Positions 1 through 64,000 of a stretch of DNA of 64,000 nucleotides are shown here, one piece after another. The notes under the pieces were generated by a model that was given only the letters and a program-made list of their open reading frames with translations, was not told the origin of the DNA and did no database searches. The position numbers and the translations under genes were made by a program. Origin of the DNA: Actinomycetota bacterium (GTDB lineage: Bacteria > Actinomycetota > Thermoleophilia > Miltoncostaeales > Miltoncostaeaceae); assembly GCA_046095485.1 (NCBI GenBank), contig JBJTJN010000059.1, positions 6,565 through 70,564 of the forward strand, given 5' to 3'. Every line of letters starts with the position of its first letter. The first letter of the stretch is position 1.

Positions 1-889
1 GGCGGTGGGCCCCGGGGCCGACCACGAGTGGACGCCCGTGGTGATCGGTGACGACACCCCGTGGGTGCGCGACTTCAGCGGGCGCTGGGGCCGCGACTCG
101 CGCGACCCGTTCGGCGGGGAGTCGGCGCCCACGGGCCCCAAGCACGAGCGCGACGGCATCGACCGCGTGCGGTGGGAGGACCCCCTGGGCTGGGCCGGCA
201 TGCAGAAGGTGGACCCCGACCCGCGTGCGCCCGCCAGGGCAGTGGCCGAGCGACTGGCCAGCGTGCACGCCCGCATCAGGGCGATCGACGACGAGATGGG
301 ACTGCTGCGCACGGCGTCGCGGCGCGAGAACTCCGAGCTTCGCGCGCTGGACGCCGACGTGGTGACGCAGGCCTTGGCAAAGGACCGGCGCGAGGATCTT
401 CACCAGCGCGACGAGGCGATGCTTGCGCTGCGCGACGAGCGGCGCCACCTCACGGCCGAGCGCGACGCCCTGGAGGCGGCCGAGCGCAGGGGGCTGCCCC
501 TCGAGGACCCGCGTGCGCACATGGGCGTGGACTCCGTGCCCGACGAGGCCGAGGACGAGCCGGCCAACGTGCGCAGCAGGCTGCTGCGCGTCTGGGCCGC
601 CATCAGCACGCCGCTGCTCATGATCATCATCGTGTGGCTGCTCGTGGGCGTGGGATCCGGCTACTACTGGGTGGGCGCCGTCGTGGGCGTGCTGCTGGTG
701 ATGGGCTTCGAGGCGCTGGCCCGGCGGCGCCTGATCTCATTCATCGTGTGGGTGGCGCTCATCGCCATCGGCACGAGCATCGTCATCGGCCTCGTGCAAC
801 GGTGGCAGTGGACCCTCGCGGTGCTCCTCATCATCGGCGCCGCCGTCTTGCTGGCGCAGAACCTGAAGGAACTTCGCGCAAGTCGGTAG
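1..889 (+). CDS. membrane protein, C-terminal part (5' end outside the window)
   Basis: ORF 5..889 is open to the window edge. It has a soluble Trp/Arg/Asp-rich region, then an Arg/Glu/Ala coiled-coil-like stretch (LRALDADVVTQALAKDRREDLHQRDEAMLALRDERRHLTAERDALEAAERR), then four hydrophobic helices (LLMIIIVWLLVGVG, WVGAVVGVLLVMGF, FIVWVALIAIGTSIVIGLV, LAVLLIIGAAVLLA). No family recognised. Confidence 0.55.
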   Translation, partial: AVGPGADHEWTPVVIGDDTPWVRDFSGRWGRDSRDPFGGESAPTGPKHERDGIDRVRWEDPLGWAGMQKVDPDPRAPARAVAERLASVHARIRAIDDEMGLLRTASRRENSELRALDADVVTQALAKDRREDLHQRDEAMLALRDERRHLTAERDALEAAERRGLPLEDPRAHMGVDSVPDEAEDEPANVRSRLLRVWAAISTPLLMIIIVWLLVGVGSGYYWVGAVVGVLLVMGFEALARRRLISFIVWVALIAIGTSIVIGLVQRWQWTLAVLLIIGAAVLLAQNLKELRASR

Positions 890-998
890 CGCGCATTGCA
901 TGCCCGTAAGGGGGATGTGCAGGCCTTGTTGCGAATGAGTGCCACATGTTCCGGGGGAACCGCCACGCCTGGGCACCGGGTCTAGCCTCGGGGCCCTC

Positions 999-2345
999 AT
1001 GAGCACCACTCATCGCCCTTCCCGGCGCCACGCGCTGGTGGCCGTCACCGTGGCCACGCCCTTCGTGGCGATCGGCGCCCTCACGGCCGTCGCGCTGGCC
1101 CAGCCGCCGGCCGACCGGCAGGCGGCGCAGTCGTTCGCCTTCGGGCAGGACGCCGCGCGCGAGCTGAAGAAGGCGCGCGCATGGGCGGGACCGGTGGCGG
1201 CGCTCGAGCTGCAACGCGATGCCACGCGGCGCGAGCTGGTGATGCTCATGACGCCGGTGCTCGGCCTGCCGGCCGGCCCCATCGGGTTGGCATGGCGCGA
1301 CATCGCGGCCGACGACCCACAGGGCGCCGCGGCCAAGGCCGCCTTCGAGAAGGGCTGGCTCGCGGCGGCCGGCGACGCCCTGGCGCTTGATACGCCCCTC
1401 ACCGGCCACGACGCCAACCGCGCGTGGACGCTCGGTCTGCGCATGGGCAGGGCCGTGGCGCGCATGGGCCAGTTCCGCGATGGCGCCGGACGCACGTTCA
1501 CGCTGCCCGAGGGATTCGGCACGTCCATCACTGCGCGCGAGGCCGGCCTGCGCCGCAACTACCCGTCGAGCGACGACCAGTACGAGCGCCACGACTCGCA
1601 ACCGCTGCGCCTGGCCGACCTGCTGCTCATGGCATCGCGCGGCCGGTACATCCGGCGGGCGGGTATCCCGTCATCGGTGCGCGCGCTGCAAGGCTTCACG
1701 ATCCCCGCCGTCGATCCCATCTTCGTGCCCACGGTGCAGCGTGCCCTCTCACAGGTGGGCAACCCCTACGTGTGGGGTGGAGAGTGGACCGACCAGAACT
1801 CGCCGCTCGACCGCCAGGCGGCGGGCGGCTACGACTGCTCGGGGCTGGTCTGGTACGTGTGGAACACCGGCGACCGCGCGGCCGAGGCGCAGATCAACAT
1901 GCCGAGCGGGCGCACCACGTACACCATGAACGTCGGCAAGCGCGGCAAGCGCATCGCCTGGCAGCGGGCGCAGGCGGGCGACCTGGTGTTCTTCGGATCG
2001 GGGGGGCGCCGCACGCCGCTGAGCCAGGCATCGCACATGTCCATCAGCCTCGGCAACAAGTGGATCATCCATTCGTCGGGCGGCCGCGGCGGCGTGAGCA
2101 TCTCGTACCTGCCCACCTACTGGCCGAGCGGCCTCATGAATGCCCGCAGCTTCCGCGTGGACGCCACCACGCCGGCGGCGCCCGACCAGCCCACCACGGC
2201 ACCTCCGGCTACCACCACGCCCGAGCCCGTGACGCCCGCGCCCATCACCACGCCCAGCCCCGGCACGCCGCAGGCACCGGCGCCGTCGCCGCAGCCCGCT
2301 CCGGGCCCCGGGGCACCGCAGGCGCCGGCGCCGGCGCCGGGCTAG
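999..2345 (+). CDS. secreted NlpC/P60-family cell-wall hydrolase with Pro/Thr-rich C-terminal tail
   Basis: ORF 939..2345, with the start moved to ATG 999. This gives a signal-like N-terminus (MSTTHRPSRRHALVAVTVATPFVAIGALTAVALA), and a TAGCCT box lies at 983-988. NlpC/P60 core: GNPYVWGGEW, GGYDCSGLVWYVW (catalytic Cys), GDLVFFG, SHMSISLGNKWIIHSSG (His). The tail is rich in P/T/A. Confidence 0.85.
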   Translation: MSTTHRPSRRHALVAVTVATPFVAIGALTAVALAQPPADRQAAQSFAFGQDAARELKKARAWAGPVAALELQRDATRRELVMLMTPVLGLPAGPIGLAWRDIAADDPQGAAAKAAFEKGWLAAAGDALALDTPLTGHDANRAWTLGLRMGRAVARMGQFRDGAGRTFTLPEGFGTSITAREAGLRRNYPSSDDQYERHDSQPLRLADLLLMASRGRYIRRAGIPSSVRALQGFTIPAVDPIFVPTVQRALSQVGNPYVWGGEWTDQNSPLDRQAAGGYDCSGLVWYVWNTGDRAAEAQINMPSGRTTYTMNVGKRGKRIAWQRAQAGDLVFFGSGGRRTPLSQASHMSISLGNKWIIHSSGGRGGVSISYLPTYWPSGLMNARSFRVDATTPAAPDQPTTAPPATTTPEPVTPAPITTPSPGTPQAPAPSPQPAPGPGAPQAPAPAPG

Positions 2346-2358
2346 GTGCAGCGCCCGG

Positions 2359-3462
2359 CTAGGCCGGAAGCGGGGCGAAGAGGTAGTGCGACACCATGAA
2401 CTCGTCGCCGCCCCGGTAGCCCCACAGCCCCGCGCAGGCGAGGAAGAACAGCCGCCAGCGGCGGAACCACCTCTCCCCCTCGCCGGGGTGGTCGCGATCC
2501 ATGATTGCCACCACGCGGTCGCGGTTGGCCACGAGGTTGTCGTCCCAGTGCAGGGCCGTGCGCGCATAGTGGCGCCCCGACACCCGCCAGTGGTCCTGCA
2601 CGGCGAAGCGTCCCGAGGCGGCGTGCAGCAGCAGGTCGTCCGACGGCATGGTGCCCCCGGTGAAGAAGTGGCGGCCGATCCAGTCGCTGTGGTCGTCCTC
2701 GCTGAACTCGAAGGCGATGTCGCGGTGGGTGAATACGTGCACGAAGAACAGCCCGCCGGGGCGAAGCCACCCCTGGATGCGCGCGAACAGCGCCTGGTGG
2801 TTCTTCACGTGCTCGAGCATCTCCACGCTCACCACGCGGTCGAATGAGTCGTCGGGCAACTCGAGGGTGGTGACGTCGTGGGTAATCACCGTGACGTTGC
2901 CGAGGCCGCGCTCGCGCGCCTGCCGCTCGATGTGCTCGCGCTGGCCGGCGGAGTTGCTCACGGCCGTGACGCGGCTGGCCGGGTAGCGCTCGGCCATCCA
3001 GAGGGTGAGCGACCCCCAGCCGCAGCCAAGCTCCAGCACGTCCTGGCCATCCTCCAGCTGCGCCCGCGCGCAGGTGAGCGCCAGCATGGCGTCCTCGGCC
3101 AGGGCCAGGTCGTCCACGCCGGGCGGATACAGGCACGAGGAGTACTTGAGGCGCGGCCCGAGGCAGGCCTCGAAGAACTCCGCCGGCACCTCGTAGTGCT
3201 GCTCGTTGGCTGCGTCGGCGCGCACGGCCACCGGTGCCGCGGCAAGGCGCCGGCGCAGCGCCCGGGCGCGCTCGCTCTCGGCATCGGTGCCGCCGCGCCT
3301 CTCGCGCCGCAGCCGCGTGGCCACGCGCGCGCGTATCGCCGCGAGCAGCACCGGGCGCGGCACGTCGTGATCTTCCGCCAGCCGGATGTACCAGGGCTCC
3401 ACACTCCGAGCGTAACGGCCCGCGTCGTGCGAGTCTCCCCCCATCGGATACGGCGCGATCAT
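2359..3462 (-). CDS. SAM-dependent methyltransferase, cyclopropane-fatty-acyl-phospholipid synthase family
   Basis: ORF 2359..3696. SAM-binding region [30 protein letters not shown], plus [12 protein letters not shown] and [14 protein letters not shown], all typical of Cfa/mycolic-acid methyltransferases. The first 78 codons of the ORF are antisense to the next gene, so the start is placed at ATG 3462 (ATG 3477 or 3483 are also possible). Confidence 0.8.
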
Positions 3463-4219
3463 GCTCACCTCGGCCATCGTCATCCTGGCGATCGTCGTGA
3501 TCACCTGGCTCGTCAGCCTGGCGCTGCGCGATGCCAGCGTGATCGACCCGGTATGGCCACTGGGCTTCGTGGCCGTTGCCATCACCGCGTTCGTCGCCGG
3601 CGACGGCGACGAGGGCCGCCGGTTGCTCATCCTCGTGCTGGTGGCGATCTGGGGCCTGCGGCTGTCGGCGTACCTCACCTGGCGCAACCACGGCAAGGGC
3701 GAGGACTTCCGCTATGCCGCCATGCGCGAGAAGCGGGGGCCGTCATTCTGGATCGTCAGCCTCGTGACCATCTTCATCCTGCAGGGCGTGCTCATGTGGG
3801 TGGTGTCACTGCCGGTGCAGCTGGCCGCCGTTCCCGAGCGTGGCCTCGGCCTGCTTGCCGTGGCGGGCGTGGCGGCCTGGGCCATCGGCTTCGGGTTCGA
3901 GGCCATCGGCGACTGGCAACTGGCCCGGTTCAAGGCCGACCCCGCCAACAAGGGCCGCGTGCTCGACACCGGCCTCTGGCGCTACACGCGCCACCCCAAC
4001 TACTTCGGCGACTTCATGGTGTGGTGGGGAATCTTCCTCATCGCGGCCGAGAGCGGTGCCGGCGCATGGGGGTTCATCGGCCCGATCCTCATGACCGTGC
4101 TGCTGGTAAAGGTGTCGGGGGCGGGACTGCTGGAGAAGGACATCGCCGAGCGGCGCCCCGGATACGCCGAGTACGTGAGCCGCACGAGCGGGTTCTTCCC
4201 CCGCCCGCCGAAGCCCTAG
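3461..4219 (+). CDS. DUF1295 / steroid-5-alpha-reductase-like integral membrane protein
   Basis: ORF 3461..4219. Multi-pass membrane protein with the C-terminal motif [25 protein letters not shown], characteristic of the DUF1295/ICMT-like family. These genes are frequent neighbours of cfa genes. Confidence 0.75.
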
Positions 4220-4223
4220 GGCG

Positions 4224-4709
4224 CTACTCGGCCTCGGCCGCGGTGCCGGGCGGCAGCAGGATCACCGGGCACGACGCATGCCGGGCGAGGTGCCCGCTGA
4301 ACGAGCCCACGAACTTCGCCATGCGCGCGAGGGGGTCGCCATGCGATGCCGCCACGATGGCGTCCACGCCGTTGTCGTCGGCCCAGCGCACCACGGCATC
4401 GGGAGCCGAGTCGGCATCGTGCGGGTCGAGCAGAACGGGTTCCGCGCCCGGGATGTCCTCGCACACCACCTCGAGCAGCCCCTGCGCGATCTCCTGGTGG
4501 GCAGCGGAGTTGTCGCCCAACGGCGATCCTCCGAACGCGGTGCCGATGGCCGCGAGGAACGACTCGCTGAAGGGCGGGCCGCCCATCACGTGCACCACCG
4601 AGAGCCTGCCGCCATCGGCGCGCACCTGCAGGGCCAGGTGCACCACGGCCTCGGTGACGGGCGACTCATCAACGCATGCCACCACGTGGCTGAACGGTCC
4701 CGTGCTCAC
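4224..4709 (-). CDS. universal stress protein (UspA family)
   Basis: C-terminal 162 codons of ORF 4224..5705. Motifs: HVVACVDESP, LSVVHV, VDAIVAASHGDPLARMAKFVGSFSGHLARHASCPVILLP. GTG 4709 is preceded by TACTCT 6 nt upstream (leaderless-type). The rest of the ORF is antisense to the neighbouring gene. Confidence 0.8.
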   Translation of the reverse strand: MSTGPFSHVVACVDESPVTEAVVHLALQVRADGGRLSVVHVMGGPPFSESFLAAIGTAFGGSPLGDNSAAHQEIAQGLLEVVCEDIPGAEPVLLDPHDADSAPDAVVRWADDNGVDAIVAASHGDPLARMAKFVGSFSGHLARHASCPVILLPPGTAAEAE

Positions 4710-4778
4710 GTCGCCAGAGTATCCGGACCGCTCACCCGTGGCCCCGCCGCTGCCGAGCCGCGGGGTAGCATGGCGGCA

Positions 4779-5546
4779 ATGGGTCTGAGAAAGCGCTTCC
4801 TCGTGGTGGTCGTGGGCGTTCCCGGCAGCCCTGCCGAGGCCCAGCGCAGTGAGGTGGGCCGCTTCCGCAGCATGGGCGCCGCCGAGCAGGCGGGCCAGGA
4901 CGAGTGGCGGCGCATCCTCTTCGTGCATGCGCCCCATGTGGACCGCTACCGCATCGTCATCGAGGATGACGGCGTTGAGGTGGGCGAGGTGCCCATGCCG
5001 GAGCTTCCCGCCGATGCCGGGCCGGGAATCCTCGACGAGACCGTCACCCCGCTGGGTGCCAGCAGCGTCGGGGCCCTCGGCGAGCCCATCGAGGAGCAGG
5101 CCGACGACGAGCCCGAGCCGGAGCCCGAACCGGAGCCCGAACCCGAGCCGGAGCCGGTGCCGGAGCCCGCGCCCGAGCCCCCGGTAGCCGCCGAGGCCGT
5201 CGCCGCAGTAGCGGTGGTGGCGGCAGCCGATGAGCCCGAGGCCATCGAGGCCACGGGTGAGCTCGAGGTGGTCGTCGATGAGGACGACCTCGCGGCCACC
5301 GGCGAGCACAAGGGGCTCGCCGACGAGGTGGCGGCCGATGACGTCTCGGCCACCGGGGAGGTGCCGGTGATCGCCCCCGCTGGTGACGCCGAGCCCGCGG
5401 CTGCCCCGCGCCCCTACATGGAGATCGAGGATCCTCCGGACGGCCCCGTGCCGGAGGACGTCATCGCCCGGTTCGCCGCGATGGTGGAGGCCGATAAGGA
5501 GCGCGAGTCGCGCCGCGCGGAGCGGGAGCGTGGCGACGCGGGCTGA
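4779..5546 (+). CDS. acidic hypothetical protein with (Glu-Pro)n repeat
   Basis: 3' part of ORF 4278..5546. The start is chosen at ATG 4779 (TAGCAT at 4766-4771, 7 nt upstream); ATG 4770 is also possible. The N-terminal part looks like a small folded domain (MGLRKRFLVVVVGVPGSP...). It is followed by DDEPEPEPEPEPEPEPEPVPEPAPEPP and an acidic Ala/Glu/Asp-rich tail. No family recognised. Confidence 0.6.
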   Translation: MGLRKRFLVVVVGVPGSPAEAQRSEVGRFRSMGAAEQAGQDEWRRILFVHAPHVDRYRIVIEDDGVEVGEVPMPELPADAGPGILDETVTPLGASSVGALGEPIEEQADDEPEPEPEPEPEPEPEPVPEPAPEPPVAAEAVAAVAVVAAADEPEAIEATGELEVVVDEDDLAATGEHKGLADEVAADDVSATGEVPVIAPAGDAEPAAAPRPYMEIEDPPDGPVPEDVIARFAAMVEADKERESRRAERERGDAG

Positions 5547-5547
5547 A

Positions 5548-5568
5548 CCCGCGGCGGAGGACCGCGGG
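5548..5568 (+). terminator. stem-loop just after the stop of the EP-repeat gene
   Basis: CCCGCGG-cggagga-CCGCGGG, a 7-bp stem with a 7-nt loop, starting 2 nt after TGA 5544-5546. No T-tract. Confidence 0.3.
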
Positions 5569-5673
5569 CTCGCCCGCGTGTGGGGGCTCGTGGCGGGTGG
5601 CCCTTCTGGACGGCTCGGCCACGATCGAGTCGTGCCCGGGCCGGGGCACGACGGTGGTGATGGAGATCCCCTC

Positions 5674-5865
5674 CTAGACGGCCGCCGCCGCGTCGGCGCG
5701 ATCACGCAGGGTCATCATGCGCTCCCACGCCTTCTGCTCGGCCGCGGCATGCGACTCGGCGTCTGCGTAGAGGTGCGAGCCACGTGAGATGGCCAGGTAA
5801 TCGGCCATGGCGCGCTCGAGTTCCTCATGCGCGTTGCGGAACTGGTAGGCGACTTCTGCAGTCAT
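5674..5865 (-). CDS. small helical hypothetical protein (63 aa)
   Basis: ORF 5674..5865 (MTAEVAYQFRNAHEELERAMADYLAISRGSHLYADAESHAAAEQKAWERMMTLRDRADAAAAV). Its composition is non-Arg/Gly-biased, unlike the spurious frames. It fills an otherwise empty gap. Translation signals are weak. Confidence 0.4.
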   Translation of the reverse strand: MTAEVAYQFRNAHEELERAMADYLAISRGSHLYADAESHAAAEQKAWERMMTLRDRADAAAAV

Positions 5866-5904
5866 CTCGGCAGTGCTCCCGCGTAGGGGTTCCGTGGAGG
5901 AAAA

Positions 5905-6543
5905 TTATCCGCCGGTCCGGACGTCACGCAGCAGAACGCGGCGCGCCTGCAGCCCATCGGGGCCCACCTCGATGATGCCCACGGCGGATGCCCGCTCGTC
6001 ATCGGTCATTCCCGCCCGAAAGCGCATGTACGCACGGCCTTTGACACCGGTGCGCTCACTCGCGTCGCGCTCCTCGGGTATGTAGACGGCGCCCGGCGAG
6101 AACACCCGCGTTCCCCTCACCTGGGTGTCCACCGGCATGTGTAGGTGGCCGTGCACGATGAGGTCCACGGGGCCCAGCCGACGGCGCATGTGACGATGCA
6201 GCCCGAGCAGCACGACCTTGCGGCGCACGAGGCTCAGCCCCGCCGCCGGTATCTCGATGCCCCGCGTGCGGCGCCCGTGCACGAGGCCGATGCGCCGCCC
6301 GCGCACGCGCACCACCCGCTCGCGCGGGAGGTCGATGCCGGCCAGGAGGTCGTGATCGCCCTGCACGGCCACCACCGGCGCGATGCGCTCGAGGTCGTCG
6401 ATCACGCTGGTGCAGGTGAGGTCACCTGCGTGCAGGATGAGGTCGCAGCCCTCGAGGGCCGCGGGCACCTCGGGGGGCAGCGTGGGCAGCACCTCGCCCA
6501 CGTGCGTGTCGGCCACCACGCCGATGCGGATGGTGCCGCTCAG
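5905..6543 (-). CDS. YfcE/MJ0936-type metallophosphoesterase
   Basis: 3' part of ORF 5905..6954. Motifs: IRIGVVADTHVG, LILHAGDL, VAVQGDHD, LIVHGHLHMP. The first strand (RIGVV) lies upstream of the first in-frame GTG (6519). The start is therefore proposed at CTG 6543-6541, which overlaps the fabI stop (CTGA). Confidence 0.75.
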   Translation of the reverse strand: MSGTIRIGVVADTHVGEVLPTLPPEVPAALEGCDLILHAGDLTCTSVIDDLERIAPVVAVQGDHDLLAGIDLPRERVVRVRGRRIGLVHGRRTRGIEIPAAGLSLVRRKVVLLGLHRHMRRRLGPVDLIVHGHLHMPVDTQVRGTRVFSPGAVYIPEERDASERTGVKGRAYMRFRAGMTDDERASAVGIIEVGPDGLQARRVLLRDVRTGG

Positions 6544-7322
6544 ATGGCCGTCGCGTGGTAACCGGCGTCCACGTGCAGGGTCTCGCCGGTCACCGCCCGC
6601 GCGAGGTCCGAGCACAGGAAGAGCGCAGCGTCGGCCACCTCGTCGGCGTCGATGGGGCGGCGCAGGGGGGAGCGCTCGGTGGCGTTGTCCACCATGTCGC
6701 CGAACCCCGGGATGCCGCGGGCGGCGAGCGTGCGCACCGGGCCCGCCGACAGGGCGTTCACGCGCACGTTGTCGGGGCCCATGTCCCAGGCGAGGTAGCG
6801 CACGATGCTCTCGAGCGCCGACTTCGCGATGCCCATCACGTTGTAGCCCGGAACCGCGCGCTCGGCCGCCACGTAGCTCATGGTCACGATGGCACCGCCG
6901 CCGGCGTCGCGCATGTGCGGCTCCACGCGCTCGGCCAGCCGCTTGAGCGACCACGACGAGATATCCAGCGCAAGCTGGAAGCCATCATCCGAGACGTCCA
7001 TGAAGCGGCCGCCGAGGTCCTCCACCTTCCCGAAGGCCACGGCGTGCACGAGGATGTCAATGCCGCCCAGCGCCTCGGCCGTGCCTGCCACGGCGGCGTC
7101 GAGCTCGGCGTCATCGGTGACGTCGAGCGGCAGCACGGGCACCGGCCCGTTGGAGAGCTCACCGGCCAGCTTGCGCACGTCCTTCTCCACGCGCTCGCCC
7201 TGGAAGGTGAGCGCCACGCGCGCACCCTGCTCATCGAGCCGTCGCGCGATGGCCCACGCGATGCTGCGCTTGTTGGCCACGCCCACCACCAGCGCGCGCT
7301 TGCCCTCGACGATCCCGCTCAC
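6540..7322 (-). CDS. fabI: enoyl-[acyl-carrier-protein] reductase (NADH)
   Basis: ORF 6540..7322. MSGIVEGKRALVVGVANKRSIAWAIARRL, YNVMGIAKSALES (Tyr/Lys catalytic pair) and GETLHVDAGYH, typical of FabI. GAGGGA Shine-Dalgarno upstream of GTG 7322. Confidence 0.92.
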   Translation of the reverse strand: MSGIVEGKRALVVGVANKRSIAWAIARRLDEQGARVALTFQGERVEKDVRKLAGELSNGPVPVLPLDVTDDAELDAAVAGTAEALGGIDILVHAVAFGKVEDLGGRFMDVSDDGFQLALDISSWSLKRLAERVEPHMRDAGGGAIVTMSYVAAERAVPGYNVMGIAKSALESIVRYLAWDMGPDNVRVNALSAGPVRTLAARGIPGFGDMVDNATERSPLRRPIDADEVADAALFLCSDLARAVTGETLHVDAGYHATAI

Positions 7323-7374
7323 GTGTCATCCCTCGCGTTCTCCAGCTGACCGCAGCAGGCTAGCCTGCGGGGCC

Positions 7375-8823
7375 GTGCGATTCCCCGCCAAGCCACTGAC
7401 GAGGGCCCTTGCGGCACTGATGCTCGCCGTGGCCTGCGCATTGGCCTTCGCGCCCGGCGCCATGGCGCACGCCCTGGTGGATCAGATCACCCCCGCCGAC
7501 CGCGCGCGACTCGACTCGGGGCCCGGTCGGGTGGAGGTGCGCTTCACCGAGCCCGTGCAGCTGCTGCAGCAGTCGGACCTGACCGTGGTGGACTCCCGGG
7601 GCGAGCCGGTGAGCAGCGGCCCCGGAGCGGTGCAGCAGGGCAACGCGTCGGTGATCGAGGTGCCGGTGCGCCCCCGCCTGGCCCCGGGCTCGTACACCGT
7701 GCGCTGGCGCGTGGTGTCGGCCGACGGGCACATCATCCCCGGTGCATCGGTGTTCGCCGTGGGCGACGTGCCGCTGGCCGCGCCCTACCTGGGTGGCCCG
7801 GGAGGCGGCGAGGGCCCCACCGAGACATCCGCCTGGTCGGTGACGGCCCGATGGGTGGAACTGGTCGGGATCGGCGGCCTGCTGGCGCTGCTGCTGTTCC
7901 GCGTGCTCATATGGCGACAGGCATGGAGGCCGCCGCCGCGGATGCCGGGGGGCGAGCGCGACGCCGCGCTGTCGTGGGCGCGCGACGCCTGGTGGATCGG
8001 CTTCGGCGCGCTGGCCCTGGTGGCGCTGGTGGGCGAGGCCCTCGTGCTGGTGGTGAAGACCGCGGCGTCGATGGGCACGAGCGTGTGGGGAGCGCTGGCC
8101 GACCCCGCGGGCATCGTGCGCGTGCTGGCCGACACGCGGTTCGGCGACCTGCTGCAGATCCGCACCCTCGCGCTGTTCGTGCTGTTCGCGCTCGGGGTGT
8201 GGCGGTTCCTGGTGGAGTACCGCAGCGACGATGCGCCCGAGCCGAAGGACGCCGACGGCGGCCTCGTGTCGATGCTCATCATGATGGTTCCGGCGCTCGT
8301 GGCCATTGGGTCGCTCTCGGCCCAGGGGCATGCGTCCACCACCGATATGCCGGCGCTGCAGGTGCCGGTGGACGCCCTGCATGCCGCCATGGCCAGCGCA
8401 TGGATCGGCGGTCTGGCAATCGTCACGGTGTTCCTGCTGCGCCTTCCCCGGGTTGCCGGTGCGGGCGGGCGACTGGTGGGCGGGCTCTCGCTCGCGCGGT
8501 TCTCAGGCCTGGCGGTGATCGCCGTGGCGCTCCTGGTGGCGAGCGGCGTGGTGCGGGCGTTCGGCCAGATGACGTCCCCCGCCGACCTGTGGCAGACCTC
8601 CTACGGCTGGACGATCCTCGTGAAGATCGGCCTGCTCGCCGTGGCGATCGTGCTCGCCCTGCGCACGCGGCGCGTGGTGAGCGCCCTTCGCCGCCGCCCG
8701 GGGCCGCCCAACATCGCCACCTTGGCGCTGGTGCGCAGAGGCGCCTGGGTGGAGATCGCCGTCACGCTGGTGATCGTGGCCTTCTCGGCGCTGCTCGTGG
8801 GCCAGGTGCCCCCGATCTCATGA
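7375..8823 (+). CDS. CopC-CopD fusion copper resistance/uptake membrane protein (YcnJ-like)
   Basis: 3' part of ORF 6880..8823; the 5' part is antisense to fabI. GTG 7375 has TAGCCT 8 nt upstream. Signal peptide ends ...AFAPGAMA, followed by the mature His (HALVDQITPA...). CopC-like beta domain (YTVRWRVVSADGHIIPG), then about 8 hydrophobic helices typical of CopD. Confidence 0.8.
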   Translation: MRFPAKPLTRALAALMLAVACALAFAPGAMAHALVDQITPADRARLDSGPGRVEVRFTEPVQLLQQSDLTVVDSRGEPVSSGPGAVQQGNASVIEVPVRPRLAPGSYTVRWRVVSADGHIIPGASVFAVGDVPLAAPYLGGPGGGEGPTETSAWSVTARWVELVGIGGLLALLLFRVLIWRQAWRPPPRMPGGERDAALSWARDAWWIGFGALALVALVGEALVLVVKTAASMGTSVWGALADPAGIVRVLADTRFGDLLQIRTLALFVLFALGVWRFLVEYRSDDAPEPKDADGGLVSMLIMMVPALVAIGSLSAQGHASTTDMPALQVPVDALHAAMASAWIGGLAIVTVFLLRLPRVAGAGGRLVGGLSLARFSGLAVIAVALLVASGVVRAFGQMTSPADLWQTSYGWTILVKIGLLAVAIVLALRTRRVVSALRRRPGPPNIATLALVRRGAWVEIAVTLVIVAFSALLVGQVPPIS

Positions 8824-9308
8824 CCACCCTCGTGCTCATGCGCCACGGCGTGGCCGAAGACGACAACCCCGGTGGCGACGCCGCGCGCCGCCTCACGCCC
8901 GAGGGCCTCGAGCGCGCCGGCCTGGCCGCGCAGGGGCTGGTGGCGCTGGGGGTGCGACCCGACCTGGTGGTGACCAGCCCGCTGGTGCGCTGCCGGCAGA
9001 CGGCCGAGCTGGTGGCGGGCGCGGCGGGCTGCCCGATGGACGACGACCTGCGACTCGCGCCCGGCATGAGCGCATCCGACCTGCTCGAGGTGATGCTCGA
9101 TCATCCCGACGCCGCAACCCTGCTCGCGTGCACGCACCAGCCCGGGCTCACCTACGCGCTGGCCGACCTCACCGGGTGCGGTCAGATCGGCTTCAAGCGA
9201 CCGGGCGCCGCGGTGGTGGAACTCCAGGCGCCGCGGCTGGGCGCGGGCCGCCTGGTGGCCGTGCTGCCGCCGCGCGTGCTGCGCGCGGCGGCCGTGCCGC
9301 ACACGTAG
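8820..9308 (+). CDS. sixA: phosphohistidine phosphatase SixA family
   Basis: 3' part of ORF 7851..9308. ATG 8820 overlaps the copCD stop (ATGA). MTTLVLMRHGVAE (RHG motif), LTPEGL, and THQPG in the C-terminal half. Confidence 0.75.
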   Translation: MTTLVLMRHGVAEDDNPGGDAARRLTPEGLERAGLAAQGLVALGVRPDLVVTSPLVRCRQTAELVAGAAGCPMDDDLRLAPGMSASDLLEVMLDHPDAATLLACTHQPGLTYALADLTGCGQIGFKRPGAAVVELQAPRLGAGRLVAVLPPRVLRAAAVPHT

Positions 9309-9317
9309 GGGCGGGCC

Positions 9318-9719
9318 CTAGGCCCTCGGGGCGCTGATGACCACCGGCACGATTGACCGGTGGAACAACTCGAGGGGCTCGCCGTCCAGCACCAGCGGGC
9401 CCTTCTCCTCGATGAGAAGCAGCATCTGGCGGCGCTCCTCGCGACGCTTCTCGAACAGCATCTCCCAGCCCTTGGCCTCGCCGTCGCGCTGGTTGGACAG
9501 CGCGAGGTGGTGCAGCGTGTGCGACACGTGCTCCGTGGGCGTGGGGTTGCCGAGCCGGTCGTGGGCGTCCAGCAGCAGCATGGCCCGCATCCACGACGTG
9601 TCGCTGTTCTCGCGCGCGAAGCGGGTCCACTCGGGCGGCACGGCATCCTCGATCGCGTCGATGATCTCCGCCCATGCGCCCATGTCGGGGGCGCCGCCCG
9701 TGGCCTGCTCCTCGCTCAC
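9318..9719 (-). CDS. hypothetical protein co-transcribed with citrate synthase
   Basis: ORF 9318..9719. GTG 9719 lies 1 nt after the gltA stop. The composition looks like a real protein (W/E/H/L-rich, MSEEQATGGAPDMGAWAEIIDAIEDAVPPEWTRFARENSDTSWMRAMLLLDAHDRLG...). No family recognised. Confidence 0.6.
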   Translation of the reverse strand: MSEEQATGGAPDMGAWAEIIDAIEDAVPPEWTRFARENSDTSWMRAMLLLDAHDRLGNPTPTEHVSHTLHHLALSNQRDGEAKGWEMLFEKRREERRQMLLLIEEKGPLVLDGEPLELFHRSIVPVVISAPRA

Positions 9720-9720
9720 G

Positions 9721-11010
9721 TCAGCGCGCGCCGATGTCGACGTAGTCGCGCTCGTCCGGGCCCACGTATACCTGGCGCGGACGCGAGATCTTCTGCTCCT
9801 TGTCGTTGATCATCTCCAGCCACTGCGCGACCCAGCCCGGGGCGCGGCCGATGGCGAACATGACCGTGAACATCTCGGACGGAATGCCGAGCGCCTCGTA
9901 GATGAGGCCGGAGTAGAAGTCGACGTTCGGGTAGAGCTTGCGCTGGATGAAGAACTCATCGTTGAGCGCGACCGTCTCGAGCTCGACGGCGATCTCGAGC
10001 AGCGGGTTGACGCCCGTCACCTCGAACACGTCGTCGCAGGCCTTCTTGATGATGGTGGCCCGCGGGTCGTAGTTCTTGTAGACGCGGTGGCCGAAGCCCA
10101 TGAGCAGCGCCTCGCGGTTCTTCACCTTCTCCACGAACTCGGGGACGTTGTCCTTGGAGCCGATCTCGCGCAGCATCACCAGCACGGCCTCGTTGGCGCC
10201 GCCGTGCAGCGGCCCGTAGAGGGCGGCGATGCCGGCAGCCACGGCCGAGTACGGGTCGACCTGCGACGAGCCCACGCTGCGCACCGTGGAGGTGCTGCAG
10301 TTCTGCTCGTGGTCTGCGTGGAGGATGAGCAGGATGTCCAGCGCGCGCACCAGGCGCGGGTCGGGGTCGTACTCGGCCCCGAAGAACATCTTGAGGATGT
10401 TGGTGGAGTAGTCGAGCGAGGGGTCCGGCGCCACGGGGTCCTTGCCCTGGTTGTGCCGGAAGGCCACGCCGCCGATGGTCGGCATCTTCGCGATGGTGTT
10501 GTAGAGCGCGTCCATGCGCTCGGGGTCGCTCTCGATCTCCTTGGCCTCGGGGTTGAGCGTGGAGAGCTGGCCGAAGCCAGCCTCGAGCACGCCCATGGGG
10601 TGGGCGTCCTTGCGGTAGGCCTTCACCGCGGCCTCCACCGAGGGGTCCACCGGCATGCGGTCGGCGATGTCCTTGGTGAACTGCGCGAGCTCCGCCTGGT
10701 TGGGCAGGTCGCCGTGGATCAGCAGCCACGCCACCTCGAGGAATGTGCTCTTCTCGGCCAGCTGCTCGATGGGGTAGCCGCGGTAGCGCAGCACGCCGTT
10801 GTCTCCATCGAGGTAGGTGATGGCGCTGCGGCACGACGCGGTGTTCATGAACGCCGGGTCGTAGGTCATCAGGCCGAAGTCGTCGTCCGAGACCTTGATG
10901 TTGCGAAGCTCGGTGGCACGGATCGTGCCGTCCGTGATCGCGAACTCGTAGGTCTGGCCTGTCCGGTTATCGGTGACGGTGAGGGTTCCGTCCTGGGCCT
11001 CTGTGGACAT
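9721..11010 (-). CDS. gltA: citrate synthase
   Basis: ORF 9721..11028. Start taken at ATG 11010 (MSTEAQDG...), preceded by GAAGGAAAGG. Conserved GYPIEQLAEKSTFLEVAWLLIHGDLP, LILHADHEQNCSTSTVR and GFGHRVYKNYDPRA (catalytic His/His/Asp regions). Confidence 0.95.
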   Translation of the reverse strand: MSTEAQDGTLTVTDNRTGQTYEFAITDGTIRATELRNIKVSDDDFGLMTYDPAFMNTASCRSAITYLDGDNGVLRYRGYPIEQLAEKSTFLEVAWLLIHGDLPNQAELAQFTKDIADRMPVDPSVEAAVKAYRKDAHPMGVLEAGFGQLSTLNPEAKEIESDPERMDALYNTIAKMPTIGGVAFRHNQGKDPVAPDPSLDYSTNILKMFFGAEYDPDPRLVRALDILLILHADHEQNCSTSTVRSVGSSQVDPYSAVAAGIAALYGPLHGGANEAVLVMLREIGSKDNVPEFVEKVKNREALLMGFGHRVYKNYDPRATIIKKACDDVFEVTGVNPLLEIAVELETVALNDEFFIQRKLYPNVDFYSGLIYEALGIPSEMFTVMFAIGRAPGWVAQWLEMINDKEQKISRPRQVYVGPDERDYVDIGAR

Positions 11011-11242
11011 ACGACGCCTTTCCTTCAACTCGTGGCTTCCGGGGCCCCACTGGCCCCGCGGGTAACCGGATTCGTCCCGGACCGCAGGCGAGTCTAGGGA
11101 ATGACGAGGCCCGGCACCCGGGGGAACGGAGCGATGCTGCTACGGTGGCGTGCGCTCCCTGCCCACGGGCGGGGACGTGGCCATAGGGCCGCATGACCAG
11201 CCCCCGCTTGAGGGGCACCGACAATTCACTGGAGGCACCCAC

Positions 11243-12778
11243 ATGGCAGAGCACGTGCTCGCCGTGCTGGTCGACTTCGAGAACATGGCGCGACCTGGCG
11301 CCAAGTCCCGGGGCGACTTCGATATCAACCTTGTCCTGAGCCGCCTTGCGGAGAAGGGCCGCGTGGTCGTCAAGCGCGCATACGCGGACTGGAGCCGCTA
11401 CCGCGAGGCGAAGATGGACCTGCAGAACGCCGGGCTCGAGCTCATCGAGATGCCCTCGGCGCGCGAGGGCGCGAAGAACCGCGCCGACATCAAGCTGGCG
11501 GTGGACGCCATGGAGCTCGCGTTCTCGCGCGAGCACCTCGACAACTTCGTCATCGTGTCCGGCGACAGCGACTTCACCCCGCTGGTGGGCAAGCTGCGCG
11601 AGCTCAACAAGCGCGTGATCGGCGTGGGCAACCGCGAGAGCTCCAGCGAGCTGCTCATCGCCAACTGCGATGAGTTCATCTACTACGACAGCATCGCGTC
11701 GTCGTCGCGCCGTAGCCGCGGCGGGTCGCGCAAGGACCCCATCGCCCTGCTGCAGGAGTCGCTCATGGCGCTGCTGCGCGAGGGCGTGGAACTTCCGCTG
11801 GCCAGCGTGGTGAAGGACGCCATGCGCCGCAAGGACCCGGCCTTCGACGAGAACGCCCTGGGCTACTCGACGTTCAGCAAGTTCCTCGAGGCGTCGTCCA
11901 GCAAGGCCGGCATCACGCTGCAGACCGACCCGCGAAGCGGCACCTACCGGGTGTCCACCAGCGAGTCGACGGCCACCATCACCGTGACGAGCGGCGACGA
12001 CGGCGACGGCGACGAGGCCGGTGACGGCCGTCGCCGGCGCAGGCGCGGCGGGCGTGGACGCGGCAGCGCCACCGGCGAGTTGGCCGAGCCCACCACGCGG
12101 TCCGCCGGAGGCCGATCGCGTGCCGAGGCCGCCACCGAGGCCGCGGCGTCCGGCGCGGATGTCTTCGAGGTGTTCATCACCCCCACGCCAGATCCCGACC
12201 TGGGCCAGCTCCCATCGCTCGACGAGCCCATCACCTACGAGGACATGGTGCTGCTCACGCCCGAGGTGGAGGCCGAGGTGAAGGCCGCGGGCATCGAGGA
12301 GGACGACCCCGACGCACCGCCTGCGCGCAGCACGCGTCGCAGGCGCCGCCGCGCGTCGGCCGATGCCGACACCGAGGCGGAACCCACGCCCGACGACCTC
12401 GAGGCGATCGCCGACGAGGACGTCGCGGCCGAGGAGGCCAGTGAGATCGGCCTCGCCGAGATCGGCGAGACGCCCACGCCCGAGGAGCAGGTGGAGGCCG
12501 AGGCCCCGCCGGCCGAGGAGGAAAAGCCCAAGCGCAGGCGCACCACGCGCAAGAAGGCAGACGAGGAGGCCCCGGCCGAGGACACCGCCGAGGCGAAGGC
12601 GGATGAGCCGGCCGAGGACACCGCCCCGGCCAAGGCCAGCACCAGGGCGAGCGCCAAGTCCAGCACCAAGTCGACCGCCAAGGACGACGACGCGGGGGAC
12701 GACGAGAAGCCCGCGAGCCGTCGGCGCGTGCGTCGCAGCAGCGCGGCGAGCACCGAGGAGGAGCCCGCCGCCGAGTAG
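11243..12778 (+). CDS. NYN (LabA/DUF88) ribonuclease-like domain + OST-HTH/LOTUS domain protein with long charged disordered tail
   Basis: ORF 11150..12778, with the start at ATG 11243 (GGAGG at 11231-11235). NYN region: LAVLVDFENM, KRAYADWSRY, NRADIKLAVDAME, FVIVSGDSDFTPLVGKLRE, VIGVG. LOTUS-like region: ALLQESLMALLREGVELPLASVVKDAMRRKDPAFDENALGYSTFSKFLE. The last ~250 aa are E/A/D/R/K/T-rich low complexity. Confidence 0.8.
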   Translation: MAEHVLAVLVDFENMARPGAKSRGDFDINLVLSRLAEKGRVVVKRAYADWSRYREAKMDLQNAGLELIEMPSAREGAKNRADIKLAVDAMELAFSREHLDNFVIVSGDSDFTPLVGKLRELNKRVIGVGNRESSSELLIANCDEFIYYDSIASSSRRSRGGSRKDPIALLQESLMALLREGVELPLASVVKDAMRRKDPAFDENALGYSTFSKFLEASSSKAGITLQTDPRSGTYRVSTSESTATITVTSGDDGDGDEAGDGRRRRRRGGRGRGSATGELAEPTTRSAGGRSRAEAATEAAASGADVFEVFITPTPDPDLGQLPSLDEPITYEDMVLLTPEVEAEVKAAGIEEDDPDAPPARSTRRRRRRASADADTEAEPTPDDLEAIADEDVAAEEASEIGLAEIGETPTPEEQVEAEAPPAEEEKPKRRRTTRKKADEEAPAEDTAEAKADEPAEDTAPAKASTRASAKSSTKSTAKDDDAGDDEKPASRRRVRRSSAASTEEEPAAE

Positions 12779-12790
12779 GGGGTGGGCGTG

Positions 12791-12817
12791 CCTGCGGCCC
12801 CCGACGGGGGCCGCAGG
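12791..12817 (+). terminator. perfect 12-bp GC hairpin after the NYN/LOTUS gene
   Basis: CCTGCGGCCCCC-GAC-GGGGGCCGCAGG, 12 nt after TAG 12776-12778. No T-tract. Confidence 0.5.
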
Positions 12818-12868
12818 ACTCCCGACCGTTGTCAGGACGACGCGATTTCGCGCGGCTAGCCTGCGCGC

Positions 12869-13837
12869 GTGTCCTCGATAGACCTGCTGGTCAACACCAT
12901 CGCGTCGCCGATGATCCTGGCGTTCATCCTCGCGGTGATCGTCACGGCCCTCGGCAGCAACCTGCATCTGCCCAAGGCGCTGTCGACCAGCCTGTCGATC
13001 TACCTGCTGCTGGCGATCGGGTTCAAGGGCGGCACGGCCCTGGCCGAGGAGCAGGTAGGCGGCATCGCGTTCCCGCTGCTGGTCACCCTGGGGCTTGGCA
13101 TCGTCACGCCCCTCATCGCTTATGTGATCGCGCGCTGGGTAATGCCGATCAGCAAGATCGACGGCTGCGCCCTGGCGGCCCACTACGGATCGGTGTCCGC
13201 CGTCACCTTCGCGGCGTCGCTCACGGTGCTGGCCGAGTCGGGCGTACCGGTGGAGGGCTACGCGCCCGCCATGCTGGCCCTTCTGGAGATCCCCGGCATC
13301 ATCGTGGCCCTCACCCTCGCCGCCGACCAGGTGAGCGAGGCGCGCCAGGGCTGGGCGGGTGCCCTGCGCGAGGCCCTGCTCGGGCGCAGCATCGTGCTGC
13401 TCGCCGGGGGCCTGTTGATCGGGTGGATCGCCGGGCCGCAGCGCATGGAACTGGTGGCCCCCGTCTTCGACGATCTCTTCTTCGGCGCGCTCACGCTGTT
13501 CCTGATCGACCTCGGGGTCACCGTGGTGCGCCGGGCCACCGGCCTTCGCGAGTACGGGCCGCGCCTGGTGGTGGTGGGCATCGTGGTGCCGCTCATCAAC
13601 GGCACGCTGGGGGTGCTGCTGGGCACCGCGGCGGGGCTGTCCATCGGCGGGGCCACCGTGCTGGGAGTCATGGCCGCCAGCGCGTCGTACATCGCGGCCC
13701 CGGCGGCGGTGCGCATCGCCCTGCCCGATGCCAACCCGGCGCTGTACCTCACCGCGGCGCTGGGCATCACCTTCCCCTTCAACCTCATCGTGGGGATACC
13801 CCTCTTCTACTGGCTCGCCCAGGCCGTGGGCGGCTAG
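12869..13837 (+). CDS. SbtA-like (DUF897) sodium-dependent bicarbonate transporter family permease
   Basis: ORF 12869..13837. About 10 hydrophobic helices with an internal two-fold pattern. The N-terminus MSSIDLLVNTIASPMILAFILAVIVTALGSNLHLPKALSTSLSIYLLLAIGFKGG resembles SbtA/DUF897 permeases. GTG 12869 has TAGCCT 6 nt upstream. A beta-carbonic anhydrase gene follows. Confidence 0.65.
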   Translation: MSSIDLLVNTIASPMILAFILAVIVTALGSNLHLPKALSTSLSIYLLLAIGFKGGTALAEEQVGGIAFPLLVTLGLGIVTPLIAYVIARWVMPISKIDGCALAAHYGSVSAVTFAASLTVLAESGVPVEGYAPAMLALLEIPGIIVALTLAADQVSEARQGWAGALREALLGRSIVLLAGGLLIGWIAGPQRMELVAPVFDDLFFGALTLFLIDLGVTVVRRATGLREYGPRLVVVGIVVPLINGTLGVLLGTAAGLSIGGATVLGVMAASASYIAAPAAVRIALPDANPALYLTAALGITFPFNLIVGIPLFYWLAQAVGG

Positions 13838-13865
13838 CGCCGCGCGAAGCGGGCATCATTCAGGC

Positions 13866-14360
13866 ATGAGCGCCACCGATGACCTGCTGCACTACTCCAA
13901 GGAATGGGCCGCGTCGTTCACGCAGGGCGATCTGGGCGTGGAGCCCACGCTCAAGCTGGCCGTGGTCGCCTGCATGGACTCCCGCCTCAACCCCCAGGCC
14001 CTGCTGGGCCTGCGCCCGGGCGAGGCGCACTACCTGCGCAACGCCGGTGGCACGGTGACCGACGATATGATCCGCTCGCTGGTGATCTCGCAGAGGTTCC
14101 TGGGCACGCGCGAGATCGTCCTCATCCACCACACCGACTGCGGCATGCTGCGCTTCACCGACGACGAGCTGCTGCGATCGCTGCACAACGAAACGGGCAT
14201 CCGCCCCACCTGGGCGGTGGAGACCTTCGCCGACACCGAGGAGGACCTGCGCATGTCCATGCGCAGGGTGCGCACCAGCCCCTTCATCCCCTACACCGAC
14301 AGCGTGCGGGGCTTCATCTACGACGTGAAGACCGGCAGGATCGCCGAGGTCGAGGCCTAG
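13866..14360 (+). CDS. beta-class carbonic anhydrase
   Basis: 3' part of ORF 13728..14360, with the start at ATG 13866. Zn-ligand motifs VVACMDSRL (Cys-x-Asp-x-Arg) and IHHTDCGM (His-x-x-Cys) match the CanA/Rv1284 type. Confidence 0.85.
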   Translation: MSATDDLLHYSKEWAASFTQGDLGVEPTLKLAVVACMDSRLNPQALLGLRPGEAHYLRNAGGTVTDDMIRSLVISQRFLGTREIVLIHHTDCGMLRFTDDELLRSLHNETGIRPTWAVETFADTEEDLRMSMRRVRTSPFIPYTDSVRGFIYDVKTGRIAEVEA

Positions 14361-14424
14361 GCAGACCCTGGCGCCGAGCCGGTTCGCCGATCCCGTTACC
14401 GTCTGATCGCATGCTGTGACATAT

Positions 14425-14448
14425 CCTTACTCTCCCGTAGAAGTAAGG
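14425..14448 (+). promoter_or_regulatory. inverted repeat over the vapB ribosome-binding site (candidate autoregulatory operator)
   Basis: CCTTACT-N10-AGTAAGG in an AT-rich stretch directly upstream of vapB. It overlaps AAGGAGG at 14445-14451. Confidence 0.35.
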
Positions 14449-14453
14449 AGGCT

Positions 14454-14705
14454 ATGGTGGACGCGCAGGCACGGATCACCTCGAAGGGGCAGGTCACCAT
14501 TCCCAAGCCGGTCCGCGATGCGCTCGGCCTGAGAGAGGGCGACGCGATCGTGTTCAGCGTCGATGACGGACGCGCAACCATCGCGAAGGCCGATGACCTC
14601 ATCGCGCTTGCCGCATCGGTGCCGGTGCCCGAAGCCGTCAAGGGCCTCGCGTGGAGCCAGGTGCTGCGCCGGGCACATCGGCACCTCGGCGAGGCGCCCC
14701 GCTGA
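14454..14705 (+). CDS. vapB: AbrB/SpoVT-fold antitoxin (VapB-type)
   Basis: ORF 14454..14705. ITSKGQVTIPKPVRDALGLREGDAIVF is the SpoVT/AbrB looped-hinge-helix motif. A PIN-domain gene lies immediately downstream. Confidence 0.85.
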   Translation: MVDAQARITSKGQVTIPKPVRDALGLREGDAIVFSVDDGRATIAKADDLIALAASVPVPEAVKGLAWSQVLRRAHRHLGEAPR

Positions 14706-15094
14706 CGGCGTTCATCGACACCAACATCATCATCCGCCACCTCACGGGCGACCCTCCCGGCATGGCCCGACGGGCCACAGCGGCGCTGGCATCAGGCGAG
14801 CCCCTGCTGCTGTGCGACGTCGTGCTGGCCGAGTGCATCTACGTGCTGGCCTCGGTCTACGAGGTGCCGAGCGCACGGGTGGCCCACCTCATGCGGTCTG
14901 TCATCGCCCACCCCACCATCGTCACCATCGACACGCCGGTGCTGCTTCGGGCCCTCGCCATCTACGAGCACGAGCGCCTGGGCTTCGCCGACGCCTATCT
15001 CGCGGCGCAGGCCGAGGGCACGGGCGTGCGCGAGGTGCTCTCGTTCGATCGCGCGCTCGACCGGGTGACCGCGATCACCCGCCGCGAGCCCTGA
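14702..15094 (+). CDS. vapC: PIN-domain ribonuclease toxin (VapC-type)
   Basis: ORF 14651..15094. PIN acidic residues occur in FIDTNIII, LAECIY and FADAYLAAQA. The PIN fold normally begins 3-5 residues before the DTN motif. The start is therefore proposed at CTG 14702, overlapping the vapB stop (CTGA). GTG 14651 is the conservative alternative. Confidence 0.8.
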   Translation: MTAFIDTNIIIRHLTGDPPGMARRATAALASGEPLLLCDVVLAECIYVLASVYEVPSARVAHLMRSVIAHPTIVTIDTPVLLRALAIYEHERLGFADAYLAAQAEGTGVREVLSFDRALDRVTAITRREP

Positions 15095-15106
15095 TCGCGC
15101 GCCTGC

Positions 15107-15511
15107 TCAGCTGATCTCGACCGGCTCCTCGGCGATCTGCTCGCCCTCGGGGGCCGAGCGCGCCAGGCGGAAGGCGCGGATGACCGGCTGGTCGGCATCC
15201 TGCAGCGACACGATCACGTAGAGCGGCTGGTCGAAGAACGCCAGCTCCACGTCGGTCTTCGATGGGTACGCCGCCGACCGGGTGTGCGAGTGGTAGATGG
15301 CCACCAGGTCCTCGCCGGCGTCGTCGATGGCGTCCATGAGCTCCATCTGCTCGCGGGGGTCCATCACGTACATGAACGGGGTGCCCTCGGCGTTGGTGGT
15401 GGGCAGCACCCGGGTGGCGGTGTCGCCGTGCCCGGCGATGAGGCCGCAGCATTCGTTGGGGAACTCCGCGCGGGCGTGCGCGATCACCTGCTCGGCCAAC
15501 TTCGCGGGCAT
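15107..15511 (-). CDS. mec: JAMM/MPN+ metalloprotease (Mec+/CysO-hydrolase type)
   Basis: 3' part of ORF 15107..15619, with the start at ATG 15511 (GTG 15517 possible). EFPNECCGLIAG (Glu) and AIYHSHTRSAAYPSKTD (HxH...S...D JAMM motif). It is the last gene of the moeZ-cysO-cysM cluster. Confidence 0.85.
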   Translation of the reverse strand: MPAKLAEQVIAHARAEFPNECCGLIAGHGDTATRVLPTTNAEGTPFMYVMDPREQMELMDAIDDAGEDLVAIYHSHTRSAAYPSKTDVELAFFDQPLYVIVSLQDADQPVIRAFRLARSAPEGEQIAEEPVEIS

Positions 15512-15530
15512 CTTCACGGCTGCGGTGCGG

Positions 15531-16496
15531 CTACCAGAAGACGCCGTTGTCGAGGGTCTCCTCGACGGCCTCGATCTCGTCGGTCCAGATGCCCGCCGAG
15601 AGGTACTTCCAGCCCCCATCGCACACGATGCCCACGATCGTGCCCTGGTCCATGCCCTTGGCCACGCGGGCGCACGTGTGGAATACCGCGCCGCTGGACA
15701 CCCCCGCGAAGATTCCGTGCTCGTCGGCCAGGCGCCGGGTCATCACGATGGCGTCCATGTTCTCCACCAGCAGCTTCCGGTCGAGCTGCGAGAGGTCGAG
15801 GATGGGCGGGATGAAGCCGTCGTCGAGGCTGCGCAGGCCGCTCACCGGGTCGCCCTGCATGGGCTCGCAGGCGATGATCTGGATGTCCTCGCGGTGCTCC
15901 TTGAACCGGCGCGACGACCCCATGAGGGTGCCGCCCGTGCCGAGGCCCGCCACGAAGGCGTCGATCTCGGGGCAGTCGCGCACGATCTCGGCGGCCGTGC
16001 CCTCGTAGTGGGCGCGCGGGTTGGCCGGGTTGCCGTACTGGAAGAGCATCGGGATGCCCTCCTGCTGCGACAGCCGCGTGGCCATCTCCACCGACCCGTT
16101 CGATCCGGTCTCGCCCGGGCTCTCCACGATCTCGGCGCCGTAGATCTGCAGCAGGCGCCGGCGCTCCTCGGTGACGTTGTCGGGCATCACGGCAACCAGC
16201 TTGTAGCCGCGCACCCGGGAGATCATGGCCAGCGAGATGCCCGTGTTGCCGGACGTCGGCTCCATGATGGTGTCGCCGGGGCGGATGATGCCGCGCTCCT
16301 CGGCATCGTCGATGAGGCTCTTGGCGGTGCGGTCCTTGATGGAGCCCGTGGGGTTGTGGCTCTCCATCTTGGCGAGGATTCGCACGTCGGGGTTGGGCGA
16401 CAGGCTCGAGACGTCGATGAGCGGCGTCTCGCCGATGGACGCCACGATGTCCTCGGACACCTCCTGCGGCGGGGCCTCCAGGCCGGTGCGGCTCAT
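15531..16496 (-). CDS. cysM: PLP-dependent cysteine synthase, CysM (sulfur-carrier dependent) type
   Basis: ORF 15531..16496. PTGSIKDRTA (PLP lysine), EPTSGNTGISLA and GLGTGGTLMG. The start overlaps the cysO stop (ATGA). Confidence 0.9.
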   Translation of the reverse strand: MSRTGLEAPPQEVSEDIVASIGETPLIDVSSLSPNPDVRILAKMESHNPTGSIKDRTAKSLIDDAEERGIIRPGDTIMEPTSGNTGISLAMISRVRGYKLVAVMPDNVTEERRRLLQIYGAEIVESPGETGSNGSVEMATRLSQQEGIPMLFQYGNPANPRAHYEGTAAEIVRDCPEIDAFVAGLGTGGTLMGSSRRFKEHREDIQIIACEPMQGDPVSGLRSLDDGFIPPILDLSQLDRKLLVENMDAIVMTRRLADEHGIFAGVSSGAVFHTCARVAKGMDQGTIVGIVCDGGWKYLSAGIWTDEIEAVEETLDNGVFW

Positions 16497-16771
16497 GAGG
16501 CACCTCCCGCCATCGCGGGGAGGATCATCAGGGTGTCGCCATCACCCACCGGGGTGTCGGTCCACTCCAGCAGGCGGGCGTCCTCGTCGTTCACGTAGAC
16601 GTTCACGTACTTGTGCAGCTCGCCGTCCGGCGTGAGGATCTGCGCCCCCACGGCCGGGTGCTGGTCGCACAGGTTGGTGAGCACCTCGCCCACCGTGGCG
16701 CCCGACACGTCGACGGTGCGCTCGCCGCCCACGGCCTGCCTGAGCACCGGAGGGATCTTCACGGTGCTCAC
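16493..16771 (-). CDS. cysO: ThiS/MoaD/CysO-type beta-grasp sulfur-carrier protein with C-terminal GG-Ala-Ser
   Basis: Last 92 codons of ORF 16493..17089. GTG 16771 overlaps the moeZ stop (GTGA). VKIPPVLRQAVGGERTVDVSGATVGEVLTNL...NVYVNDEDARLLEWTDTPVGDGDTLMILPAMAGGAS. Confidence 0.85.
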   Translation of the reverse strand: MSTVKIPPVLRQAVGGERTVDVSGATVGEVLTNLCDQHPAVGAQILTPDGELHKYVNVYVNDEDARLLEWTDTPVGDGDTLMILPAMAGGAS

Positions 16772-17958
16772 GCGGTGGCACCCACGTGGTCGTGGCTGCC
16801 CACCCCGGCGCACCAGGCCTCGTAATCGCGCAGCTGCAGGTCGGCGTTGGGACCGCACGACGGGCAGTCGGGGTCGCGCCGCACCTTGAGCTCGGTGAAG
16901 GTCATGCCCAGGGCGTCGTAGATGAGCAGGCGGCCCGAGAGGGTGTCGCCCATGCCGAGCAGCACCTTGATGGCCTCGGTGGCCTGGATGTTCCCCATCA
17001 CTCCGCAGAGCACGCCCAGCACGCCGGCCTCGCCGCACGAGGGCGCGAGGTCGGGCGGCGGCGGCTCGGGGACCAGGCACCGGTAGCACGGCCCCTCGTA
17101 GGGATTGAACACCGACGCGTGGCCCTCGAAGCGCAGGATGCTCGCGTGCACCAGCGGGGTGCGGGTCATGAGCGAGGCATCGGCCAGCAGGTAGCGCGTG
17201 GGGAAGTTGTCAGCGCCGTCCACCACCACGTCGTACTGCTCGAGCAGGTCGAGCACGTTGTCGCGGTTCACGCGGAAGGGGTGAACGTTCACCTGCACCT
17301 CGGGGTTGAGCGCGCGGATGGCCTCGCGGGCGCTCTCGCCCTTGTTCATGCCGACGCGCTCGGTGGTGTGGATGATCTGCCGCTGCAGGTTGCTCTCATC
17401 CACCTCATCGTCGTCCACCAGGCCGATGGTGCCCACGCCGGCCGCGGCCAGGTAGTAGGCGGCGGGCGACCCCAGGCCGCCGGCGCCGATGAGCAGGGCC
17501 TTGCTGTCGAGCAGCTTGAGCTGGCCCTCCTCCCCCACCTCGGGGATCAGCACATGGCGCGAGTAGCGCGAGCGCTGCGCCGGGCTGAGGATGCGCGGCA
17601 CCTCGACGGGGTAGTTGTTCTGCTTCCAGCGGGCGAACCCGCCGGCGAGGTTGGTGACGTTGGAGTAGCCCATGTCGGCGAGCGTCTTGGCCGCGAGCAG
17701 CGAGCGCTGGCCGCTGGCGCACGAGATGAGCAGCTCCTGGTCGAGGTCGCCGGCCGCGCCCGCGACGCGGCTCTCGAGGAACCCGCGCGGGATGTGCACG
17801 GCACCGGGCAGGTGGCCCTGGTCCCACTCCGCGGTCTCGCGGACGTCGATGATGAGGGGACCGTCGCCGGCCTCCACCCGCGGGGCCACCTCGGAGGGCT
17901 CCACCTCGGGGATGACCTCGCGTGCCGTCGCGAGGAGGTCCTGGTAGCTCGGGGACAT
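16768..17958 (-). CDS. moeZ: MoeZ/MoeB-type E1-like adenylyltransferase with N-terminal rhodanese domain
   Basis: ORF 16768..18090, with the start at ATG 17958. Rhodanese: IIDVRETAEWDQGHLPGAVHIP and the active-site loop SCASGQRS. ThiF/MoeB domain: LLIGAGGLGSPAAYYLAAAGVGTIGLVDDDEVDESNLQRQ. Zn-binding pairs CYRC and CPSC. Confidence 0.88.
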   Translation of the reverse strand: MSPSYQDLLATAREVIPEVEPSEVAPRVEAGDGPLIIDVRETAEWDQGHLPGAVHIPRGFLESRVAGAAGDLDQELLISCASGQRSLLAAKTLADMGYSNVTNLAGGFARWKQNNYPVEVPRILSPAQRSRYSRHVLIPEVGEEGQLKLLDSKALLIGAGGLGSPAAYYLAAAGVGTIGLVDDDEVDESNLQRQIIHTTERVGMNKGESAREAIRALNPEVQVNVHPFRVNRDNVLDLLEQYDVVVDGADNFPTRYLLADASLMTRTPLVHASILRFEGHASVFNPYEGPCYRCLVPEPPPPDLAPSCGEAGVLGVLCGVMGNIQATEAIKVLLGMGDTLSGRLLIYDALGMTFTELKVRRDPDCPSCGPNADLQLRDYEAWCAGVGSHDHVGATA

Positions 17959-18105
17959 GCGGTTATTCGCCTCGTTACTCGTTTCCCTGAAAAACCCAAG
18001 GCAATAGTAGCAATTAGCCCGAGAGGGTCGCCGAGGGCGTAACCTCGGAACCCCTGAGGGCCGCCGACCATACCGGGCGAATGGCCGCATGGAGGGGCGA
18101 ACGGC

Positions 18106-18435
18106 GTGTCTGAGACCATCCCGAAGAGCGAGTTCGTGAACCCCGACGCCCGGGTGCGCTGCACAACGCCCGAGTGCTGGGGCGACCTGGTGCTCTTCCC
18201 CACCGGCAACACCGACCAGGACGGCATCCCGGAGTTCGCCAACGCCACGCTGTGCCCGCTGTGCATGACGGGGTTCGAACTCGATCCCGACATCACCGAT
18301 CGCGACCTCTTCCTGCGCGTGTCATGGATGCGCGCCAACCCCGGCGCGCCGCTGCCCGACGAGGTGCGACCCGAGGACATCGGCGGTGAGGGCGGCGCAT
18401 CGGGCGGCGACGACGCGGGTGGGGGGCAGCCCTGA
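18106..18435 (+). CDS. small Cys4 zinc-ribbon-like hypothetical protein
   Basis: ORF 18106..18435 (GTG start, GGAGGGG upstream). CTTPEC ... CPLC pairs. Gly/Asp-rich tail. The stop overlaps the proposed rarA start. Confidence 0.6.
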   Translation: MSETIPKSEFVNPDARVRCTTPECWGDLVLFPTGNTDQDGIPEFANATLCPLCMTGFELDPDITDRDLFLRVSWMRANPGAPLPDEVRPEDIGGEGGASGGDDAGGGQP

Positions 18436-19799
18436 GCAACGTTCCCGACCTGTTCGGTGACGCCGTGGAGCAGGCGCTCAGCGGAACGCGTCCCCTGGCC
18501 GCGCGCATGCGACCGGCGTCGCTCGACGAGGTGGCGGGCCACGCCGACCACCTGGGCGCCGAGGGATTCCTGCGCCGGGCGATCGCCGACGACGACGTCC
18601 CATCGCTCATCCTCTACGGACCACCCGGCACCGGCAAGACCACGCTCGCCCGGGTGGTGGCCACCAGCACGCGGGCTGAGTTCGAGGAGCTCTCGGCCGT
18701 GTCGGCGGGTCTCGCCGACGTGCGGGCCGTCATGCAGCGCGCACGCGACCGGCTGGCGGCGGGCACGCGCACCGTGCTGTTCATCGACGAGATCCACCGC
18801 TTCACCAAGAGCCAGCAGGACGCCCTGCTGCCGGCGGTGGAGGACGGCCTCGTGGTGCTCATCGGCGCCACCACAGAGAACCCCTATTACGAGGTGAACG
18901 CCGCGCTGGTGTCGCGGATGCGCGTGCTGCAGCTGGAGTCGCTGGCGCCCGAGGACATCCTCGCCCTGGTGGAGCGCGCGATATCGGACGACCGCGGACT
19001 GGCCGGCACGGTCACGGTCGACCGGGAGGCGCGCGAGGTGATCGTGCGCATGTCGGGGGGCGACGCCCGCTACGCGCTCAACCTGCTCGAGGCATCCGCC
19101 GGGCTGGCCGGCGACGGGCCCGTGACCTCCGCGGTGGTGGAGCGCGCCGCCGGCGGGCGGGCCGTGGTGTACGACAAGGACGGCGACCAGCACTACAACG
19201 TGATCTCGGCGTTCATCAAGTCGCTGCGCGGCAGTGATCCGGACGCCGCGCTCTACTGGATGGCCGTCATGCTCGAGGGCGGCGAGGACCCGAAGTTCAT
19301 CGCCCGCCGCATGATCGTGGCCGCCAGCGAGGACATCGGCAACGCCGACCCGCGGGCGCTCGAGGTGGCCGTGGCGGCCGCGCGCGCGCTGGAGTTCGTG
19401 GGGCTGCCCGAGGCGCGCATCAACCTGGCGCAGGCGGCCACGTACCTGGCGCTGGCACCCAAGAGCGACGCCGCCTACCGGGGCATCGACGCGGCAATCG
19501 CGCAGGTGCAGGGCGAGGGCGCGCGGGTGCCCCCCATCGCGCTTCGCGACGCCAGCTCCACCAACCGCCGCAACCTGGGCCACGGCGCCGGCTACGTGAA
19601 CCCGCACGGCACGCCGGGGCGCGTCACCGGCGACTCGTGCATGCCCGAGGGCATGGAGGACGTGCGCTTCTACGAGCCCGGTGGGGTGGGCCCTGAGGGC
19701 GAGCTCGCGGCGCGGCTGGCGGCCCTGCGCGCCCGTGCGCGGGGCGCCGCCGGGTTTGACACCATGCCGCCGTCACCGGACCGGGAGGACGACGGGTGA
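18432..19799 (+). CDS. rarA: replication-associated recombination protein A (AAA+ ATPase)
   Basis: ORF 18465..19799. [15 protein letters not shown] (Walker A), [10 protein letters not shown] (Walker B) and the MgsA C-terminal region [23 protein letters not shown]. The usual N-terminal DLF...PLAxRMRP segment starts upstream of GTG 18465, so the start is proposed at CTG 18432 (CTGA overlap with the upstream stop). Confidence 0.9.
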
Positions 19800-20464
19800 G
19801 CATCGAGGTGCAGGTGGGGCCGATGTCGGCGGGCGAGTTCCGCCGGCTGTTCCGCTACGCGGAGGCCGAGTCGTCGGGCGAGCGCGTGCAGGGCAAGGCT
19901 GAGGACCCCCTGCGCACGGTGGCCGAGATCATCGTCCGGTACGGCGGAACGGCGCAGGGCGAGGAGGTCTTCCGGGTGTCGCTGCCCGACGACGCCGATG
20001 ACGAGATCTTCGCCATCCGCGCGTCGCTCATCCGCGAGGGGGTATCCCACCGGCTCGAGCAGCAGCTGGACGGCGGGCTCACCGAGGAGGTCTCGTGGCA
20101 CACGCACGGCGACCACGACCACGAGCGCGCGGTGGTGCGCACGCGGCGCGGCGACGTGGCCCTGCTGGCGGCCGCCTGGGCCGAGATGGCCGTGACGTGC
20201 CCCGACATGGAGATCCGCGATCGCCTCAACGACTACTTCTACGTCGACGCCACGGGTCACCACATGACGGAGATCCCGCTCGACGCGGACGAGGGGATCC
20301 CCGACGACGACCGCGAGGTGGGCGGCGTTCCGCTGCTGCTGGGCGACGAGTGGGCGCTGGTGGCCCGCTACCACGGCGACCTGGAGCTGCGCGACCGCCT
20401 GAACGACCTCTTCGCGGGTCGCCGCGAGCTGGGCGTGCCGGGCGAGCCCGACGAGCTCGGATAG
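19796..20464 (+). CDS. acidic hypothetical protein (222 aa) coupled to rarA
   Basis: ORF 19796..20464. GTG overlaps the rarA stop (GTGA). His/Asp cluster WHTHGDHDHE. Duplicated motif MEIRDRLNDYF / LELRDRLNDLF. No family recognised. Confidence 0.6.
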   Translation: MSIEVQVGPMSAGEFRRLFRYAEAESSGERVQGKAEDPLRTVAEIIVRYGGTAQGEEVFRVSLPDDADDEIFAIRASLIREGVSHRLEQQLDGGLTEEVSWHTHGDHDHERAVVRTRRGDVALLAAAWAEMAVTCPDMEIRDRLNDYFYVDATGHHMTEIPLDADEGIPDDDREVGGVPLLLGDEWALVARYHGDLELRDRLNDLFAGRRELGVPGEPDELG

Positions 20465-20468
20465 CGCC

Positions 20469-22268
20469 ATGGCCCCGGGCGGCGACCTCAGCGCGGACGA
20501 GCGCGCGCGCGTCGCGCCCTATGTGACCGACCCCGAGGGCCCGGTGTTCGCGCTGCGCGGCCTGCCCGAGGCCGTGAAGGGCGCGCTGTTCGCCCGCTAC
20601 TCGCGAAGCCCCAACTCGGTGCGGCGAATCCTGCTGGAGGAGTTCCTGCCCGATTCCGCGGGAGCCCCTCCCGGAAGCACGGAGAGCGTGACTGGCACCG
20701 GAACGGTGCACGTGACTGGCACCGGCACGGTGCCTGTCACGGGGGTTCCGCCAGAGGCCCCCTCCGACGTAGGCACCGACCGCGCCCGGGACTTCTTCCA
20801 GCGCGTGCTTGCCGACTACGGCGACGACTCCGTGGCGCAGCTCGGCGGCGCCCACGTGGCGATGGAGGGCGTGAGCAACGTGCTCACCAAGGTGATCGAG
20901 TGGGGACGCCTGGCGTCGTACCTGGAGCAGTCCACCCGCTACGTGCCCTACACCGACCAGGTGGACGGCCGCTGGAAGTACGTGCGCCCGCCCGGCATCT
21001 CAGCCCATCCCGAGTTGCTGGCCCGCTACGAGGCCGTGCTCGACGACGCCTTCGCCACCTACTCGCGGCTGTTCGAGGCCGTGCTCGATCACCTGGTGGC
21101 CGAAGACGACTCGGGCGAGGACGACGCCGCGGCCCGCCGGGCGTTGCGCGCCCGCGCGCTCGATGCCGTGCGCGGCCTGCTGCCCGCGGCCACCACCGCG
21201 AACCTGGGCGTGTACGCGTCGGGGCAGGCGTGGGAGCAGCTGATCATCCGCCTGCGCGCGCACCCGCTGGCCGAGGCGCGCGAGGCCGGCGACCTGGTGC
21301 TCACCGCGCTGCGCGAGGTGATCCCCGACTTCCTCACCCGGGTGGACCGCCCGGACCGCGGGGAGCGCACGGGCGCGTACCGCCGGGCCACCGAGCAGCG
21401 CGCGGCGGCGATGTGGGAGGAGCTGGCCGCAGGCGCAGAGAGCGTGACTGGCACCGGAACGGTGCCTGTCACGGGGGTTGGGGCCACGGGAACCCCGGTG
21501 ACAGTCACCGTTCCGGTGACAGTCACCCCCTCGGGTGCTCCGTCCGCCACCCCTGGCGCCCCGTCCGCGGCAGCTGCGGTTCGGCTGGTCGACCATGAAC
21601 CCGATGGGGAGCGGCGCGTGCTTGCCCATGCGCTGTGGCCGGAGTCCGGGTGCACGATCGATGAGGTGCGCGCCCGGGTGGACACGCTCGACGGCTCCGC
21701 GGTGCGCAGCGCGCTGGCGCAGTGGGCCGCGGGGCGCGCCGATCGTCGCGAGCGGCCCGGGCGCGCGCTCGAGGCCACCTCGTACCTGTTCGAGGTCACG
21801 TGCGACTACGGCGCCTACCGCGACCTGCAGCGCCATCGCATCCTCACGCTCGAGGCCCAGCCGCTCGGCGCCGACCTCGGGTGGGAACCGTCGCCCGACG
21901 TGCAGGCCGCAGGGCTGGCCGACGAGTTCGCGCGGGTGAACGAGGCCTCGGCCGATCTGTGGCGCGAGGTGCTCGCCGTGGTGCCGGAGGAGGCGCCCTA
22001 CGCGGTGACCATGGCGCACCGCCTGCGCTTCGCCATGCGCATGAACGCCCGCGAGGCCATGCACCTGATCGAGCTGCGCAGCCAGCCCCAGGGCCACGCG
22101 GCCTACCGGCGCGTTGCGCAGGACATGCTCGTGGCCATCCGCGACGACGCCGGGCAGCCGGGCATCGCCGATCTCATGGGCTTCACCGACATGTCGGGCG
22201 AGGGCGGTCGGCTGGCGCAGGAGCGGCGCACGGAGGCCCGGCGCACCGCTGATACCGTGGATTCCTGA
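20469..22268 (+). CDS. tandem-domain ThyX (Thy1)-like flavoprotein, divergent from canonical thymidylate synthase ThyX
   Basis: ORF 20469..22268. The N-half has LFARYSRS and WGRLASYLEQSTRYV (the S..S.RY part of the ThyX signature, with RHR lost). The C-half has YRDLQRHRILT (RHR retained, S..S.RY lost). Two V/T/G/P-rich insertions are encoded by palindromic DNA repeats. Confidence 0.7.
   Translation: MAPGGDLSADERARVAPYVTDPEGPVFALRGLPEAVKGALFARYSRSPNSVRRILLEEFLPDSAGAPPGSTESVTGTGTVHVTGTGTVPVTGVPPEAPSDVGTDRARDFFQRVLADYGDDSVAQLGGAHVAMEGVSNVLTKVIEWGRLASYLEQSTRYVPYTDQVDGRWKYVRPPGISAHPELLARYEAVLDDAFATYSRLFEAVLDHLVAEDDSGEDDAAARRALRARALDAVRGLLPAATTANLGVYASGQAWEQLIIRLRAHPLAEAREAGDLVLTALREVIPDFLTRVDRPDRGERTGAYRRATEQRAAAMWEELAAGAESVTGTGTVPVTGVGATGTPVTVTVPVTVTPSGAPSATPGAPSAAAAVRLVDHEPDGERRVLAHALWPESGCTIDEVRARVDTLDGSAVRSALAQWAAGRADRRERPGRALEATSYLFEVTCDYGAYRDLQRHRILTLEAQPLGADLGWEPSPDVQAAGLADEFARVNEASADLWREVLAVVPEEAPYAVTMAHRLRFAMRMNAREAMHLIELRSQPQGHAAYRRVAQDMLVAIRDDAGQPGIADLMGFTDMSGEGGRLAQERRTEARRTADTVDS
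20682..20747. repeat. hairpin repeat inside the thyX-like ORF, site 1 (about 1.5 units)
   Basis: GAGAGC GTGACTGGCACCG-GAA-CGGTGCAC GTGACTGGCACCG-GCA-CGGTGCCTGTCAC GGGGGTT. Read in frame as ESVTGTGTVHVTGTGTVPVTGV. Shares 28 + 21 identical nt with site 2. Confidence 0.8.
21438..21530. repeat. hairpin repeat inside the thyX-like ORF, site 2 (one unit plus one inverted unit)
   Basis: GAGAGC GTGACTGGCACCG-GAA-CGGTGCCTGTCAC GGGGG ... CCCCGGTGACAGTCACCG-TTC-CGGTGACAGTCACCCCC. Read in frame as ESVTGTGTVPVTGVGATGTPVTVTVPVTVTP. Confidence 0.8.
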
Positions 22269-23095
22269 TGGCTGCCGACTCCTCACCAATGCGCCTGGGA
22301 GGCATGGCGCTGGCCAATGGCCTCATGGTGCACGGGCCAAGCCAGTGGGCGGCGGCCGTGGTGGACGACGAGGGCCGCACCCTGGTGGCGTCGGGTCCGC
22401 GGCCGCGGCTGTCGGTGGGCCCCCTCGGGCGCATCCCCCTCGCCCGCGGCGTGGTGCGCATGGCGGAGATGCTCATGGTGGTGCCGGCCGTGCGCACGGG
22501 CATGCCCGAGGCGCGCCTGGCGATGGAGGACGCCCCCATGGCGCCGGTGATGGCCGGGTCGATGGCCGCCACCGCGGCGTCGCGCAGGCTGATCCGGTCG
22601 GGCCTGGCCCAGGAGGCCGCGGCCGCCGTGCTGGGCCTGGCGCCGTCGCTTCTCATGATGCGGGTGTCCGACGCATCGGCGTGGCACGCGGTGGAGCACA
22701 AGAGCATCGCGGCGTATGAGCGCGGTGGCGAGGCGGGCATTGCCGACAACGCCGCCGAGCCCAAGGAGCACATGCGGTGCGGCAGCAACCTGGTGCTGCC
22801 GCTGGTGATCGCCACCGCAGCGGGCAACCTGCTGGCACGCCGGCTGCCATCGCGCCGCACCCGCCTGCTGGGCCGCGCCGTGGCCATGGCGGCCGGCATC
22901 GGCGCCGCGGTGGAGGCCTTCGCGTTCGCCGAGCGCAACCCTCGCCACCCGGTATCGCGCGCGGTGCACTGGAGCGGTCATGCGATTCAGGCCGGGTTCG
23001 TCACCCGCGAGCCCGACGAGCAGCAGCTGGCGGTGGGACGGGCGGCGATGGAGGAGATCCTGCGCGCCGAGAGGGCCGTGGGGGCCGGGGCATGA
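22268..23095 (+). CDS. DUF1385 family protein
   Basis: ORF 22268..23095. The ATG shares one base with the upstream stop (TGATG). GGMALANGLMVHG, WHAVEHKSIAAYE and EHMRCGSNL resemble the GG.A...GV.M / HGAEHK / HPRCGT motifs of DUF1385. Hydrophobic C-terminal half. Confidence 0.65.
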   Translation: MAADSSPMRLGGMALANGLMVHGPSQWAAAVVDDEGRTLVASGPRPRLSVGPLGRIPLARGVVRMAEMLMVVPAVRTGMPEARLAMEDAPMAPVMAGSMAATAASRRLIRSGLAQEAAAAVLGLAPSLLMMRVSDASAWHAVEHKSIAAYERGGEAGIADNAAEPKEHMRCGSNLVLPLVIATAAGNLLARRLPSRRTRLLGRAVAMAAGIGAAVEAFAFAERNPRHPVSRAVHWSGHAIQAGFVTREPDEQQLAVGRAAMEEILRAERAVGAGA

Positions 23096-23868
23096 CCACC
23101 ACCCGCACAGGACCGCGCGCCATGCAGAGTGCTGCCGATCACGTCTGCATGGCGCAGCACCCCTGCCCGGCGCATCGGTCCGTGGGCCGCAGCGCGCGGC
23201 GCCCGCGCCCGGGGCGCCGGTCGGTCAGCCGCATCGCCGCGACCCTTGCAGCAGGCGCGGCGCTGGTGGGCGCGGGCGCGGCGCACGCACACATCAGCGT
23301 GCACCCCGACACCGCGGTGCTGCGGGAGTCGACCGAGTTCACGATCCGGGTGCCCGCCGAGGGCGGGCTCACCACCAACCGGGTGCGCGTGATGTTCCCC
23401 CCGCAGGTAACCGTGTACGCCGTTGCAGACGCCCCGGGCTGGACCACGCGAATCCTCCGCAGTCGCGACGGCCGCCTGCGCGCCGCGGAGTGGACCGGCG
23501 GGCTCATCCCGCCCGACCAGTACGCATCGTTCACGGTGCTGGGAACGCCCTTCGAGGAGGGCACGAGTGTGTGGAAGTCGGAGCAGGGACTCACCAACGG
23601 GCAGGTGAAGGCCTGGGCCGGCCCGCCTGAGGTCGACGGCCAGGAGGCACCCGAGACCGGCCCCGGCAAGCCCGGGCCCGCCGCGGCCGTGGTGATCTCG
23701 GCCGAGCCCGCCGCGGTGGCCGGGGGTGGTGGCGACACCGGCACGCTGTGGGCGGCCATCATCGGCATCGCCCTCGGCGCACTGGCGCTGGTGGGCGTGG
23801 GGATGGTGTGGGCATCACGCCCGGCCACGCTGCCGCCCGACGGCCCCGACGACGCCCCGGGGCGATGA
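23092..23868 (+). CDS. YcnI-like (DUF1775) exported copper-binding protein with C-terminal membrane anchor
   Basis: 3' part of ORF 22777..23868. ATG 23092 overlaps the upstream stop (ATGA), but the start is uncertain (ATG 23122 or 23149 possible). Arg-rich signal region GRRSVSRIAATLAAGAALVGAGAAHA, followed by HISVHP (N-terminal His of mature YcnI proteins). TM helix LWAAIIGIALGALALVGVGMVWA near the C-terminus. Confidence 0.7.
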   Translation: MTTTRTGPRAMQSAADHVCMAQHPCPAHRSVGRSARRPRPGRRSVSRIAATLAAGAALVGAGAAHAHISVHPDTAVLRESTEFTIRVPAEGGLTTNRVRVMFPPQVTVYAVADAPGWTTRILRSRDGRLRAAEWTGGLIPPDQYASFTVLGTPFEEGTSVWKSEQGLTNGQVKAWAGPPEVDGQEAPETGPGKPGPAAAVVISAEPAAVAGGGGDTGTLWAAIIGIALGALALVGVGMVWASRPATLPPDGPDDAPGR

Positions 23869-24971
23869 CCAGCACCGCACGCCGCACGCGCCTTGCGCCG
23901 AGCACGTTCCAGCTGCCGGTGGATCGCATGCGCGACGGCTACTACAGCGACGCCTACTTCACGTTCACGCGCGACGTGCTCGAGGGCGACGATCACCACC
24001 CGCGCGTGCTGATGCAGGTGTTCCAGCGCGAGCAGGCCGTGCTCGGCGGCGTGGACGAGGCACTGGCGATCCTCGCGCTGTGCTCGGGGCGCCGCGTGGG
24101 GGATGACTGGGTGGACGGCCATGCGGACATCACGGCCATGGCGCTGCACGACGGCGATGAGATCGCCCCCTGGGAGACCGTGCTGTCGATCGAGGGCGAC
24201 TACTCGCTGTTCGCCCACCTCGAGACCCTCATACTGGGCGCGCTCGGTCGCCGCACCCTGATCAGCCGCAACGTGCGCGCCGTGGTGGAGGCCGCGCGCG
24301 GCAAGCCGATCCTGTACTTCCCCGCGCGCTTCGACCACTGGCAGGTGCAGACCGGCGACGGCTGGGCCGCGCACGTGGCCGGCGCGATCGGCGTGAGCAC
24401 CGACGCCCAGGCGTCATGGTGGGGCGGGCGCGGCATGGGCACCGTGCCCCACGGGCTCATCGCCGCCTACGGCGGTGACACCGTGCTGGCCGCCCGCAAG
24501 TTCGCCGAGCGCTTCGCCGGCGAGCTCAACGTGATCGTGCTCGTGGACTTCGAGAACGACTCCGTGCGCACGGCGCTGGAGGTGGCCGACGCCCTGGGGG
24601 ACGACCTCTGGGGGGTGAGGCTGGACACCTCGAGCACCATGGTGGACCGCAGCCTCTGGCAGGAGATGGGCCGGTTCGACCCCACGGGCGTGGGCCCGGA
24701 GCTCGTGCTGAAGGTGCGCGAGGCCCTCGATCACGCGGGGCACGGCAAGGTGCGCATCGTGGCCTCGGGTGGGTTCGACGCCGAGAAGATCGACGCCTTC
24801 GAGCGGGCCGGCGTGCCCGTGGACGCCTACGGGGTGGGATCGAGCCTGCTGCTGGGCAGCAACGACTTCACGGCCGACGTGGTGCGGGTGGACGGCCGCC
24901 CGTGCGCCAAGGTGGGCCGCGCCGAGACGCCCAACCCGCGGCTCGACCCCGTGGATTTGTCGGTCCGCTGA
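23865..24971 (+). CDS. nicotinate phosphoribosyltransferase family protein (short, archaeal-like type)
   Basis: 3' part of ORF 23748..24971. ATG 23865 overlaps the upstream stop (ATGA). DGYYSDAYFTFTRDVL, GMGTVPHGLIAAYGGD, VLVDFENDSV, GVRLDTSS, VASGGFD and YGVGSSL are typical of type II PRTases of the NAPRT/QPRT family. Confidence 0.75.
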   Translation: MTSTARRTRLAPSTFQLPVDRMRDGYYSDAYFTFTRDVLEGDDHHPRVLMQVFQREQAVLGGVDEALAILALCSGRRVGDDWVDGHADITAMALHDGDEIAPWETVLSIEGDYSLFAHLETLILGALGRRTLISRNVRAVVEAARGKPILYFPARFDHWQVQTGDGWAAHVAGAIGVSTDAQASWWGGRGMGTVPHGLIAAYGGDTVLAARKFAERFAGELNVIVLVDFENDSVRTALEVADALGDDLWGVRLDTSSTMVDRSLWQEMGRFDPTGVGPELVLKVREALDHAGHGKVRIVASGGFDAEKIDAFERAGVPVDAYGVGSSLLLGSNDFTADVVRVDGRPCAKVGRAETPNPRLDPVDLSVR

Positions 24972-24991
24972 CTCCAGTACCCTCCGCGGGG

Positions 24992-25396
24992 ATGCACCTG
25001 GGACTCATCCACCACGTGGGGTACGTGGTCGCCGACCTCGACGCGGAGATCCCGGCCTACCGGGACCTGCTCGGCATGCCGGTGGGCGTGCGCGAGGTGA
25101 TGCCCGAGCAGGGCGTGGAGGCCGTGATGCTGGGGTCGGGCCCCTCATACGTGGAGCTCATCGCCCCGGTGACGGAGGACACCGGCGTGGCCCGGTTCCT
25201 AGCCAAGAAGGGCCCGGGCATGCATCATGTGGCATTCGCCGTTCCCCATCTGCAGTCCACGCTGCAAGAACTGGCAGATGAGGGCGTCGAATTGATTGAC
25301 ACCGCGCCCCGGCGCGGGCTCGGAGGACACCTGGTGGCCTTCCTGCATCCCCGGTCGACGGGCGGGGTACTCACCGAACTCGTCGAAGACCATTGA
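24992..25396 (+). CDS. methylmalonyl-CoA epimerase / VOC (glyoxalase) family protein
   Basis: 3' part of ORF 24902..25396, with ATG 24992 (TACCCT 8 nt upstream). IHHVGYVVADLD, VELIAP, GPGMHHVAFAV and GGVLTELVE match the epimerase pattern. Confidence 0.8.
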   Translation: MHLGLIHHVGYVVADLDAEIPAYRDLLGMPVGVREVMPEQGVEAVMLGSGPSYVELIAPVTEDTGVARFLAKKGPGMHHVAFAVPHLQSTLQELADEGVELIDTAPRRGLGGHLVAFLHPRSTGGVLTELVEDH

Positions 25397-25428
25397 TCGC
25401 TGTGAACACCACGTCGGAGGCCTGACGC

Positions 25429-27069
25429 GTGAAGATCCGTTACATCGAGCCGAAGCCCCGGGGGGCCACGATCTACGAGATCGCCAACCTCCCCAAGCTG
25501 GGCCTGCCCCTGCTCGCGGCGATCGCGCGCAACACCTACGACGACATGGACCAGCACATCTACTGCGAGCTGATCCGCGGCGTGGAGGTGGACTGGGACG
25601 ACGTGCTCACCAGTGACCTGGTGTGCATCTCCACCACCACCAACACCACGCTCGAGGGCTACCGCTACGCCGACCGCTGCCGCGCCGCGGGAATCCCCGT
25701 GCTGTTCGGCGGCTCGCACGTCACCTTCATGTCGCACGAGGCCCTGCAGCACGCCGACTACGTGATCCGCCGCGAGGGCCACGTGGGCTTCGCGCAGTTC
25801 ATGGAGTGGTTCCGGGGCGACAAGGACCCGGCCGGCCTGCACGAGATCATGGGCCTGTCGTTCATCGAGAACGGCACCCAGGTGGACAACCCCGAGGCCC
25901 CCATGGCGTCGGGCGAGGACCTCGACAACCTGCCGTTCCCGGCGCTCGACCTGCTCGAGGGCCACGAGCGCATGGTCACCCACCCGATCATGATGAAGTG
26001 GGGCTGCCCCTACGACTGCTCGTTCTGCAGCGTGATCAAGATGTTCGGCCGCAAGCTGCGCACGCGCTCGGTGGAGAACATGATGGAGGAGCTGCGCGGG
26101 GTCAACCCTGAGCGCGTCTTCTTCTACGACGACATCTTCATCGTCGACAAGAAGCAGGCGAAGTCGCTCTTCCGCGCGATGATCGACGAGGGCATCACGC
26201 CCCAGTGGACCGCGCAGATCCGCGCCGACTCCATCTACAAGAGCAAGCAGACCCTCGAGCCCGACCACGAGCTGCTCTCGCTCATGCGCGACTCCGGTTG
26301 CTACATGGTGTACATCGGCTTCGAGAGCATCACGCAGGAGGGCCTGGACGCCTATAACAAGAAGCAGACGGTCGAGCACATCACCACCTCGATCAAGCTG
26401 CTCCACGACTACGGCATCCGCGTGCACGGGATGTTCGTGGTGGGCGCCGACACCGACACGCCCGAGACCGTGCGCGCCACGGTGGACTTCGCCATCGAGC
26501 ACGGCGTGGACACCCTGCAGATGATGATGCTCACCACCCTGCCGGGCACGGCGTTCGACGCCCAGATGCGGGCCGAGGGCCGGGTGCTCACCGACGACTA
26601 CTCGCTGTACGACGGGCACCACTGCATCATCCAGCCCAAGCTCATGACGCCCTACCAGCTCCAGATGGAGACCTGGAAGAACATGCTGCGCTTCTACTCC
26701 AAGAAGACGCCGTGGGAGCTGGGCAAGAAAGAGATCCGGGCCAACCTGTGGCAGTTCCTGCGCCTCCTCACCGAGGTGAAGTTCATGAAGAACCTGCCCA
26801 AGGCCGTGCGCCTGTGGCTCACCAACCGCCCGTCGGAGAGCTTCAAGCTCATCCGCACCACCATCTCGCGTCGCGGCATGCGCACGATCTACGAGACCTT
26901 GGGCGTGGCGATCTTCCGTGCCTACGGCCGCAAGCAGCTGCTGAAGTTCACCGACCAGCCCGAGTCGATGGTGCACCTCGACGAGATCCGCCGCCTGCCG
27001 GCGTGGACCCCTCCGGCGGAGTCCGAGCCGCAGGGCCAGGAGTCTCCGTCGCTCAAGGTGCTTTCGTGA
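25429..27069 (+). CDS. B12-binding-domain radical SAM protein (function unknown)
   Basis: ORF 25429..27069 (GTG, GGAGG 8 nt upstream). N-terminal Rossmann-like cobalamin-binding-type domain (DLVCISTTTNTTLEGYRYADRCRAAGIPVLFGGSHVT). Radical SAM cluster motif WGCPYDCSFCS (CxxxCxxC, nt 26005-26028). About 100 aa of basic C-terminal extension. Confidence 0.8.
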   Translation: MKIRYIEPKPRGATIYEIANLPKLGLPLLAAIARNTYDDMDQHIYCELIRGVEVDWDDVLTSDLVCISTTTNTTLEGYRYADRCRAAGIPVLFGGSHVTFMSHEALQHADYVIRREGHVGFAQFMEWFRGDKDPAGLHEIMGLSFIENGTQVDNPEAPMASGEDLDNLPFPALDLLEGHERMVTHPIMMKWGCPYDCSFCSVIKMFGRKLRTRSVENMMEELRGVNPERVFFYDDIFIVDKKQAKSLFRAMIDEGITPQWTAQIRADSIYKSKQTLEPDHELLSLMRDSGCYMVYIGFESITQEGLDAYNKKQTVEHITTSIKLLHDYGIRVHGMFVVGADTDTPETVRATVDFAIEHGVDTLQMMMLTTLPGTAFDAQMRAEGRVLTDDYSLYDGHHCIIQPKLMTPYQLQMETWKNMLRFYSKKTPWELGKKEIRANLWQFLRLLTEVKFMKNLPKAVRLWLTNRPSESFKLIRTTISRRGMRTIYETLGVAIFRAYGRKQLLKFTDQPESMVHLDEIRRLPAWTPPAESEPQGQESPSLKVLS

Positions 27070-27284
27070 GCCGACGCATCGAGCTGGGCCTCGAGGGCGG
27101 TGGCGTGCTCCTCCTCACGGTTGAGGATGACTCCGTCGCCGCCCTCCGGGGCGCTCTCGGCGGCGATGGGTTCCACGAGGTGGCGTCCGAGGAGGGCGAC
27201 AACGCCATCGACCTCGGCAAGGTGACGTACATGCGGGTGCTGCCGGGCGACGCCAACGGCCGCATCGGGTTCGGCGGGGCCTGA
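27066..27284 (+). CDS. DUF3107 family small protein
   Basis: Last 72 codons of ORF 26712..27284. GTG 27066 overlaps the radical SAM stop (GTGA). RIELGLEGGGVLLLTVEDDSVAALRGAL...IDLGKVTYMRVLPGDANGRIGFGGA parallels the actinobacterial DUF3107 pattern (..KIGI....EL...........V...L........L.L.D..G......A.IAYVE.G....RRVGFG), as I recall it from Rv3208A/TB9.4. Confidence 0.65.
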   Translation: MSRRIELGLEGGGVLLLTVEDDSVAALRGALGGDGFHEVASEEGDNAIDLGKVTYMRVLPGDANGRIGFGGA

Positions 27285-27285
27285 T

Positions 27286-28365
27286 CTGCAACTCGGGCTC
27301 GTAGGCCTCACCAACTCCGGCAAGACCGCTCTCTTCAACCTCGTCACCGGGGGCGAGGCGGAGGTCGCGCCCTACCCCTTCACCACGCGCGATCCCAACG
27401 TGGGGGTGGCGAGCGTTCCCGACCCGCGCATCGACGCCATCGCCGACGTGCAGGACATCCCCAACCGCGTGCAGGCGCAGGTTGAGGTGGTGGACATCGC
27501 GGGGCTCAGCGAGGGCGCGGGCCAGGGCGAGGGCCTGGGCGGCGCGGCGCTTGGCCGCATCCGCGAGCTCGAGGCCACGGTGCACGTGCTTCGCGGGTTC
27601 GCCAACGCCGAGGTGCCCCACCCGCTCGAGCGCGAGGTGGACCCCCTGGCCGACGCCAAGGCCGTGGACGAGGAGCTCATCCTCGCCGACGCCGGCCAGG
27701 TGGAGCGCCGCATGGAGAAGGTGCAGAAGGGCGTGCGCGCCGGCGATGCCGACGCCAAGGCCGAGGCCGCTGCGCTCGATGCCATTACCGCCCAGCTCGG
27801 GGCCGGCCTGCCCGTGCGCACCATGGCCGACGACGACGCCAGCGCCGTGGGCAGGGCCATGGGGCTGCTCACCGCCAAGCCCGTGCTCTACCTGGTGAAC
27901 ACCGACGACCCGGGCGAGCCGCCCGCCGACGTGGCGGCCTACGCCGCCGAGCAGGGCGCGCAGGCGCTGGCGCTGCCGGTGGGCGTGGAACTCGAGCTGG
28001 CCGAGATGGACCCGGCCGAGGCCGCGGAGTTCGCCGAGGAGATGGGCCTGGGCACCACCCGCGGCGCCGATGCGGTGATCCAGGCCGGCTACCGCCTGCT
28101 CGACCTCATCACCTTCTTCACCGGATCCGGGCCGCCCGAGGCCCGCGCCTGGCCGATCCCCCGTGGCACCCCGGCCGACAAGGCCGCCGGGAAGATCCAC
28201 AGCGACATGGAGCGCGGCTTCATCCGGGCCGAGGTGGTGCCCTGGGACAAGCTGGTGGAGTGCGGATCGTTCGCCAAGGCGCGCGAGGTGGCCCTGGCGC
28301 GCATGGAGGGCAAGGACTACGTCGTGCAGGAAGGCGACGTCATGCAGATCCGCTTCAACGTCTGA
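27286..28365 (+). CDS. ychF: redox-regulated ribosome-associated ATPase YchF
   Basis: ORF 27400..28365 plus 38 upstream in-frame codons. These encode LQLGLVGLTNSGKTALFNLVTGGEAEVAPYPFTTRDPNVG (P-loop and switch I). No ATG/GTG/TTG exists between the in-frame stop (27223-27225) and 27400, so CTG 27286 is proposed as the start. C-terminal TGS-like region: ITFFTGSGPPEARAWPIPRGTPADKAAGKIHSDMERGFIRAEV. Confidence 0.88.
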   Translation: MQLGLVGLTNSGKTALFNLVTGGEAEVAPYPFTTRDPNVGVASVPDPRIDAIADVQDIPNRVQAQVEVVDIAGLSEGAGQGEGLGGAALGRIRELEATVHVLRGFANAEVPHPLEREVDPLADAKAVDEELILADAGQVERRMEKVQKGVRAGDADAKAEAAALDAITAQLGAGLPVRTMADDDASAVGRAMGLLTAKPVLYLVNTDDPGEPPADVAAYAAEQGAQALALPVGVELELAEMDPAEAAEFAEEMGLGTTRGADAVIQAGYRLLDLITFFTGSGPPEARAWPIPRGTPADKAAGKIHSDMERGFIRAEVVPWDKLVECGSFAKAREVALARMEGKDYVVQEGDVMQIRFNV

Positions 28366-28510
28366 TCCGCCGGGATCTGCCGCCGAGCACTGAGGTGCCA
28401 GGACTGCACATGACGTGACCAGTCATCGCCGTGCACGCGAGTCACGGTCACGTGTGCAAGACTCAATCAGCGGATTACCTCCCCGCGCCACCCCTGAGGC
28501 TAGGAACCCC

Positions 28511-30673
28511 ATGGCCCGCCGCGTTGTCCTGCTCATCGCCGCATTCATCCTCCTCACCCCCGTGCTGGCGGCGAACAGCGCCCAGGCCGCGGGCGCGGGG
28601 GCGTCGTTCTTCGGCACCTCGGTATCGCAGGGCGACTCGCTGTCGACGGTCGACATGGGAAATAACCTGAAGCTGAGGAACGTCAGCGTCTCATCGGTGA
28701 CGGGTGGCGGGGGCGCCTCGACCTCGACCATCTCGGCAACCGGGTCGCTGTACATCGGCAGCGACACCAGCCCCCTGTCGGTGTCGGTGTCGTATTCCAA
28801 CACCACGACGCGATCCATGAACGTGACCACGACCACCGGCGACTGGTCGATCAGGATCGCGAGGAATAGCGCGGGCAGTGGCTATGCGCCGCTCTCGGGC
28901 TCCGGCGTCAACCTCAATGGGCTGAGCGGCAGGCTGGCGGGATCGCTCACCAACGGCTCGGTATCGAGCGGATCGCTGGATACGTCGCTCACCATCACGG
29001 GCGTCAGCTACGGCGGCGCGACGTACAGCGGGACGGCAGCGGTGTCGTCAACCGGCATCCAGGCAACTGTGGCCGTCGACGATCTCACTGTGAACGGAAA
29101 GTCGGTGGGCTCGCTGAACATCACGGCGTCGAGCACGACCAGCACCACGTCTGCGTCCGTGACGTTCGGCACCTCAGGTACCACGGTCAATGCGGCGCTT
29201 TCCTACACCGACAGCAAGAACTGGTCCGTTAGCCTCGCGAGGAATGGGGCCGTGGGCCCTGCTGCGGCATCCGGCGCACCCATCAACTTCAACAATGTCA
29301 GCGGCACGATCGCCAAGACGAAGGGCGCCGTGAGCACGGCCCTGAGCGTCACCGGCGTCACCGTCGGCAGCGCGACGTTCGACGCCACGCTCACTGCCTC
29401 ATCCGCCGGCCTCGTCGCATCAGCCAGCGTGGACGACCTGACGCTGGCGAGCGGCTACACCATCCAGAACGCGTCAATCACGGTGTCCACCGCGTCGAAC
29501 ACGGCATCCATCTCGGGCGCACTCGTGGCGAATCCGACGACGGTGGACGTGAGCGCCTCGTACACGGACACGAACGACTGGTCCATCTCGATCGCCGCCA
29601 ACAGCGCAGGCGCGGGCTACGCGGCGCCAAACAGCACGACGCTTGACATCAACGACATCAGCGGCGCCATCAACGACGTCAGCGGCAACATCAGCTCGGC
29701 ACTGACGGCGTCGGGCGTCGCGCTCGGTGATGGCACGTTCGACCTGGTCGCCACGTTCAATGCCGACGGCACGTTCACGGCCAGTGCGTCGGGCCAGAGC
29801 CTGACGATCGGCGGAATGCTGCTGAACTCCGCCGCCATCACCCTGTCGACGGCCACGCCCGAGGCCGACATCACCGCCGACTTCACCACGGATGCCGGCA
29901 CATTCTCGTTCGACATCGGCGCGACGGCGCTGAGCGGTGGTGGATACAGCCTGCACATCGCCGGGTCTGCGGCCGACCTCGCCGTGAGCAGCACGTCGTC
30001 CAAGTTCGCCATTCAGTCGTTCGGCTTCGACACCACCGTTGACGTTCCGGCCACGGGCTGCACGTCGTGGGATGCCGCCGTCAATGGCTCGCTCCTGATG
30101 CGGGGGGACACCTTCACGCTGAACGACGCCGAGATCGCCTTCTCGTGCAACACGCTCACGAAGTTCGTGTTCTCCATCACCCTGAGCCACAAGACCAGCG
30201 ACGTCGCGATGAAGAGCGTGACGCTCACGATCAGCTGGCTGACCTACGTCTCGGGCGTGCCCACCCCGTACACGCCCACCTTCGGCACGAAGAGCCAGTA
30301 CACCAGCAAGGCTCCCTACTCCGGCACCGCCATCAAGTACTACTCGGGCTTCTTCGGGACGGCGGACTTCAGCTACCTCTACTACTTCCAGAAGGGTTCC
30401 TTCAACAAGCACATCACGTTCGGGCTGGGTTTCACGGTAGGCGTGTACCAGCAGATGGTGAAGACCGGCGTGGCCGTGAACCCCACGTACTCAGCCGGTG
30501 CCTGGGATGTCGAGATCGGGGCAATGGGGTACTTCGATGCCGACGAGCGCATCAACGGCGACATCATCTGCGATCTCAACGTGGCACCGAGCAACGACTT
30601 CGTGTGCAGCGGCAGAATGTACGTGAACCCGTCCACCGCTGGCTCCTACCACGAGTCGATGAAGAACATCTGA
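28511..30673 (+). CDS. secreted Ser/Thr/Gly-rich protein with ~120-aa tandem repeats and a Tyr/Phe-rich C-terminal domain (no family recognised)
   Basis: ORF 28415..30673, with the start at ATG 28511 giving a Sec-type signal peptide MARRVVLLIAAFILLTPVLAANSAQA. Repeat anchors (ORF numbering): SYSNTT..GDWSIRIARNSAGSGYA (aa 125), SYTDSKNWSVSLARNGAVG (aa 262), SYTDTNDWSISIAANSAGAGYA (aa 381), GGYSLHIAGSAA (aa ~510). VDDLT anchors at aa 221 and 339. The C-terminal ~200 aa have four Cys and YYSGFFGTADFSYLYYFQKGSF. Confidence 0.7.
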   Translation: MARRVVLLIAAFILLTPVLAANSAQAAGAGASFFGTSVSQGDSLSTVDMGNNLKLRNVSVSSVTGGGGASTSTISATGSLYIGSDTSPLSVSVSYSNTTTRSMNVTTTTGDWSIRIARNSAGSGYAPLSGSGVNLNGLSGRLAGSLTNGSVSSGSLDTSLTITGVSYGGATYSGTAAVSSTGIQATVAVDDLTVNGKSVGSLNITASSTTSTTSASVTFGTSGTTVNAALSYTDSKNWSVSLARNGAVGPAAASGAPINFNNVSGTIAKTKGAVSTALSVTGVTVGSATFDATLTASSAGLVASASVDDLTLASGYTIQNASITVSTASNTASISGALVANPTTVDVSASYTDTNDWSISIAANSAGAGYAAPNSTTLDINDISGAINDVSGNISSALTASGVALGDGTFDLVATFNADGTFTASASGQSLTIGGMLLNSAAITLSTATPEADITADFTTDAGTFSFDIGATALSGGGYSLHIAGSAADLAVSSTSSKFAIQSFGFDTTVDVPATGCTSWDAAVNGSLLMRGDTFTLNDAEIAFSCNTLTKFVFSITLSHKTSDVAMKSVTLTISWLTYVSGVPTPYTPTFGTKSQYTSKAPYSGTAIKYYSGFFGTADFSYLYYFQKGSFNKHITFGLGFTVGVYQQMVKTGVAVNPTYSAGAWDVEIGAMGYFDADERINGDIICDLNVAPSNDFVCSGRMYVNPSTAGSYHESMKNI

Positions 30674-31737
30674 TGCGACGACCTCTCAGCGTCGTCATCA
30701 CCTGGGTTGCGCTGATCGGCACCGCCGCAGCGGGAGGCACGGCCGTGACCATGGCCAGTGGCACCGGCGCCGAGCTGCCGTCAGCTGCCTATCAGGCGTG
30801 GTGCACCACGTCGAAGTTGTGCACATACACCATCGCCGACTCCTCGGGCATCCGCGACCTGCGCACCGGTCGCGCCGCCTGGGTCGGCGAGGACGAGGAG
30901 CTCACGCCGTCTGAGGCACGCCTCGCCGGTGGGCCCATCGCCTACTACCCCACGCTGCTCTCAGGCATCGCCGTGGCCATCAACGTCCCGGGTATCAACG
31001 GCCAGGGCGTGAACCTCACGGGCGAGACGCTGGGCGACATCTTCTCGGGCACCGTCACCAACTGGAATGCCGGGCGCATTCGGGCCACCAACCGCCACCT
31101 GCGACTGCCGACGAGCCTGCCCATCACCCTGTGCGTGCCACGCAGGGCATCGGGCGAGTCGTGGGACATGAGCGAGTACCTGGCGAAGGTGAGTCCGACG
31201 TTCAGGAAGCGCGTGGGCGGCGAGTCACTCAAGCCGAGGTGGAAGGGTGACGTGGTGCGCGTGAGCCACGTGTCACAGATGGGCGAGTGCATGGCCGCTC
31301 GGAAGGGCGGCATCACGTTCCTGCCGGTGGCCGATGCCATGCGCGAGGGGCTTACCCACGACATCGTTGCCGTGGGCAAGCGCGAGAAGGTCACCGTCAA
31401 GGTGGGCAACACGGGCAAGACGAAGACCGTCGTGAGGCACGTGTTCATCCACCCCACCGAGAAGGCCTTCCAGAAGGCGGGTCATTTCGCCGCCACGAAC
31501 GAGAAGAGCGACCTCACGGTCGATCTGACGAACAGCGCGACGCCGGGGGCCTACCCCATCACCATCGAGGCCTACGCCGTCGTGCGGAAGGATCGCAAGA
31601 TGAGCGCGGCCACTCGCAAGACACTCGCGTACTTCCTGAGCGACAAGGCGCAGGCGATGCTGCCGGGGCTTGGCTACGCACCGCTACCGAGGAGCCAACT
31701 GGCCCAGGCGCGGCAACAGCTGAAGACCGCCAGGTAG
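30673..31737 (+). CDS. PstS-like periplasmic-binding-protein family protein, orphan (no pstCAB nearby)
   Basis: 3' part of ORF 30067..31737. The ATG shares a base with the upstream stop (TGATG). N-terminal hydrophobic anchor/signal LSVVITWVALIGTAAAGGTAV. LTGETLGDIFSGTVTNWN, PITLCVPRRASGES, YPITIEAYAVV and the C-terminal LGYAPLP are typical of PstS-type PBP domains. Confidence 0.65.
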   Translation: MRRPLSVVITWVALIGTAAAGGTAVTMASGTGAELPSAAYQAWCTTSKLCTYTIADSSGIRDLRTGRAAWVGEDEELTPSEARLAGGPIAYYPTLLSGIAVAINVPGINGQGVNLTGETLGDIFSGTVTNWNAGRIRATNRHLRLPTSLPITLCVPRRASGESWDMSEYLAKVSPTFRKRVGGESLKPRWKGDVVRVSHVSQMGECMAARKGGITFLPVADAMREGLTHDIVAVGKREKVTVKVGNTGKTKTVVRHVFIHPTEKAFQKAGHFAATNEKSDLTVDLTNSATPGAYPITIEAYAVVRKDRKMSAATRKTLAYFLSDKAQAMLPGLGYAPLPRSQLAQARQQLKTAR

Positions 31738-31745
31738 GAAGTGCC

Positions 31746-31768
31746 CCGGGCCGCCGCTCACGGCCCGG
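31746..31768. terminator. hairpin between convergent genes (PstS-like / YhaM-like)
   Basis: CCGGGCCG-ccgctca-CGGCCCGG, an 8-bp stem in the 35-nt convergent gap. Confidence 0.4.
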
Positions 31769-31772
31769 CGAG

Positions 31773-32639
31773 CTAGTCGTCGAGGCCGCTCGCGCCCTCC
31801 ATGCGGGCCTTCACGCCGGCCTCCATGGAGTTCGCGCGCCACAGCGCGATGGCCTCGGCCGATGCCTGCCCCACGTGCTGGCCCGCGGGCGGGCCGTGGT
31901 GCCAGGCGATGGCGTGCAGCAGGGCGAGGCGGTGCTCGTCGTCCACGCCTGATGCACGGGCGGCCTGGTCGACCATCTGCAGGCCGATGGCCAGGTGGCC
32001 GAGCGCCTTGCCCTCGTCGGTCTGCTCCACGGTGGCGGCGCGCACCTCCCAGTTGCGGGTGTGGCCGATGTCGTGCAGCAGAGCCGCGGTGACCAGCAGG
32101 TCGCTGTCGAGCCTCGGATGCCAGGTGCACAGGCTCTGGCACAGCATGGCCACGCCCACGGTGTGCTCCACCAGCCCGCCCAGGTAGGCGTGATGGCCCG
32201 ACCTGGTGCAGGGCACCGTGCGCCAGGCCTCGGCCAGCGTGGCGTCGGCCGTCATGCGATCGAGCAGTGACCTCAGGGCCGGGTCGTGAACCTCGTCGGC
32301 CAGCCCCAGCACGTAGCCCCACATGTCCTCGGGGTCGCGGTGGCTGCGGGGGATGAGCTGCACGTCTGCGTCGGCCGCCTCAGCCGGGCGCAGCGAGCGC
32401 ACGCGCAGCACCGACCGACCGCCCCGGTCGGTGACCTCGCCGGTGACGCGCACGCGGTCGCCCTCCTCGAACTGTCCGGCGAACCAGTCGGGCTCATCGA
32501 AGATGACGGCCGGGATGGTGCCGGTGGCATCGCCCAGCGTGAGCGCCAGGTAGGGCGAGCCCTTGCGGCTCATGCGCCGCTCCTTGCGGCGGACGGCGAA
32601 CACGCCCTCCACGGGGCGCCCGGGCTCGAGGGTGGTCAC
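31773..32639 (-). CDS. YhaM-like 3'-5' exoribonuclease (OB fold + HD domain)
   Basis: ORF 31773..32639 (GTG start 10 nt after the helicase stop). OB-like N-terminus: VFAVRRKERRMSRKGSPYLALTLGDATGTIPAVIF...GDRVRVTGEV. HD domain: HHAYLGGLVEHTVGV...ALLHDIGH...AIAWHHG. Confidence 0.75.
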   Translation of the reverse strand: MTTLEPGRPVEGVFAVRRKERRMSRKGSPYLALTLGDATGTIPAVIFDEPDWFAGQFEEGDRVRVTGEVTDRGGRSVLRVRSLRPAEAADADVQLIPRSHRDPEDMWGYVLGLADEVHDPALRSLLDRMTADATLAEAWRTVPCTRSGHHAYLGGLVEHTVGVAMLCQSLCTWHPRLDSDLLVTAALLHDIGHTRNWEVRAATVEQTDEGKALGHLAIGLQMVDQAARASGVDDEHRLALLHAIAWHHGPPAGQHVGQASAEAIALWRANSMEAGVKARMEGASGLDD

Positions 32640-32649
32640 GGCGGGGACC

Positions 32650-35643
32650 CTAACGGTCCTGTGCGGGGCAGATCATGTTGAAGTCGCACGTGCGGCACGC
32701 CCACCCCGGGGTGGGATCGAACTGGCCGGCCGATATTGAGTCGGCCACCTCGCGCACCTGCTCCATGGCCTCGGCGCGCTCCTGGCCGTCGGGGCTCACC
32801 GGGCGCGTCTCGGCGTCGAGCACGTACTCCAGCACCGCGCCGCGGGGCTCGATGCCCCAGGCGTCGCGCGCGCCCTCGATGTAGGTGATCAGCACCAGCC
32901 GCCCGGCGTCAGTCTCGCGGAAGGGCGCGCGGCCACTCTTGTAGTCGACCAGCTGGTGGCCGCCCTGCGGGTGGGAGTCGATGCGGTCGATGCGCCCGTG
33001 CACCACGTGCGGGCCCACCTTCAGGCTGAACGCGCGCTCCACGCCCACCGGGCGCACGCCGCTCTTCCTCACCCGGTCGAGGTACTTGGGCACGTTCTCG
33101 CGCACGCGGTCCATGGCCTGCTGGCCCACCGCGGTGTCGGCCGCGCCGCGGCGCTTCATCTCCACGGCGAAGCGGGCGATCACCTTGTCGGCGCCGTCAT
33201 CCGGCACGCCCTCGCGAAAGCACGCCTCGAGCGCCGCGTGGATGGAGTTGCCGATCGCCCGGTTGGGGTCCCACCGCGGCGGCACGCGGTCGACCGATGC
33301 GAAGCGGTAGGCCAGGGGGCAGCCCATGTAGCGCGCGATGTCGGTGGGGCTGAGCTGCAGGCCCGGGCGGGGCACGCGGGGCTCGGGAGCAGGCGGATCG
33401 GTGGCCACGGGCCCGGCCAGCACGTCGGCGCGCGCAGCCACCAGCGCGCGGGCGGCCTCGGCGGCGTCCTCCACCAGCGCCGCCACGTCGCCGTTGCCCC
33501 CGGCCGCTGCCTCAGCCCCCGCCTCGGCCCCAGCCGCGGCCTCGGCCGCGCGGTTCACCGCATCTTCAAGGCGCGACCTGGCCGTGGCCACGGCGTCGAG
33601 CACCGCGCGATCGGGCGCGGCGCCCACCTCGACGTACGCGGGATCGCCCACCGCGGCGCGTGCCTGCTCATAGAACGCCGACGGCCTCTGCCCCATTCCG
33701 TTGTCGCCGGCGCGGTAGGCCGAGAGGTACAAGTGCCGGCGCGCGCGGGGCATGGCCACGTAGGCCTGGCGGCGCTGCTCGGCCTCGTGGGCGTCCTTGC
33801 CGCGCGGCAGGGCCTCGGGCAGCAGGGCGTCGGGGATGTCCGTGCGGCCCCTGTCACGACCCGGGAAGTTGAAGTGCACCATGCCGAGCACCCACACGGC
33901 GTCGAACTCCAGCCCCTTGGACTGGTGGATGGTCATCACCTGCACGCCGAGGCGCTCCGGCGCGCCGCCCGATGCCCGGAACCCCACGCCCGCAAGGCCG
34001 TCGAGGCGGCGAACGAGACCCGTGGCGTCGATGCCGGGCGCCGATTCGGTGATCTCCCTTGCCAGCCGCTCCAGCGATGCCAGGTCGGCCAGGCGCGCGG
34101 CGCCCTCCGCGCCGCCCAGGGACAGCGCCCGCACGCGGATGCCCGTGCGGTCGAGCACCTCGCGCACCAGGTCGAGCGGGGCGCCCACGGCGGCCGTGCG
34201 CCCGAGATCCTCCAGCAGCTCCCGTGCCCCGGGCCCCTCGGCCAGGTCGGCCAGCGGGCCGGTGATGTGCCGCCCCTCGGCCGCCGCCTCGCTCACCACC
34301 TGCGCGGCCGGGGCCCAGGGAAGGCCCAGCGATGGGTCTGCCGCCACGCGCAGGTGCGCGATGGAGTCGGTGGGGTCGGTGGCCGCGCGCATCCATGCAA
34401 GCGCCAGGCGCACCTCGCGCCGGTCGAACAGGTCGGTGCCGCCGTGCACCTGGTGGGGTATTCCCGCCTGCTCGAGTTCGGCCACGATCGCGCGGCCCTC
34501 GGTGCGCACGGCCTTCATGAGCACCGCCATCTCCTCGTATGGCGTGCCCTCGTCGGCCAGGCGCAGTATCTCGGCGGCCACGGCGCGCGCCTGCCCGGCG
34601 GGGTCGGGCGACATCCAGAACTCCGGCATGGGGCCCGTGGCGTCGGGCAGGGCCTTCAGCACCTTGGGCTCGCGCGCCACGATGGGCTCCACCACCGCGT
34701 GCGCGGCATCGAGGATGCTCTGCGTGGACCGGTGATTCAGCTCGAGCCGCACCACCGGTGCCTCGGGGAACTTCAGCCGGAAGTCGGCCATGTTCTTGGC
34801 CGACGCCCCGCGAAAGCGGTAGATGCCCTGGTCGTCATCGCCCACCACCACCAGGGAGTCCGCCTTGGCGCTGACCATGTAGAGCAGCTCGGCCTGGGCA
34901 TGGTTGGTGTCCTGGAACTCGTCCACCAGCACGTGCCGTGCGCGCGATCGCGCGATGTCGAGAAGGTCGGCATGCTCGGCCAGCAGGTCGATGGCGCGGG
35001 TGATCTGCCGGCCGAAGTCCTCGAGGCCCAGCTCGGCCAGCCACTCGTCGTGCAGCCGGAACACCCGGGCGAACTCCACCTCGCGCCGGGCGTCGGCGGC
35101 GTCGCGGCTGCGTCGGGCGCCGTCGAGCGCCGCCTGGGCCCACGATGCATACCGGCGCGGGTCAACCCGCTCGTCGCGGCAGCGGTCGATGCGGTCGATG
35201 AACCCGCGCACCACCTGCACGGGGTTGGTGCGAAGGTCGTGCTCGCGGTCCACCAGTTGCAGATCCGCCAGCCGGTCGAGCAGCACGAGCACGCGCTCCT
35301 CGGTGCCGGCGGGCTGCAGCACCGGCGCCAGGTCGCGATCGGTGCCGAGCGTGCGCACCAGGTCGAGGGCGTACGAGTGGAAGGTGGTCACCCGCAGGGT
35401 CTCGTGGCTGCCGGGGATCATCGCCTCGGCGCGCTCGCGCAGCTCGGCCGCGGCCTTGGCGCTGAACGTGAGCGCCAGGATTTCCCCGGGGTCGGCCCCC
35501 TCATTCACCAGCCATGCGAGCCGGTTGCACAGCACGCGGGTCTTCCCCGCTCCCGCCCCGGCGAGCACCAGCAGGGGCCCGCCCGCATGGGTGACGGCCT
35601 CGGCCTGCTGGGGTGTGAGGTCCTCGATCAAAGGACGCCCCAT
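32650..35643 (-). CDS. UvrD/PcrA-type superfamily-1 helicase fused to a C-terminal PD-(D/E)XK (RecB/AddB-like, Cys-cluster) nuclease domain
   Basis: ORF 32650..35643. Helicase motifs LVLAGAGAGKTRVL (I), VLVDEFQDTN (II), VVGDDDQGIYRFRGA (III), TIHQSKGLEFDAVWV (V/VI). C-terminal nuclease: SPTDIARYMGCPLAYRF ... VHGRIDRID ... QLVDYKSG ... ACRTCDFNMICP (first Cys plus a CxxCx5C cluster, as in AddB/AdnB/Cas4). Confidence 0.88.
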   Translation of the reverse strand: MGRPLIEDLTPQQAEAVTHAGGPLLVLAGAGAGKTRVLCNRLAWLVNEGADPGEILALTFSAKAAAELRERAEAMIPGSHETLRVTTFHSYALDLVRTLGTDRDLAPVLQPAGTEERVLVLLDRLADLQLVDREHDLRTNPVQVVRGFIDRIDRCRDERVDPRRYASWAQAALDGARRSRDAADARREVEFARVFRLHDEWLAELGLEDFGRQITRAIDLLAEHADLLDIARSRARHVLVDEFQDTNHAQAELLYMVSAKADSLVVVGDDDQGIYRFRGASAKNMADFRLKFPEAPVVRLELNHRSTQSILDAAHAVVEPIVAREPKVLKALPDATGPMPEFWMSPDPAGQARAVAAEILRLADEGTPYEEMAVLMKAVRTEGRAIVAELEQAGIPHQVHGGTDLFDRREVRLALAWMRAATDPTDSIAHLRVAADPSLGLPWAPAAQVVSEAAAEGRHITGPLADLAEGPGARELLEDLGRTAAVGAPLDLVREVLDRTGIRVRALSLGGAEGAARLADLASLERLAREITESAPGIDATGLVRRLDGLAGVGFRASGGAPERLGVQVMTIHQSKGLEFDAVWVLGMVHFNFPGRDRGRTDIPDALLPEALPRGKDAHEAEQRRQAYVAMPRARRHLYLSAYRAGDNGMGQRPSAFYEQARAAVGDPAYVEVGAAPDRAVLDAVATARSRLEDAVNRAAEAAAGAEAGAEAAAGGNGDVAALVEDAAEAARALVAARADVLAGPVATDPPAPEPRVPRPGLQLSPTDIARYMGCPLAYRFASVDRVPPRWDPNRAIGNSIHAALEACFREGVPDDGADKVIARFAVEMKRRGAADTAVGQQAMDRVRENVPKYLDRVRKSGVRPVGVERAFSLKVGPHVVHGRIDRIDSHPQGGHQLVDYKSGRAPFRETDAGRLVLITYIEGARDAWGIEPRGAVLEYVLDAETRPVSPDGQERAEAMEQVREVADSISAGQFDPTPGWACRTCDFNMICPAQDR

Positions 35644-35663
35644 GCTAAGCCGCGAGCCGGACG

Positions 35664-35735
35664 AACCCCGGTGTCAGGCACTTAACCGAGGGTCACAGAA
35701 CTCGCGCGGGTTGGTTGGGTGCCTGACACCGGGGG
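35664..35735. repeat. hairpin/TIR element, type B, copy 1
   Basis: AACCCCGGTGTCAGGCACTTAACC ... GGTTGGGTGCCTGACACCGGGGG. The first 16 bp of the arms are perfectly complementary; extension to 22 bp needs two G.T pairs. 25-nt loop. It fills the gap from the stop of the lipoprotein gene (CTA 35736-35738) towards the helicase start. The first 26 nt are identical to 58756-58781. Confidence 0.8.
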
Positions 35736-36341
35736 CTAGCGATCCCGGAAGACCACAGTGAAGTGGGGTATGCCTCCGCGCACGGACTCGAGCGCGATGG
35801 TGGTGGTGAAGGGCAGTTCCGCGCCCTGATCATCCGTCCTGAACACCGTCGAGTTTCCCGGGTCGGAAAGCGAGACCGAATCGTTGAAGCCCGACGAGCA
35901 GCAGTACACGAGGTCCGATCCCACGTTCCTGTTCTTGAAGCCGAGGTACTGGCGCGCGACGTCATCGGGCTCACCCCGCTTCCACGTGATGCCCGTCTTG
36001 AGGTCGATGCCTCCCGACCAGCCGCCCGAGCACCTCTGTGTAGCGGGGGCGCTCTTCGCCGGCAGCGTGAATCGGTCGTAGCGCTCCTGCTGCTGCCGGG
36101 TGATCCACGCGTTGCCGTTAAGCGGGTACGAGCTCTCATTGGTGAAGTTGACGACGACGAGGTCGGTTGGGGCGAAGTAGCCGCTGCACACGCGCTGGTT
36201 CGCGGGCTCCGCGGCCCCCGATGCGTTCTTCGTAGCCGTGGTCGGAGTCGACGGCGAGGAATCGCCGCAACCAGAGACGAGGCCAGCGGCGACAGTCGCG
36301 GCCAGCACGAGCGCGATGAGTGATGCTTGGGGCGAGCGCAC
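35736..36341 (-). CDS. lipoprotein, hypothetical
   Basis: ORF 35736..36419, with the start at GTG 36341 (GGAGG 8 nt upstream). Lipobox LVSGC in VRSPQASLIALVLAATVAAGLVSGCGDS. The mature part is Cys- and Asn/Ser-rich. No family recognised. Confidence 0.65.
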   Translation of the reverse strand: MRSPQASLIALVLAATVAAGLVSGCGDSSPSTPTTATKNASGAAEPANQRVCSGYFAPTDLVVVNFTNESSYPLNGNAWITRQQQERYDRFTLPAKSAPATQRCSGGWSGGIDLKTGITWKRGEPDDVARQYLGFKNRNVGSDLVYCCSSGFNDSVSLSDPGNSTVFRTDDQGAELPFTTTIALESVRGGIPHFTVVFRDR

Positions 36342-36485
36342 GGCGACGTCCTCCGTATTTGGCACAGGGTTGAGACACTGTACCGGACCCCGTGACGTGC
36401 CGGTGGCCCAGAGCCGCACGGCACGGATGACCGAGCGCTGGAACGCCGGCGCCCGCCGTCACCGCGCCAGGTAGTGTGCCGCCAC

Positions 36486-37701
<1,216 letters not shown>

Positions 37702-37727
<26 letters not shown>

Positions 37728-38550
37728 CGCCTCGGACGCCGCCTGGGTGGACGTGCTCACCCGTGCCGCCGATAGGGCGTCCGCGGCCGTGGCGCTGATC
37801 CCGCCCCACGAGCGGGGCACCGAGGTGGGCCAGGGCCAGGGCGGCGACACCACGCTGGTCATCGACCGCGACGCCGAGGCGGCGATCATCGACGTGCTCG
37901 AGCAGGCCCACGCGGACGGCATGCGATTCGACCTGATCTCGGAGGAAGTGGGCGAGCGATCCTTCGGCGGCGACGGCGCGCTGGTGATCGTCGACCCCAT
38001 CGACGGCAGCCGCAACGCCCGCCGTGGCCTGCCGGAGTTCGCGGTGTCGCTGGCGGTCACCGACGGGCCCCGGCTGTCGGACGTGCGCGTGGGGCTCCTG
38101 CGACACCTCGGCACCGGCGAGACCGTGGTGGCCGTGCGCGGGCAGGGCGTGATGGTGGACGGCCAGCCCATGCGCACCCGGGAGTACCGCGGGCTGTGGC
38201 TCACGGTGGTGGAGGGCGCGTCGCCCCGCAGGCTCACGGCGGCGATGGACCACCTGGCACATGCCAGCCGCATCCGCAGCCTGGGATCGCTGGCGCTGTC
38301 GATCGAATACGTGGCGCTGGGGCGGCTCGACGGGCTCGCCGTGCTGCGCCCGGGGCGCATCGTGGACATCGCCGCGGCGATCCTCATCGCCACGGAGGCC
38401 GGGGTGATCGTCACCGACGAGCACGGCATGCCGCTGGATGCGGTGGCCGACATGGACTGGCGCGGGGCCATGGCCGTGGCGAGGGTGCCGCGCGATGTGG
38501 CGGCGCTCACGGCCGCGGTGCGCGCGGCACTCGAGGCGGGGAGCCGCTGA
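37702..38550 (+). CDS. inositol monophosphatase / FBPase (IMPase) family protein
   Basis: ORF 37702..38550 (TTG start; overlaps the DUF1015 end by 26 nt, and the start is uncertain). LISEEVGE, VIVDPIDGSRNA and IVDIAAAILIATEAG metal-binding motifs. Confidence 0.8.
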
Positions 38551-38717
38551 TGCTGTTGAACATCGCAATCGGCCTGCTGGTGGCAGGCGTGGTGCTGCTG
38601 GTGCTGCGGTTGCTGCTTCGCACCGCCCTGGGGCTCGGGAAGTTCCTGGTGATCGTGGGCGTGCTGCTCATCGTGGCGGCAGCCGTCCTCGGCCTCATCC
38701 ACCCGTTCTCGTCCTAG
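38550..38717 (+). CDS. small two-helix membrane protein (55 aa)
   Basis: Last 55 codons of ORF 38196..38717. The ATG shares a base with the IMPase stop (TGATG). MLLNIAIGLLVAGVVLLVLRLLLRTALGLGKFLVIVGVLLIVAAAVLGLIHPFSS. Confidence 0.45.
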   Translation: MLLNIAIGLLVAGVVLLVLRLLLRTALGLGKFLVIVGVLLIVAAAVLGLIHPFSS

Positions 38718-38728
38718 GCTCTCAGGTC

Positions 38729-39073
38729 GTGGACCACCAGTACCACGACCCGACCAGCGAGGCGGACGTCCAGGCGGAGTACGCCCGGCAGGAGAAGCTC
38801 ACCCGCAAGGTGGCGCGCGGCCTGCTGGTGTTCGCGATCGTCTGGCTGCCGGCGCTGCTCATCGTTCCCGAGGTGTTCAAGACCGGCGCCATCGCGTCGC
38901 TGGCGCTGTCCACCATCGCAGCGGTGGCCGTGATGATCATCGTGGAGCACACCTGGATGAAGCCGCGGGCGGATGAGCGCAACCGCTACGGCTACCGCCC
39001 GCCGCCGCCGCGCGAGTACCAGGCGCCGGTGTCGCGCTTCCTGCGCGACCTGCGCGACCAGGTTCAGAAGTAG
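38729..39073 (+). CDS. membrane protein, hypothetical
   Basis: 3' part of ORF 38438..39073, starting at GTG 38729. Two hydrophobic helices (LLVFAIVWLPALLIV, IASLALSTIAAVAVMIIV) and a basic Pro-rich tail. Confidence 0.5.
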   Translation: MDHQYHDPTSEADVQAEYARQEKLTRKVARGLLVFAIVWLPALLIVPEVFKTGAIASLALSTIAAVAVMIIVEHTWMKPRADERNRYGYRPPPPREYQAPVSRFLRDLRDQVQK

Positions 39074-39080
39074 CCGACTG

Positions 39081-39102
39081 ACGGGCGACCGCAGTCGCCC
39101 GT
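39081..39102 (+). terminator. hairpin after the membrane-protein gene
   Basis: ACGGGCGAC-cgca-GTCGCCCGT, a 9-bp stem with a 4-nt loop, 7 nt after TAG 39071-39073. No T-tract. Confidence 0.35.
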
Positions 39103-39132
39103 GATCGCGATGCACCGCGATACGCTTTGAGC

Positions 39133-39552
39133 GTGCAGATGTCCGCTCAGAGCGAACAGACCATCGGAATCACCCTCGGGGAGGCCCTTCGTGCCTACCG
39201 CGAGGACGCCGGCCTGTCGCTCCGGGCCGCCGCGGAGCGCGCCGGAATGAGTGCGGCGCACCTCTCCGAGGTGGAACGGGGGCTCAAGGAGCCGTCGTTC
39301 GGGGCGCTCTCGCGCATTGCCGATGCCGTCGGCGTGGGGGCGGGCGAGGTGTTCCTCGACCTGGCCATCGCGCTCGGCGCGGCACCGCCACGGCCGGCAC
39401 GGCGCCCCATGGGCTTCGCGCCCGACCCGATCGACGAGATCGAGTGGGCCGCCGGCCGCCTGCACCAGGACGACCTGCGGGCCCTCGCGGCCTTCGGCGC
39501 CTTCCTGGCAACACAGAATCCGACGAACGACCAAGGAGTCACCACCACATGA
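39133..39552 (+). CDS. XRE-family helix-turn-helix transcriptional regulator (ClgR-like position upstream of clpP)
   Basis: ORF 39127..39552. HTH: [59 protein letters not shown] at 39121-39126 suggests a leaderless start at GTG 39133 (ATG 39139 possible). The stop overlaps the clpP start (ATGA). Confidence 0.8.
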
Positions 39553-40133
39553 GCCCGCTCATCCCGATGGTCATCGAGCAGACCGCCCGCGGCGAGCGCT
39601 CGTTCGACATCTACTCGCGCCTGCTCAACGAGCGCATCATCTTCCTGGGCACCCCGGTGGATGACCAGATCGCGAACCTGATCGTCGCGCAGCTGCTGCA
39701 CCTCGAAAGCGAGGACCCCGACAAGGACATCTCGCTCTACATCAACTCGCCCGGAGGCTCGGTGTACGCCGGCCTGGCGATCTACGACACCATGAACTTC
39801 ATCAAGCCCGACGTGCAGACCATCTGCTGCGGCATCGCCATGAGCATGGGCGCCCTGCTGCTGGCCGGCGGCGCGGCGGGCAAGCGCATGGCGCTGCCGA
39901 ACAGCCGCATCCTGATCCACCAGGTGCTCTCGGGCTTCCAGGGCCAGGCCACCGACATCGAGATCCACGCACGCGAGACGCTCAACCTGCGCGCGCGCCT
40001 CGACCAGATCCTCGCGCACCACACCGGCAAGACCGAGGAGCAGATCCACATCGACTCCGAGCGCGACCGCTTCTTCACCGCCGAGGAGGCCAAGGAGTAC
40101 GGGCTCGTCGATCGCGTGATCGAGAGCCACTAG
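39549..40133 (+). CDS. clpP: ATP-dependent Clp protease proteolytic subunit
   Basis: 3' part of ORF 39444..40133, with ATG 39549. [47 protein letters not shown] (catalytic Ser), ILIHQ (His), [11 protein letters not shown] (Asp). Confidence 0.95.
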
Positions 40134-40143
40134 CAACGCGCGA

Positions 40144-40189
40144 CCCCTGGTGAGAGTCACCGGGCCCGTTCGGTGACTGTCACCGGGGG
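40144..40189. repeat. hairpin repeat, intergenic copy downstream of clpP
   Basis: CCCCTGGTGAGAGTCACCG-ggcccgtt-CGGTGACTGTCACCGGGGG. Arms of about 19 bp with one central mismatch. The arm sequence is the same as the inverted unit in the thyX-like gene (21495-21526). It lies 10 nt after the clpP stop and may act as a terminator. Confidence 0.8.
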
Positions 40190-40211
40190 TTGCGCCCCTA
40201 GCCTCTCCCGC

Positions 40212-41117
40212 GTGAGCGATGTCGCCGCCATTCGTGCAACCGGACTCGGGAAGTCGTACGGGTCGGGGGTGATGGCCCTCGAGGGCGTGGACCTCGAGGT
40301 GGCGCAGGGGGAGCGCATCGGGTTCCTCGGGCCGAATGGCGCCGGGAAGACCACCTTCATCCGCTGCGCGCTCGGGGTGCTCAGGCCCACGACGGGCACC
40401 GTGCAGATACTCGGGCACGACATCACGCATGACCGCCTGGCGGCGCTCGGCGAGGTGGGGTACGTGCCCGGCGACCTGGGGATGATCCGCCAGGTGTCGG
40501 GCGCGCGCATGCTCGATGCCCTGGCGCGCCTGCACCCCCGGCCGCCCGTGCTGCGCGACCAGCTGCTGTCGGCGCTCGAGCTGTCGGAGGCCGACCTGCG
40601 CCGGCGAATCCGCGAGTACTCCACCGGCATGCGGCAGAAGCTCGGGCTCGTGGCCGCGCTGCAGCACGACCCGCCGGTGATCATCCTCGACGAGCCCACC
40701 GCCGGGCTCGATCCGGTGATGCAGGCCCGCCTGCTGGGCGTGCTGGACGACCGCGCGCGCGCCGGGCGCACGGTGTTCTTCTCGAGCCATGTGCTGGGCG
40801 AGGTGGATGAGCTCTGCGACCGCGTGGCGATGGTGCGCGGCGGCAAGCTGCTGCTGGTGCGCGACGTGGATGAGCTGCGCAAGGCGCGCGTGCGCACCGT
40901 GGAGGTGCTGTTCGACGCCGAGGTGGACCCGGCCACGTATGCGGTGGACGGCATGGGCGAGGTGAGCGTGGAGGGCCACGTGCACCACTTCACGATGTCG
41001 GGCGACCCCGGTCCGCTGCTGGCAGGCCTCGCCCCCCTTGCCCCCCGCGACATCACCATCGAGGCCGCACGGCTCGAAGATGTGTTCCGCGCCCTCTACC
41101 TGGGGGACGGCGACTGA
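40212..41117 (+). CDS. ABC transporter ATP-binding protein (ABC-2 exporter type)
   Basis: ORF 40173..41117, with the start at GTG 40212 (TAGCCT 7 nt upstream; the 40173 GTG lies inside the hairpin repeat). GPNGAGKTT (Walker A), YSTGMRQKLGL (signature), VIILDEPTAGLD (Walker B). Confidence 0.9.
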   Translation: MSDVAAIRATGLGKSYGSGVMALEGVDLEVAQGERIGFLGPNGAGKTTFIRCALGVLRPTTGTVQILGHDITHDRLAALGEVGYVPGDLGMIRQVSGARMLDALARLHPRPPVLRDQLLSALELSEADLRRRIREYSTGMRQKLGLVAALQHDPPVIILDEPTAGLDPVMQARLLGVLDDRARAGRTVFFSSHVLGEVDELCDRVAMVRGGKLLLVRDVDELRKARVRTVEVLFDAEVDPATYAVDGMGEVSVEGHVHHFTMSGDPGPLLAGLAPLAPRDITIEAARLEDVFRALYLGDGD

Positions 41118-41911
41118 TGCGCGTGGTGCTCTCCCTCGCCCTGCTTCGCTCGCTGCGCCGCACGCTGCTGCTGGGCCTCGCCCTGGGCGCGTTCCTCTTC
41201 CTCGTGGGGCTCTCGTACTCGTCGGTGGACGAGAACCAGATCCGCAGCCTCGTGGAGTCGCTGCCGCCCGCGCTGCAGGCCTTCGTGAAGGGATCGGACA
41301 TCGCGAGCCCGTCGGGCTACCTGGGGTCCACCTTCATCCACCCGATCACGCTCTCGCTCATGGCCGCCGCGGGGATCGCGGGGGGAGCCGCGTCGGCACG
41401 CGACGTGGAGACCGGCGTGGCCGAGCTGATGCTCTCGCGTCCGCTTCGCCGCACGTCCTGGCTCGGCGCCGAGCTGATCGCGATGCTCGTGCAGGTGACC
41501 ATCGTGGCCGTGATGGGGCTCATCGGTGCGCTCATCGCCATCTCCACCGTCGACGCCCTCGCGCCCGTTTCGGCCGGCTCGCTGTTCCTCACCGCCGTGC
41601 CGCTGTGGCTGCTGTTCGCAGGCATCGGAGCGGTGACGGCCCTGGCCGCGTCGTTCTCGCGCACGGGGGCCAAGGCCATCGGCTGGGGTACGGCCTTCGC
41701 GCTGGTGGCCTACGCGCTCGACTACCTGGCCCAGGTGTGGGGCGTGGCCGAGCCCCTCGGCCCGCTGTCGGTGATGCACTGGTACCGGCCCGCGAGCATC
41801 CTCGGCCAGGGCACCGTGCCCGGTTCGACCTGGGTGGTGCTGATCGGGGTGGCCGTGGTTGCGGCCGGCCTGGCCCTGGCCGTCACCTCACGGCGCGAGG
41901 TTGCGCCCTGA
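41117..41911 (+). CDS. ABC-2 type transporter permease
   Basis: ORF 41117..41911. The ATG shares one base with the ATPase stop (TGATG). Six hydrophobic helices. Confidence 0.75.
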   Translation: MRVVLSLALLRSLRRTLLLGLALGAFLFLVGLSYSSVDENQIRSLVESLPPALQAFVKGSDIASPSGYLGSTFIHPITLSLMAAAGIAGGAASARDVETGVAELMLSRPLRRTSWLGAELIAMLVQVTIVAVMGLIGALIAISTVDALAPVSAGSLFLTAVPLWLLFAGIGAVTALAASFSRTGAKAIGWGTAFALVAYALDYLAQVWGVAEPLGPLSVMHWYRPASILGQGTVPGSTWVVLIGVAVVAAGLALAVTSRREVAP

Positions 41912-41917
41912 GGTGAC
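41882..41917. terminator. hairpin spanning the stop codon of the permease gene, between convergent genes
   Basis: GTCACCTCA-c-GGCGC-gaggtt-GCGCC-c-TGAGGTGAC. The TGA stop (41909-41911) lies in the right arm. Confidence 0.35.
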
Positions 41918-41931
41918 GACCCGGCCGGGCG

Positions 41932-43071
41932 TCACGACCCGGGGCGCAGGTTGCCCTTGGGCGGGTTGCTCTTGGTCATCCTCTGGAACTGCGCGTACGA
42001 GGGCTTCTGGGCGCCCGAGTTGAGCAGCAGCCCACCCGGCCAGTTGGGGTTGTCCTGCAGCTGGAACCAGATGACCACCGGCACGCGCGCGCTCTTGACG
42101 AACGGCACCTTGAAGATGTCCTTCATGTAGGCCGCCTGCTGCGCGGTGGTGAAGGCCACCTTCCGGTACGGGGTCTTGGCCGTGGTGTACGAGGCCTCGG
42201 TGATGTAGATCTTCTTGCTCTTGCCGCCCGGCAGCTTGTTCACCTCGGCGACGATCTGGGGCAGCGTGGCCCATGCCGGGAAGATCTTCGTCTGCTTGAG
42301 CGGCGGCACCGACGGGTAGATGTGCTGCGAGTACTGGCTGCCCGCCTTGAGGCCGTACTTCTTGAGGTCCTTGACCCAGTCGATGGTGCCGCGGCCGCTG
42401 TTGTCGCTCTTGCCCTTCGGGCCCGTGACGCCCGTGATCGGCACCGCGCGGGGGTTCGCCGCCTTGATGGCCGGCACCGCGAGGTTGGCCATCTTCACGT
42501 ACTTGGGCGACGACACCACCTTCTTGCCCGAGTACTGCGGGTAGAGGTAGATCTGCAGGTTGGGCTCGTTCCAGATCTCGTAGAACTTCACGAGGCAGGT
42601 CCCCTGGCCCGGGATCTGCGTGACGCCGTTGTAGCGGGTGGCGAGCGCCGACATGAAGTCGGCGAAGTCCTGCGGGTTGGTGGGGGCCTTGGAGTTCCAC
42701 ACCACGCCCTTCACGCCCAGCTTGCCGCCCGTGGCCCAGCCCGGGGCGTTCCACACCGTGACGATGGGCTGCATGCCCGCCTTCACCGTGCCGCAGAGCG
42801 CATTGTCGGCCCACGACCAGTCGTATGCCGGGTCGAGGTGGTTGGCGGCGTTGGCCGGCTCGGTGGGGGCAGCCGTGGCCCAGAAGAGGTCGATGCGCAG
42901 CACCTGGGTGCCGGTGGCCTGGGCCATGGCGATGCGACCGGGCACGTCGCCGGCCGAGCTCGCGGCCATGCGGTCGTCCTGCAGGCCGATACCGGCCCCG
43001 AGGCCGACGGCGGGCAGGGCGGCACCCGCCACCAGGGCGGCGGCCAGCATCTTCGGGGCGGTGACTCTCAC
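41932..43071 (-). CDS. secreted clan GH-A glycoside hydrolase (GH39/PslG-like)
   Basis: 3' part of ORF 41932..43377, with the start at GTG 43071 (GGAG 8 nt upstream; ATG 43050 possible). Signal-like MLAAALVAGAALPAVGLG. FYEIWNEPN (acid/base Glu) and IYITEASY (nucleophile Glu). Lys-rich compared with neighbouring genes. Confidence 0.7.
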   Translation of the reverse strand: MRVTAPKMLAAALVAGAALPAVGLGAGIGLQDDRMAASSAGDVPGRIAMAQATGTQVLRIDLFWATAAPTEPANAANHLDPAYDWSWADNALCGTVKAGMQPIVTVWNAPGWATGGKLGVKGVVWNSKAPTNPQDFADFMSALATRYNGVTQIPGQGTCLVKFYEIWNEPNLQIYLYPQYSGKKVVSSPKYVKMANLAVPAIKAANPRAVPITGVTGPKGKSDNSGRGTIDWVKDLKKYGLKAGSQYSQHIYPSVPPLKQTKIFPAWATLPQIVAEVNKLPGGKSKKIYITEASYTTAKTPYRKVAFTTAQQAAYMKDIFKVPFVKSARVPVVIWFQLQDNPNWPGGLLLNSGAQKPSYAQFQRMTKSNPPKGNLRPGS

Positions 43072-43166
43072 GATTGGGCTCCGGGTTTGTTTCGGGGAAC
43101 GAGGCGAGGCTAGCAATGCGGGCGGGCGGACCGGCCGGGGCGGTTCCCGGGTGTCACCCGCCGGCG

Positions 43167-43628
43167 TCAGGTGCCGCGGCGCTCGGCGAAGAAGGCCCGA
43201 AGCGCCTCGGCGGCCTCCACCGCCAGTACGCCGCCCTCCACGGGAATCCTCGTGGGAAGGCGCGGATCGCGGAACACGTCGATCACGCTGCCGGCCGCCC
43301 CGGACACCGGTTCGGGGGCGCCGTACACCAGGCGCTCGGGGCGGGCCTGCAGGATGGCCCCCGCGCACATGGGGCACGGCTCGAGGGTGACATACAGCGT
43401 GCAGCCCACCAGGCGCCAGCCCCCCAGCGCGATGGCGGCGTCACGGATGGCCAGCACCTCGGCGTTGGCCGTGGGGTCCTGCCGCAGCTCCCGCTCGTTG
43501 CGCGCGGTGGCCACCACCGATCCGTCGCCCACGATCACGCACCCCACCGGCACGTCCCCGTGCGATGGCGCGCGCGCTGCCTCATCCAGCGCTCGCCGCA
43601 TCCAGTGCTCGTCGTCGGCCGCGCTCAT
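43167..43628 (-). CDS. tadA: tRNA-specific adenosine deaminase
   Basis: Last 153 codons of ORF 43167..44507. PVGCVIV, HAEVLAI-type NAEVLAIRDA, TLEPCPMCAGAI (CDA zinc motifs). The ATG overlaps the upstream stop (ATGA). Confidence 0.9.
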   Translation of the reverse strand: MSAADDEHWMRRALDEAARAPSHGDVPVGCVIVGDGSVVATARNERELRQDPTANAEVLAIRDAAIALGGWRLVGCTLYVTLEPCPMCAGAILQARPERLVYGAPEPVSGAAGSVIDVFRDPRLPTRIPVEGGVLAVEAAEALRAFFAERRGT

Positions 43629-44530
43629 GGCCCCGTCCTCCCCGCCGCCCTCATCGGCTGCCCCGCCGCATCGAACGCCACGGCGTACCGCAACGACAGC
43701 ACATCGGGCGTCGCGGCGATGGTGTCGGCTGCTGCGCGGGCGGCGCGGGCATCGAGGCCAGCCACGGCGAGCAGCGCCCCATCGGTCGGCTTCGCACCCG
43801 CGGGCACGAGCACGGCCACGGCCCGCGCACCCTCCACCGGGACGGGCGCGCCGCCACCCGGGGGCATGAGCACCACCTGCCCGTCGCGGATTCCGCCCGC
43901 CAGCCTGGCGCCGCCGGGATCGCCCCGGGTCGCCCGCCATGCGGAGTCGCGTGCCGTGAGCGTGGCATCGGTACCCACGCGGGCCCGCCATGCCTGCTCG
44001 CCGGTACCCATGCGCGCGCCTGCGCTGCGCAGGGCCCCTGCAAGCGGCGGGTCGGCCGCCACCACCGGGCGCTGCGCACCGGCGCCGCGCACGAAGGGCT
44101 CGGGCCACGCGCCCACCACGGCGCGCACGCTCTGCATGCCCTGCCACACGCGGTGATCCCACCACGCGACGTCTCCGGCGCGCAGCTCGGCCGCGCGCGC
44201 GCCCACCGGCGACTCGAACCCGTTGACGTAGAAGAACCAGTCGGTCGGGGGCGATGTGGACGACCCGCGCCCGAGCATCGAGGCCACGAAGCCGCCCCCG
44301 TAGGCGGTCTCCACGGGCGTCTCGCCCTGCAGGGCGTCCATCACGCTGCGCCCGGGCGCCACGCGCTCGTCCAGCAGCACCTCGGCGCCGTGGTCGGCGG
44401 TGGCCACCACCCGGGCCGACGGCGCGCCCCCTGCAGGTGCTGCCGCCTCGGACTTCCTCTCGCACCCCGCGCCCACCAGCGCGGTGGCGCACGCCAGGCC
44501 CGCGCACGCTGCCGCCAGCGCGCGACGCAT
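43625..44530 (-). CDS. DUF4430-domain lipoprotein
   Basis: ORF 43625..44530. Lipobox LVGAGC. DWFFYVNGFESPVGARAAELRAGDVAWWDH resembles the DUF4430 (transcobalamin-like) core. Confidence 0.6.
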   Translation of the reverse strand: MRRALAAACAGLACATALVGAGCERKSEAAAPAGGAPSARVVATADHGAEVLLDERVAPGRSVMDALQGETPVETAYGGGFVASMLGRGSSTSPPTDWFFYVNGFESPVGARAAELRAGDVAWWDHRVWQGMQSVRAVVGAWPEPFVRGAGAQRPVVAADPPLAGALRSAGARMGTGEQAWRARVGTDATLTARDSAWRATRGDPGGARLAGGIRDGQVVLMPPGGGAPVPVEGARAVAVLVPAGAKPTDGALLAVAGLDARAARAAADTIAATPDVLSLRYAVAFDAAGQPMRAAGRTGP

Positions 44531-44607
44531 CAGATCGCCCGCCCGCTCACCGGGCTGCGCAGCGCATCAGCCGGCCGCACGCGTCGCTCCCTCGGCCACA
44601 TGCCCGG

Positions 44608-47156
44608 TCACTCGTAGTGCAGGGCATCGAGCGGGTCGAGCTTGGCCGCGCGGCGGGCCGGCAGCACGGCCGCCAGCACGCCGGCGAGGATCGCCACGAT
44701 GAGGAACACCAGCAGCTGCAACCAGGGGATCTGGAACACGATGCCCTCCTCCTCGAGCCCCAGCGAGAACACCCAGGCAAGCACCACGCCGATGATGATG
44801 CCGATCACCCCGCCGATGCCGGATGTGATCACGCTCTCGTAGCGCACCATGCGCCGCAGCTGCGATCGGGTGAGCCCGATGGCGCGCAGCATGCCGATCT
44901 CGCGGGTGCGCTCGGTGATCGACAGCACCAGGGTGTTGACGATGCCGAACAGCGAGATGACCACGCTCATGGCCAGCAGCACGTAGAGCAGGTAGAGGAT
45001 GGAGTCGACCCGGCTGCTGATCTCATCGCGGTACTCGGCGTTGGTGCGCACCTCGGCCACCGGGAAGGGCGTGAGCGACTTCGCCACGGCGTCCTTCACC
45101 GCCACGGGGTCCTTCCCGGGCTCGACCGTGGCCAGCACGAAGATGGGGTCGCGCGCGGTGAACGCGCGGCGGAACCCAGCCTGCGACACGATCACGCCGT
45201 CCTCGAAGAGGATGCGATCGCGGAAGACGCCGGCCACGCGGTAGGTGCCGGTGCCACCCCCGCCGGTGCGCAGGCGCACGGTGCCGCCCACGCGCGCTCC
45301 CACGGCATCGGCGAACGCCTGCTCCACCACGGCCTCATCGGGCGTGAGCGTGCGCAGGTCATCGCTCGATCCGTCCACCCACTCGAAGGCCAGGCCGCGC
45401 GCAGCGGCCTCGGGGTCGAGACCGAACACCGTGGTGCGGCTGCCCACCGATGTGCGCGCGGGATCGGTGAGCACCGCCACCACGTCGGACACCCCCGGCG
45501 TGGCCTTCACCGCGGCCACGCTGGCCTGCGGGATGGCCTGGAAGCTCTTGCCCGACACGATGAGGTCGCCGCGCAGGGTGGTGTCGATGGCGCCCGTCAC
45601 CGATGCCTTCAGCCCCTGCGCGAACACCGCGACGAAGGCCACCAGGCCGATGCCGATCATCAGCGCGGCCGCGGTGGCGGCCGTGCGCGCCGGATTTCGC
45701 GTGGCGTTCTGGCGTGCGAGGCCGCCCGACGCCCCGGGCGTGCGCTCGAGTGGCCAGCCGATCACCCGCGCGAGCGTGGGCACCAGGTAGCGCAGCAGGC
45801 CGCCCATGGCGATGAACACCAGCAGCGCGCCCAGGGCCATCACGAGCAGGCGCTGCGTGGCGGCCGACTCCGACCGCAGCCCCAGCACGATGAGCACGAT
45901 GCCGCCCACCCCGATGAGCCCGGACACCACCGGGGCGAAGCGTGCGAACCTACCGCGGGGTATCTCCGCCCCCTCGCGAAGAGCCGCCACGGGCGGCACG
46001 CGGCTGGCGCGCACGGCGGGGATGAGCGCGGCCACCACGCTCACCACTACGCCCACCAGCAGCGCGGTGAGCGCGATGCCCACCGACAGCTGGGCCGACG
46101 CCACGGGTATGCCACCGGGCAGCAGCAGGTCGAACACCCACACGAGCAGTGCGGCGAAGCCGTAGCCCGCGAACAACCCCACCACGCCGGCGACGAGGCC
46201 GATGACGAAGGCCTCCCCCACCACCGACGCCATCACCTGCCGGCGGCTGGCGCCGATGGTGCGCAGCAGCCCGAGCTCGCGCAGTCGCTGGGCCACCGTG
46301 ATGGTGAAGGTGTTGAAGATGATGAACGCGCCGACGAAGAGCGCGATGACCCCGAAGGCAAGCAGCGCCGGGCGCAGGAAGGTGTTGATGGCCTCGGTGG
46401 TCTGCTTGGCCTGGTCGGCGGCGTCCTGCTGGCCGGTGCGCACCTCCACGCCCTTGGGCAGGGACGCCGATATGCGCCGGGCGAGCAGCTGCGGGCTCAC
46501 CCCCGGCTGCGCCTGCACCGCGATGGAGTTGACCCGGCCCTCGAGGCCGAACCACCGCTGCACGTCGTCCTTGGTGGCGATCACGATCGTGGTTCCGCCG
46601 ATGGACGACACGTTGGCGAAGGTGACGGTGCCCGTGAGCGTCACCTGCTTCACGCCCGTGCGCGTGGCCACCCCCAGCTTCGAACCCACCGAGAGGCCCT
46701 GCGATGACGCCAGCCCCTCGTTCACCGCCACCTCGCCGTCCTTCGACGGGTACTGGCCCGATGCCAACTGCGTGGCCCGGAACGGGTCGGGCGTGAGCGA
46801 GAACACGAACGACGGCGCGCCGGTGGACTGCACGTACTCGCCATTGACCACCGGCGACCCCAGGGCCGCGAGCTCGGGCACGGCCTTCTTCACGCCGTCC
46901 ACGCCCTGCACCTGGGCCACCATCGACTCGGGCAGCGTGGGCACGTTGCGGAGCCCGCCCGACTCGAAGTCCACGCGCGGCGACACGCGCACATCCACGC
47001 CGGAGTTGGCCGCCTGGAAGATCTCGTCGAAGGCCCGGGTGATCTGGCTGGTGAGCACCAGCGTGCCCGTGACCATCGCCACGCCCAGCAGGATCGCGAT
47101 TGCCGTGAGCGCCGCGCGCAGCTTGCGCTGGCGCAGCCCGGCGAGGATGAGGCGGA

Positions 47157-47160
<4 letters not shown>
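44608..47160 (-). CDS. FtsX/MacB-type ABC transporter permease with two FtsX domains (850 aa)
   Basis: 3' 850 codons of ORF 44608..47982. GTG 47160 overlaps the stop of the ATPase gene (GTGA). VIRLILAGLRQRKLRAALTAIAILLGVAMV, large extracytoplasmic domains, and two 4-helix FtsX modules (...RELGLLRTIGASRRQV..., ...REIGMLRAIGLTRSQL...). Confidence 0.85.
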
Positions 47161-47915
<755 letters not shown>

Positions 47916-47949
47916 GTGGCGCCAACGCTAGCGCGTGACCCCCGTCATA

Positions 47950-47978
47950 TTTTGGGCGATGGTCATTGCCGATACAGG
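47950..47978. promoter_or_regulatory. AT-rich motif, copy 1 (candidate operator in the divergent ABC promoter region)
   Basis: TTTTgggcgATGGTCATTgCcgATAcAG. 19 of 29 positions are identical to 49083-49111. Confidence 0.3.
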
Positions 47979-48006
47979 CCATCTGGCGCTACCGTGAGGT
48001 TTCGCG

Positions 48007-49080
<1,074 letters not shown>

Positions 49081-49082
49081 GG

Positions 49083-49111
49083 TTTTATCTAATGGTCATT
49101 ACTTATAGAGT
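49083..49111. promoter_or_regulatory. AT-rich motif, copy 2 (upstream of the binding-protein gene)
   Basis: TTTTatctaATGGTCATTaCttATAgAG, in the 69-nt gap between the ATPase and binding-protein genes. Confidence 0.3.
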
Positions 49112-49149
49112 CGCCGCCTCAACGCACCGCGACTCCTGAGGAGATCTTC

Positions 49150-50196
49150 TTGGCCATTCGTCCTCGCGCCCTGATCGGCGCATCCATCGCCGTCCTTGCA
49201 TCCGCGCTCGTGCTCTCCGCCTGCGGCGGGGGCTCCGGCGGCGACACCACGGCGGCGGCGGGCGGCGGCGGATCGCTCACCGTGTACTCCGGGCGCGAGG
49301 AGGAGTACATGGAGCCGGTGTTCGACGCCTACGAGAAGATGACGGGCACCGACCTGCAGGTGCGCTACGGCGACTCGGCCGACCTCGCGCTGCTGGTGTC
49401 GGAGGAGGGCGACCGCAGCCCCGCCGACGTGTTCATCGCGCAGAGCCCCATCTCGCAGTCGTTCCTCGAGCAGCAGAAGCTGCTCTCGCCGCTTCCCCCG
49501 GCAGTGCTCGACCGCGTGCCCGACAACCTGCGATCCGCGGATGGCGACTGGATCGGCATCGCCGGGCGCCAGCGGGTGCTCATCTACAACACCGACCTGG
49601 TGAAGGAGTCGGACCTTCCGAAGTCGGTGCTGGAGCTCACGGGCGCCAAGTACCGCGACAAGGTGGCCGTGGCGCCGTCCAACGCATCGTTCCAGGACTT
49701 CGTCGCGGCGCTCGACCAGCTGGAGGGCACCGAGACCACCAATGAGTGGCTCAAGGGCATGGCGGCCAATGGCGCCAAGGCCTACGCGAAGAACAGCGCC
49801 ATCGCCGAGGCAGTGGCCCGCGGGGAGATCCCCATGGGGCTGGTGAACCACTACTACGTGCTGGAGATCAAGGAGGACGATCCCTCCGCGCCGGTGGCCG
49901 CCTACCGGTTCCCCGGCACCGACCCCGGCAGCCTCTTCCTCGTGGCCACCGCGTCGGTGCCGACGGCCTCGCCCGACACGCAGCAGGCCGACGACCTGGT
50001 GGGCTTCCTGGTGTCGGACGAGGGGCAGAAGCTCATCATCGGCGGCGAGGGCGAGTACCCCACCGCCACGGGCGTGAACCCGCCCGAGGGCGCGCCGTCG
50101 CTCACCAAGGGCGACTACCCGGCGTACGACCTGACCGGCAACACCGACCTCAAGGCGGTGGCCGAGCAGATCAGGGAGAGCGGGCTCGCGCAGTAG
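49150..50196 (+). CDS. ABC transporter substrate-binding lipoprotein, iron(III)/AfuA-FbpA-like family
   Basis: ORF 49150..50196 (TTG start, GAGGAG upstream). Lipobox LSAC. LTVYSGREEEYMEPVFDAYEK and VFIAQSP resemble ferric-binding proteins. The assignment between iron and thiamine types is not certain. Confidence 0.75.
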   Translation: MAIRPRALIGASIAVLASALVLSACGGGSGGDTTAAAGGGGSLTVYSGREEEYMEPVFDAYEKMTGTDLQVRYGDSADLALLVSEEGDRSPADVFIAQSPISQSFLEQQKLLSPLPPAVLDRVPDNLRSADGDWIGIAGRQRVLIYNTDLVKESDLPKSVLELTGAKYRDKVAVAPSNASFQDFVAALDQLEGTETTNEWLKGMAANGAKAYAKNSAIAEAVARGEIPMGLVNHYYVLEIKEDDPSAPVAAYRFPGTDPGSLFLVATASVPTASPDTQQADDLVGFLVSDEGQKLIIGGEGEYPTATGVNPPEGAPSLTKGDYPAYDLTGNTDLKAVAEQIRESGLAQ

Positions 50197-50200
50197 CGAC

Positions 50201-51859
50201 GTGAACTGGCGCGCCGTGGGCGCCACCGCGCTGGCGGTGGCGCTCACGGTGCCCTTCGCCCTGCCCTTCGCGTACCTCGTGGCGAGGAACGCGCAGGACC
50301 TGGGCGGCCTGTGGAGCGCGCTGTCGGACGACCGGCTGGTGGGGCCGCTGCTGCGCAGCCTCGCGCTGGGCATCTCAGTGGCACTGGCGGCTGCGGTGCT
50401 GGGCACCCTTGCCGCTTGGCTGGTGGCACGCACCAACCTGCGTGCGCGCCGCACCTGGGCGCTGCTGCTGTGCCTGCCGCTGGTGATCCCGTCGTTCGTG
50501 GGAGCCGTGGCGCTCATCGCCGCGTTCGCCCCCGGCGGCCTGGTGGAGCAGGTGCTGGGCATCGGGTTCCTCCCCGAGGTGAGCGGCTTCAACGGCGCCT
50601 TCGTGGTGCTCACGCTGCTCACCTACCCCTACGTGTTCCTGCTGGTGATGGCGCGGCTTCGCACGCTCCCGCCCACCCTCGAGGAGTCGGCGCGCATGCT
50701 GGGCCGGCGGCCAATTCAGGTGTTCACCACCGTGGTGCTACCGCAGGCGCGGGCGGCGGTGGCGGCGGGCGCGCTGCTGGTGTTCCTCTACGTGATCAGC
50801 GACTTCGGCGCGGTGCAGCTGCTGCGCTACGACACCCTCACCCGCGCCATCTACTCCGACCGCCTGCTCGATCCCATCACGTCCATTGCCCTCAGCCTGG
50901 TGCTGGGCATCATCGCCGTGGCTGTGGTGGCCATGGAGCGCCGGTCATCGCGCGTGGGCCTGCGCGACCAGTCGCGCGCCGGCGCGGTGCTCGAGGTGCC
51001 GCTCGGCAGGTGGCGCGCGCCGGCCTACGCCTTCCTGGTGCTGCTCATCGGGTTCTCGCTGGTGGCGCCCATCGCCGTGCTGCTGTTCTGGGCCATCCGC
51101 GGGCTGGTCAACGGATCGGCCGACAGCGCGTCGTTGGTGGCCGACCCCGGCCTCATCGTGCAGCCGCTGCTGAGCACCGCCGGCATCAGCGTGGTCACGG
51201 CCCTGGTGGCGATCCTCATCGTGCTGCCCATCGCATACCGCAGCGTGCGTCGCCCGGGCCGACTGGGCGAGGTGCTCGCCGGCACGGTGGTGGGCGGCTT
51301 TGCCCTGCCGGGGCTGGTCACGGCGCTGGCGTTCGTGTTCTTCACCCTCTCCACCCCGGGCCCGCTGGGTGCGCTCTACCAGACCCTCCCCCTGCTGGTG
51401 CTGGCCTACGTGGTGCACCACGGGGCGCTGGCCCTGGGCGCCGCGCAGTCTGCGGTGGCGGGAATACCCGCGCGCCTCGACGACGCCGCGCGCATCATGG
51501 GACGAAGTCGCATCCGCCGCTTCGCGGGAGTCGAGCTGCCCCTGATGCTGCCGAGCCTGGCGGCTGGTGCGGGCCTGGTGCTGCTGTCCACGGCGAAGGA
51601 ACTGCCCGCCACCCTGCTGCTGGCCCCGCCGGGCTTCTCCACCCTCGCAATCGAGGTGTGGCAGGCGGCCGAGCTCGCGGCCTACGAGGAGGCCGCCATC
51701 TTCGCCCTGGTGCTGGTGGCCATCTCGGCCGTGCTCACGTGGTTCCTCGTGGTGCGCCCGGCGCTCAGGTCGTGGTCCACGTCAGCGCCGATGCATGCGA
51801 TGCCCCCGGGCGCCGAGTCGCCAACCGGAAGCCGCAGCCCTGAGCCGACCACGCCATGA
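50201..51859 (+). CDS. ABC transporter permease, two-domain FbpB-like
   Basis: ORF 50201..51859. Two MalFG-type modules, each with the EAA-like loop (LEESARMLGRRPIQVF and LDDAARIMGRSRIRRF). Confidence 0.85.
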   Translation: MNWRAVGATALAVALTVPFALPFAYLVARNAQDLGGLWSALSDDRLVGPLLRSLALGISVALAAAVLGTLAAWLVARTNLRARRTWALLLCLPLVIPSFVGAVALIAAFAPGGLVEQVLGIGFLPEVSGFNGAFVVLTLLTYPYVFLLVMARLRTLPPTLEESARMLGRRPIQVFTTVVLPQARAAVAAGALLVFLYVISDFGAVQLLRYDTLTRAIYSDRLLDPITSIALSLVLGIIAVAVVAMERRSSRVGLRDQSRAGAVLEVPLGRWRAPAYAFLVLLIGFSLVAPIAVLLFWAIRGLVNGSADSASLVADPGLIVQPLLSTAGISVVTALVAILIVLPIAYRSVRRPGRLGEVLAGTVVGGFALPGLVTALAFVFFTLSTPGPLGALYQTLPLLVLAYVVHHGALALGAAQSAVAGIPARLDDAARIMGRSRIRRFAGVELPLMLPSLAAGAGLVLLSTAKELPATLLLAPPGFSTLAIEVWQAAELAAYEEAAIFALVLVAISAVLTWFLVVRPALRSWSTSAPMHAMPPGAESPTGSRSPEPTTP

Positions 51860-51928
51860 CCATGCCACGGCTCAGGGCGCCAGCGCCGTAGCCGCATCGG
51901 CTGTGCCCCTGGCCCTCAGCCGGGTGCA

Positions 51929-52288
51929 CTACGCGAAGTAGGTGTCCTCGGCTGTCCAGGGCGGAGCGCAGGTGACGATCATGCGCATCTCGCCCGACCC
52001 GGTGTTGGTGATCTGGTGCCATGAGCCCACGGGGATGAGGATCGCATCTCCGGCGGTCACCGCGCGCTCCTCGCCGTCGATCTCCATGAGCGCCTCGCCC
52101 TCCACGAGGTAGTACATCTCCTCCGACACCTTGTGATGGTGGCGGTCGGTCTGCCCGCCGGGAGGCAGCGCGGCCTCCGCCAGGCTGTGGTTCGCCACGG
52201 GCGCCACCGAGAGGTCGAGCAGCGACCGGATGGTGCTGCCGTCGGTGGTGGTGAAGGGCACGGCGTCGCCGTAGGCACGGATCTCCAT
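51929..52288 (-). CDS. cupin-domain protein
   Basis: 3' part of ORF 51929..52372, with ATG 52288 (GGAGG upstream). GGQTDRHHHKVSEEMYYLVEGEALMEIDGE...GDAILIPVGSWHQITN (two-His cupin motifs). Confidence 0.75.
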   Translation of the reverse strand: MEIRAYGDAVPFTTTDGSTIRSLLDLSVAPVANHSLAEAALPPGGQTDRHHHKVSEEMYYLVEGEALMEIDGEERAVTAGDAILIPVGSWHQITNTGSGEMRMIVTCAPPWTAEDTYFA

Positions 52289-52304
52289 CAGGATCAGACC
52301 TCCG

Positions 52305-53045
52305 TCAGTGGAATGCGCGGGCCAGCTTCTTGCGGTACTCGGGCACCAGGGGGTGACTGTCACCGAGCTCACGGAACTGACCGATGAGCATCTTGCGCAG
52401 GTCGTCCTTCAGCACCTTGTCGCCGGTGGTGGTGGCGGCATCCACCAGGCTGGCGAACGCCTGCTGCCAGTCCTCGCGCTCGAGTGCGGCGAGGCCGGCC
52501 TGGACGTCGGGCACGTCGCAGCCCATCAGCCTGATGCGGGCCCTGAGGCCGGCGGCGATGGGGTCGTGCTCGGCGGGCGCCAGCACCTCGTCGGCCTCCT
52601 CCAGTTCGCCGTCGTCGATCAGCAGATGCGCCAGCGCGATGCGGGCGTCGGTGCGCCCGGCGTCGCGGAAGATGGCCTCGCGCAGGCTGTCGGCATCGCC
52701 CTCGGCCACCAGCATGTCCACCTTGCTCGGCACCAGCTTGTCGAGGAAGGCCTCCATCTGCGCGGGCGCCACGAGCCCCACGAACTCCTCCACCACCTCG
52801 CCGTTGCGGAACGCCTTCACCGCCGGGATGCTCATCACCTGGAACATCTGCGCCAGCCCCGGGTTGGCATCGATGTCCACCTTGGCGAGCACCACGTCCC
52901 CACCGCGCCGCCCGATGGCGTCGTCGATGATGGGCCCCAGCTGCCGGCACGGCCCGCACCACTCGGCCCAGAAGTCGACGACCACCGGAACCTCGTGCGA
53001 CCGCTCGATCACATCCGCCTGGAAAGAACCCTCGCTCACGTCCAT
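52305..53045 (-). CDS. thioredoxin-domain protein with C-terminal TPR-like domain (YbbN/CnoX-like)
   Basis: ORF 52305..53126, with the start at ATG 53045 (TAGTCT 7 nt upstream). VVVDFWAEWCGPCRQL (intact CGPC), VMSIPAVKAF, then a helical Ala/Leu/Asp-rich C-terminal half. Confidence 0.85.
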   Translation of the reverse strand: MDVSEGSFQADVIERSHEVPVVVDFWAEWCGPCRQLGPIIDDAIGRRGGDVVLAKVDIDANPGLAQMFQVMSIPAVKAFRNGEVVEEFVGLVAPAQMEAFLDKLVPSKVDMLVAEGDADSLREAIFRDAGRTDARIALAHLLIDDGELEEADEVLAPAEHDPIAAGLRARIRLMGCDVPDVQAGLAALEREDWQQAFASLVDAATTTGDKVLKDDLRKMLIGQFRELGDSHPLVPEYRKKLARAFH

Positions 53046-53048
53046 GCG

Positions 53049-53188
53049 CGGGAGACTAGAGGGGCGGCTGGCCAACCGGCAGTCGGGCACGTCGCGAAAC
53101 GGTATGGCCATTTGCGGGGGCCGCAAATGGCGATCCCCGGCTCCGGTTGCCCGACTGCCGGTTGGCCAGCGACCCCTCTAGTCTCCCG
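53049..53188. promoter_or_regulatory. mirror-symmetric divergent promoter region (41-bp inverted arms plus a central 11-bp inverted repeat)
   Basis: Left arm 53049-53089 (CGGGAGACTAGAGGGGCGGCTGGCCAACCGGCAGTCGGGCA) against right arm 53148-53188, complementary at 39 of 41 positions. Central GCCATTTGCGG-GGG-CCGCAAATGGC at 53107-53131 is concentric with the arms. Both start codons lie 3 nt outside the arms. Confidence 0.8.
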
Positions 53189-53191
53189 GCC

Positions 53192-54886
<1,695 letters not shown>

Positions 54887-54895
54887 GCACGGAAC

Positions 54896-54930
54896 GCACC
54901 GGGGCGGGCGGCAGTGCCCCGCCCCGGTGC
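54896..54930. terminator. 13-bp GC hairpin between convergent genes (ettA / PG-binding lipoprotein)
   Basis: GCACCGGGGCGGG-cggcagtgc-CCCGCCCCGGTGC in the 54-nt convergent gap. Confidence 0.5.
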
Positions 54931-54940
54931 GCGTGCCGGG

Positions 54941-55936
54941 TCAGTCGCTGCAGGTGCCCACCGCGCTCCAGGCGCCGCCGCCCTGCCACGATCCGAAGGC
55001 CCGGAACTGGCCGTTCACCGAGATCGTGATGGTGTTGACGGTGCCGTTCAGGTTGAGCCCGCCGCCGGTCACGGCCATGGTGCCGCCGGCACCGTTGGGG
55101 CTGTCGAGGCCCACCTTGTAGCCGCCGCTCGCCGAGCCGGTGGCCTGCACCCCGCGGCCCACCACCTCGCACGATGAGAGGTCGAATGTGCGCGAGACCT
55201 TCGGGCTGCCAATGGTGAGGGTGTCACCGGTGGTGGCGCCGCCCCCGCCCCCGCTGGGGGTCTTGCCCGAGCACGACGACGGCCGGTTGGGCCACGCCGC
55301 GGCCAGCGCGGTGGCCGTGGCCGGGCCGTAGCGGCCATCGGCCTTGATGCCCGCCTGCTTCTGGAAGGCGATGAGCGCCGACTCGGTGCCCGATCCGAAC
55401 ACGCCATCCACCTTGCCGCCGTAGTAGCAGAGGCCCTCAAGGGCGGTCTGCAGCAGCTCCACGGCGTCGGTGCTGTCGTTGCCCAGCGCCAGGTTGATGG
55501 CCGCCATGGTCTGGGGACCGGCGATGCCGTCGGTGGGCAGGCCCGCGCGCGCCTGGAAGCGCTTGACCGCCGCAGTGGTGATGGGGCCGTACTGGCCATT
55601 GATCGGCCCCGAGTAGAAGCCCAGGTCGGAGAGGTCCTGCTGGATCTCCTTGTTGGCCTTCAGCGTCGGGTTCTCGGCGGGCTTCGTGGTGGTGGTGCCC
55701 GTGGTCGACGTGCTGGTGGTGGCCGTGGTGGTGCCGGTGGTCGTGGCCGCGGTCGACGTGGTGGCCGTCGAGGTGGTCGCCGTGGTGTCGGTGGTGCTCG
55801 TGGCGGTGGTGGGCGTGGTGGGCGCCGTGACCGTCACGGTCTCGGTGCCGCCGAAGCTGCAGCCGGCGCCCACCAGGGCGAGGGCGGCGATGCCTGTGGC
55901 GGCCGCGGTGGCGGCGGCGATGCGCGGGGTACTCAT
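54941..55936 (-). CDS. lipoprotein with Thr-rich linker, two peptidoglycan-binding (PG_binding_1) repeats and an unknown C-terminal domain
   Basis: 3' part of ORF 54941..56131, with ATG 55936 (GAGGTG upstream). Lipobox LVGAGC. A Thr/Ala/Ser linker of about 45 aa. [46 protein letters not shown] and [46 protein letters not shown]. Confidence 0.8.
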
Positions 55937-56075
55937 GCGGGGTTCACCTCGGTGCAGGGAGTGTCGTCCCCGAAGGGTTTCGGTAACCCCAACCGGGCAC
56001 CTTCCCCGTGTAGCCTCCGCCGTCGCTCCGCGGACGCGCGGGGCCGTGTCACGAGATCCCGCACTAGGAGCCCCA

Positions 56076-58755
<2,680 letters not shown>

Positions 58756-58757
<2 letters not shown>

Positions 58758-58844
58758 CCCCGGTGTCAGGCACTTAACCGAAGGGCCCGCTCCGGTGGGC
58801 CCTTCGCGTTTGGGGGCTCGGTAACGGCCCTGACCCCGGGGTTC
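58756..58844. repeat. hairpin/TIR element, type B, copy 2 (carries an internal terminator-like hairpin)
   Basis: AACCCCGGTGTCAGGCACTTAACCGA, identical to 35664-35689. It begins inside and directly after the acn stop codon TAA. The right end GGTAACGGCCCTGACCCCGGGGTTC is a degenerate inverted copy. The element fills the convergent gap up to the IMPase stop (58849). Confidence 0.75.
58780..58805 (+). terminator. terminator-like hairpin downstream of acnA
   Basis: GAAGGGCCC-gctccggt-GGGCCCTTC, followed by GCGTTTG. A perfect 9-bp stem. Confidence 0.5.
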
Positions 58845-58848
58845 GGGG

Positions 58849-59658
58849 CTAGGCGCTTCCCTCTGCCGCCGCGTCCACCACCGCGCGAAGCGGCGCGGCA
58901 AGGCCGGGGCGGGAGGCCAACGTGCCGGGTGCGCCCTCGGGGCCCGCGGGGATGTCCTGCACCGTGCCGCCCGCGGCGATCACGATGACCGCGCCCGCCG
59001 CCACGTCCCAGGCGTTCACCCCGAACTCGTAGTAGGCGTCCAGCCGGCCGCAGGCCACCCAGGCCATGTCGAGGGCCGCGGAGCCGCCGCGGCGCATATC
59101 GCGCACGTGGGGGATCACGCCCATGAGGCGCGTGGCCTGGCGGCGGCGGCGCACGGCGTCGTATCCGAAGCCGCTGCCGATGAGCGCCTGGCCCAGGTCG
59201 TCGCTGGGCTCGAGCGCGAGCACCTGGCCGTTGAGGTGCGCCGGCCCACCCCGCACGGCGCTGAAGGTCTCGCCGCGGATGGGGTCGTGCACCACGCCCA
59301 TCAGGCCGCCGGCGTCGTCGTGGCAGGCGATGCTCACGGCCCACTGGGGGTAGCCCCAGAGGTAGTTGGTGGTGCCGTCCAGCGGGTCGACCAGCCAGCG
59401 CAGGCCCGAAGTGCCGTCCTCGGCCTCGCCGGACTCCTCCGACAGGATGGCGTCGTCGGGCCGCTCGGCCCGGATGATGGAGAGGATCGCGTGCTCGGCC
59501 TCGCGGTCGGCGTCACTCACCAGGTCGGTGGAGGTGCTCTTGGCGGTGATGCCCTCGGCCGGGCGGTCGAAGCGGGCCATCAGGCCGCGGCCGGCGATCT
59601 CGGCGGCACGCAGGGCGATGTCGAGCGCCTGATGGGCGTCTGCAGGGTCGGTCGTCAC
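58849..59658 (-). CDS. inositol monophosphatase family protein (SuhB/ImpA-like)
   Basis: ORF 58849..59679, with the start at GTG 59658 (TAGCAT 8 nt upstream). LSEESGE, WLVDPLDGTTNY and AWDVAAGAVIV motifs. Confidence 0.85.
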   Translation of the reverse strand: MTTDPADAHQALDIALRAAEIAGRGLMARFDRPAEGITAKSTSTDLVSDADREAEHAILSIIRAERPDDAILSEESGEAEDGTSGLRWLVDPLDGTTNYLWGYPQWAVSIACHDDAGGLMGVVHDPIRGETFSAVRGGPAHLNGQVLALEPSDDLGQALIGSGFGYDAVRRRRQATRLMGVIPHVRDMRRGGSAALDMAWVACGRLDAYYEFGVNAWDVAAGAVIVIAAGGTVQDIPAGPEGAPGTLASRPGLAAPLRAVVDAAAEGSA

Positions 59659-59711
59659 GAGGGGGCATGCTACGCACAAGCGCGCATCGCGCCGCGCTAG
59701 CCTTCCCCGCC

Positions 59712-60644
59712 GTGAGCGAGAGCGTCAACCTCATCTCCCCGCGCGGCTACTGCGCCGGCGTGGACCGCGCCATCGAGACCGTCGACCGGCTGCTCGAGGA
59801 GCGCGGCGCGCCCATCTACGTGCGCGGCGAGATCGTGCACAACCAGTACGTGGTGCGCACGCTGGCCGACAAGGGCGCGGTGTTCGTGGAGACGCCCGAG
59901 GAGGTTCCCGAGCGCAGCGTGATCGTGCTCTCGGCCCACGGCAGCGCGCCCGACATCTACGAGCGCTGCGCCGCCCGCGAGCTGGAGGTGATCGACGCCA
60001 CCTGCCCGCTGGTGAGCAAGGTGCACGCCGAGGTGCGCCGCTACGCCGGCAAGGGCGCCACCGTGCTGCTGGTGGGCCACGAGGACCACGACGAGGTCAT
60101 CGGCACCCGCGGCGAGTCCCCCGACCGGGTGATCGTGGTGGAAGATGTGCACCGGGCCGAGACCGTCGAGGTGCCCGACCCCGACAACGTGGCGCTCACC
60201 ACCCAGACCACCCTCTCGCTCGACGACACCGCCGAGATCATCGCGGTGCTCAAGCGCCGATTCCCCGCGCTGCAGTCACCGGCATCGAGCGACATCTGCT
60301 ACGCCACGCAGAACCGGCAGGACGCCGTCAAGGCCACCGTCGAGCAGACCGAGGCCGAGCTGGTGCTGGTGGTGGGATCGCAGAATTCGTCCAATTCGCA
60401 GCGCCTGGTGGAGGTTGCCCGGGCAGGCGGTGCGCAGAGCTACCTCATCGACGGCGTGGATGATCTCGACCCCTCGTGGCTCGATGATCACCCCCGCGTG
60501 GCCCTCACCGCAGGGGCGTCGGCCCCCGAGGTGCTGGTGCGCGAGGTGCTGGATTACCTCGAAACCCGTGGGTATTCCCGCAAGGGCAACGAGGTCCCAA
60601 CGGACGAGGGCGTGGTGTTCGCGCTCCCTCCGCAAGTACGCTAG
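59712..60644 (+). CDS. ispH: 4-hydroxy-3-methylbut-2-enyl diphosphate reductase
   Basis: ORF 59667..60644, with the start at GTG 59712 (TAGCCT 8 nt upstream). SPRGYCAGVDRAI, GEIVHNQYVV, ATCPLVSKVH, LVGHEDHDEV, DICYATQNRQ, VVGSQNSSNS (three Cys ligands and conserved His/Glu). Confidence 0.93.
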   Translation: MSESVNLISPRGYCAGVDRAIETVDRLLEERGAPIYVRGEIVHNQYVVRTLADKGAVFVETPEEVPERSVIVLSAHGSAPDIYERCAARELEVIDATCPLVSKVHAEVRRYAGKGATVLLVGHEDHDEVIGTRGESPDRVIVVEDVHRAETVEVPDPDNVALTTQTTLSLDDTAEIIAVLKRRFPALQSPASSDICYATQNRQDAVKATVEQTEAELVLVVGSQNSSNSQRLVEVARAGGAQSYLIDGVDDLDPSWLDDHPRVALTAGASAPEVLVREVLDYLETRGYSRKGNEVPTDEGVVFALPPQVR

Positions 60645-60648
60645 GCCC

Positions 60649-61170
60649 ATGCGTGGCCACATACTCATCGCGGCGCTCGCCGTGCTGGTGCCCACGGGCA
60701 CGGCCTTGGCGGGCACCGGCGACTGCACCGGTGGATCGTGCGCGGTGACTCCCGGCGAGGCCACGTGGGCCCAGGTGGCCAAGGGCGTGCAGGGCGGCAC
60801 CATCAAGTGGCCGCGCAACCCGCAGGGCGCCGAGCTGCTGCGCGTGGACCTCACCCGCCAGGAGCCCCTCGACGGCACGGCCACGGTGTGCGACGGCCGG
60901 CAGGAGGCCACGGCGCGGTACCGGTGGAAGGAGCAGTCGGTCACCTTCCGCAACGTCACGGCGCCCGGCACCGACTGCACCAAGGACGACCCGGTGCGGT
61001 TCCGCTGCAGCACATCCACGGTGAAGGGCCTGGGCCTCACCCGCGACTGCACCAGCAGCAAGTGGCGCATCGTCACCTGGGGCGGCTACGTGCAGCGCAA
61101 GGGCGGGCAGTTCGAGCTGAGCGGCCCGCGCGCCTTCGCGCTCGTCGCGATGGCCCGCTCCGTGCGCTAG
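60649..61170 (+). CDS. secreted Cys-rich hypothetical protein
   Basis: 3' part of ORF 60145..61170, with ATG 60649. Signal peptide MRGHILIAALAVLVPTGTALA. Seven Cys in the mature part. No family recognised. Confidence 0.6.
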   Translation: MRGHILIAALAVLVPTGTALAGTGDCTGGSCAVTPGEATWAQVAKGVQGGTIKWPRNPQGAELLRVDLTRQEPLDGTATVCDGRQEATARYRWKEQSVTFRNVTAPGTDCTKDDPVRFRCSTSTVKGLGLTRDCTSSKWRIVTWGGYVQRKGGQFELSGPRAFALVAMARSVR

Positions 61171-62561
61171 TTCCGCAGCAGCAGCGGTCCGTCCACGGCG
61201 AAGTCGGACGGGATACGCCCGTGCAGGTCGGCGGCGTCCTGCGCGAAGCGCGGGTCGCTCTCGATCGGGAACTGGCTCGCGCTGTCGGCCCCACGCGGCA
61301 CCGTGGCGCCCTCGGCCTGCAGCCATCGGGCGGCGCGGTCCACCATCGCCGCGCGGCAGGTGGCCGGTGAGTCCGCCCCGTCGGCGTTCTTCACCGGGGC
61401 GAAGCGCTCCTCGCGGGCCATCTCCACGGTGGCGGTGCGCGCAGCCAGCGGCAGGGCGTCGAACATGAAGGCCTCGAACTTCACGGCATTGGACGCCTGC
61501 GGGTCGGGGTCGTCCACTGTGGCCACACGCTTGTCGGCGCGGTGGAAGGGCAGCGGGGCCTCGCCCGTGGCGAGGCGCGTGGCGAAGGCACGATCGAGGC
61601 AGTGCACGCCGGTGGACCCCGCCCAGTAGAGAACGTCACCGGCCTCATCACGCGCGGCCTCGAGATCGGCTGGCAGGTCGGTGTACTCCACCAGGGCCGT
61701 GCGACCGTCCACCGATGCCATCACCCCCATGCGCTCCTCGGGCGCCGCCTTGGCCACCACCAGCGTGCTCATCTCGGCGCGGGCCAGCAGGTGCGCGCCG
61801 ATCAGCTCGGGGTCGGCGGGGCGCATGAGCGGATTGTCCACCTGGAAGGTCATGATGATGTCGATGCCGCGCTCTTCGAGGTCACCGAGAATCGCGGCAT
61901 GGCCCATGGCGCGGAAGATGCCGCCGTGGCCGTCGGGCGAGAGCGCCAGGCAGTCGGGGGTCTCGCGCAGGATGTCGCCGGTCACCGGATCCACCGCCGG
62001 CAGCATGCCCTGCACGAAGGTGGTCACCGACTCGGGCTGCAGCCCGAACAGCAGCTCGTGCTCGAAGAACTCCCGCGTCTCGCGGTCGTTCACGTGGGAC
62101 GTCATGAGCAGGAACGGCAGGTCGCAGCCGTAGCGGCGGCGCGTGGCCCCCACCCCGGCCGCGTGCACCTCGAACAGCGGGCAGTTGCTCACCGGCCCGA
62201 TGGGGAACATTCCTTTCGGGTGATCGAACCCCAGACGGGTGCCCTGCCCCCCGGCCAGCAGCACCACGGCCACGCGGCCCTCGCGCAGCGCCTGCTCACC
62301 GGCCTCGAACGCCTCGCGCCGATGCGCCCGGCCGGCATCGTCCGCCGGCAGGCGGTCCACCTCGGCCGGCCCGATACTGCCCGCCACATGCTCGGCGGGC
62401 TCGCGCACCAGCTCGCGCACCAACCTCTCCACCAGCGGAAGGTCGATGGATGCCACCTGCAGCAGCAGGGTGTTGGCCTGATCCTCGGGAAGAGCGCGGA
62501 TGGAGTCGGCCAGGCGCTGCTGCCCGGCCGACTCCAGCGCGTCGATCACCGGGTCGTTCAC
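61167..62561 (-). CDS. UDPGP-family nucleotide-sugar pyrophosphorylase (UDP-N-acetylglucosamine/UTP-hexose-1-phosphate uridylyltransferase, eukaryote-like type)
   Basis: ORF 61167..62561 (GTG overlaps the upstream stop, GTGA). VVLLAGGQGTRLGFDHPKGMFPIGP is the UDPGP signature. MTSHVNDRETREFF, LSPDGHGG. Confidence 0.8.
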   Translation of the reverse strand: MNDPVIDALESAGQQRLADSIRALPEDQANTLLLQVASIDLPLVERLVRELVREPAEHVAGSIGPAEVDRLPADDAGRAHRREAFEAGEQALREGRVAVVLLAGGQGTRLGFDHPKGMFPIGPVSNCPLFEVHAAGVGATRRRYGCDLPFLLMTSHVNDRETREFFEHELLFGLQPESVTTFVQGMLPAVDPVTGDILRETPDCLALSPDGHGGIFRAMGHAAILGDLEERGIDIIMTFQVDNPLMRPADPELIGAHLLARAEMSTLVVAKAAPEERMGVMASVDGRTALVEYTDLPADLEAARDEAGDVLYWAGSTGVHCLDRAFATRLATGEAPLPFHRADKRVATVDDPDPQASNAVKFEAFMFDALPLAARTATVEMAREERFAPVKNADGADSPATCRAAMVDRAARWLQAEGATVPRGADSASQFPIESDPRFAQDAADLHGRIPSDFAVDGPLLLRN

Positions 62562-63646
62562 GCGGGCGTGAGGCAGACCTTGATCACGCCCTCTTCGCGC
62601 GACTGCATCTTGCGGTAGCCGTCGGCGGCGTCGTCCAGCGAGAGCTCGGTGGTGAGCACCGGCGCCGGGTCGAGGCGACCGGCCTTCACTGCGTCGAGCA
62701 GCTCGGGGAAGTACGCCGGCCCCGGAACCAGGCCGCCCGTGATGGTGATGTTGCGCAGGAACTGGTCGAACCAGTTGATCTCGGGCACGTTCTGCATGAA
62801 GTGGTCCATGCCGAGGCAGCCGATCGCCCCACCGGCGCGCACCGTGGCGTGCGCCGCGGCCATCGACGACTTGCCGCTGATGCTGTCGATCACCACGTGG
62901 GCGCCCTCGCCATTGGTCATCTCCAGCACCTGCTCGCGGATCTCGTCGGTGTCACGCGAGGTCACCACGCCGGTGGCGCCCAGCTCGCGCGCAACCTCGA
63001 GGCGGTCCTCGTGGTGGCCCAGCGCGATGATGTTGGCGCCGTCCATCGCCTTGGCGCCGTGCACGCCGCACAGGCCCACGGCGCCGTCGCCGATCACCAC
63101 CACGTTGTAGCCGGGCTTCATGCCGGCGGTGCGCAGGCCGTGCCACGCCGTGGACATCACGTCCACCAGCGGCAGCATGGTCTTCTGGCGGTCCATCCCC
63201 GAGAGCTCCTCGGGCATGGGGATGAGCGTGGTGGATGCCAGCGGCACGCGCACGTACTCGCTCTGGCCGCCCTGCACCGTGCCGTCGTGCTGCCACGTGC
63301 GCGGCGCCCAGCCGAAGAGCGACCACGAGTTGCACGAGCTGTGCAGGTGCTCCGCGCACATGGGGCACGTGCCGTCGAGGATGCTGCACGAGGCCAGCAC
63401 GCGGTCGCCGGGGCGCAGGTTGGTCACCTCTGCGCCGACCTCCTCCACCGTGCCGATGAACTCGTGCCCCAGGCGCGAGCCGGGCTCGAACCCGAAGGCG
63501 GATCCGGCGTTGAGGATGTGCAGGTCCGATCCGCAGATGCCGGCCATGGTCACCTTCACCAGTGCATCGGTCGGCTTCTCGATCGCGGCGTCCGGCACGT
63601 TGTCGACGCGGACGTCCTGGTCACCATGAAAGGTCAGGCCACGCAT
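62558..63646 (-). CDS. zinc-dependent medium-chain alcohol/formaldehyde dehydrogenase family protein
   Basis: ORF 62558..63694, with the start at ATG 63646 (GGGGAG upstream). GICGSDLH, GHEFIGTVEEVG, the structural-Zn Cys cluster region CSILDGTCPMCAEHLHSSC, and VVIGDGAVG (NAD fold). Confidence 0.85.
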   Translation of the reverse strand: MRGLTFHGDQDVRVDNVPDAAIEKPTDALVKVTMAGICGSDLHILNAGSAFGFEPGSRLGHEFIGTVEEVGAEVTNLRPGDRVLASCSILDGTCPMCAEHLHSSCNSWSLFGWAPRTWQHDGTVQGGQSEYVRVPLASTTLIPMPEELSGMDRQKTMLPLVDVMSTAWHGLRTAGMKPGYNVVVIGDGAVGLCGVHGAKAMDGANIIALGHHEDRLEVARELGATGVVTSRDTDEIREQVLEMTNGEGAHVVIDSISGKSSMAAAHATVRAGGAIGCLGMDHFMQNVPEINWFDQFLRNITITGGLVPGPAYFPELLDAVKAGRLDPAPVLTTELSLDDAADGYRKMQSREEGVIKVCLTPA

Positions 63647-63742
63647 GTGTGATCTCCCCGGGTAGGCATGCGAACTGCGCCTAGTATCGCCCACGGGCCG
63701 CCGCAGGTGGCCTTCTTACGGACCACCCGGAGGAATTCCCGC

Positions 63743-64000
63743 ATGGCCGCCACGCGCGTGTGCTTCGTCTGCCTCGGCAACATCTGCCGAAGCCCCACCG
63801 CCGAGGCCATCATGCGCCACCGCCTGCAGTTCGACGACCTGGGCATGCAGGTGCAGGTGGAGAGCGCCGGCACGGGCGACTGGCACGTCGGGCACCCGCC
63901 GGATGAGCGGGCGCGCGAGGAGGCCACCCGCCGGGGCATCGCCATGGACAGCCTGGCCCAGCAGTTCACGGTGGGCGACTTCGACCGCTTCGACCTCATC
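63743..64000 (+). CDS. low-molecular-weight protein-tyrosine phosphatase (3' end outside the window)
   Basis: Not in the ORF track because no stop falls inside the window. ATG 63743 (GGAGG at 63729-63733). MAATRVCFVCLGNICRSPTAEAIMRH carries the CX5R(S/T) P-loop, followed by ESAGTGDWHVGHPPDERA. Confidence 0.85.
   Translation, partial: MAATRVCFVCLGNICRSPTAEAIMRHRLQFDDLGMQVQVESAGTGDWHVGHPPDERAREEATRRGIAMDSLAQQFTVGDFDRFDLI

Follow-up and report, generated by a model that had tools for sequence, protein, structure and literature searches.

Palindromic DNA read in frame within bacterial genes has been described for several kinds of element. Two later accounts (PMC10969869, PMC3733652) summarise the palindromic elements of Rickettsia (RPEs; Ogata et al. 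2000, 2002) as AT-rich, about 100-150 bp long, each with a conserved peptide, and confined to that genus. GTAG/CGTC REPs are palindromes of 20-40 bp which lie mostly downstream of ORFs and sometimes supply the stop codon (PMC3733652). Their intragenic copies occur as singles, dimers or clusters, contribute roughly 10-80 residues and have many hosts in DNA metabolism (PMC3733652); Di Nocera, De Gregorio and Rocco (2013) argued that flexible linkers or loops accommodate such copies (PMC3733652). Actinobacteria are not mentioned in that account. REPINs owe their mobility to RAYT transposases (Bertels and Rainey 2011, PMC3116915), and the REPIN papers that we consulted make no mention of Actinobacteria either. 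For the MITEs ERIC and RU-1/2/3, intragenic, in-frame and ORF-carrying copies are documented (Delihas 2007, PMC2759123; review PMC10969869). Our search for palindromic or in-frame elements in Actinobacteria or Thermoleophilia returned nothing relevant, and the arm sequence described below had no match in the literature. The first-pass annotation had known of in-frame palindromes from Rickettsia and of none in a high-GC actinobacterium. The first part has to be widened, as in-frame REPs are also on record for Opitutus, Thauera, Thioalkalivibrio and Xanthomonas (PMC3733652); the claim of rarity holds for Actinomycetota only, as far as our literature searches reach.

In this work we have investigated a tandem thyX gene in a window of 64 kb, the whole stretch of DNA that was analysed, together with its relatives in other genomes. 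The gene product resembles a FAD-dependent thymidylate synthase in two halves: Thy1 (PF02511) is matched by Pfam in two stretches of the 599-aa protein (E = 1.6e-36), residues 110-282 align with the ThyX structures 3gwc/2af6 in the PDB, and an identical protein, P0001, has been annotated from an Actinomycetota MAG. Two segments of the protein, here called site 1 and site 2, are rich in V, T, G and P, and we conclude that they are probably in-frame copies of a dispersed, GC-rich, REP-like palindrome family of Thermoleophilia. The features are collected in Table 1.

Table 1. Host gene and palindromic elements in the 64-kb window
Feature	Coordinates	Strand	Description
Tandem ThyX host gene (two-half FAD-dependent thymidylate synthase-like)	20469..22268	+	599-aa ORF
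Site 1 insert	20682..20747	+	flank GAGAGC, 24-nt partial copy, complete A-type hairpin, tail GGGGGTT
Site 1, 24-nt partial copy	20688-20711	+	
Site 1, complete A-type hairpin	20712-20740	+	GTGACTGGCACCG-GCA-CGGTGCCTGTCAC
Site 2, A-type unit	21438..21479	+	GAGAGC, hairpin GTGACTGGCACCG-GAA-CGGTGCCTGTCAC at 21444-21472, GGGGGTT
Site 2, spacer	21480..21490	+	GGGGCCACGGG, 11 nt; apical loop of the A + B composite hairpin
Site 2, B-type unit, inverted	21491..21530	+	AACCCC-GGTGACAGTCACC-GTTCC-GGTGACAGTCACC-CCC
C-type element, intergenic	35664..35735	.	AACCCCGGTGTCAGGCACTTAACCG, 23-nt centre, TGGTTGGGTGCCTGACACCGGGGG
B-type element, intergenic	40144..40191	.	CCCCTGGTGAGAGTCACCG-GGCCCGTT-CGGTGACTGTCACCGGGGGTT; begins 9 nt past a stop codon
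C-type element, intergenic	58756..58843	.	left arm intact, right arm degenerate

All sequences and coordinates of the first-pass annotation were confirmed. The two sites share GAGAGCGTGACTGGCACCGGAACGGTGC (20682-20709 and 21438-21465, 756 nt apart) and ACGGTGCCTGTCACGGGGGTT (20727-20747 and 21459-21479). The unit is a hairpin with arms of 13 nt and a single central T.T mismatch, the partial tandem copy at site 1 measures 24 nt, and a unit of opposite orientation, CCGGTGACAGTCACCG-TTC-CGGTGACAGTCACC, is present at 21495-21526. The ORF runs through every one of these copies without a stop. By prediction the site 1 insert encodes ESVTGTGTVHVTGTGTVPVTGV, the A-type unit of site 2 ESVTGTGTVPVTGV and the B-type unit TPVTVTVPVTVTP; in the predicted translation the insert-encoded stretches SVTGTGTVPVTG and TPVTVTVPVTVTP can be picked out. 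The unit has the general form of 13-nt arms GTG-N-C-N-G-N-CAC-CG with a loop of 3-5 nt, often within AACCCC...GGGGTT; the A and B units are 29-48 nt long with about 70-75% GC. Both sites are predicted to fold strongly as RNA, site 1 at -44.3 kcal/mol (z = -4.10) and site 2 at -77.6 kcal/mol (z = -4.98). At site 2, the A unit and the B unit combine into one long REPIN-like hairpin (21425-21545), the longest inverted repeat of the window, with 55-nt arms that are 80% complementary.

Similar units occur elsewhere in the window. The motif GTGACWGKCACCG has 15 matches there with at most one mismatch against 0.87 expected, a number which none of 100 shuffles reached, while over-represented 10-mers gave no signal in the window above the GC-rich background. 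The related copies reported between genes at 35664, 40144 and 58756 are real and indeed intergenic. That at 35664 adjoins the stop codon of a gene on the minus strand; it has an orthologous copy at L001:20689-20760, and its left flank is common to the copies in L106 and, reverse-complemented, in L034. The gene upstream of the 58756 element ends in a TAA stop to which the element contributes its first AA; the centre of the element holds a GC-rich, terminator-like hairpin (GAAGGGCCCGC-TCCG-GTGGGCCCTTC, then GCGTTTGG), and an orthologous copy is present in L082. A gathering-score scan of the whole window with Rfam 15 gave no match, and E-value scans of the elements brought up only generic miRNA-precursor hairpins, far below threshold.

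Copies were also found well beyond the window, an outcome in favour of the insertion reading of the first-pass annotation: with one genome scanned for each species, more than 109 stretches of AACCCCSGTGWCAGKCAC were returned, clustered in a small number of Thermoleophilia MAGs. The counts per MAG are lower bounds, and the loci studied were chosen for matching and form a biased sample: at least 17 loci in JAGWYY, at least 12 in CAIYRJ, at least 9 in JAURGT and at least 6 in SXZC, with further loci in Gaiellaceae. Units of the form AACCCC-GGTGWCAGKCACC... are found again in several MAGs of Thermoleophilia, for the most part directly behind genes; the B-type unit is intergenic in L011, L018, L022, L038, L095 and others, and A-type units were found between genes as well. 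About 45 of the 53 two-arm elements in this biased sample are not coding in frame. The complete C-type hairpins, 22 in number, share 23-nt arms; the type has inverted ends of 23-25 nt around a semi-conserved 23-nt centre and a total length of about 55-95 nt. In these 22 aligned copies, as in the A and B units, the ends read (A)ACCCCGG... and ...CCGGGGT(T), and a GTAG or CGTC tag is present at none of them. MAGs labelled 'Bifidobacterium' were rejected as hosts, their contigs having 70-72% GC and one of them, L045, carrying the element upstream of a gene whose start is the same in L040, a Thermoleophilia-like MAG; the labels look wrong.

Could the thyX palindromes instead have arisen on the spot, in a loop of low complexity that evolves fast, through replication slippage and template switching, so that their likeness to the intergenic copies reflects a mutational bias common to these GC-rich genomes? 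We consider this very unlikely. The arms are built of simple self-complementary half-sites (GTGAC/GTCAC, GTGTC/GACAC, GTGCC/GGCAC), tandem arrays of arms in variable number are found in thyX of L197 and L004 and in a FadB-like protein, one and the same site holds different palindromes in different lineages, and comparison of filled with empty orthologues makes no direct repeat that would mark a target-site duplication evident at the thyX junctions, all of which would suit a local origin. Yet the identity runs past the arms, AACCCCGGTGACAGTCACC...CACCCC being common to thyX and to copies between genes and in other genes of several MAGs. Moreover, an 18-nt pattern expected by chance at an estimated 0.04 or so per 3-Mb genome is hugely over-represented in particular genomes, one MAG having 17 loci or more, and the arm variant GTGCCSGGCAC of L201 occurs both in its thyX and at a separate locus. 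Several intergenic copies of the dispersed family hold orthologous positions in different MAGs, which suggests that the family may be old and largely immobile; we found no intergenic copy with a recent presence/absence polymorphism. With neither such a polymorphism nor a target-site duplication evident, we infer mobility from the distribution of the copies only.

The thyX gene is not the only one to read these repeats as protein. Units lie in frame inside the DEAD domain of an Lhr helicase (L025), in a GT87 membrane protein (L059, L026) and between the ECH and 3HCDH domains of the FadB-like protein (L032). These three hosts translate the repeat DNA as GDSH... or NPGDSH..., in another frame than the VTVT of thyX, and across 120 orthologues the FadB site holds from zero to five GDSH/GDRH units. 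A further candidate, L089, which we take to be a class IV aminotransferase-like enzyme, was rejected as an in-frame host: its arms are 70 nt apart and its peptide, HRVRVTVTP...GVTVTS, resembles ordinary protein. L095 and L023 were not counted as coding because of their weak codon-position GC pattern.

If the segments are insertions, are relatives with empty sites to be found? The metagenome scan for thyX relatives yielded matches which, among those listed, have almost all 41-53% identity, and the close relatives of the clade were gathered one by one. In 79 distant orthologues (44-59% identity) site 1 has 12-16 residues, often VGDLDxxGDxxxDATV, with the exceptions of L133 (27 aa) and L148 (44 aa); the site 2 segment mostly has 21-24 residues (about 22) and at most 32. 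The best stems in this set are of 4-11 bp, apart from 13 bp in the unrelated site 1 of L148. The ThyX encoded by a Miltoncostaea marina genome, P0071, has no insert. Expanded loops are confined to a clade of 73-94% identity, where they reach 42 and 70 aa and contain stems of 13-29 bp. Within this clade, the site 1 unit is orthologous in L001, L194, L195, L072, L196, L198 and L199 and absent from L201 and L004, as it is from all 79 distant orthologues. At site 2, L194 and L200 carry the A-type unit with identical flanks, and the B unit recurs in L194, L195 and L200. L114 and L003, also members of the clade, have no unit at either site. In L197 and L004 both sites are occupied by different palindrome families, and these lineage-specific palindromes are absent from the thyX flanks of the two genomes (about 16-20 kb). 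The inserts are present in assemblies of independent origin (JGI, ENA, Logan and NCBI), which makes misassembly unlikely; the thyX copies, which orthologues from such assemblies have in common, are old and no recent insertions.

The same set of orthologues bears on the idea that the V/T/G/P runs belong to an ancestral linker and were selected as flexible peptides, with palindromy as a by-product of the codons. The V-T (GTSACS) and G-P (GGSCCS) codon pairs are inherently self-complementary, and in the structural model the segments occupy positions that would profit from a flexible linker. But equivalent V/T/G/P segments, the finding that would have spoken for a linker, are missing from the distant orthologues, none of the 79 having them, and this supports an insertion. 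In addition, the 28 nt identical between the two sites include third codon positions, the same DNA lies between genes elsewhere and is read as GDSH in other proteins, and the residues vary (T/S/P, V/D/G) while the base pairing stays. An ancestral linker is thus barely credible to us, and stem covariation and the distant orthologues have already largely refuted it.

For the insertions, the fold of the protein offers a plausible home. They had been placed in an N-terminal loop and in the linker between the two ThyX-like halves, and the Pfam and PDB matches together with an AlphaFold2 model bear out this predicted location. In the model, residues 65-96 at site 1 and 325-366 at site 2 are coil with pLDDT < 50 and no secondary structure, and confident helices and strands border both segments. 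The units are in frame at sites compatible with the fold, as judged from the open ORF, the predicted disorder and the empty orthologous sites. Most copies of the family are found shortly downstream of genes, and we take it that a minority has become fixed within genes where the protein tolerates extra residues. Insertion at site 1 would have enlarged an N-terminal loop that had about 15 residues in its ancestral state, and at site 2 the inter-domain linker (an aligned segment of about 22 residues in distant relatives), adding about 27 and 40 residues, respectively, of disordered V/T/G/P-rich peptide to ThyX; for the enzyme this would be neutral or nearly so. The A and B units can be read without a stop in four of their six frames, and in-frame survivors should thus be easily obtained; copies which are not in frame would presumably be purged by selection.

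Once in place, the units seem to have had a lively history. As unstable palindromes they would expand and contract by slippage between arms; probable instances are the duplication of 24 nt seen at site 1 and, at site 2, an indel of 72 nt (24 codons) in the hairpin interior that separates this genome from a relative at 86-94% identity. Site 2 of L001 equals the window sequence minus exactly 72 nt (21457-21528), between ...GGCACC and ...GTCACC. Flanks specific to a lineage are common to sites 1 and 2, GGCGGTTGACGT in L198 and L199 and GGGGGTT in the window, which suggests concerted evolution of the two thyX sites; the apparent exchange of sequence between them points to gene conversion.

The stems themselves are conserved. 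In the stem alignment 91.9% of cells are paired versus 84.3% in shuffles, none of 500 of which reached the observed value, and sliding the stem partner lowers pairing to 25-44%. Double changes are seen at pairs 11:33 (AU 10, UA 4, CG 2), 15:29 (GC 12, AU 3, UA 2) and 20:24 (GC 14, CG 3). The change from G:C to T:A in the opposite-orientation unit, which had been called compensatory, was confirmed and corresponds to pair 15:29. Double changes keep the stem paired, and in the protein the paired changes are non-conservative (T to S or P, V to D or G). Is it possible that the folded mRNA or DNA at both thyX positions is itself selected, with the dispersed repeats as raw material? Such a structure might pause ribosomes between the ThyX halves, protect, process or stabilise the transcript, or be recognised by a regulator or another protein, and each lineage would recruit whichever palindrome family its genome carries. 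The idea draws on the very stable hairpins, on pairing that survives non-conservative amino-acid changes, on units which persist in orthologues down to about 80% identity and on the finding that different families (L197, L004), three overall, occupy these same two sites. It can also call on the frequency of arms in thyX, which per base is about 52 times that of the syntenic flanks, a figure partly inflated by ascertainment; an enrichment of this order is not predicted by simple random insertion plus tolerance. If true, it would account for the covariation despite residue changes, the site re-use and the enrichment together.

Against selection on structure, the hairpins appear dispensable, as site 2 of L001 is down to half an arm, L201 and L004 do without the site 1 unit, L114 and L003 without any, and the units are missing in all 79 distant orthologues. 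The same repeats also sit in the unrelated Lhr, GT87 and FadB-like genes, in variable copy number, and gene conversion can restore pairing without selection: the 'compensatory' changes could stem from conversion by other perfect copies and not from selection in place. On balance we think it unlikely that the structure is selected, and favour in-frame copies of the dispersed family, turned over by conversion and slippage.

As hairpins which lie between genes in Thermoleophilia and in frame in two thyX loops, these elements are a new actinobacterial example of Rickettsia-like selfish DNA inside proteins, in this case in the essential thymidylate-synthase gene. They extend protein-coding palindromes to free-living, high-GC and mostly uncultured Actinomycetota (Miltoncostaeales, Gaiellales); the phenomenon thus requires neither a reduced intracellular genome nor a proteobacterial host. 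One essential gene offers a natural and tractable series of orthologues, from empty sites through single, duplicated and dimeric copies to partly deleted ones, in which to follow the entry of palindromic DNA into proteins, its turnover and its toleration, and which can tell selection on structure from gene conversion. The repeats also inflate protein lengths, create low-complexity segments and can be a source of error when Thermoleophilia MAGs are annotated and aligned.

How, then, does the family compare with the known systems? The family and the RPEs are both dispersed palindromes found between genes and in frame within functional, often essential, genes, and in both the extra peptide falls in surface loops or linkers where it is compatible with the fold. 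The thyX-family units differ from RPEs in being 29-48 bp long and GC-rich, in using at least two frames across hosts and in belonging to free-living Thermoleophilia, as well as in the stem covariation and the concerted evolution of two sites in one gene. Size and composition set them apart from the RPE family, and homology is implausible. In size and shape (a 29-nt unit, 13-nt arms, one central mismatch) and in dispersal (many copies by lower-bound counts, mostly extragenic, some abutting stop codons), they agree with REPs in the broad sense. Like GTAG/CGTC REPs, they can help to supply a stop codon, as the 58756 element does, and have thyX and the Lhr helicase among their hosts; unlike these, they end in AACCCC.../...GGGGTT with no tag. 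Site 2 resembles a REPIN in that two inverted REP-like units make up one long hairpin (55-nt arms, 11-nt loop), and the C-type elements are long hairpins too; as for REPINs, related genomes have intergenic copies at orthologous positions, which suggests that these have long persisted by vertical descent. The C-type element itself looks MITE-like, with about 70 nt, terminal inverted repeats of 23-25 nt and a semi-conserved centre. Compared with MITEs (70-300 bp), the units inside thyX are far shorter, at 29-48 nt, and the full C element, with only two of its six frames open and stops in the other four, is, unlike intragenic MITEs, not the form that is seen in genes.

The repeats within the thyX reading frame are not due to chance. 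All sequences quoted by the first-pass annotation were found at their coordinates: the two thyX sites share runs of 28 and 21 identical nucleotides, the unit is a hairpin, GTGACTGGCACCG-GAA-CGGTGCCTGTCAC, with 13-nt arms and a T.T mismatch at its centre, site 1 carries a partial tandem copy of 24 nt and site 2 a further unit in the opposite orientation. For the core motif the window has 15 occurrences where 0.87 are expected, a count reached in none of 100 shuffles; the longest inverted repeat of the window is site 2 itself, with 55-nt arms of 80% complementarity; and the RNA folds of sites 2 and 1 (-77.6 and -44.3 kcal/mol) are far better than those of shuffled sequences (z = -4.98 and -4.10). 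It is on this motif excess, inverted repeat and folding that the rejection of chance is based.

Positions of the repeats and related features in the window
Feature	Position
thyX (+)	20469-22268
Site 1, N-terminal loop	20682-20747
Site 2, inter-domain linker	21438-21530
28-nt identity	20682-20709 and 21438-21465
21-nt identity	20727-20747 and 21459-21479
Opposite-orientation unit, CCGGTGACAGTCACCG-TTC-CGGTGACAGTCACC	21495-21526
Related intergenic element	35664-35735
Related intergenic element	40144-40191
Related intergenic element	58756-58843
Stop-codon overlap and terminator-like hairpin of the 58756 element	58755-58815
Lone palindrome, GGTGACTGTCACC	52352-52364
Palindromic gap between divergent genes	53043-53194
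Central hairpin of that gap	53101-53137

The host gene encodes a tandem ThyX-like protein of 599 residues, in which Pfam Thy1 matches two stretches (E = 1.6e-36) and residues 110-282 align with the Mycobacterium ThyX structures 3gwc and 2af6. A protein identical to it is encoded in an Actinomycetota MAG, and the nearest named relatives are Thermoleophilia, Miltoncostaeaceae. In an AlphaFold2 model built on an alignment of 33 orthologues (mean pLDDT 70.7), both inserts fall within residues 65-96 and 325-366, which lack secondary structure, stay below pLDDT 50 and are flanked by confident elements (helices 51-59 and 103-117 for the first, helix 299-323 and strand 370-376 for the second). The first half of the protein (residues ~145-160) reads WGRLASYLEQSTRY, where the Ser/Arg-Tyr part is present with WGR instead of RHR, and the second half (residues ~452-460) retains QRHRIL. 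Judged from the sequence and the structure alignment, the canonical ThyX motif appears to be divided between the halves, suggesting a pseudo-dimer in which each pair of halves forms a single composite site.

Could the V/T/G/P segments be an ancestral linker rather than an insertion? In the alignment of 33 orthologues, segments like VTGTGTVPVTG are found at one site or at both in relatives at ~76-93% identity; somewhat remoter relatives have other short repeats, and most at 75% identity or below have none. The DNA of both sites was also taken from 93 orthologous thyX genes. Among the 79 at 44-59% identity, site 1 encodes 12-16 residues, often VGDLDxxGDxxxDATV, with the exceptions of L133 (27 residues) and L148 (44), and site 2 mostly 21-24 (maximum 32); their best stems are of 4-11 bp, apart from one of 13 bp in the unrelated site-1 segment of L148. 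In the clade at 73-94% identity, site 1 encodes 15-42 residues and site 2 27-70, and the stems are of 13-29 bp. Since the distant orthologues are short-looped and lack long stems, we infer that short loops are the ancestral state and that the segments were added; the check for equivalent segments in these orthologues thus does not refute the insertion reading. No target-site duplication was found at the thyX junctions when filled and empty orthologues were compared. The long site-1 segment of L148, a metagenomic relative at 48% identity from an unrelated lineage, reads LAQSGAVVSTRLSVDDGGGETPPPSPP...; the same loop may therefore have expanded there independently.

Throughout the clade the site-1 unit is orthologous, its flanks GAGAGC and GG[G/C]GGTT being kept while the arms vary by lineage: GTGACTGGCAC / GTGCCTGTCAC in the window and in L001, L194, L195 and L072; site 1 of both L196 and L198 has GTGTC[A/T]GGCAC / GTGCCTGACAC, site 2 of L196 has GTGCCTGGCAC / GTGCCAGGCAC, and in site 2 of L198 and in site 1 of L199 both arms are GTGTCTGACAC. 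Pairing of the 13-bp stem, tested in 18 aligned units, holds in 91.9% of cells, compared with 84.3% in shuffles (0 of 500 as high) and 25-44% when the stem partner was slid. Double changes were seen at three stem pairs (AU/UA/CG, GC/AU/UA and GC/CG), and because they alter the amino acids (T to S or P, V to D or G), it is the nucleic-acid symmetry that is kept and not the peptide. The stem could be maintained by selection, or by conversion with other perfect copies as donors. The right flank is lineage-specific and common to both sites (GGCGGTTGACGT in L198 and L199, GGGGGTT in the window), which indicates sequence exchange between them. The 24-nt duplication of site 1 is also present, in a diverged form, in L194, and site 2 of L001 matches that of the window once exactly 72 nt are removed between ...GGCACC and ...GTCACC; such length changes look like slippage. 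Other palindromes are found in L197 (nine arms, in GGGGACAGTCCC-AGCGCT-GGGACTGTCCC units, over the two sites) and in L004 (seven GGGGACAGACCCC / GGGGTCTGTCCCC arms, site 2 only), and both families are absent from the ~16-20 kb flanks of these loci. Over 12 syntenic loci there were 53 arms in 20.3 kb of thyX, whereas the flanks had 11 in 219.6 kb; the ratio, ~52, is inflated because some loci were picked for inserts visible in the alignment.

The repeats belong to a dispersed family of intergrading variants: A (GGTGACAGGCACC-loop-GGTGCCAGTCACC), B (AACCCC-GGTGACAGTCACC-(3-8 nt)-GGTGACAGTCACC-CC) and C (AACCCCGGTGTCAGGCACTTAACCG, a ~23-nt centre and CGGTTAAGTGCCTGACACCGGGGTT; 22 complete copies). 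The copies at 35664, 40144 and 58756, earlier described as intergenic, are real, and none of the frames spanning them combines a coding codon-position GC pattern with real flanks to either side. Scanning one genome per species for the pattern AACCCCSGTGWCAGKCAC did yield further copies, again not refuting insertion: more than 109 stretches are among the matches listed, and by our own estimate ~0.04 are expected by chance per 3-Mb genome. Among those listed, they concentrate in a few MAGs of ~70-72% GC (JAGWYY, at least 17 loci; CAIYRJ, at least 12; JAURGT, of the Miltoncostaeales, at least 9; SXZC, at least 6), and several Gaiellaceae are also included. Rfam has no matching family for the units. 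Stop codons adjoin many copies, and the C-type copy at 58756 starts within the TAA stop of the upstream gene, its AA completing that codon. The GC-rich hairpin in its centre is followed by GCGTTTGG and resembles an intrinsic terminator, so that the element may serve as, or have captured, the terminator of that gene. The surroundings of the lone perfect 13-nt palindrome, which equals one B-type arm and has no partner arm nearby, resemble the 3' portion of a gene on the minus strand; the palindrome may be a remnant or a chance occurrence.

Some database labels deserve comment. MAGs named 'Bifidobacterium breve' or 'uncultured Bifidobacterium sp.' (L005, L045, L074, L077, L039, L070, L093) have a GC content of 70-72%, that of true B. 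breve being ~59%, and the element of L045 lies upstream of a gene whose start equals that in a Thermoleophilia-like MAG (L040); these labels look wrong. Similarly, the JAGWYY01 MAG 'Acidobacteria bacterium REEB500' (L009, L034, L082 and other contigs; GC 71.5%) has copies matching the intergenic elements of the window in flanks or loops (35664 with L034, 58756 with L082); rather than an acidobacterium, it is probably a member of the Miltoncostaeales closely related to the organism of the window. Separately, the ~150-nt gap between two divergent genes of the window is itself a near-perfect palindrome, with 47-nt arms of 91% complementarity flanking a small central hairpin. The CAT at 53043 and the ATG at 53192 would be the starts on the minus and the plus strand, respectively; Rfam gave only sub-threshold miRNA-like noise for this gap.

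A screen for ORFs whose codon-position GC pattern is coding to either side of an element gave in-frame copies in three proteins besides ThyX: an Lhr helicase (L025, inside the DEAD domain), a GT87-family membrane protein (L059 and L026, upstream of the GT87 domain) and a FadB-like fusion protein (L032, between the ECH and 3HCDH domains). A further candidate, L089, was rejected as a chance match. In the three proteins the repeat reads NPGDSHRSVTVTP, GDSHSDSH or GDSHHAGSVTVT, a frame different from that in thyX (TPVTVTVPVTVTP). The 120 FadB-like orthologues range from no repeat (the commonest, 633-residue form) to five GDSH/GDRH units, and some have other short repeats at this site. Four of six frames are open for the A and B units and four of six have stops for the full C element, consistent with genes holding only the short forms. 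Of the 53 two-arm elements at the loci sampled, about 7 are in frame, and this sample is biased.

The observation of the first-pass annotation is therefore confirmed, and its interpretation, that palindromic repeat units were inserted in frame in thyX, is supported. Three features stand out: the apparent concerted evolution of two copies within a single gene, the covariation of a stem inside coding sequence and the repeated occupation of the same thyX sites by different families. The literature we searched, with incomplete coverage, gave no description of such elements in Actinobacteria. In-frame palindromic repeats are known mainly as RPEs in Rickettsia (PMC3733652; review PMC10969869) and as intragenic REPs of the GTAG and CGTC superfamilies in Opitutus, Thauera, Thioalkalivibrio, Xanthomonas and others (PMC3733652); the latter are often in DNA-metabolism genes and have been argued to occupy linkers or loops (PMC3733652; PMC10969869). 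The thyX repeats are an actinobacterial (Thermoleophilia) addition to the REP-like palindromic repeats able to reside in frame in proteins. They behave like RPEs and intragenic REPs. They have no GTAG or CGTC tag and, compared with RPEs, are much shorter and richer in GC.

Follow-up and report, generated by a model that had tools for sequence, protein, structure and literature searches.

The closest described systems include the CREE/NEMIS elements of Neisseria, which can supply promoters at one end or at both and contain a core that binds the host protein IHF (PMC2649163). These elements have conserved terminal repeats, a TA duplication, and hundreds of copies, and their promoters are composed of the element end together with the target. 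REP and REPIN sequences are short imperfect palindromes of 20–40 nt, usually arranged as inverted doublets in tens to hundreds of copies, and copies flank the gene of their cognate Y1 (RAYT) transposase; they are intergenic hairpins, often lie just after stop codons, and are vertically persistent, with their pairing kept by matched changes. A further comparison is with template switching between the arms of an inverted repeat (IR), which homogenises and expands the arms and inverts the spacer (PMC8604942, PMC13100816, PMC5941160); PMC13100816 argues experimentally for promoter evolution via IR expansion in yeast. In the Ripley model, the quasipalindromes of E. coli, and the yeast promoter IR expansions, IRs of a few to ~20 nt have their arms kept identical and lengthened into promoters, and their spacers inverted. 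Invertons (invertible promoter switches), finally, are short segments between inverted repeats that occur in both orientations within one population and depend on a site-specific recombinase.

The palindrome analysed here fills the spacer between two divergent genes, trx and ettA, in a 64-kb window (the whole stretch of DNA that was analysed, 64,000 nt). The genome of origin, G000, comprises 1.79 Mb at 71.7% G+C in 129 contigs, and the trx-ettA element is internal to a contig of 77 kb; every genome compared is a MAG. The features of the locus are the following:

52305–53045, minus strand: thioredoxin + TPR_20 gene (trx; CnoX/YbbN-like), starting with ATG, read as CAT at 53043–53045
53043–53089, no strand assigned: left inverted arm, free of mismatches with the right arm over its inner 22 nt and holding the putative trx −10 in its outer part
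53053–53058, minus strand: putative trx −10, TAGTCT, which mirrors the hexamer on the ettA side and is separated from the ATG by 7 nt
53089–53148, plus strand: conserved asymmetric 60-nt core of the B-type, ACGTCGCGAAACGGTATGGCCATTTGCGGGGGCCGCAAATGGCGATCCCCGGCTCCGGTT, with a mean difference of 3.8% among 8 species
53107–53131, no strand assigned: central hairpin, GCCATTTGCGG-GGG-CCGCAAATGGC, in which perfect stems of 11 bp enclose a GGG loop; invariant across the repeat family described below
53148–53194, no strand assigned: right inverted arm, whose outer part holds the putative ettA −10
53179–53184, plus strand: putative ettA −10, TAGTCT, separated by 7 nt from the ATG at 53192; its homologues in relatives are CTCTAGGAT / CTCTATGAT
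53192–54886, plus strand: ettA-like ABC-F gene with ABC_tran_Xtn, whose N-terminus is common to all relatives

An initial annotation of this DNA had described the spacer as a palindrome, and all of the features on which it relied are present: TAGTCT stands 7 nt before both ATGs, the 11-3-11 repeat is central, and in the frame 53049–53089/53148–53188 the arms match at 39 of 41 positions, the two mismatches being at 53065/53172 and 53066/53171. Extended to 53043–53089 and 53148–53194, the arms are 47 nt long and 91% complementary, with four differing positions. The complementarity of the terminal CAT and ATG is there merely because trx and ettA both start with ATG. The remark that the spurious N-terminal extensions of the two ORFs read alike also holds, as the in-frame translations upstream of both starts are near-identical strings of 16 residues. 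The folding energy of the 152 nt as single-stranded DNA is −74.3 kcal/mol vs −34.1 ± 2.9 in shuffles (z = −13.7), and the spacer is one of only two inverted repeats longer than 45 nt in the window. The trx product has WCGPC at residue ~30, and the same trx start is found in 14 relatives.

Both sides of the G000 spacer read TAGTCT-CCCG(G/C)(C/G)C-ATG. Each side has TANNNT ~6–9 nt before the start and lacks a Shine-Dalgarno sequence, the features by which a leaderless actinobacterial promoter is recognised. A scan for the sigma-70 −35/−10 consensus gave no match, and none is expected because actinobacterial promoters are −10-only. TANNNT is located at N6–N8 upstream of both genes in all relatives, and over the whole of G000 it precedes crude gene starts by 6, 7, 8, and 9 nt in 68, 29, 19, and 21 cases, respectively (n = 789), other spacings accounting for ≤3 each. 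Leaderless architecture with such a −10 spacing is known from mycobacteria (PMC3898074). Given the spacing in relatives, the genome-wide peak, and the missing Shine-Dalgarno sequences, it is very probable that both genes are leaderless, a possibility raised by the initial annotation, and trx and ettA are most likely transcribed from near-identical core promoters. Relative to both promoters, the repeat core would then occupy roughly −45 to −102, and it probably escapes transcription.

The central 60–72 nt of the spacer belong to a repeat family, of which they form the conserved core. G000 has ~10 copies, found on contigs C28 (two), C34, C55, C82, C91, C110, and C119; the matches on C105 and C45 are weaker. 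The family core is built around CATTTGCGG-NNN-CCGCAAATG, and every G000 copy is a long nested hairpin whose outer arms vary between copies and pair within a copy. Neighbouring genes are unrelated (copies lie, for example, at ftsH|folP, folK|DUF gene, and USP|sigma factor, ahead of leuA, and behind serA) and arranged in tandem, convergently, or divergently around the copies; no functional theme was found among them. Many copies genome-wide, which the initial annotation took as the mark of a dispersed repeat, thus exist for the centre of the palindrome but not for its outer arms.

This dispersal bears directly on the proposal that the central 11-3-11 is the operator of one dimeric regulator of trx and ettA, with the symmetry itself selected. 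The geometry speaks in its favour: a dimeric helix-turn-helix protein could be accommodated by half-sites of 11 bp with 3 nt between them, an interval of about −45 to −102 from both putative promoters is a typical activator or repressor position, and the core at trx-ettA is under strong purifying selection, as detailed below. However, the same core with the same asymmetric flanks also occurs between convergent genes, immediately downstream of stop codons, and in spacers that separate tandem housekeeping genes, in either orientation, and its copies do not show the consistent promoter position of a small-regulon operator. Conservation extends beyond the half-sites over 60 asymmetric nt, whereas the outer arms that make the symmetry drift neutrally, and two relatives (G021 and G012) have the same gene pair but no element. 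A locus-specific operator is consequently very unlikely.

A covariance model was built on a 97-nt unit; its match in the window spans 53071–53166 at 85 bits. It detected the family in 25 of the 28 genomes of the genus, with 1–18 matches per genome, and in none of 86 other genera, i.e., in one of the 87 Thermoleophilia genera sampled. G012 and G021, complete genomes whose trx-ettA spacer also lacks the element, are without the family. The forward-strand score of ~105 bits far exceeds the reverse score of ~33 bits, and the core is thus strongly asymmetric despite its palindromic centre. When the exact hairpin pattern was sought in 185,579 species genomes (one per prokaryotic species), ~65 of the 83 matches were in Thermoleophilia/Miltoncostaeales MAGs; these have 5–10 copies each and bear the labels Thermoleophilia, Miltoncostaeales, or Miltoncostaeaceae, in some cases wrongly. 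BLAST searches of plasmid, phage, and viral collections yielded no related sequence, the matches to viral contigs covering only the 21-nt hairpin and not exceeding chance, and a phage or plasmid origin was rejected on these searches. An Rfam scan of six loci returned only sub-threshold matches to microRNA precursors, a generic response to long hairpins. The repeat family is previously undescribed and genus-specific; on the genomes searched, it is confined to one genus of small freshwater and estuarine actinobacteria, Thermoleophilia of the Miltoncostaeales type.

In being an intergenic element of ~100–160 bp with inverted ends, a conserved core, and promoters able to drive its neighbours, the repeat resembles CREE most closely. 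Unlike CREE, it has locus-specific arms, no duplication was seen, and there are only ~10 copies; furthermore, the promoter appears to be native to ettA and copied by arm growth, rather than assembled from the element end and its target. Orthologous copies have arms that differ by ~30–45%, and arms at separate loci are unrelated; common arms are limited to recent composite copies. No direct repeats were seen at the ends of the trx-ettA, folK|DUF, and C110 copies, where the empty sites are too diverged to give exact junctions. With REP and REPIN sequences the family has in common its intergenic hairpins, frequent placement just after stop codons, vertical persistence, and pairing kept by matched changes, but it is not a doublet of short REPs: each unit forms a single long hairpin headed by 60 asymmetric nt. 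Because the defining tests of both a REPIN and a classical MITE fail, a recognition protein or function is implied.

Core and arms have had very different histories. In the eight species with a single copy in the trx-ettA spacer, the mean pairwise difference is 3.8% across the 60-nt core and 30% in each arm, and four-fold degenerate sites in the same species differ by 30% (ettA) and 39% (trx). Set against these sites, the core is under strong purifying selection, and the arms evolve at the neutral rate. Gene conversion from A-type copies elsewhere was considered as the cause of core conservation and rejected, the B-specific bases having been retained. The B-type core is the sole subtype in trx-ettA spacer copies, is found only at this locus, and tracks species, and we therefore regard it as an old, vertically inherited insertion.

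Arm pairing, which was counted on ungapped B-type sequences, involves 94.8% of positions vs 66.6% in column shuffles (maximum, 71.4) and 29–52% when the partner is slid. Changes have occurred on both sides in 20 of 26 arm pairs, and there are no G-T wobble pairs among the arm cells. Whether the arms are conserved in relatives, a question raised by the initial annotation, thus has a divided answer: their sequence is not, differing by 30%, but their complementarity is kept at ~95%. RNAalifold on a mixed A+B alignment recovered the central stem alone; the A- and B-type arms pair one column apart.

The many double-sided changes would also suit an element acting as RNA, in which the long hairpin is a terminator, a processing or stability element, or a small RNA, and arm co-variation reflects selection for RNA pairing. 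Most other copies are indeed in the 3′ regions of genes, where transcription is expected, and the strong strand asymmetry of the core (about 105 vs about 33 bits) is in keeping with such a role. Nevertheless, at trx-ettA the element precedes two divergent genes with apparently leaderless starts and is probably untranscribed, and orientation relative to the neighbours flips freely between species. The arm cells are devoid of G-T wobble pairs, there is no U-tract terminator, Rfam family, or conserved internal promoter, and near-perfect helices of 30–100 bp would presumably be RNase III substrates rather than stable RNAs. No intrinsic terminator was found within 52700–53500, and the core flanks are without T runs. 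An RNA role is, in our judgement, unlikely.

The core is not fixed in orientation. Relative to the genes, it is in the plus orientation in G000, G018, SFB649D, G019, and G001, and in the minus orientation in G020, G005, and G013. G020 has the arm type of G018, SFB649D, and G000, yet its core and inner-arm polymorphisms are flipped with respect to theirs; two of the latter (..CCGGCAG.. vs ..CCGGTGG..) switched sides along with the core, and the exchange point must therefore have been in the outer arm. Within another common arm type, the core is plus in L103 and L138 and minus in L065, and both orientations were present at most of the 11 shared loci when copies were grouped by their unique flanks. 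The orientation flips seen are differences between species; phase variation is a separate matter. A short segment between inverted repeats that is found both ways round recalls the invertons, but the 60-nt segment contains no promoter, the arms have no conserved recombinase site, and no invertase is adjacent. A site-specific recombinase is unlikely to act on these arms because they are too variable.

The genus has conserved the divergent arrangement of trx and ettA, and the spacer between them varies in length and content. It measures 146 nt in G000, G019, G001, G020, G018, and SFB649D, 149 nt in G005, and ~200 nt in G013, in each case with one element; G008, G014, and DEBay have two elements in 308–343 nt. 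Spacers of 52 nt (G021) and 410 nt (G012) contain no element, and one of 1023 nt in G003, G006, G011, and G016 accommodates an extra gene between trx and ettA. The ettA −10 is CTCTAGGAT in element-bearing genomes where the arm stops short, the homologous CTCTATGAT in G003 and G016, which have no element adjoining, TACCCT in G021, and TACCAT in G012. The motif CTCTA(G/T)GAT-N7/8-ATG of ettA is outside the arm in G005, G008, G013, and G014. On the opposite side, the trx −10 at N6 is TATCGT, TATCTT, or TAAGGT in G021, G005, G008, and G014, and in relatives with a gene between the pair trx has AGGAGG, hence a leader.

Arranged by where the arms end, the single-element spacers form a series, given here in the apparent order of events:

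G005 and G013: arms end before both −10 boxes
G019 and G001: arms take in CCTCTAG, and trx now has TAGGCT
G020, G018, and SFB649D: arms take in the whole hexamer, with TAGGCT on both sides
G000: arms run through the discriminator to both ATGs

The ettA CTCTAGGAT −10 predates the arms and the TATCGT-type −10 of trx was replaced, which points to the ettA promoter as the donor and to a trx −10 overwritten by its mirror image. The second suggestion of the initial annotation, that a palindromic mobile element delivered both promoters, was therefore nearer the mark than the operator but had the direction wrong: the ettA −10 exists in relatives that have no element here, and the ancestral trx −10 has been lost in just one clade, the one in which the arm crossed it. 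In its strict form, this suggestion calls for an active MITE-type transposon that inserted and brought both outward promoters, as CREE can do (PMC2649163). Some subfamilies have recently multiplied, among them a ~205-nt composite present 4–5 times in G000, often at contig ends, and empty sites are without arms, which must then come with the element. (Long-arm composite and contig-end copies are unreliable.) But the ettA CTCTA(G/T)GAT is present where no element adjoins (G003 and G016) or outside the arm; the B-type core, found at this locus only, tracks species; the terminal repeats are unconserved between loci, with no target-site duplication seen; and nothing related was found in the plasmid, phage, and viral collections. 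We consider an active transposon of this kind very improbable.

Other copies show comparable behaviour. In the C110 copy, the palindrome fills the whole interval between the TGA of one gene and the TCA of its convergent neighbour, and growth up to a coding boundary is thus not peculiar to trx-ettA. The folK|DUF spacers of the family-free G021 and G012 are short, with a native TCTAGGAT-type −10 and no palindrome; arms must therefore arrive with or after the element. The L054 and L077 copies, which sit at the centre of REP doublets, suggested that the core inserts into the loops of pre-existing hairpins; as a general rule this was rejected, since family-free spacers lack a palindrome and orthologous arms diverge in place.

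We think it probable that the spacer holds a vertically inherited copy of the repeat whose arms grew over the ettA promoter and mirrored it onto trx. A core of ~60 asymmetric nt under purifying selection is flanked by complementary arms that drift neutrally; these would be homogenised, lengthened outward, and occasionally exchanged, the exchange flipping the core, and growth would halt where coding sequence begins. At trx-ettA, an arm would have spread across the pre-existing leaderless ettA promoter (CTCTAGGAT-N7-ATG) and placed a mirror copy on the trx side, replacing the −10 that trx had of its own, and in G000 the symmetry would have been extended to both start codons. Either template switching during replication or gene conversion, acting from arm to arm, is the likely cause. 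Paired drift, lengthening, and inversion are the products of template switching, and it is for this reason that the mechanism is proposed; RecA-type gene conversion gives similar products, and the two are inseparable here. The correspondence with the Ripley model, the E. coli quasipalindromes, and the yeast expansions lies in arms kept identical and lengthened into promoters and in an inverted spacer; the arms here are longer, at 26–47 nt and >100 nt in composites, surround a selected core, and belong to a repeat family. None of the papers retrieved describes a leaderless −10 being duplicated onto a divergent neighbour. If correctly read, the species series shows a natural, stepwise bacterial case of palindrome growth rewriting a promoter.

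The last step, the symmetry from discriminators to ATGs specific to G000, might be an assembly artefact or a strain mosaic at the palindrome. Contigs do fold back through the same element elsewhere (L055, L097, L105, and the end of G000 C91), and the trx and ettA trees place G000 differently. No second assembly with the G000 spacer type was found, and the outermost symmetry is thus seen in one assembly only. The discordant placement could be due to recombination near the spacer or a recombinant lineage, or to a contig mosaic joined in the shared core; one-element and two-element spacer types likewise have no clean mapping on either tree. Against an artefact, the trx-ettA element is internal to its contig, with different genes on each side; its arms differ at four positions and diverge at once at the start codons, unlike an exact fold-back. 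Three related spacer types recur in independent metagenome assemblies, one of them flipped with respect to its closest arm-type relative, and both family membership and the mirrored −10 extend to G018, G020, and SFB649D. We judged an artefact extremely unlikely. Elements of this family break or fold back metagenome assemblies of an abundant estuarine and freshwater lineage.

The trx-ettA core is probably untranscribed, which favours a role at the DNA level, and our best guess is that it is a module recognised by a sequence-specific protein or as a hairpin, family-wide and not at trx-ettA only. It is conceivable, if rather doubtful, that the core is a domesticated genus-specific cis-element rather than selfish DNA, bound by some protein and possibly as a hairpin or cruciform, that couples both leaderless promoters to one input (the binder or supercoiling). 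Were this so, core inversion and arm growth would amount to built-in rewiring of which neighbouring genes gain such promoters. The family is in any case an unusual mix of a selected asymmetric core, drifting self-complementary arms, recurrent inversion, and spacers filled from coding boundary to coding boundary. A search for transposases of PF01797 in G000 found no enzyme associated with the hairpin family. The sole PF01797 (Y1/RAYT) match (C23, 47 bits) has inverted copies of another repeat, CCCCGGTGTCAGGCACTTAACC, on its flanks; a RAYT link to the hairpin family was rejected, as this single Y1 transposase belongs to the CCCCGGTGTCAGGCACTTAACC repeat, which is present in ~35 copies in G000, mostly as doublets.

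The thioredoxin/TPR gene (trx) and the divergently oriented ABC-F gene ettA, compared with those of relatives over window positions 52305-54886, place the genome holding the window (G000) differently. In the trx tree it clusters with G020, SFB649D, and G018 (support 0.994), whereas in the ettA tree it clusters with G014, G019, and G001 (support 0.997); this discordance means that either recombination occurred or the contig was assembled as a mosaic, with the junction in G000 lying in or close to the palindromic trx-ettA spacer. In four relatives (G003, G006, G011, and G016; loci L023-L026), trx and ettA are set apart by ~1 kb of DNA carrying an additional gene, whose product begins MCTN(L/F)K, and their trx has a canonical AGGAGG Shine-Dalgarno, not a leaderless start.

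Metagenome contigs were found to fold back through the palindrome of the CATTTGCGG-core hairpin element at loci L055, L097, and L105, and at G000 contig C91:~10250-10404, the 5' end of one gene being found inverted on either side of the palindrome. Synonymous codons differ between the two sides of L105, which thus indicates a strain chimera. Since many copies of the family lie at contig ends, it breaks up and distorts the assemblies of this lineage.

Hairpin elements appear to occupy the same spacers repeatedly. The ftsH/folP spacer holds the CATTTGCGG-core element in G000 and G041; in G019 it holds a different long hairpin (L123), with arms GCAGCGGCCCGGGGGTTTTCCC.. and with GTCGCGAATCGG and GGGGCTTCGCCCC within its core. 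At L054 and L077, from other MAGs of the genus, the CATTTGCGG-core element lies at the exact center of a REP doublet from the second repeat family described below, with arms GGTGTCAGGCACGTAACCCAAGGGG...; the two families are nested, each in the other. A further nested palindrome takes in the stop codons (TGA/TCA) of both flanking genes:

L004:1400-1671 (G000 contig C110), three-tier nested palindrome filling the whole 254-nt spacer of two convergent genes

Among the matches to the search pattern from outside the genus is the following:

L117, Pseudoxanthomonas sp. 10H, NZ_JBGNUG010000001.1:~6190-6950, five CATTTGCGG-NNN-CCGCAAATG hairpins in alternating orientation

These five hairpins lie inside 750 nt and have further sequence in common; they form an unrelated local array matching by chance.

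Separately from the CATTTGCGG-core family, G000 carries a second repeat system:

G000 contig C23:~1100-1800, outside the window, the genome's sole Y1 (RAYT-type) transposase gene
window 35670-35730, CCCCGGTGTCAGGCACTTAACC-family repeat site
window 58762-58779, CCCCGGTGTCAGGCACTTAACC-family repeat site

The transposase gene is low in GC3, and inverted CCCCGGTGTCAGGCACTTAACC 22-mers flank it on both sides; ~35 further copies of this repeat occur in G000, mostly as inverted doublets directly 3' of stop codons. Doublets after stop codons and a bracketed Y1 gene match the classic REP/REPIN-RAYT layout.
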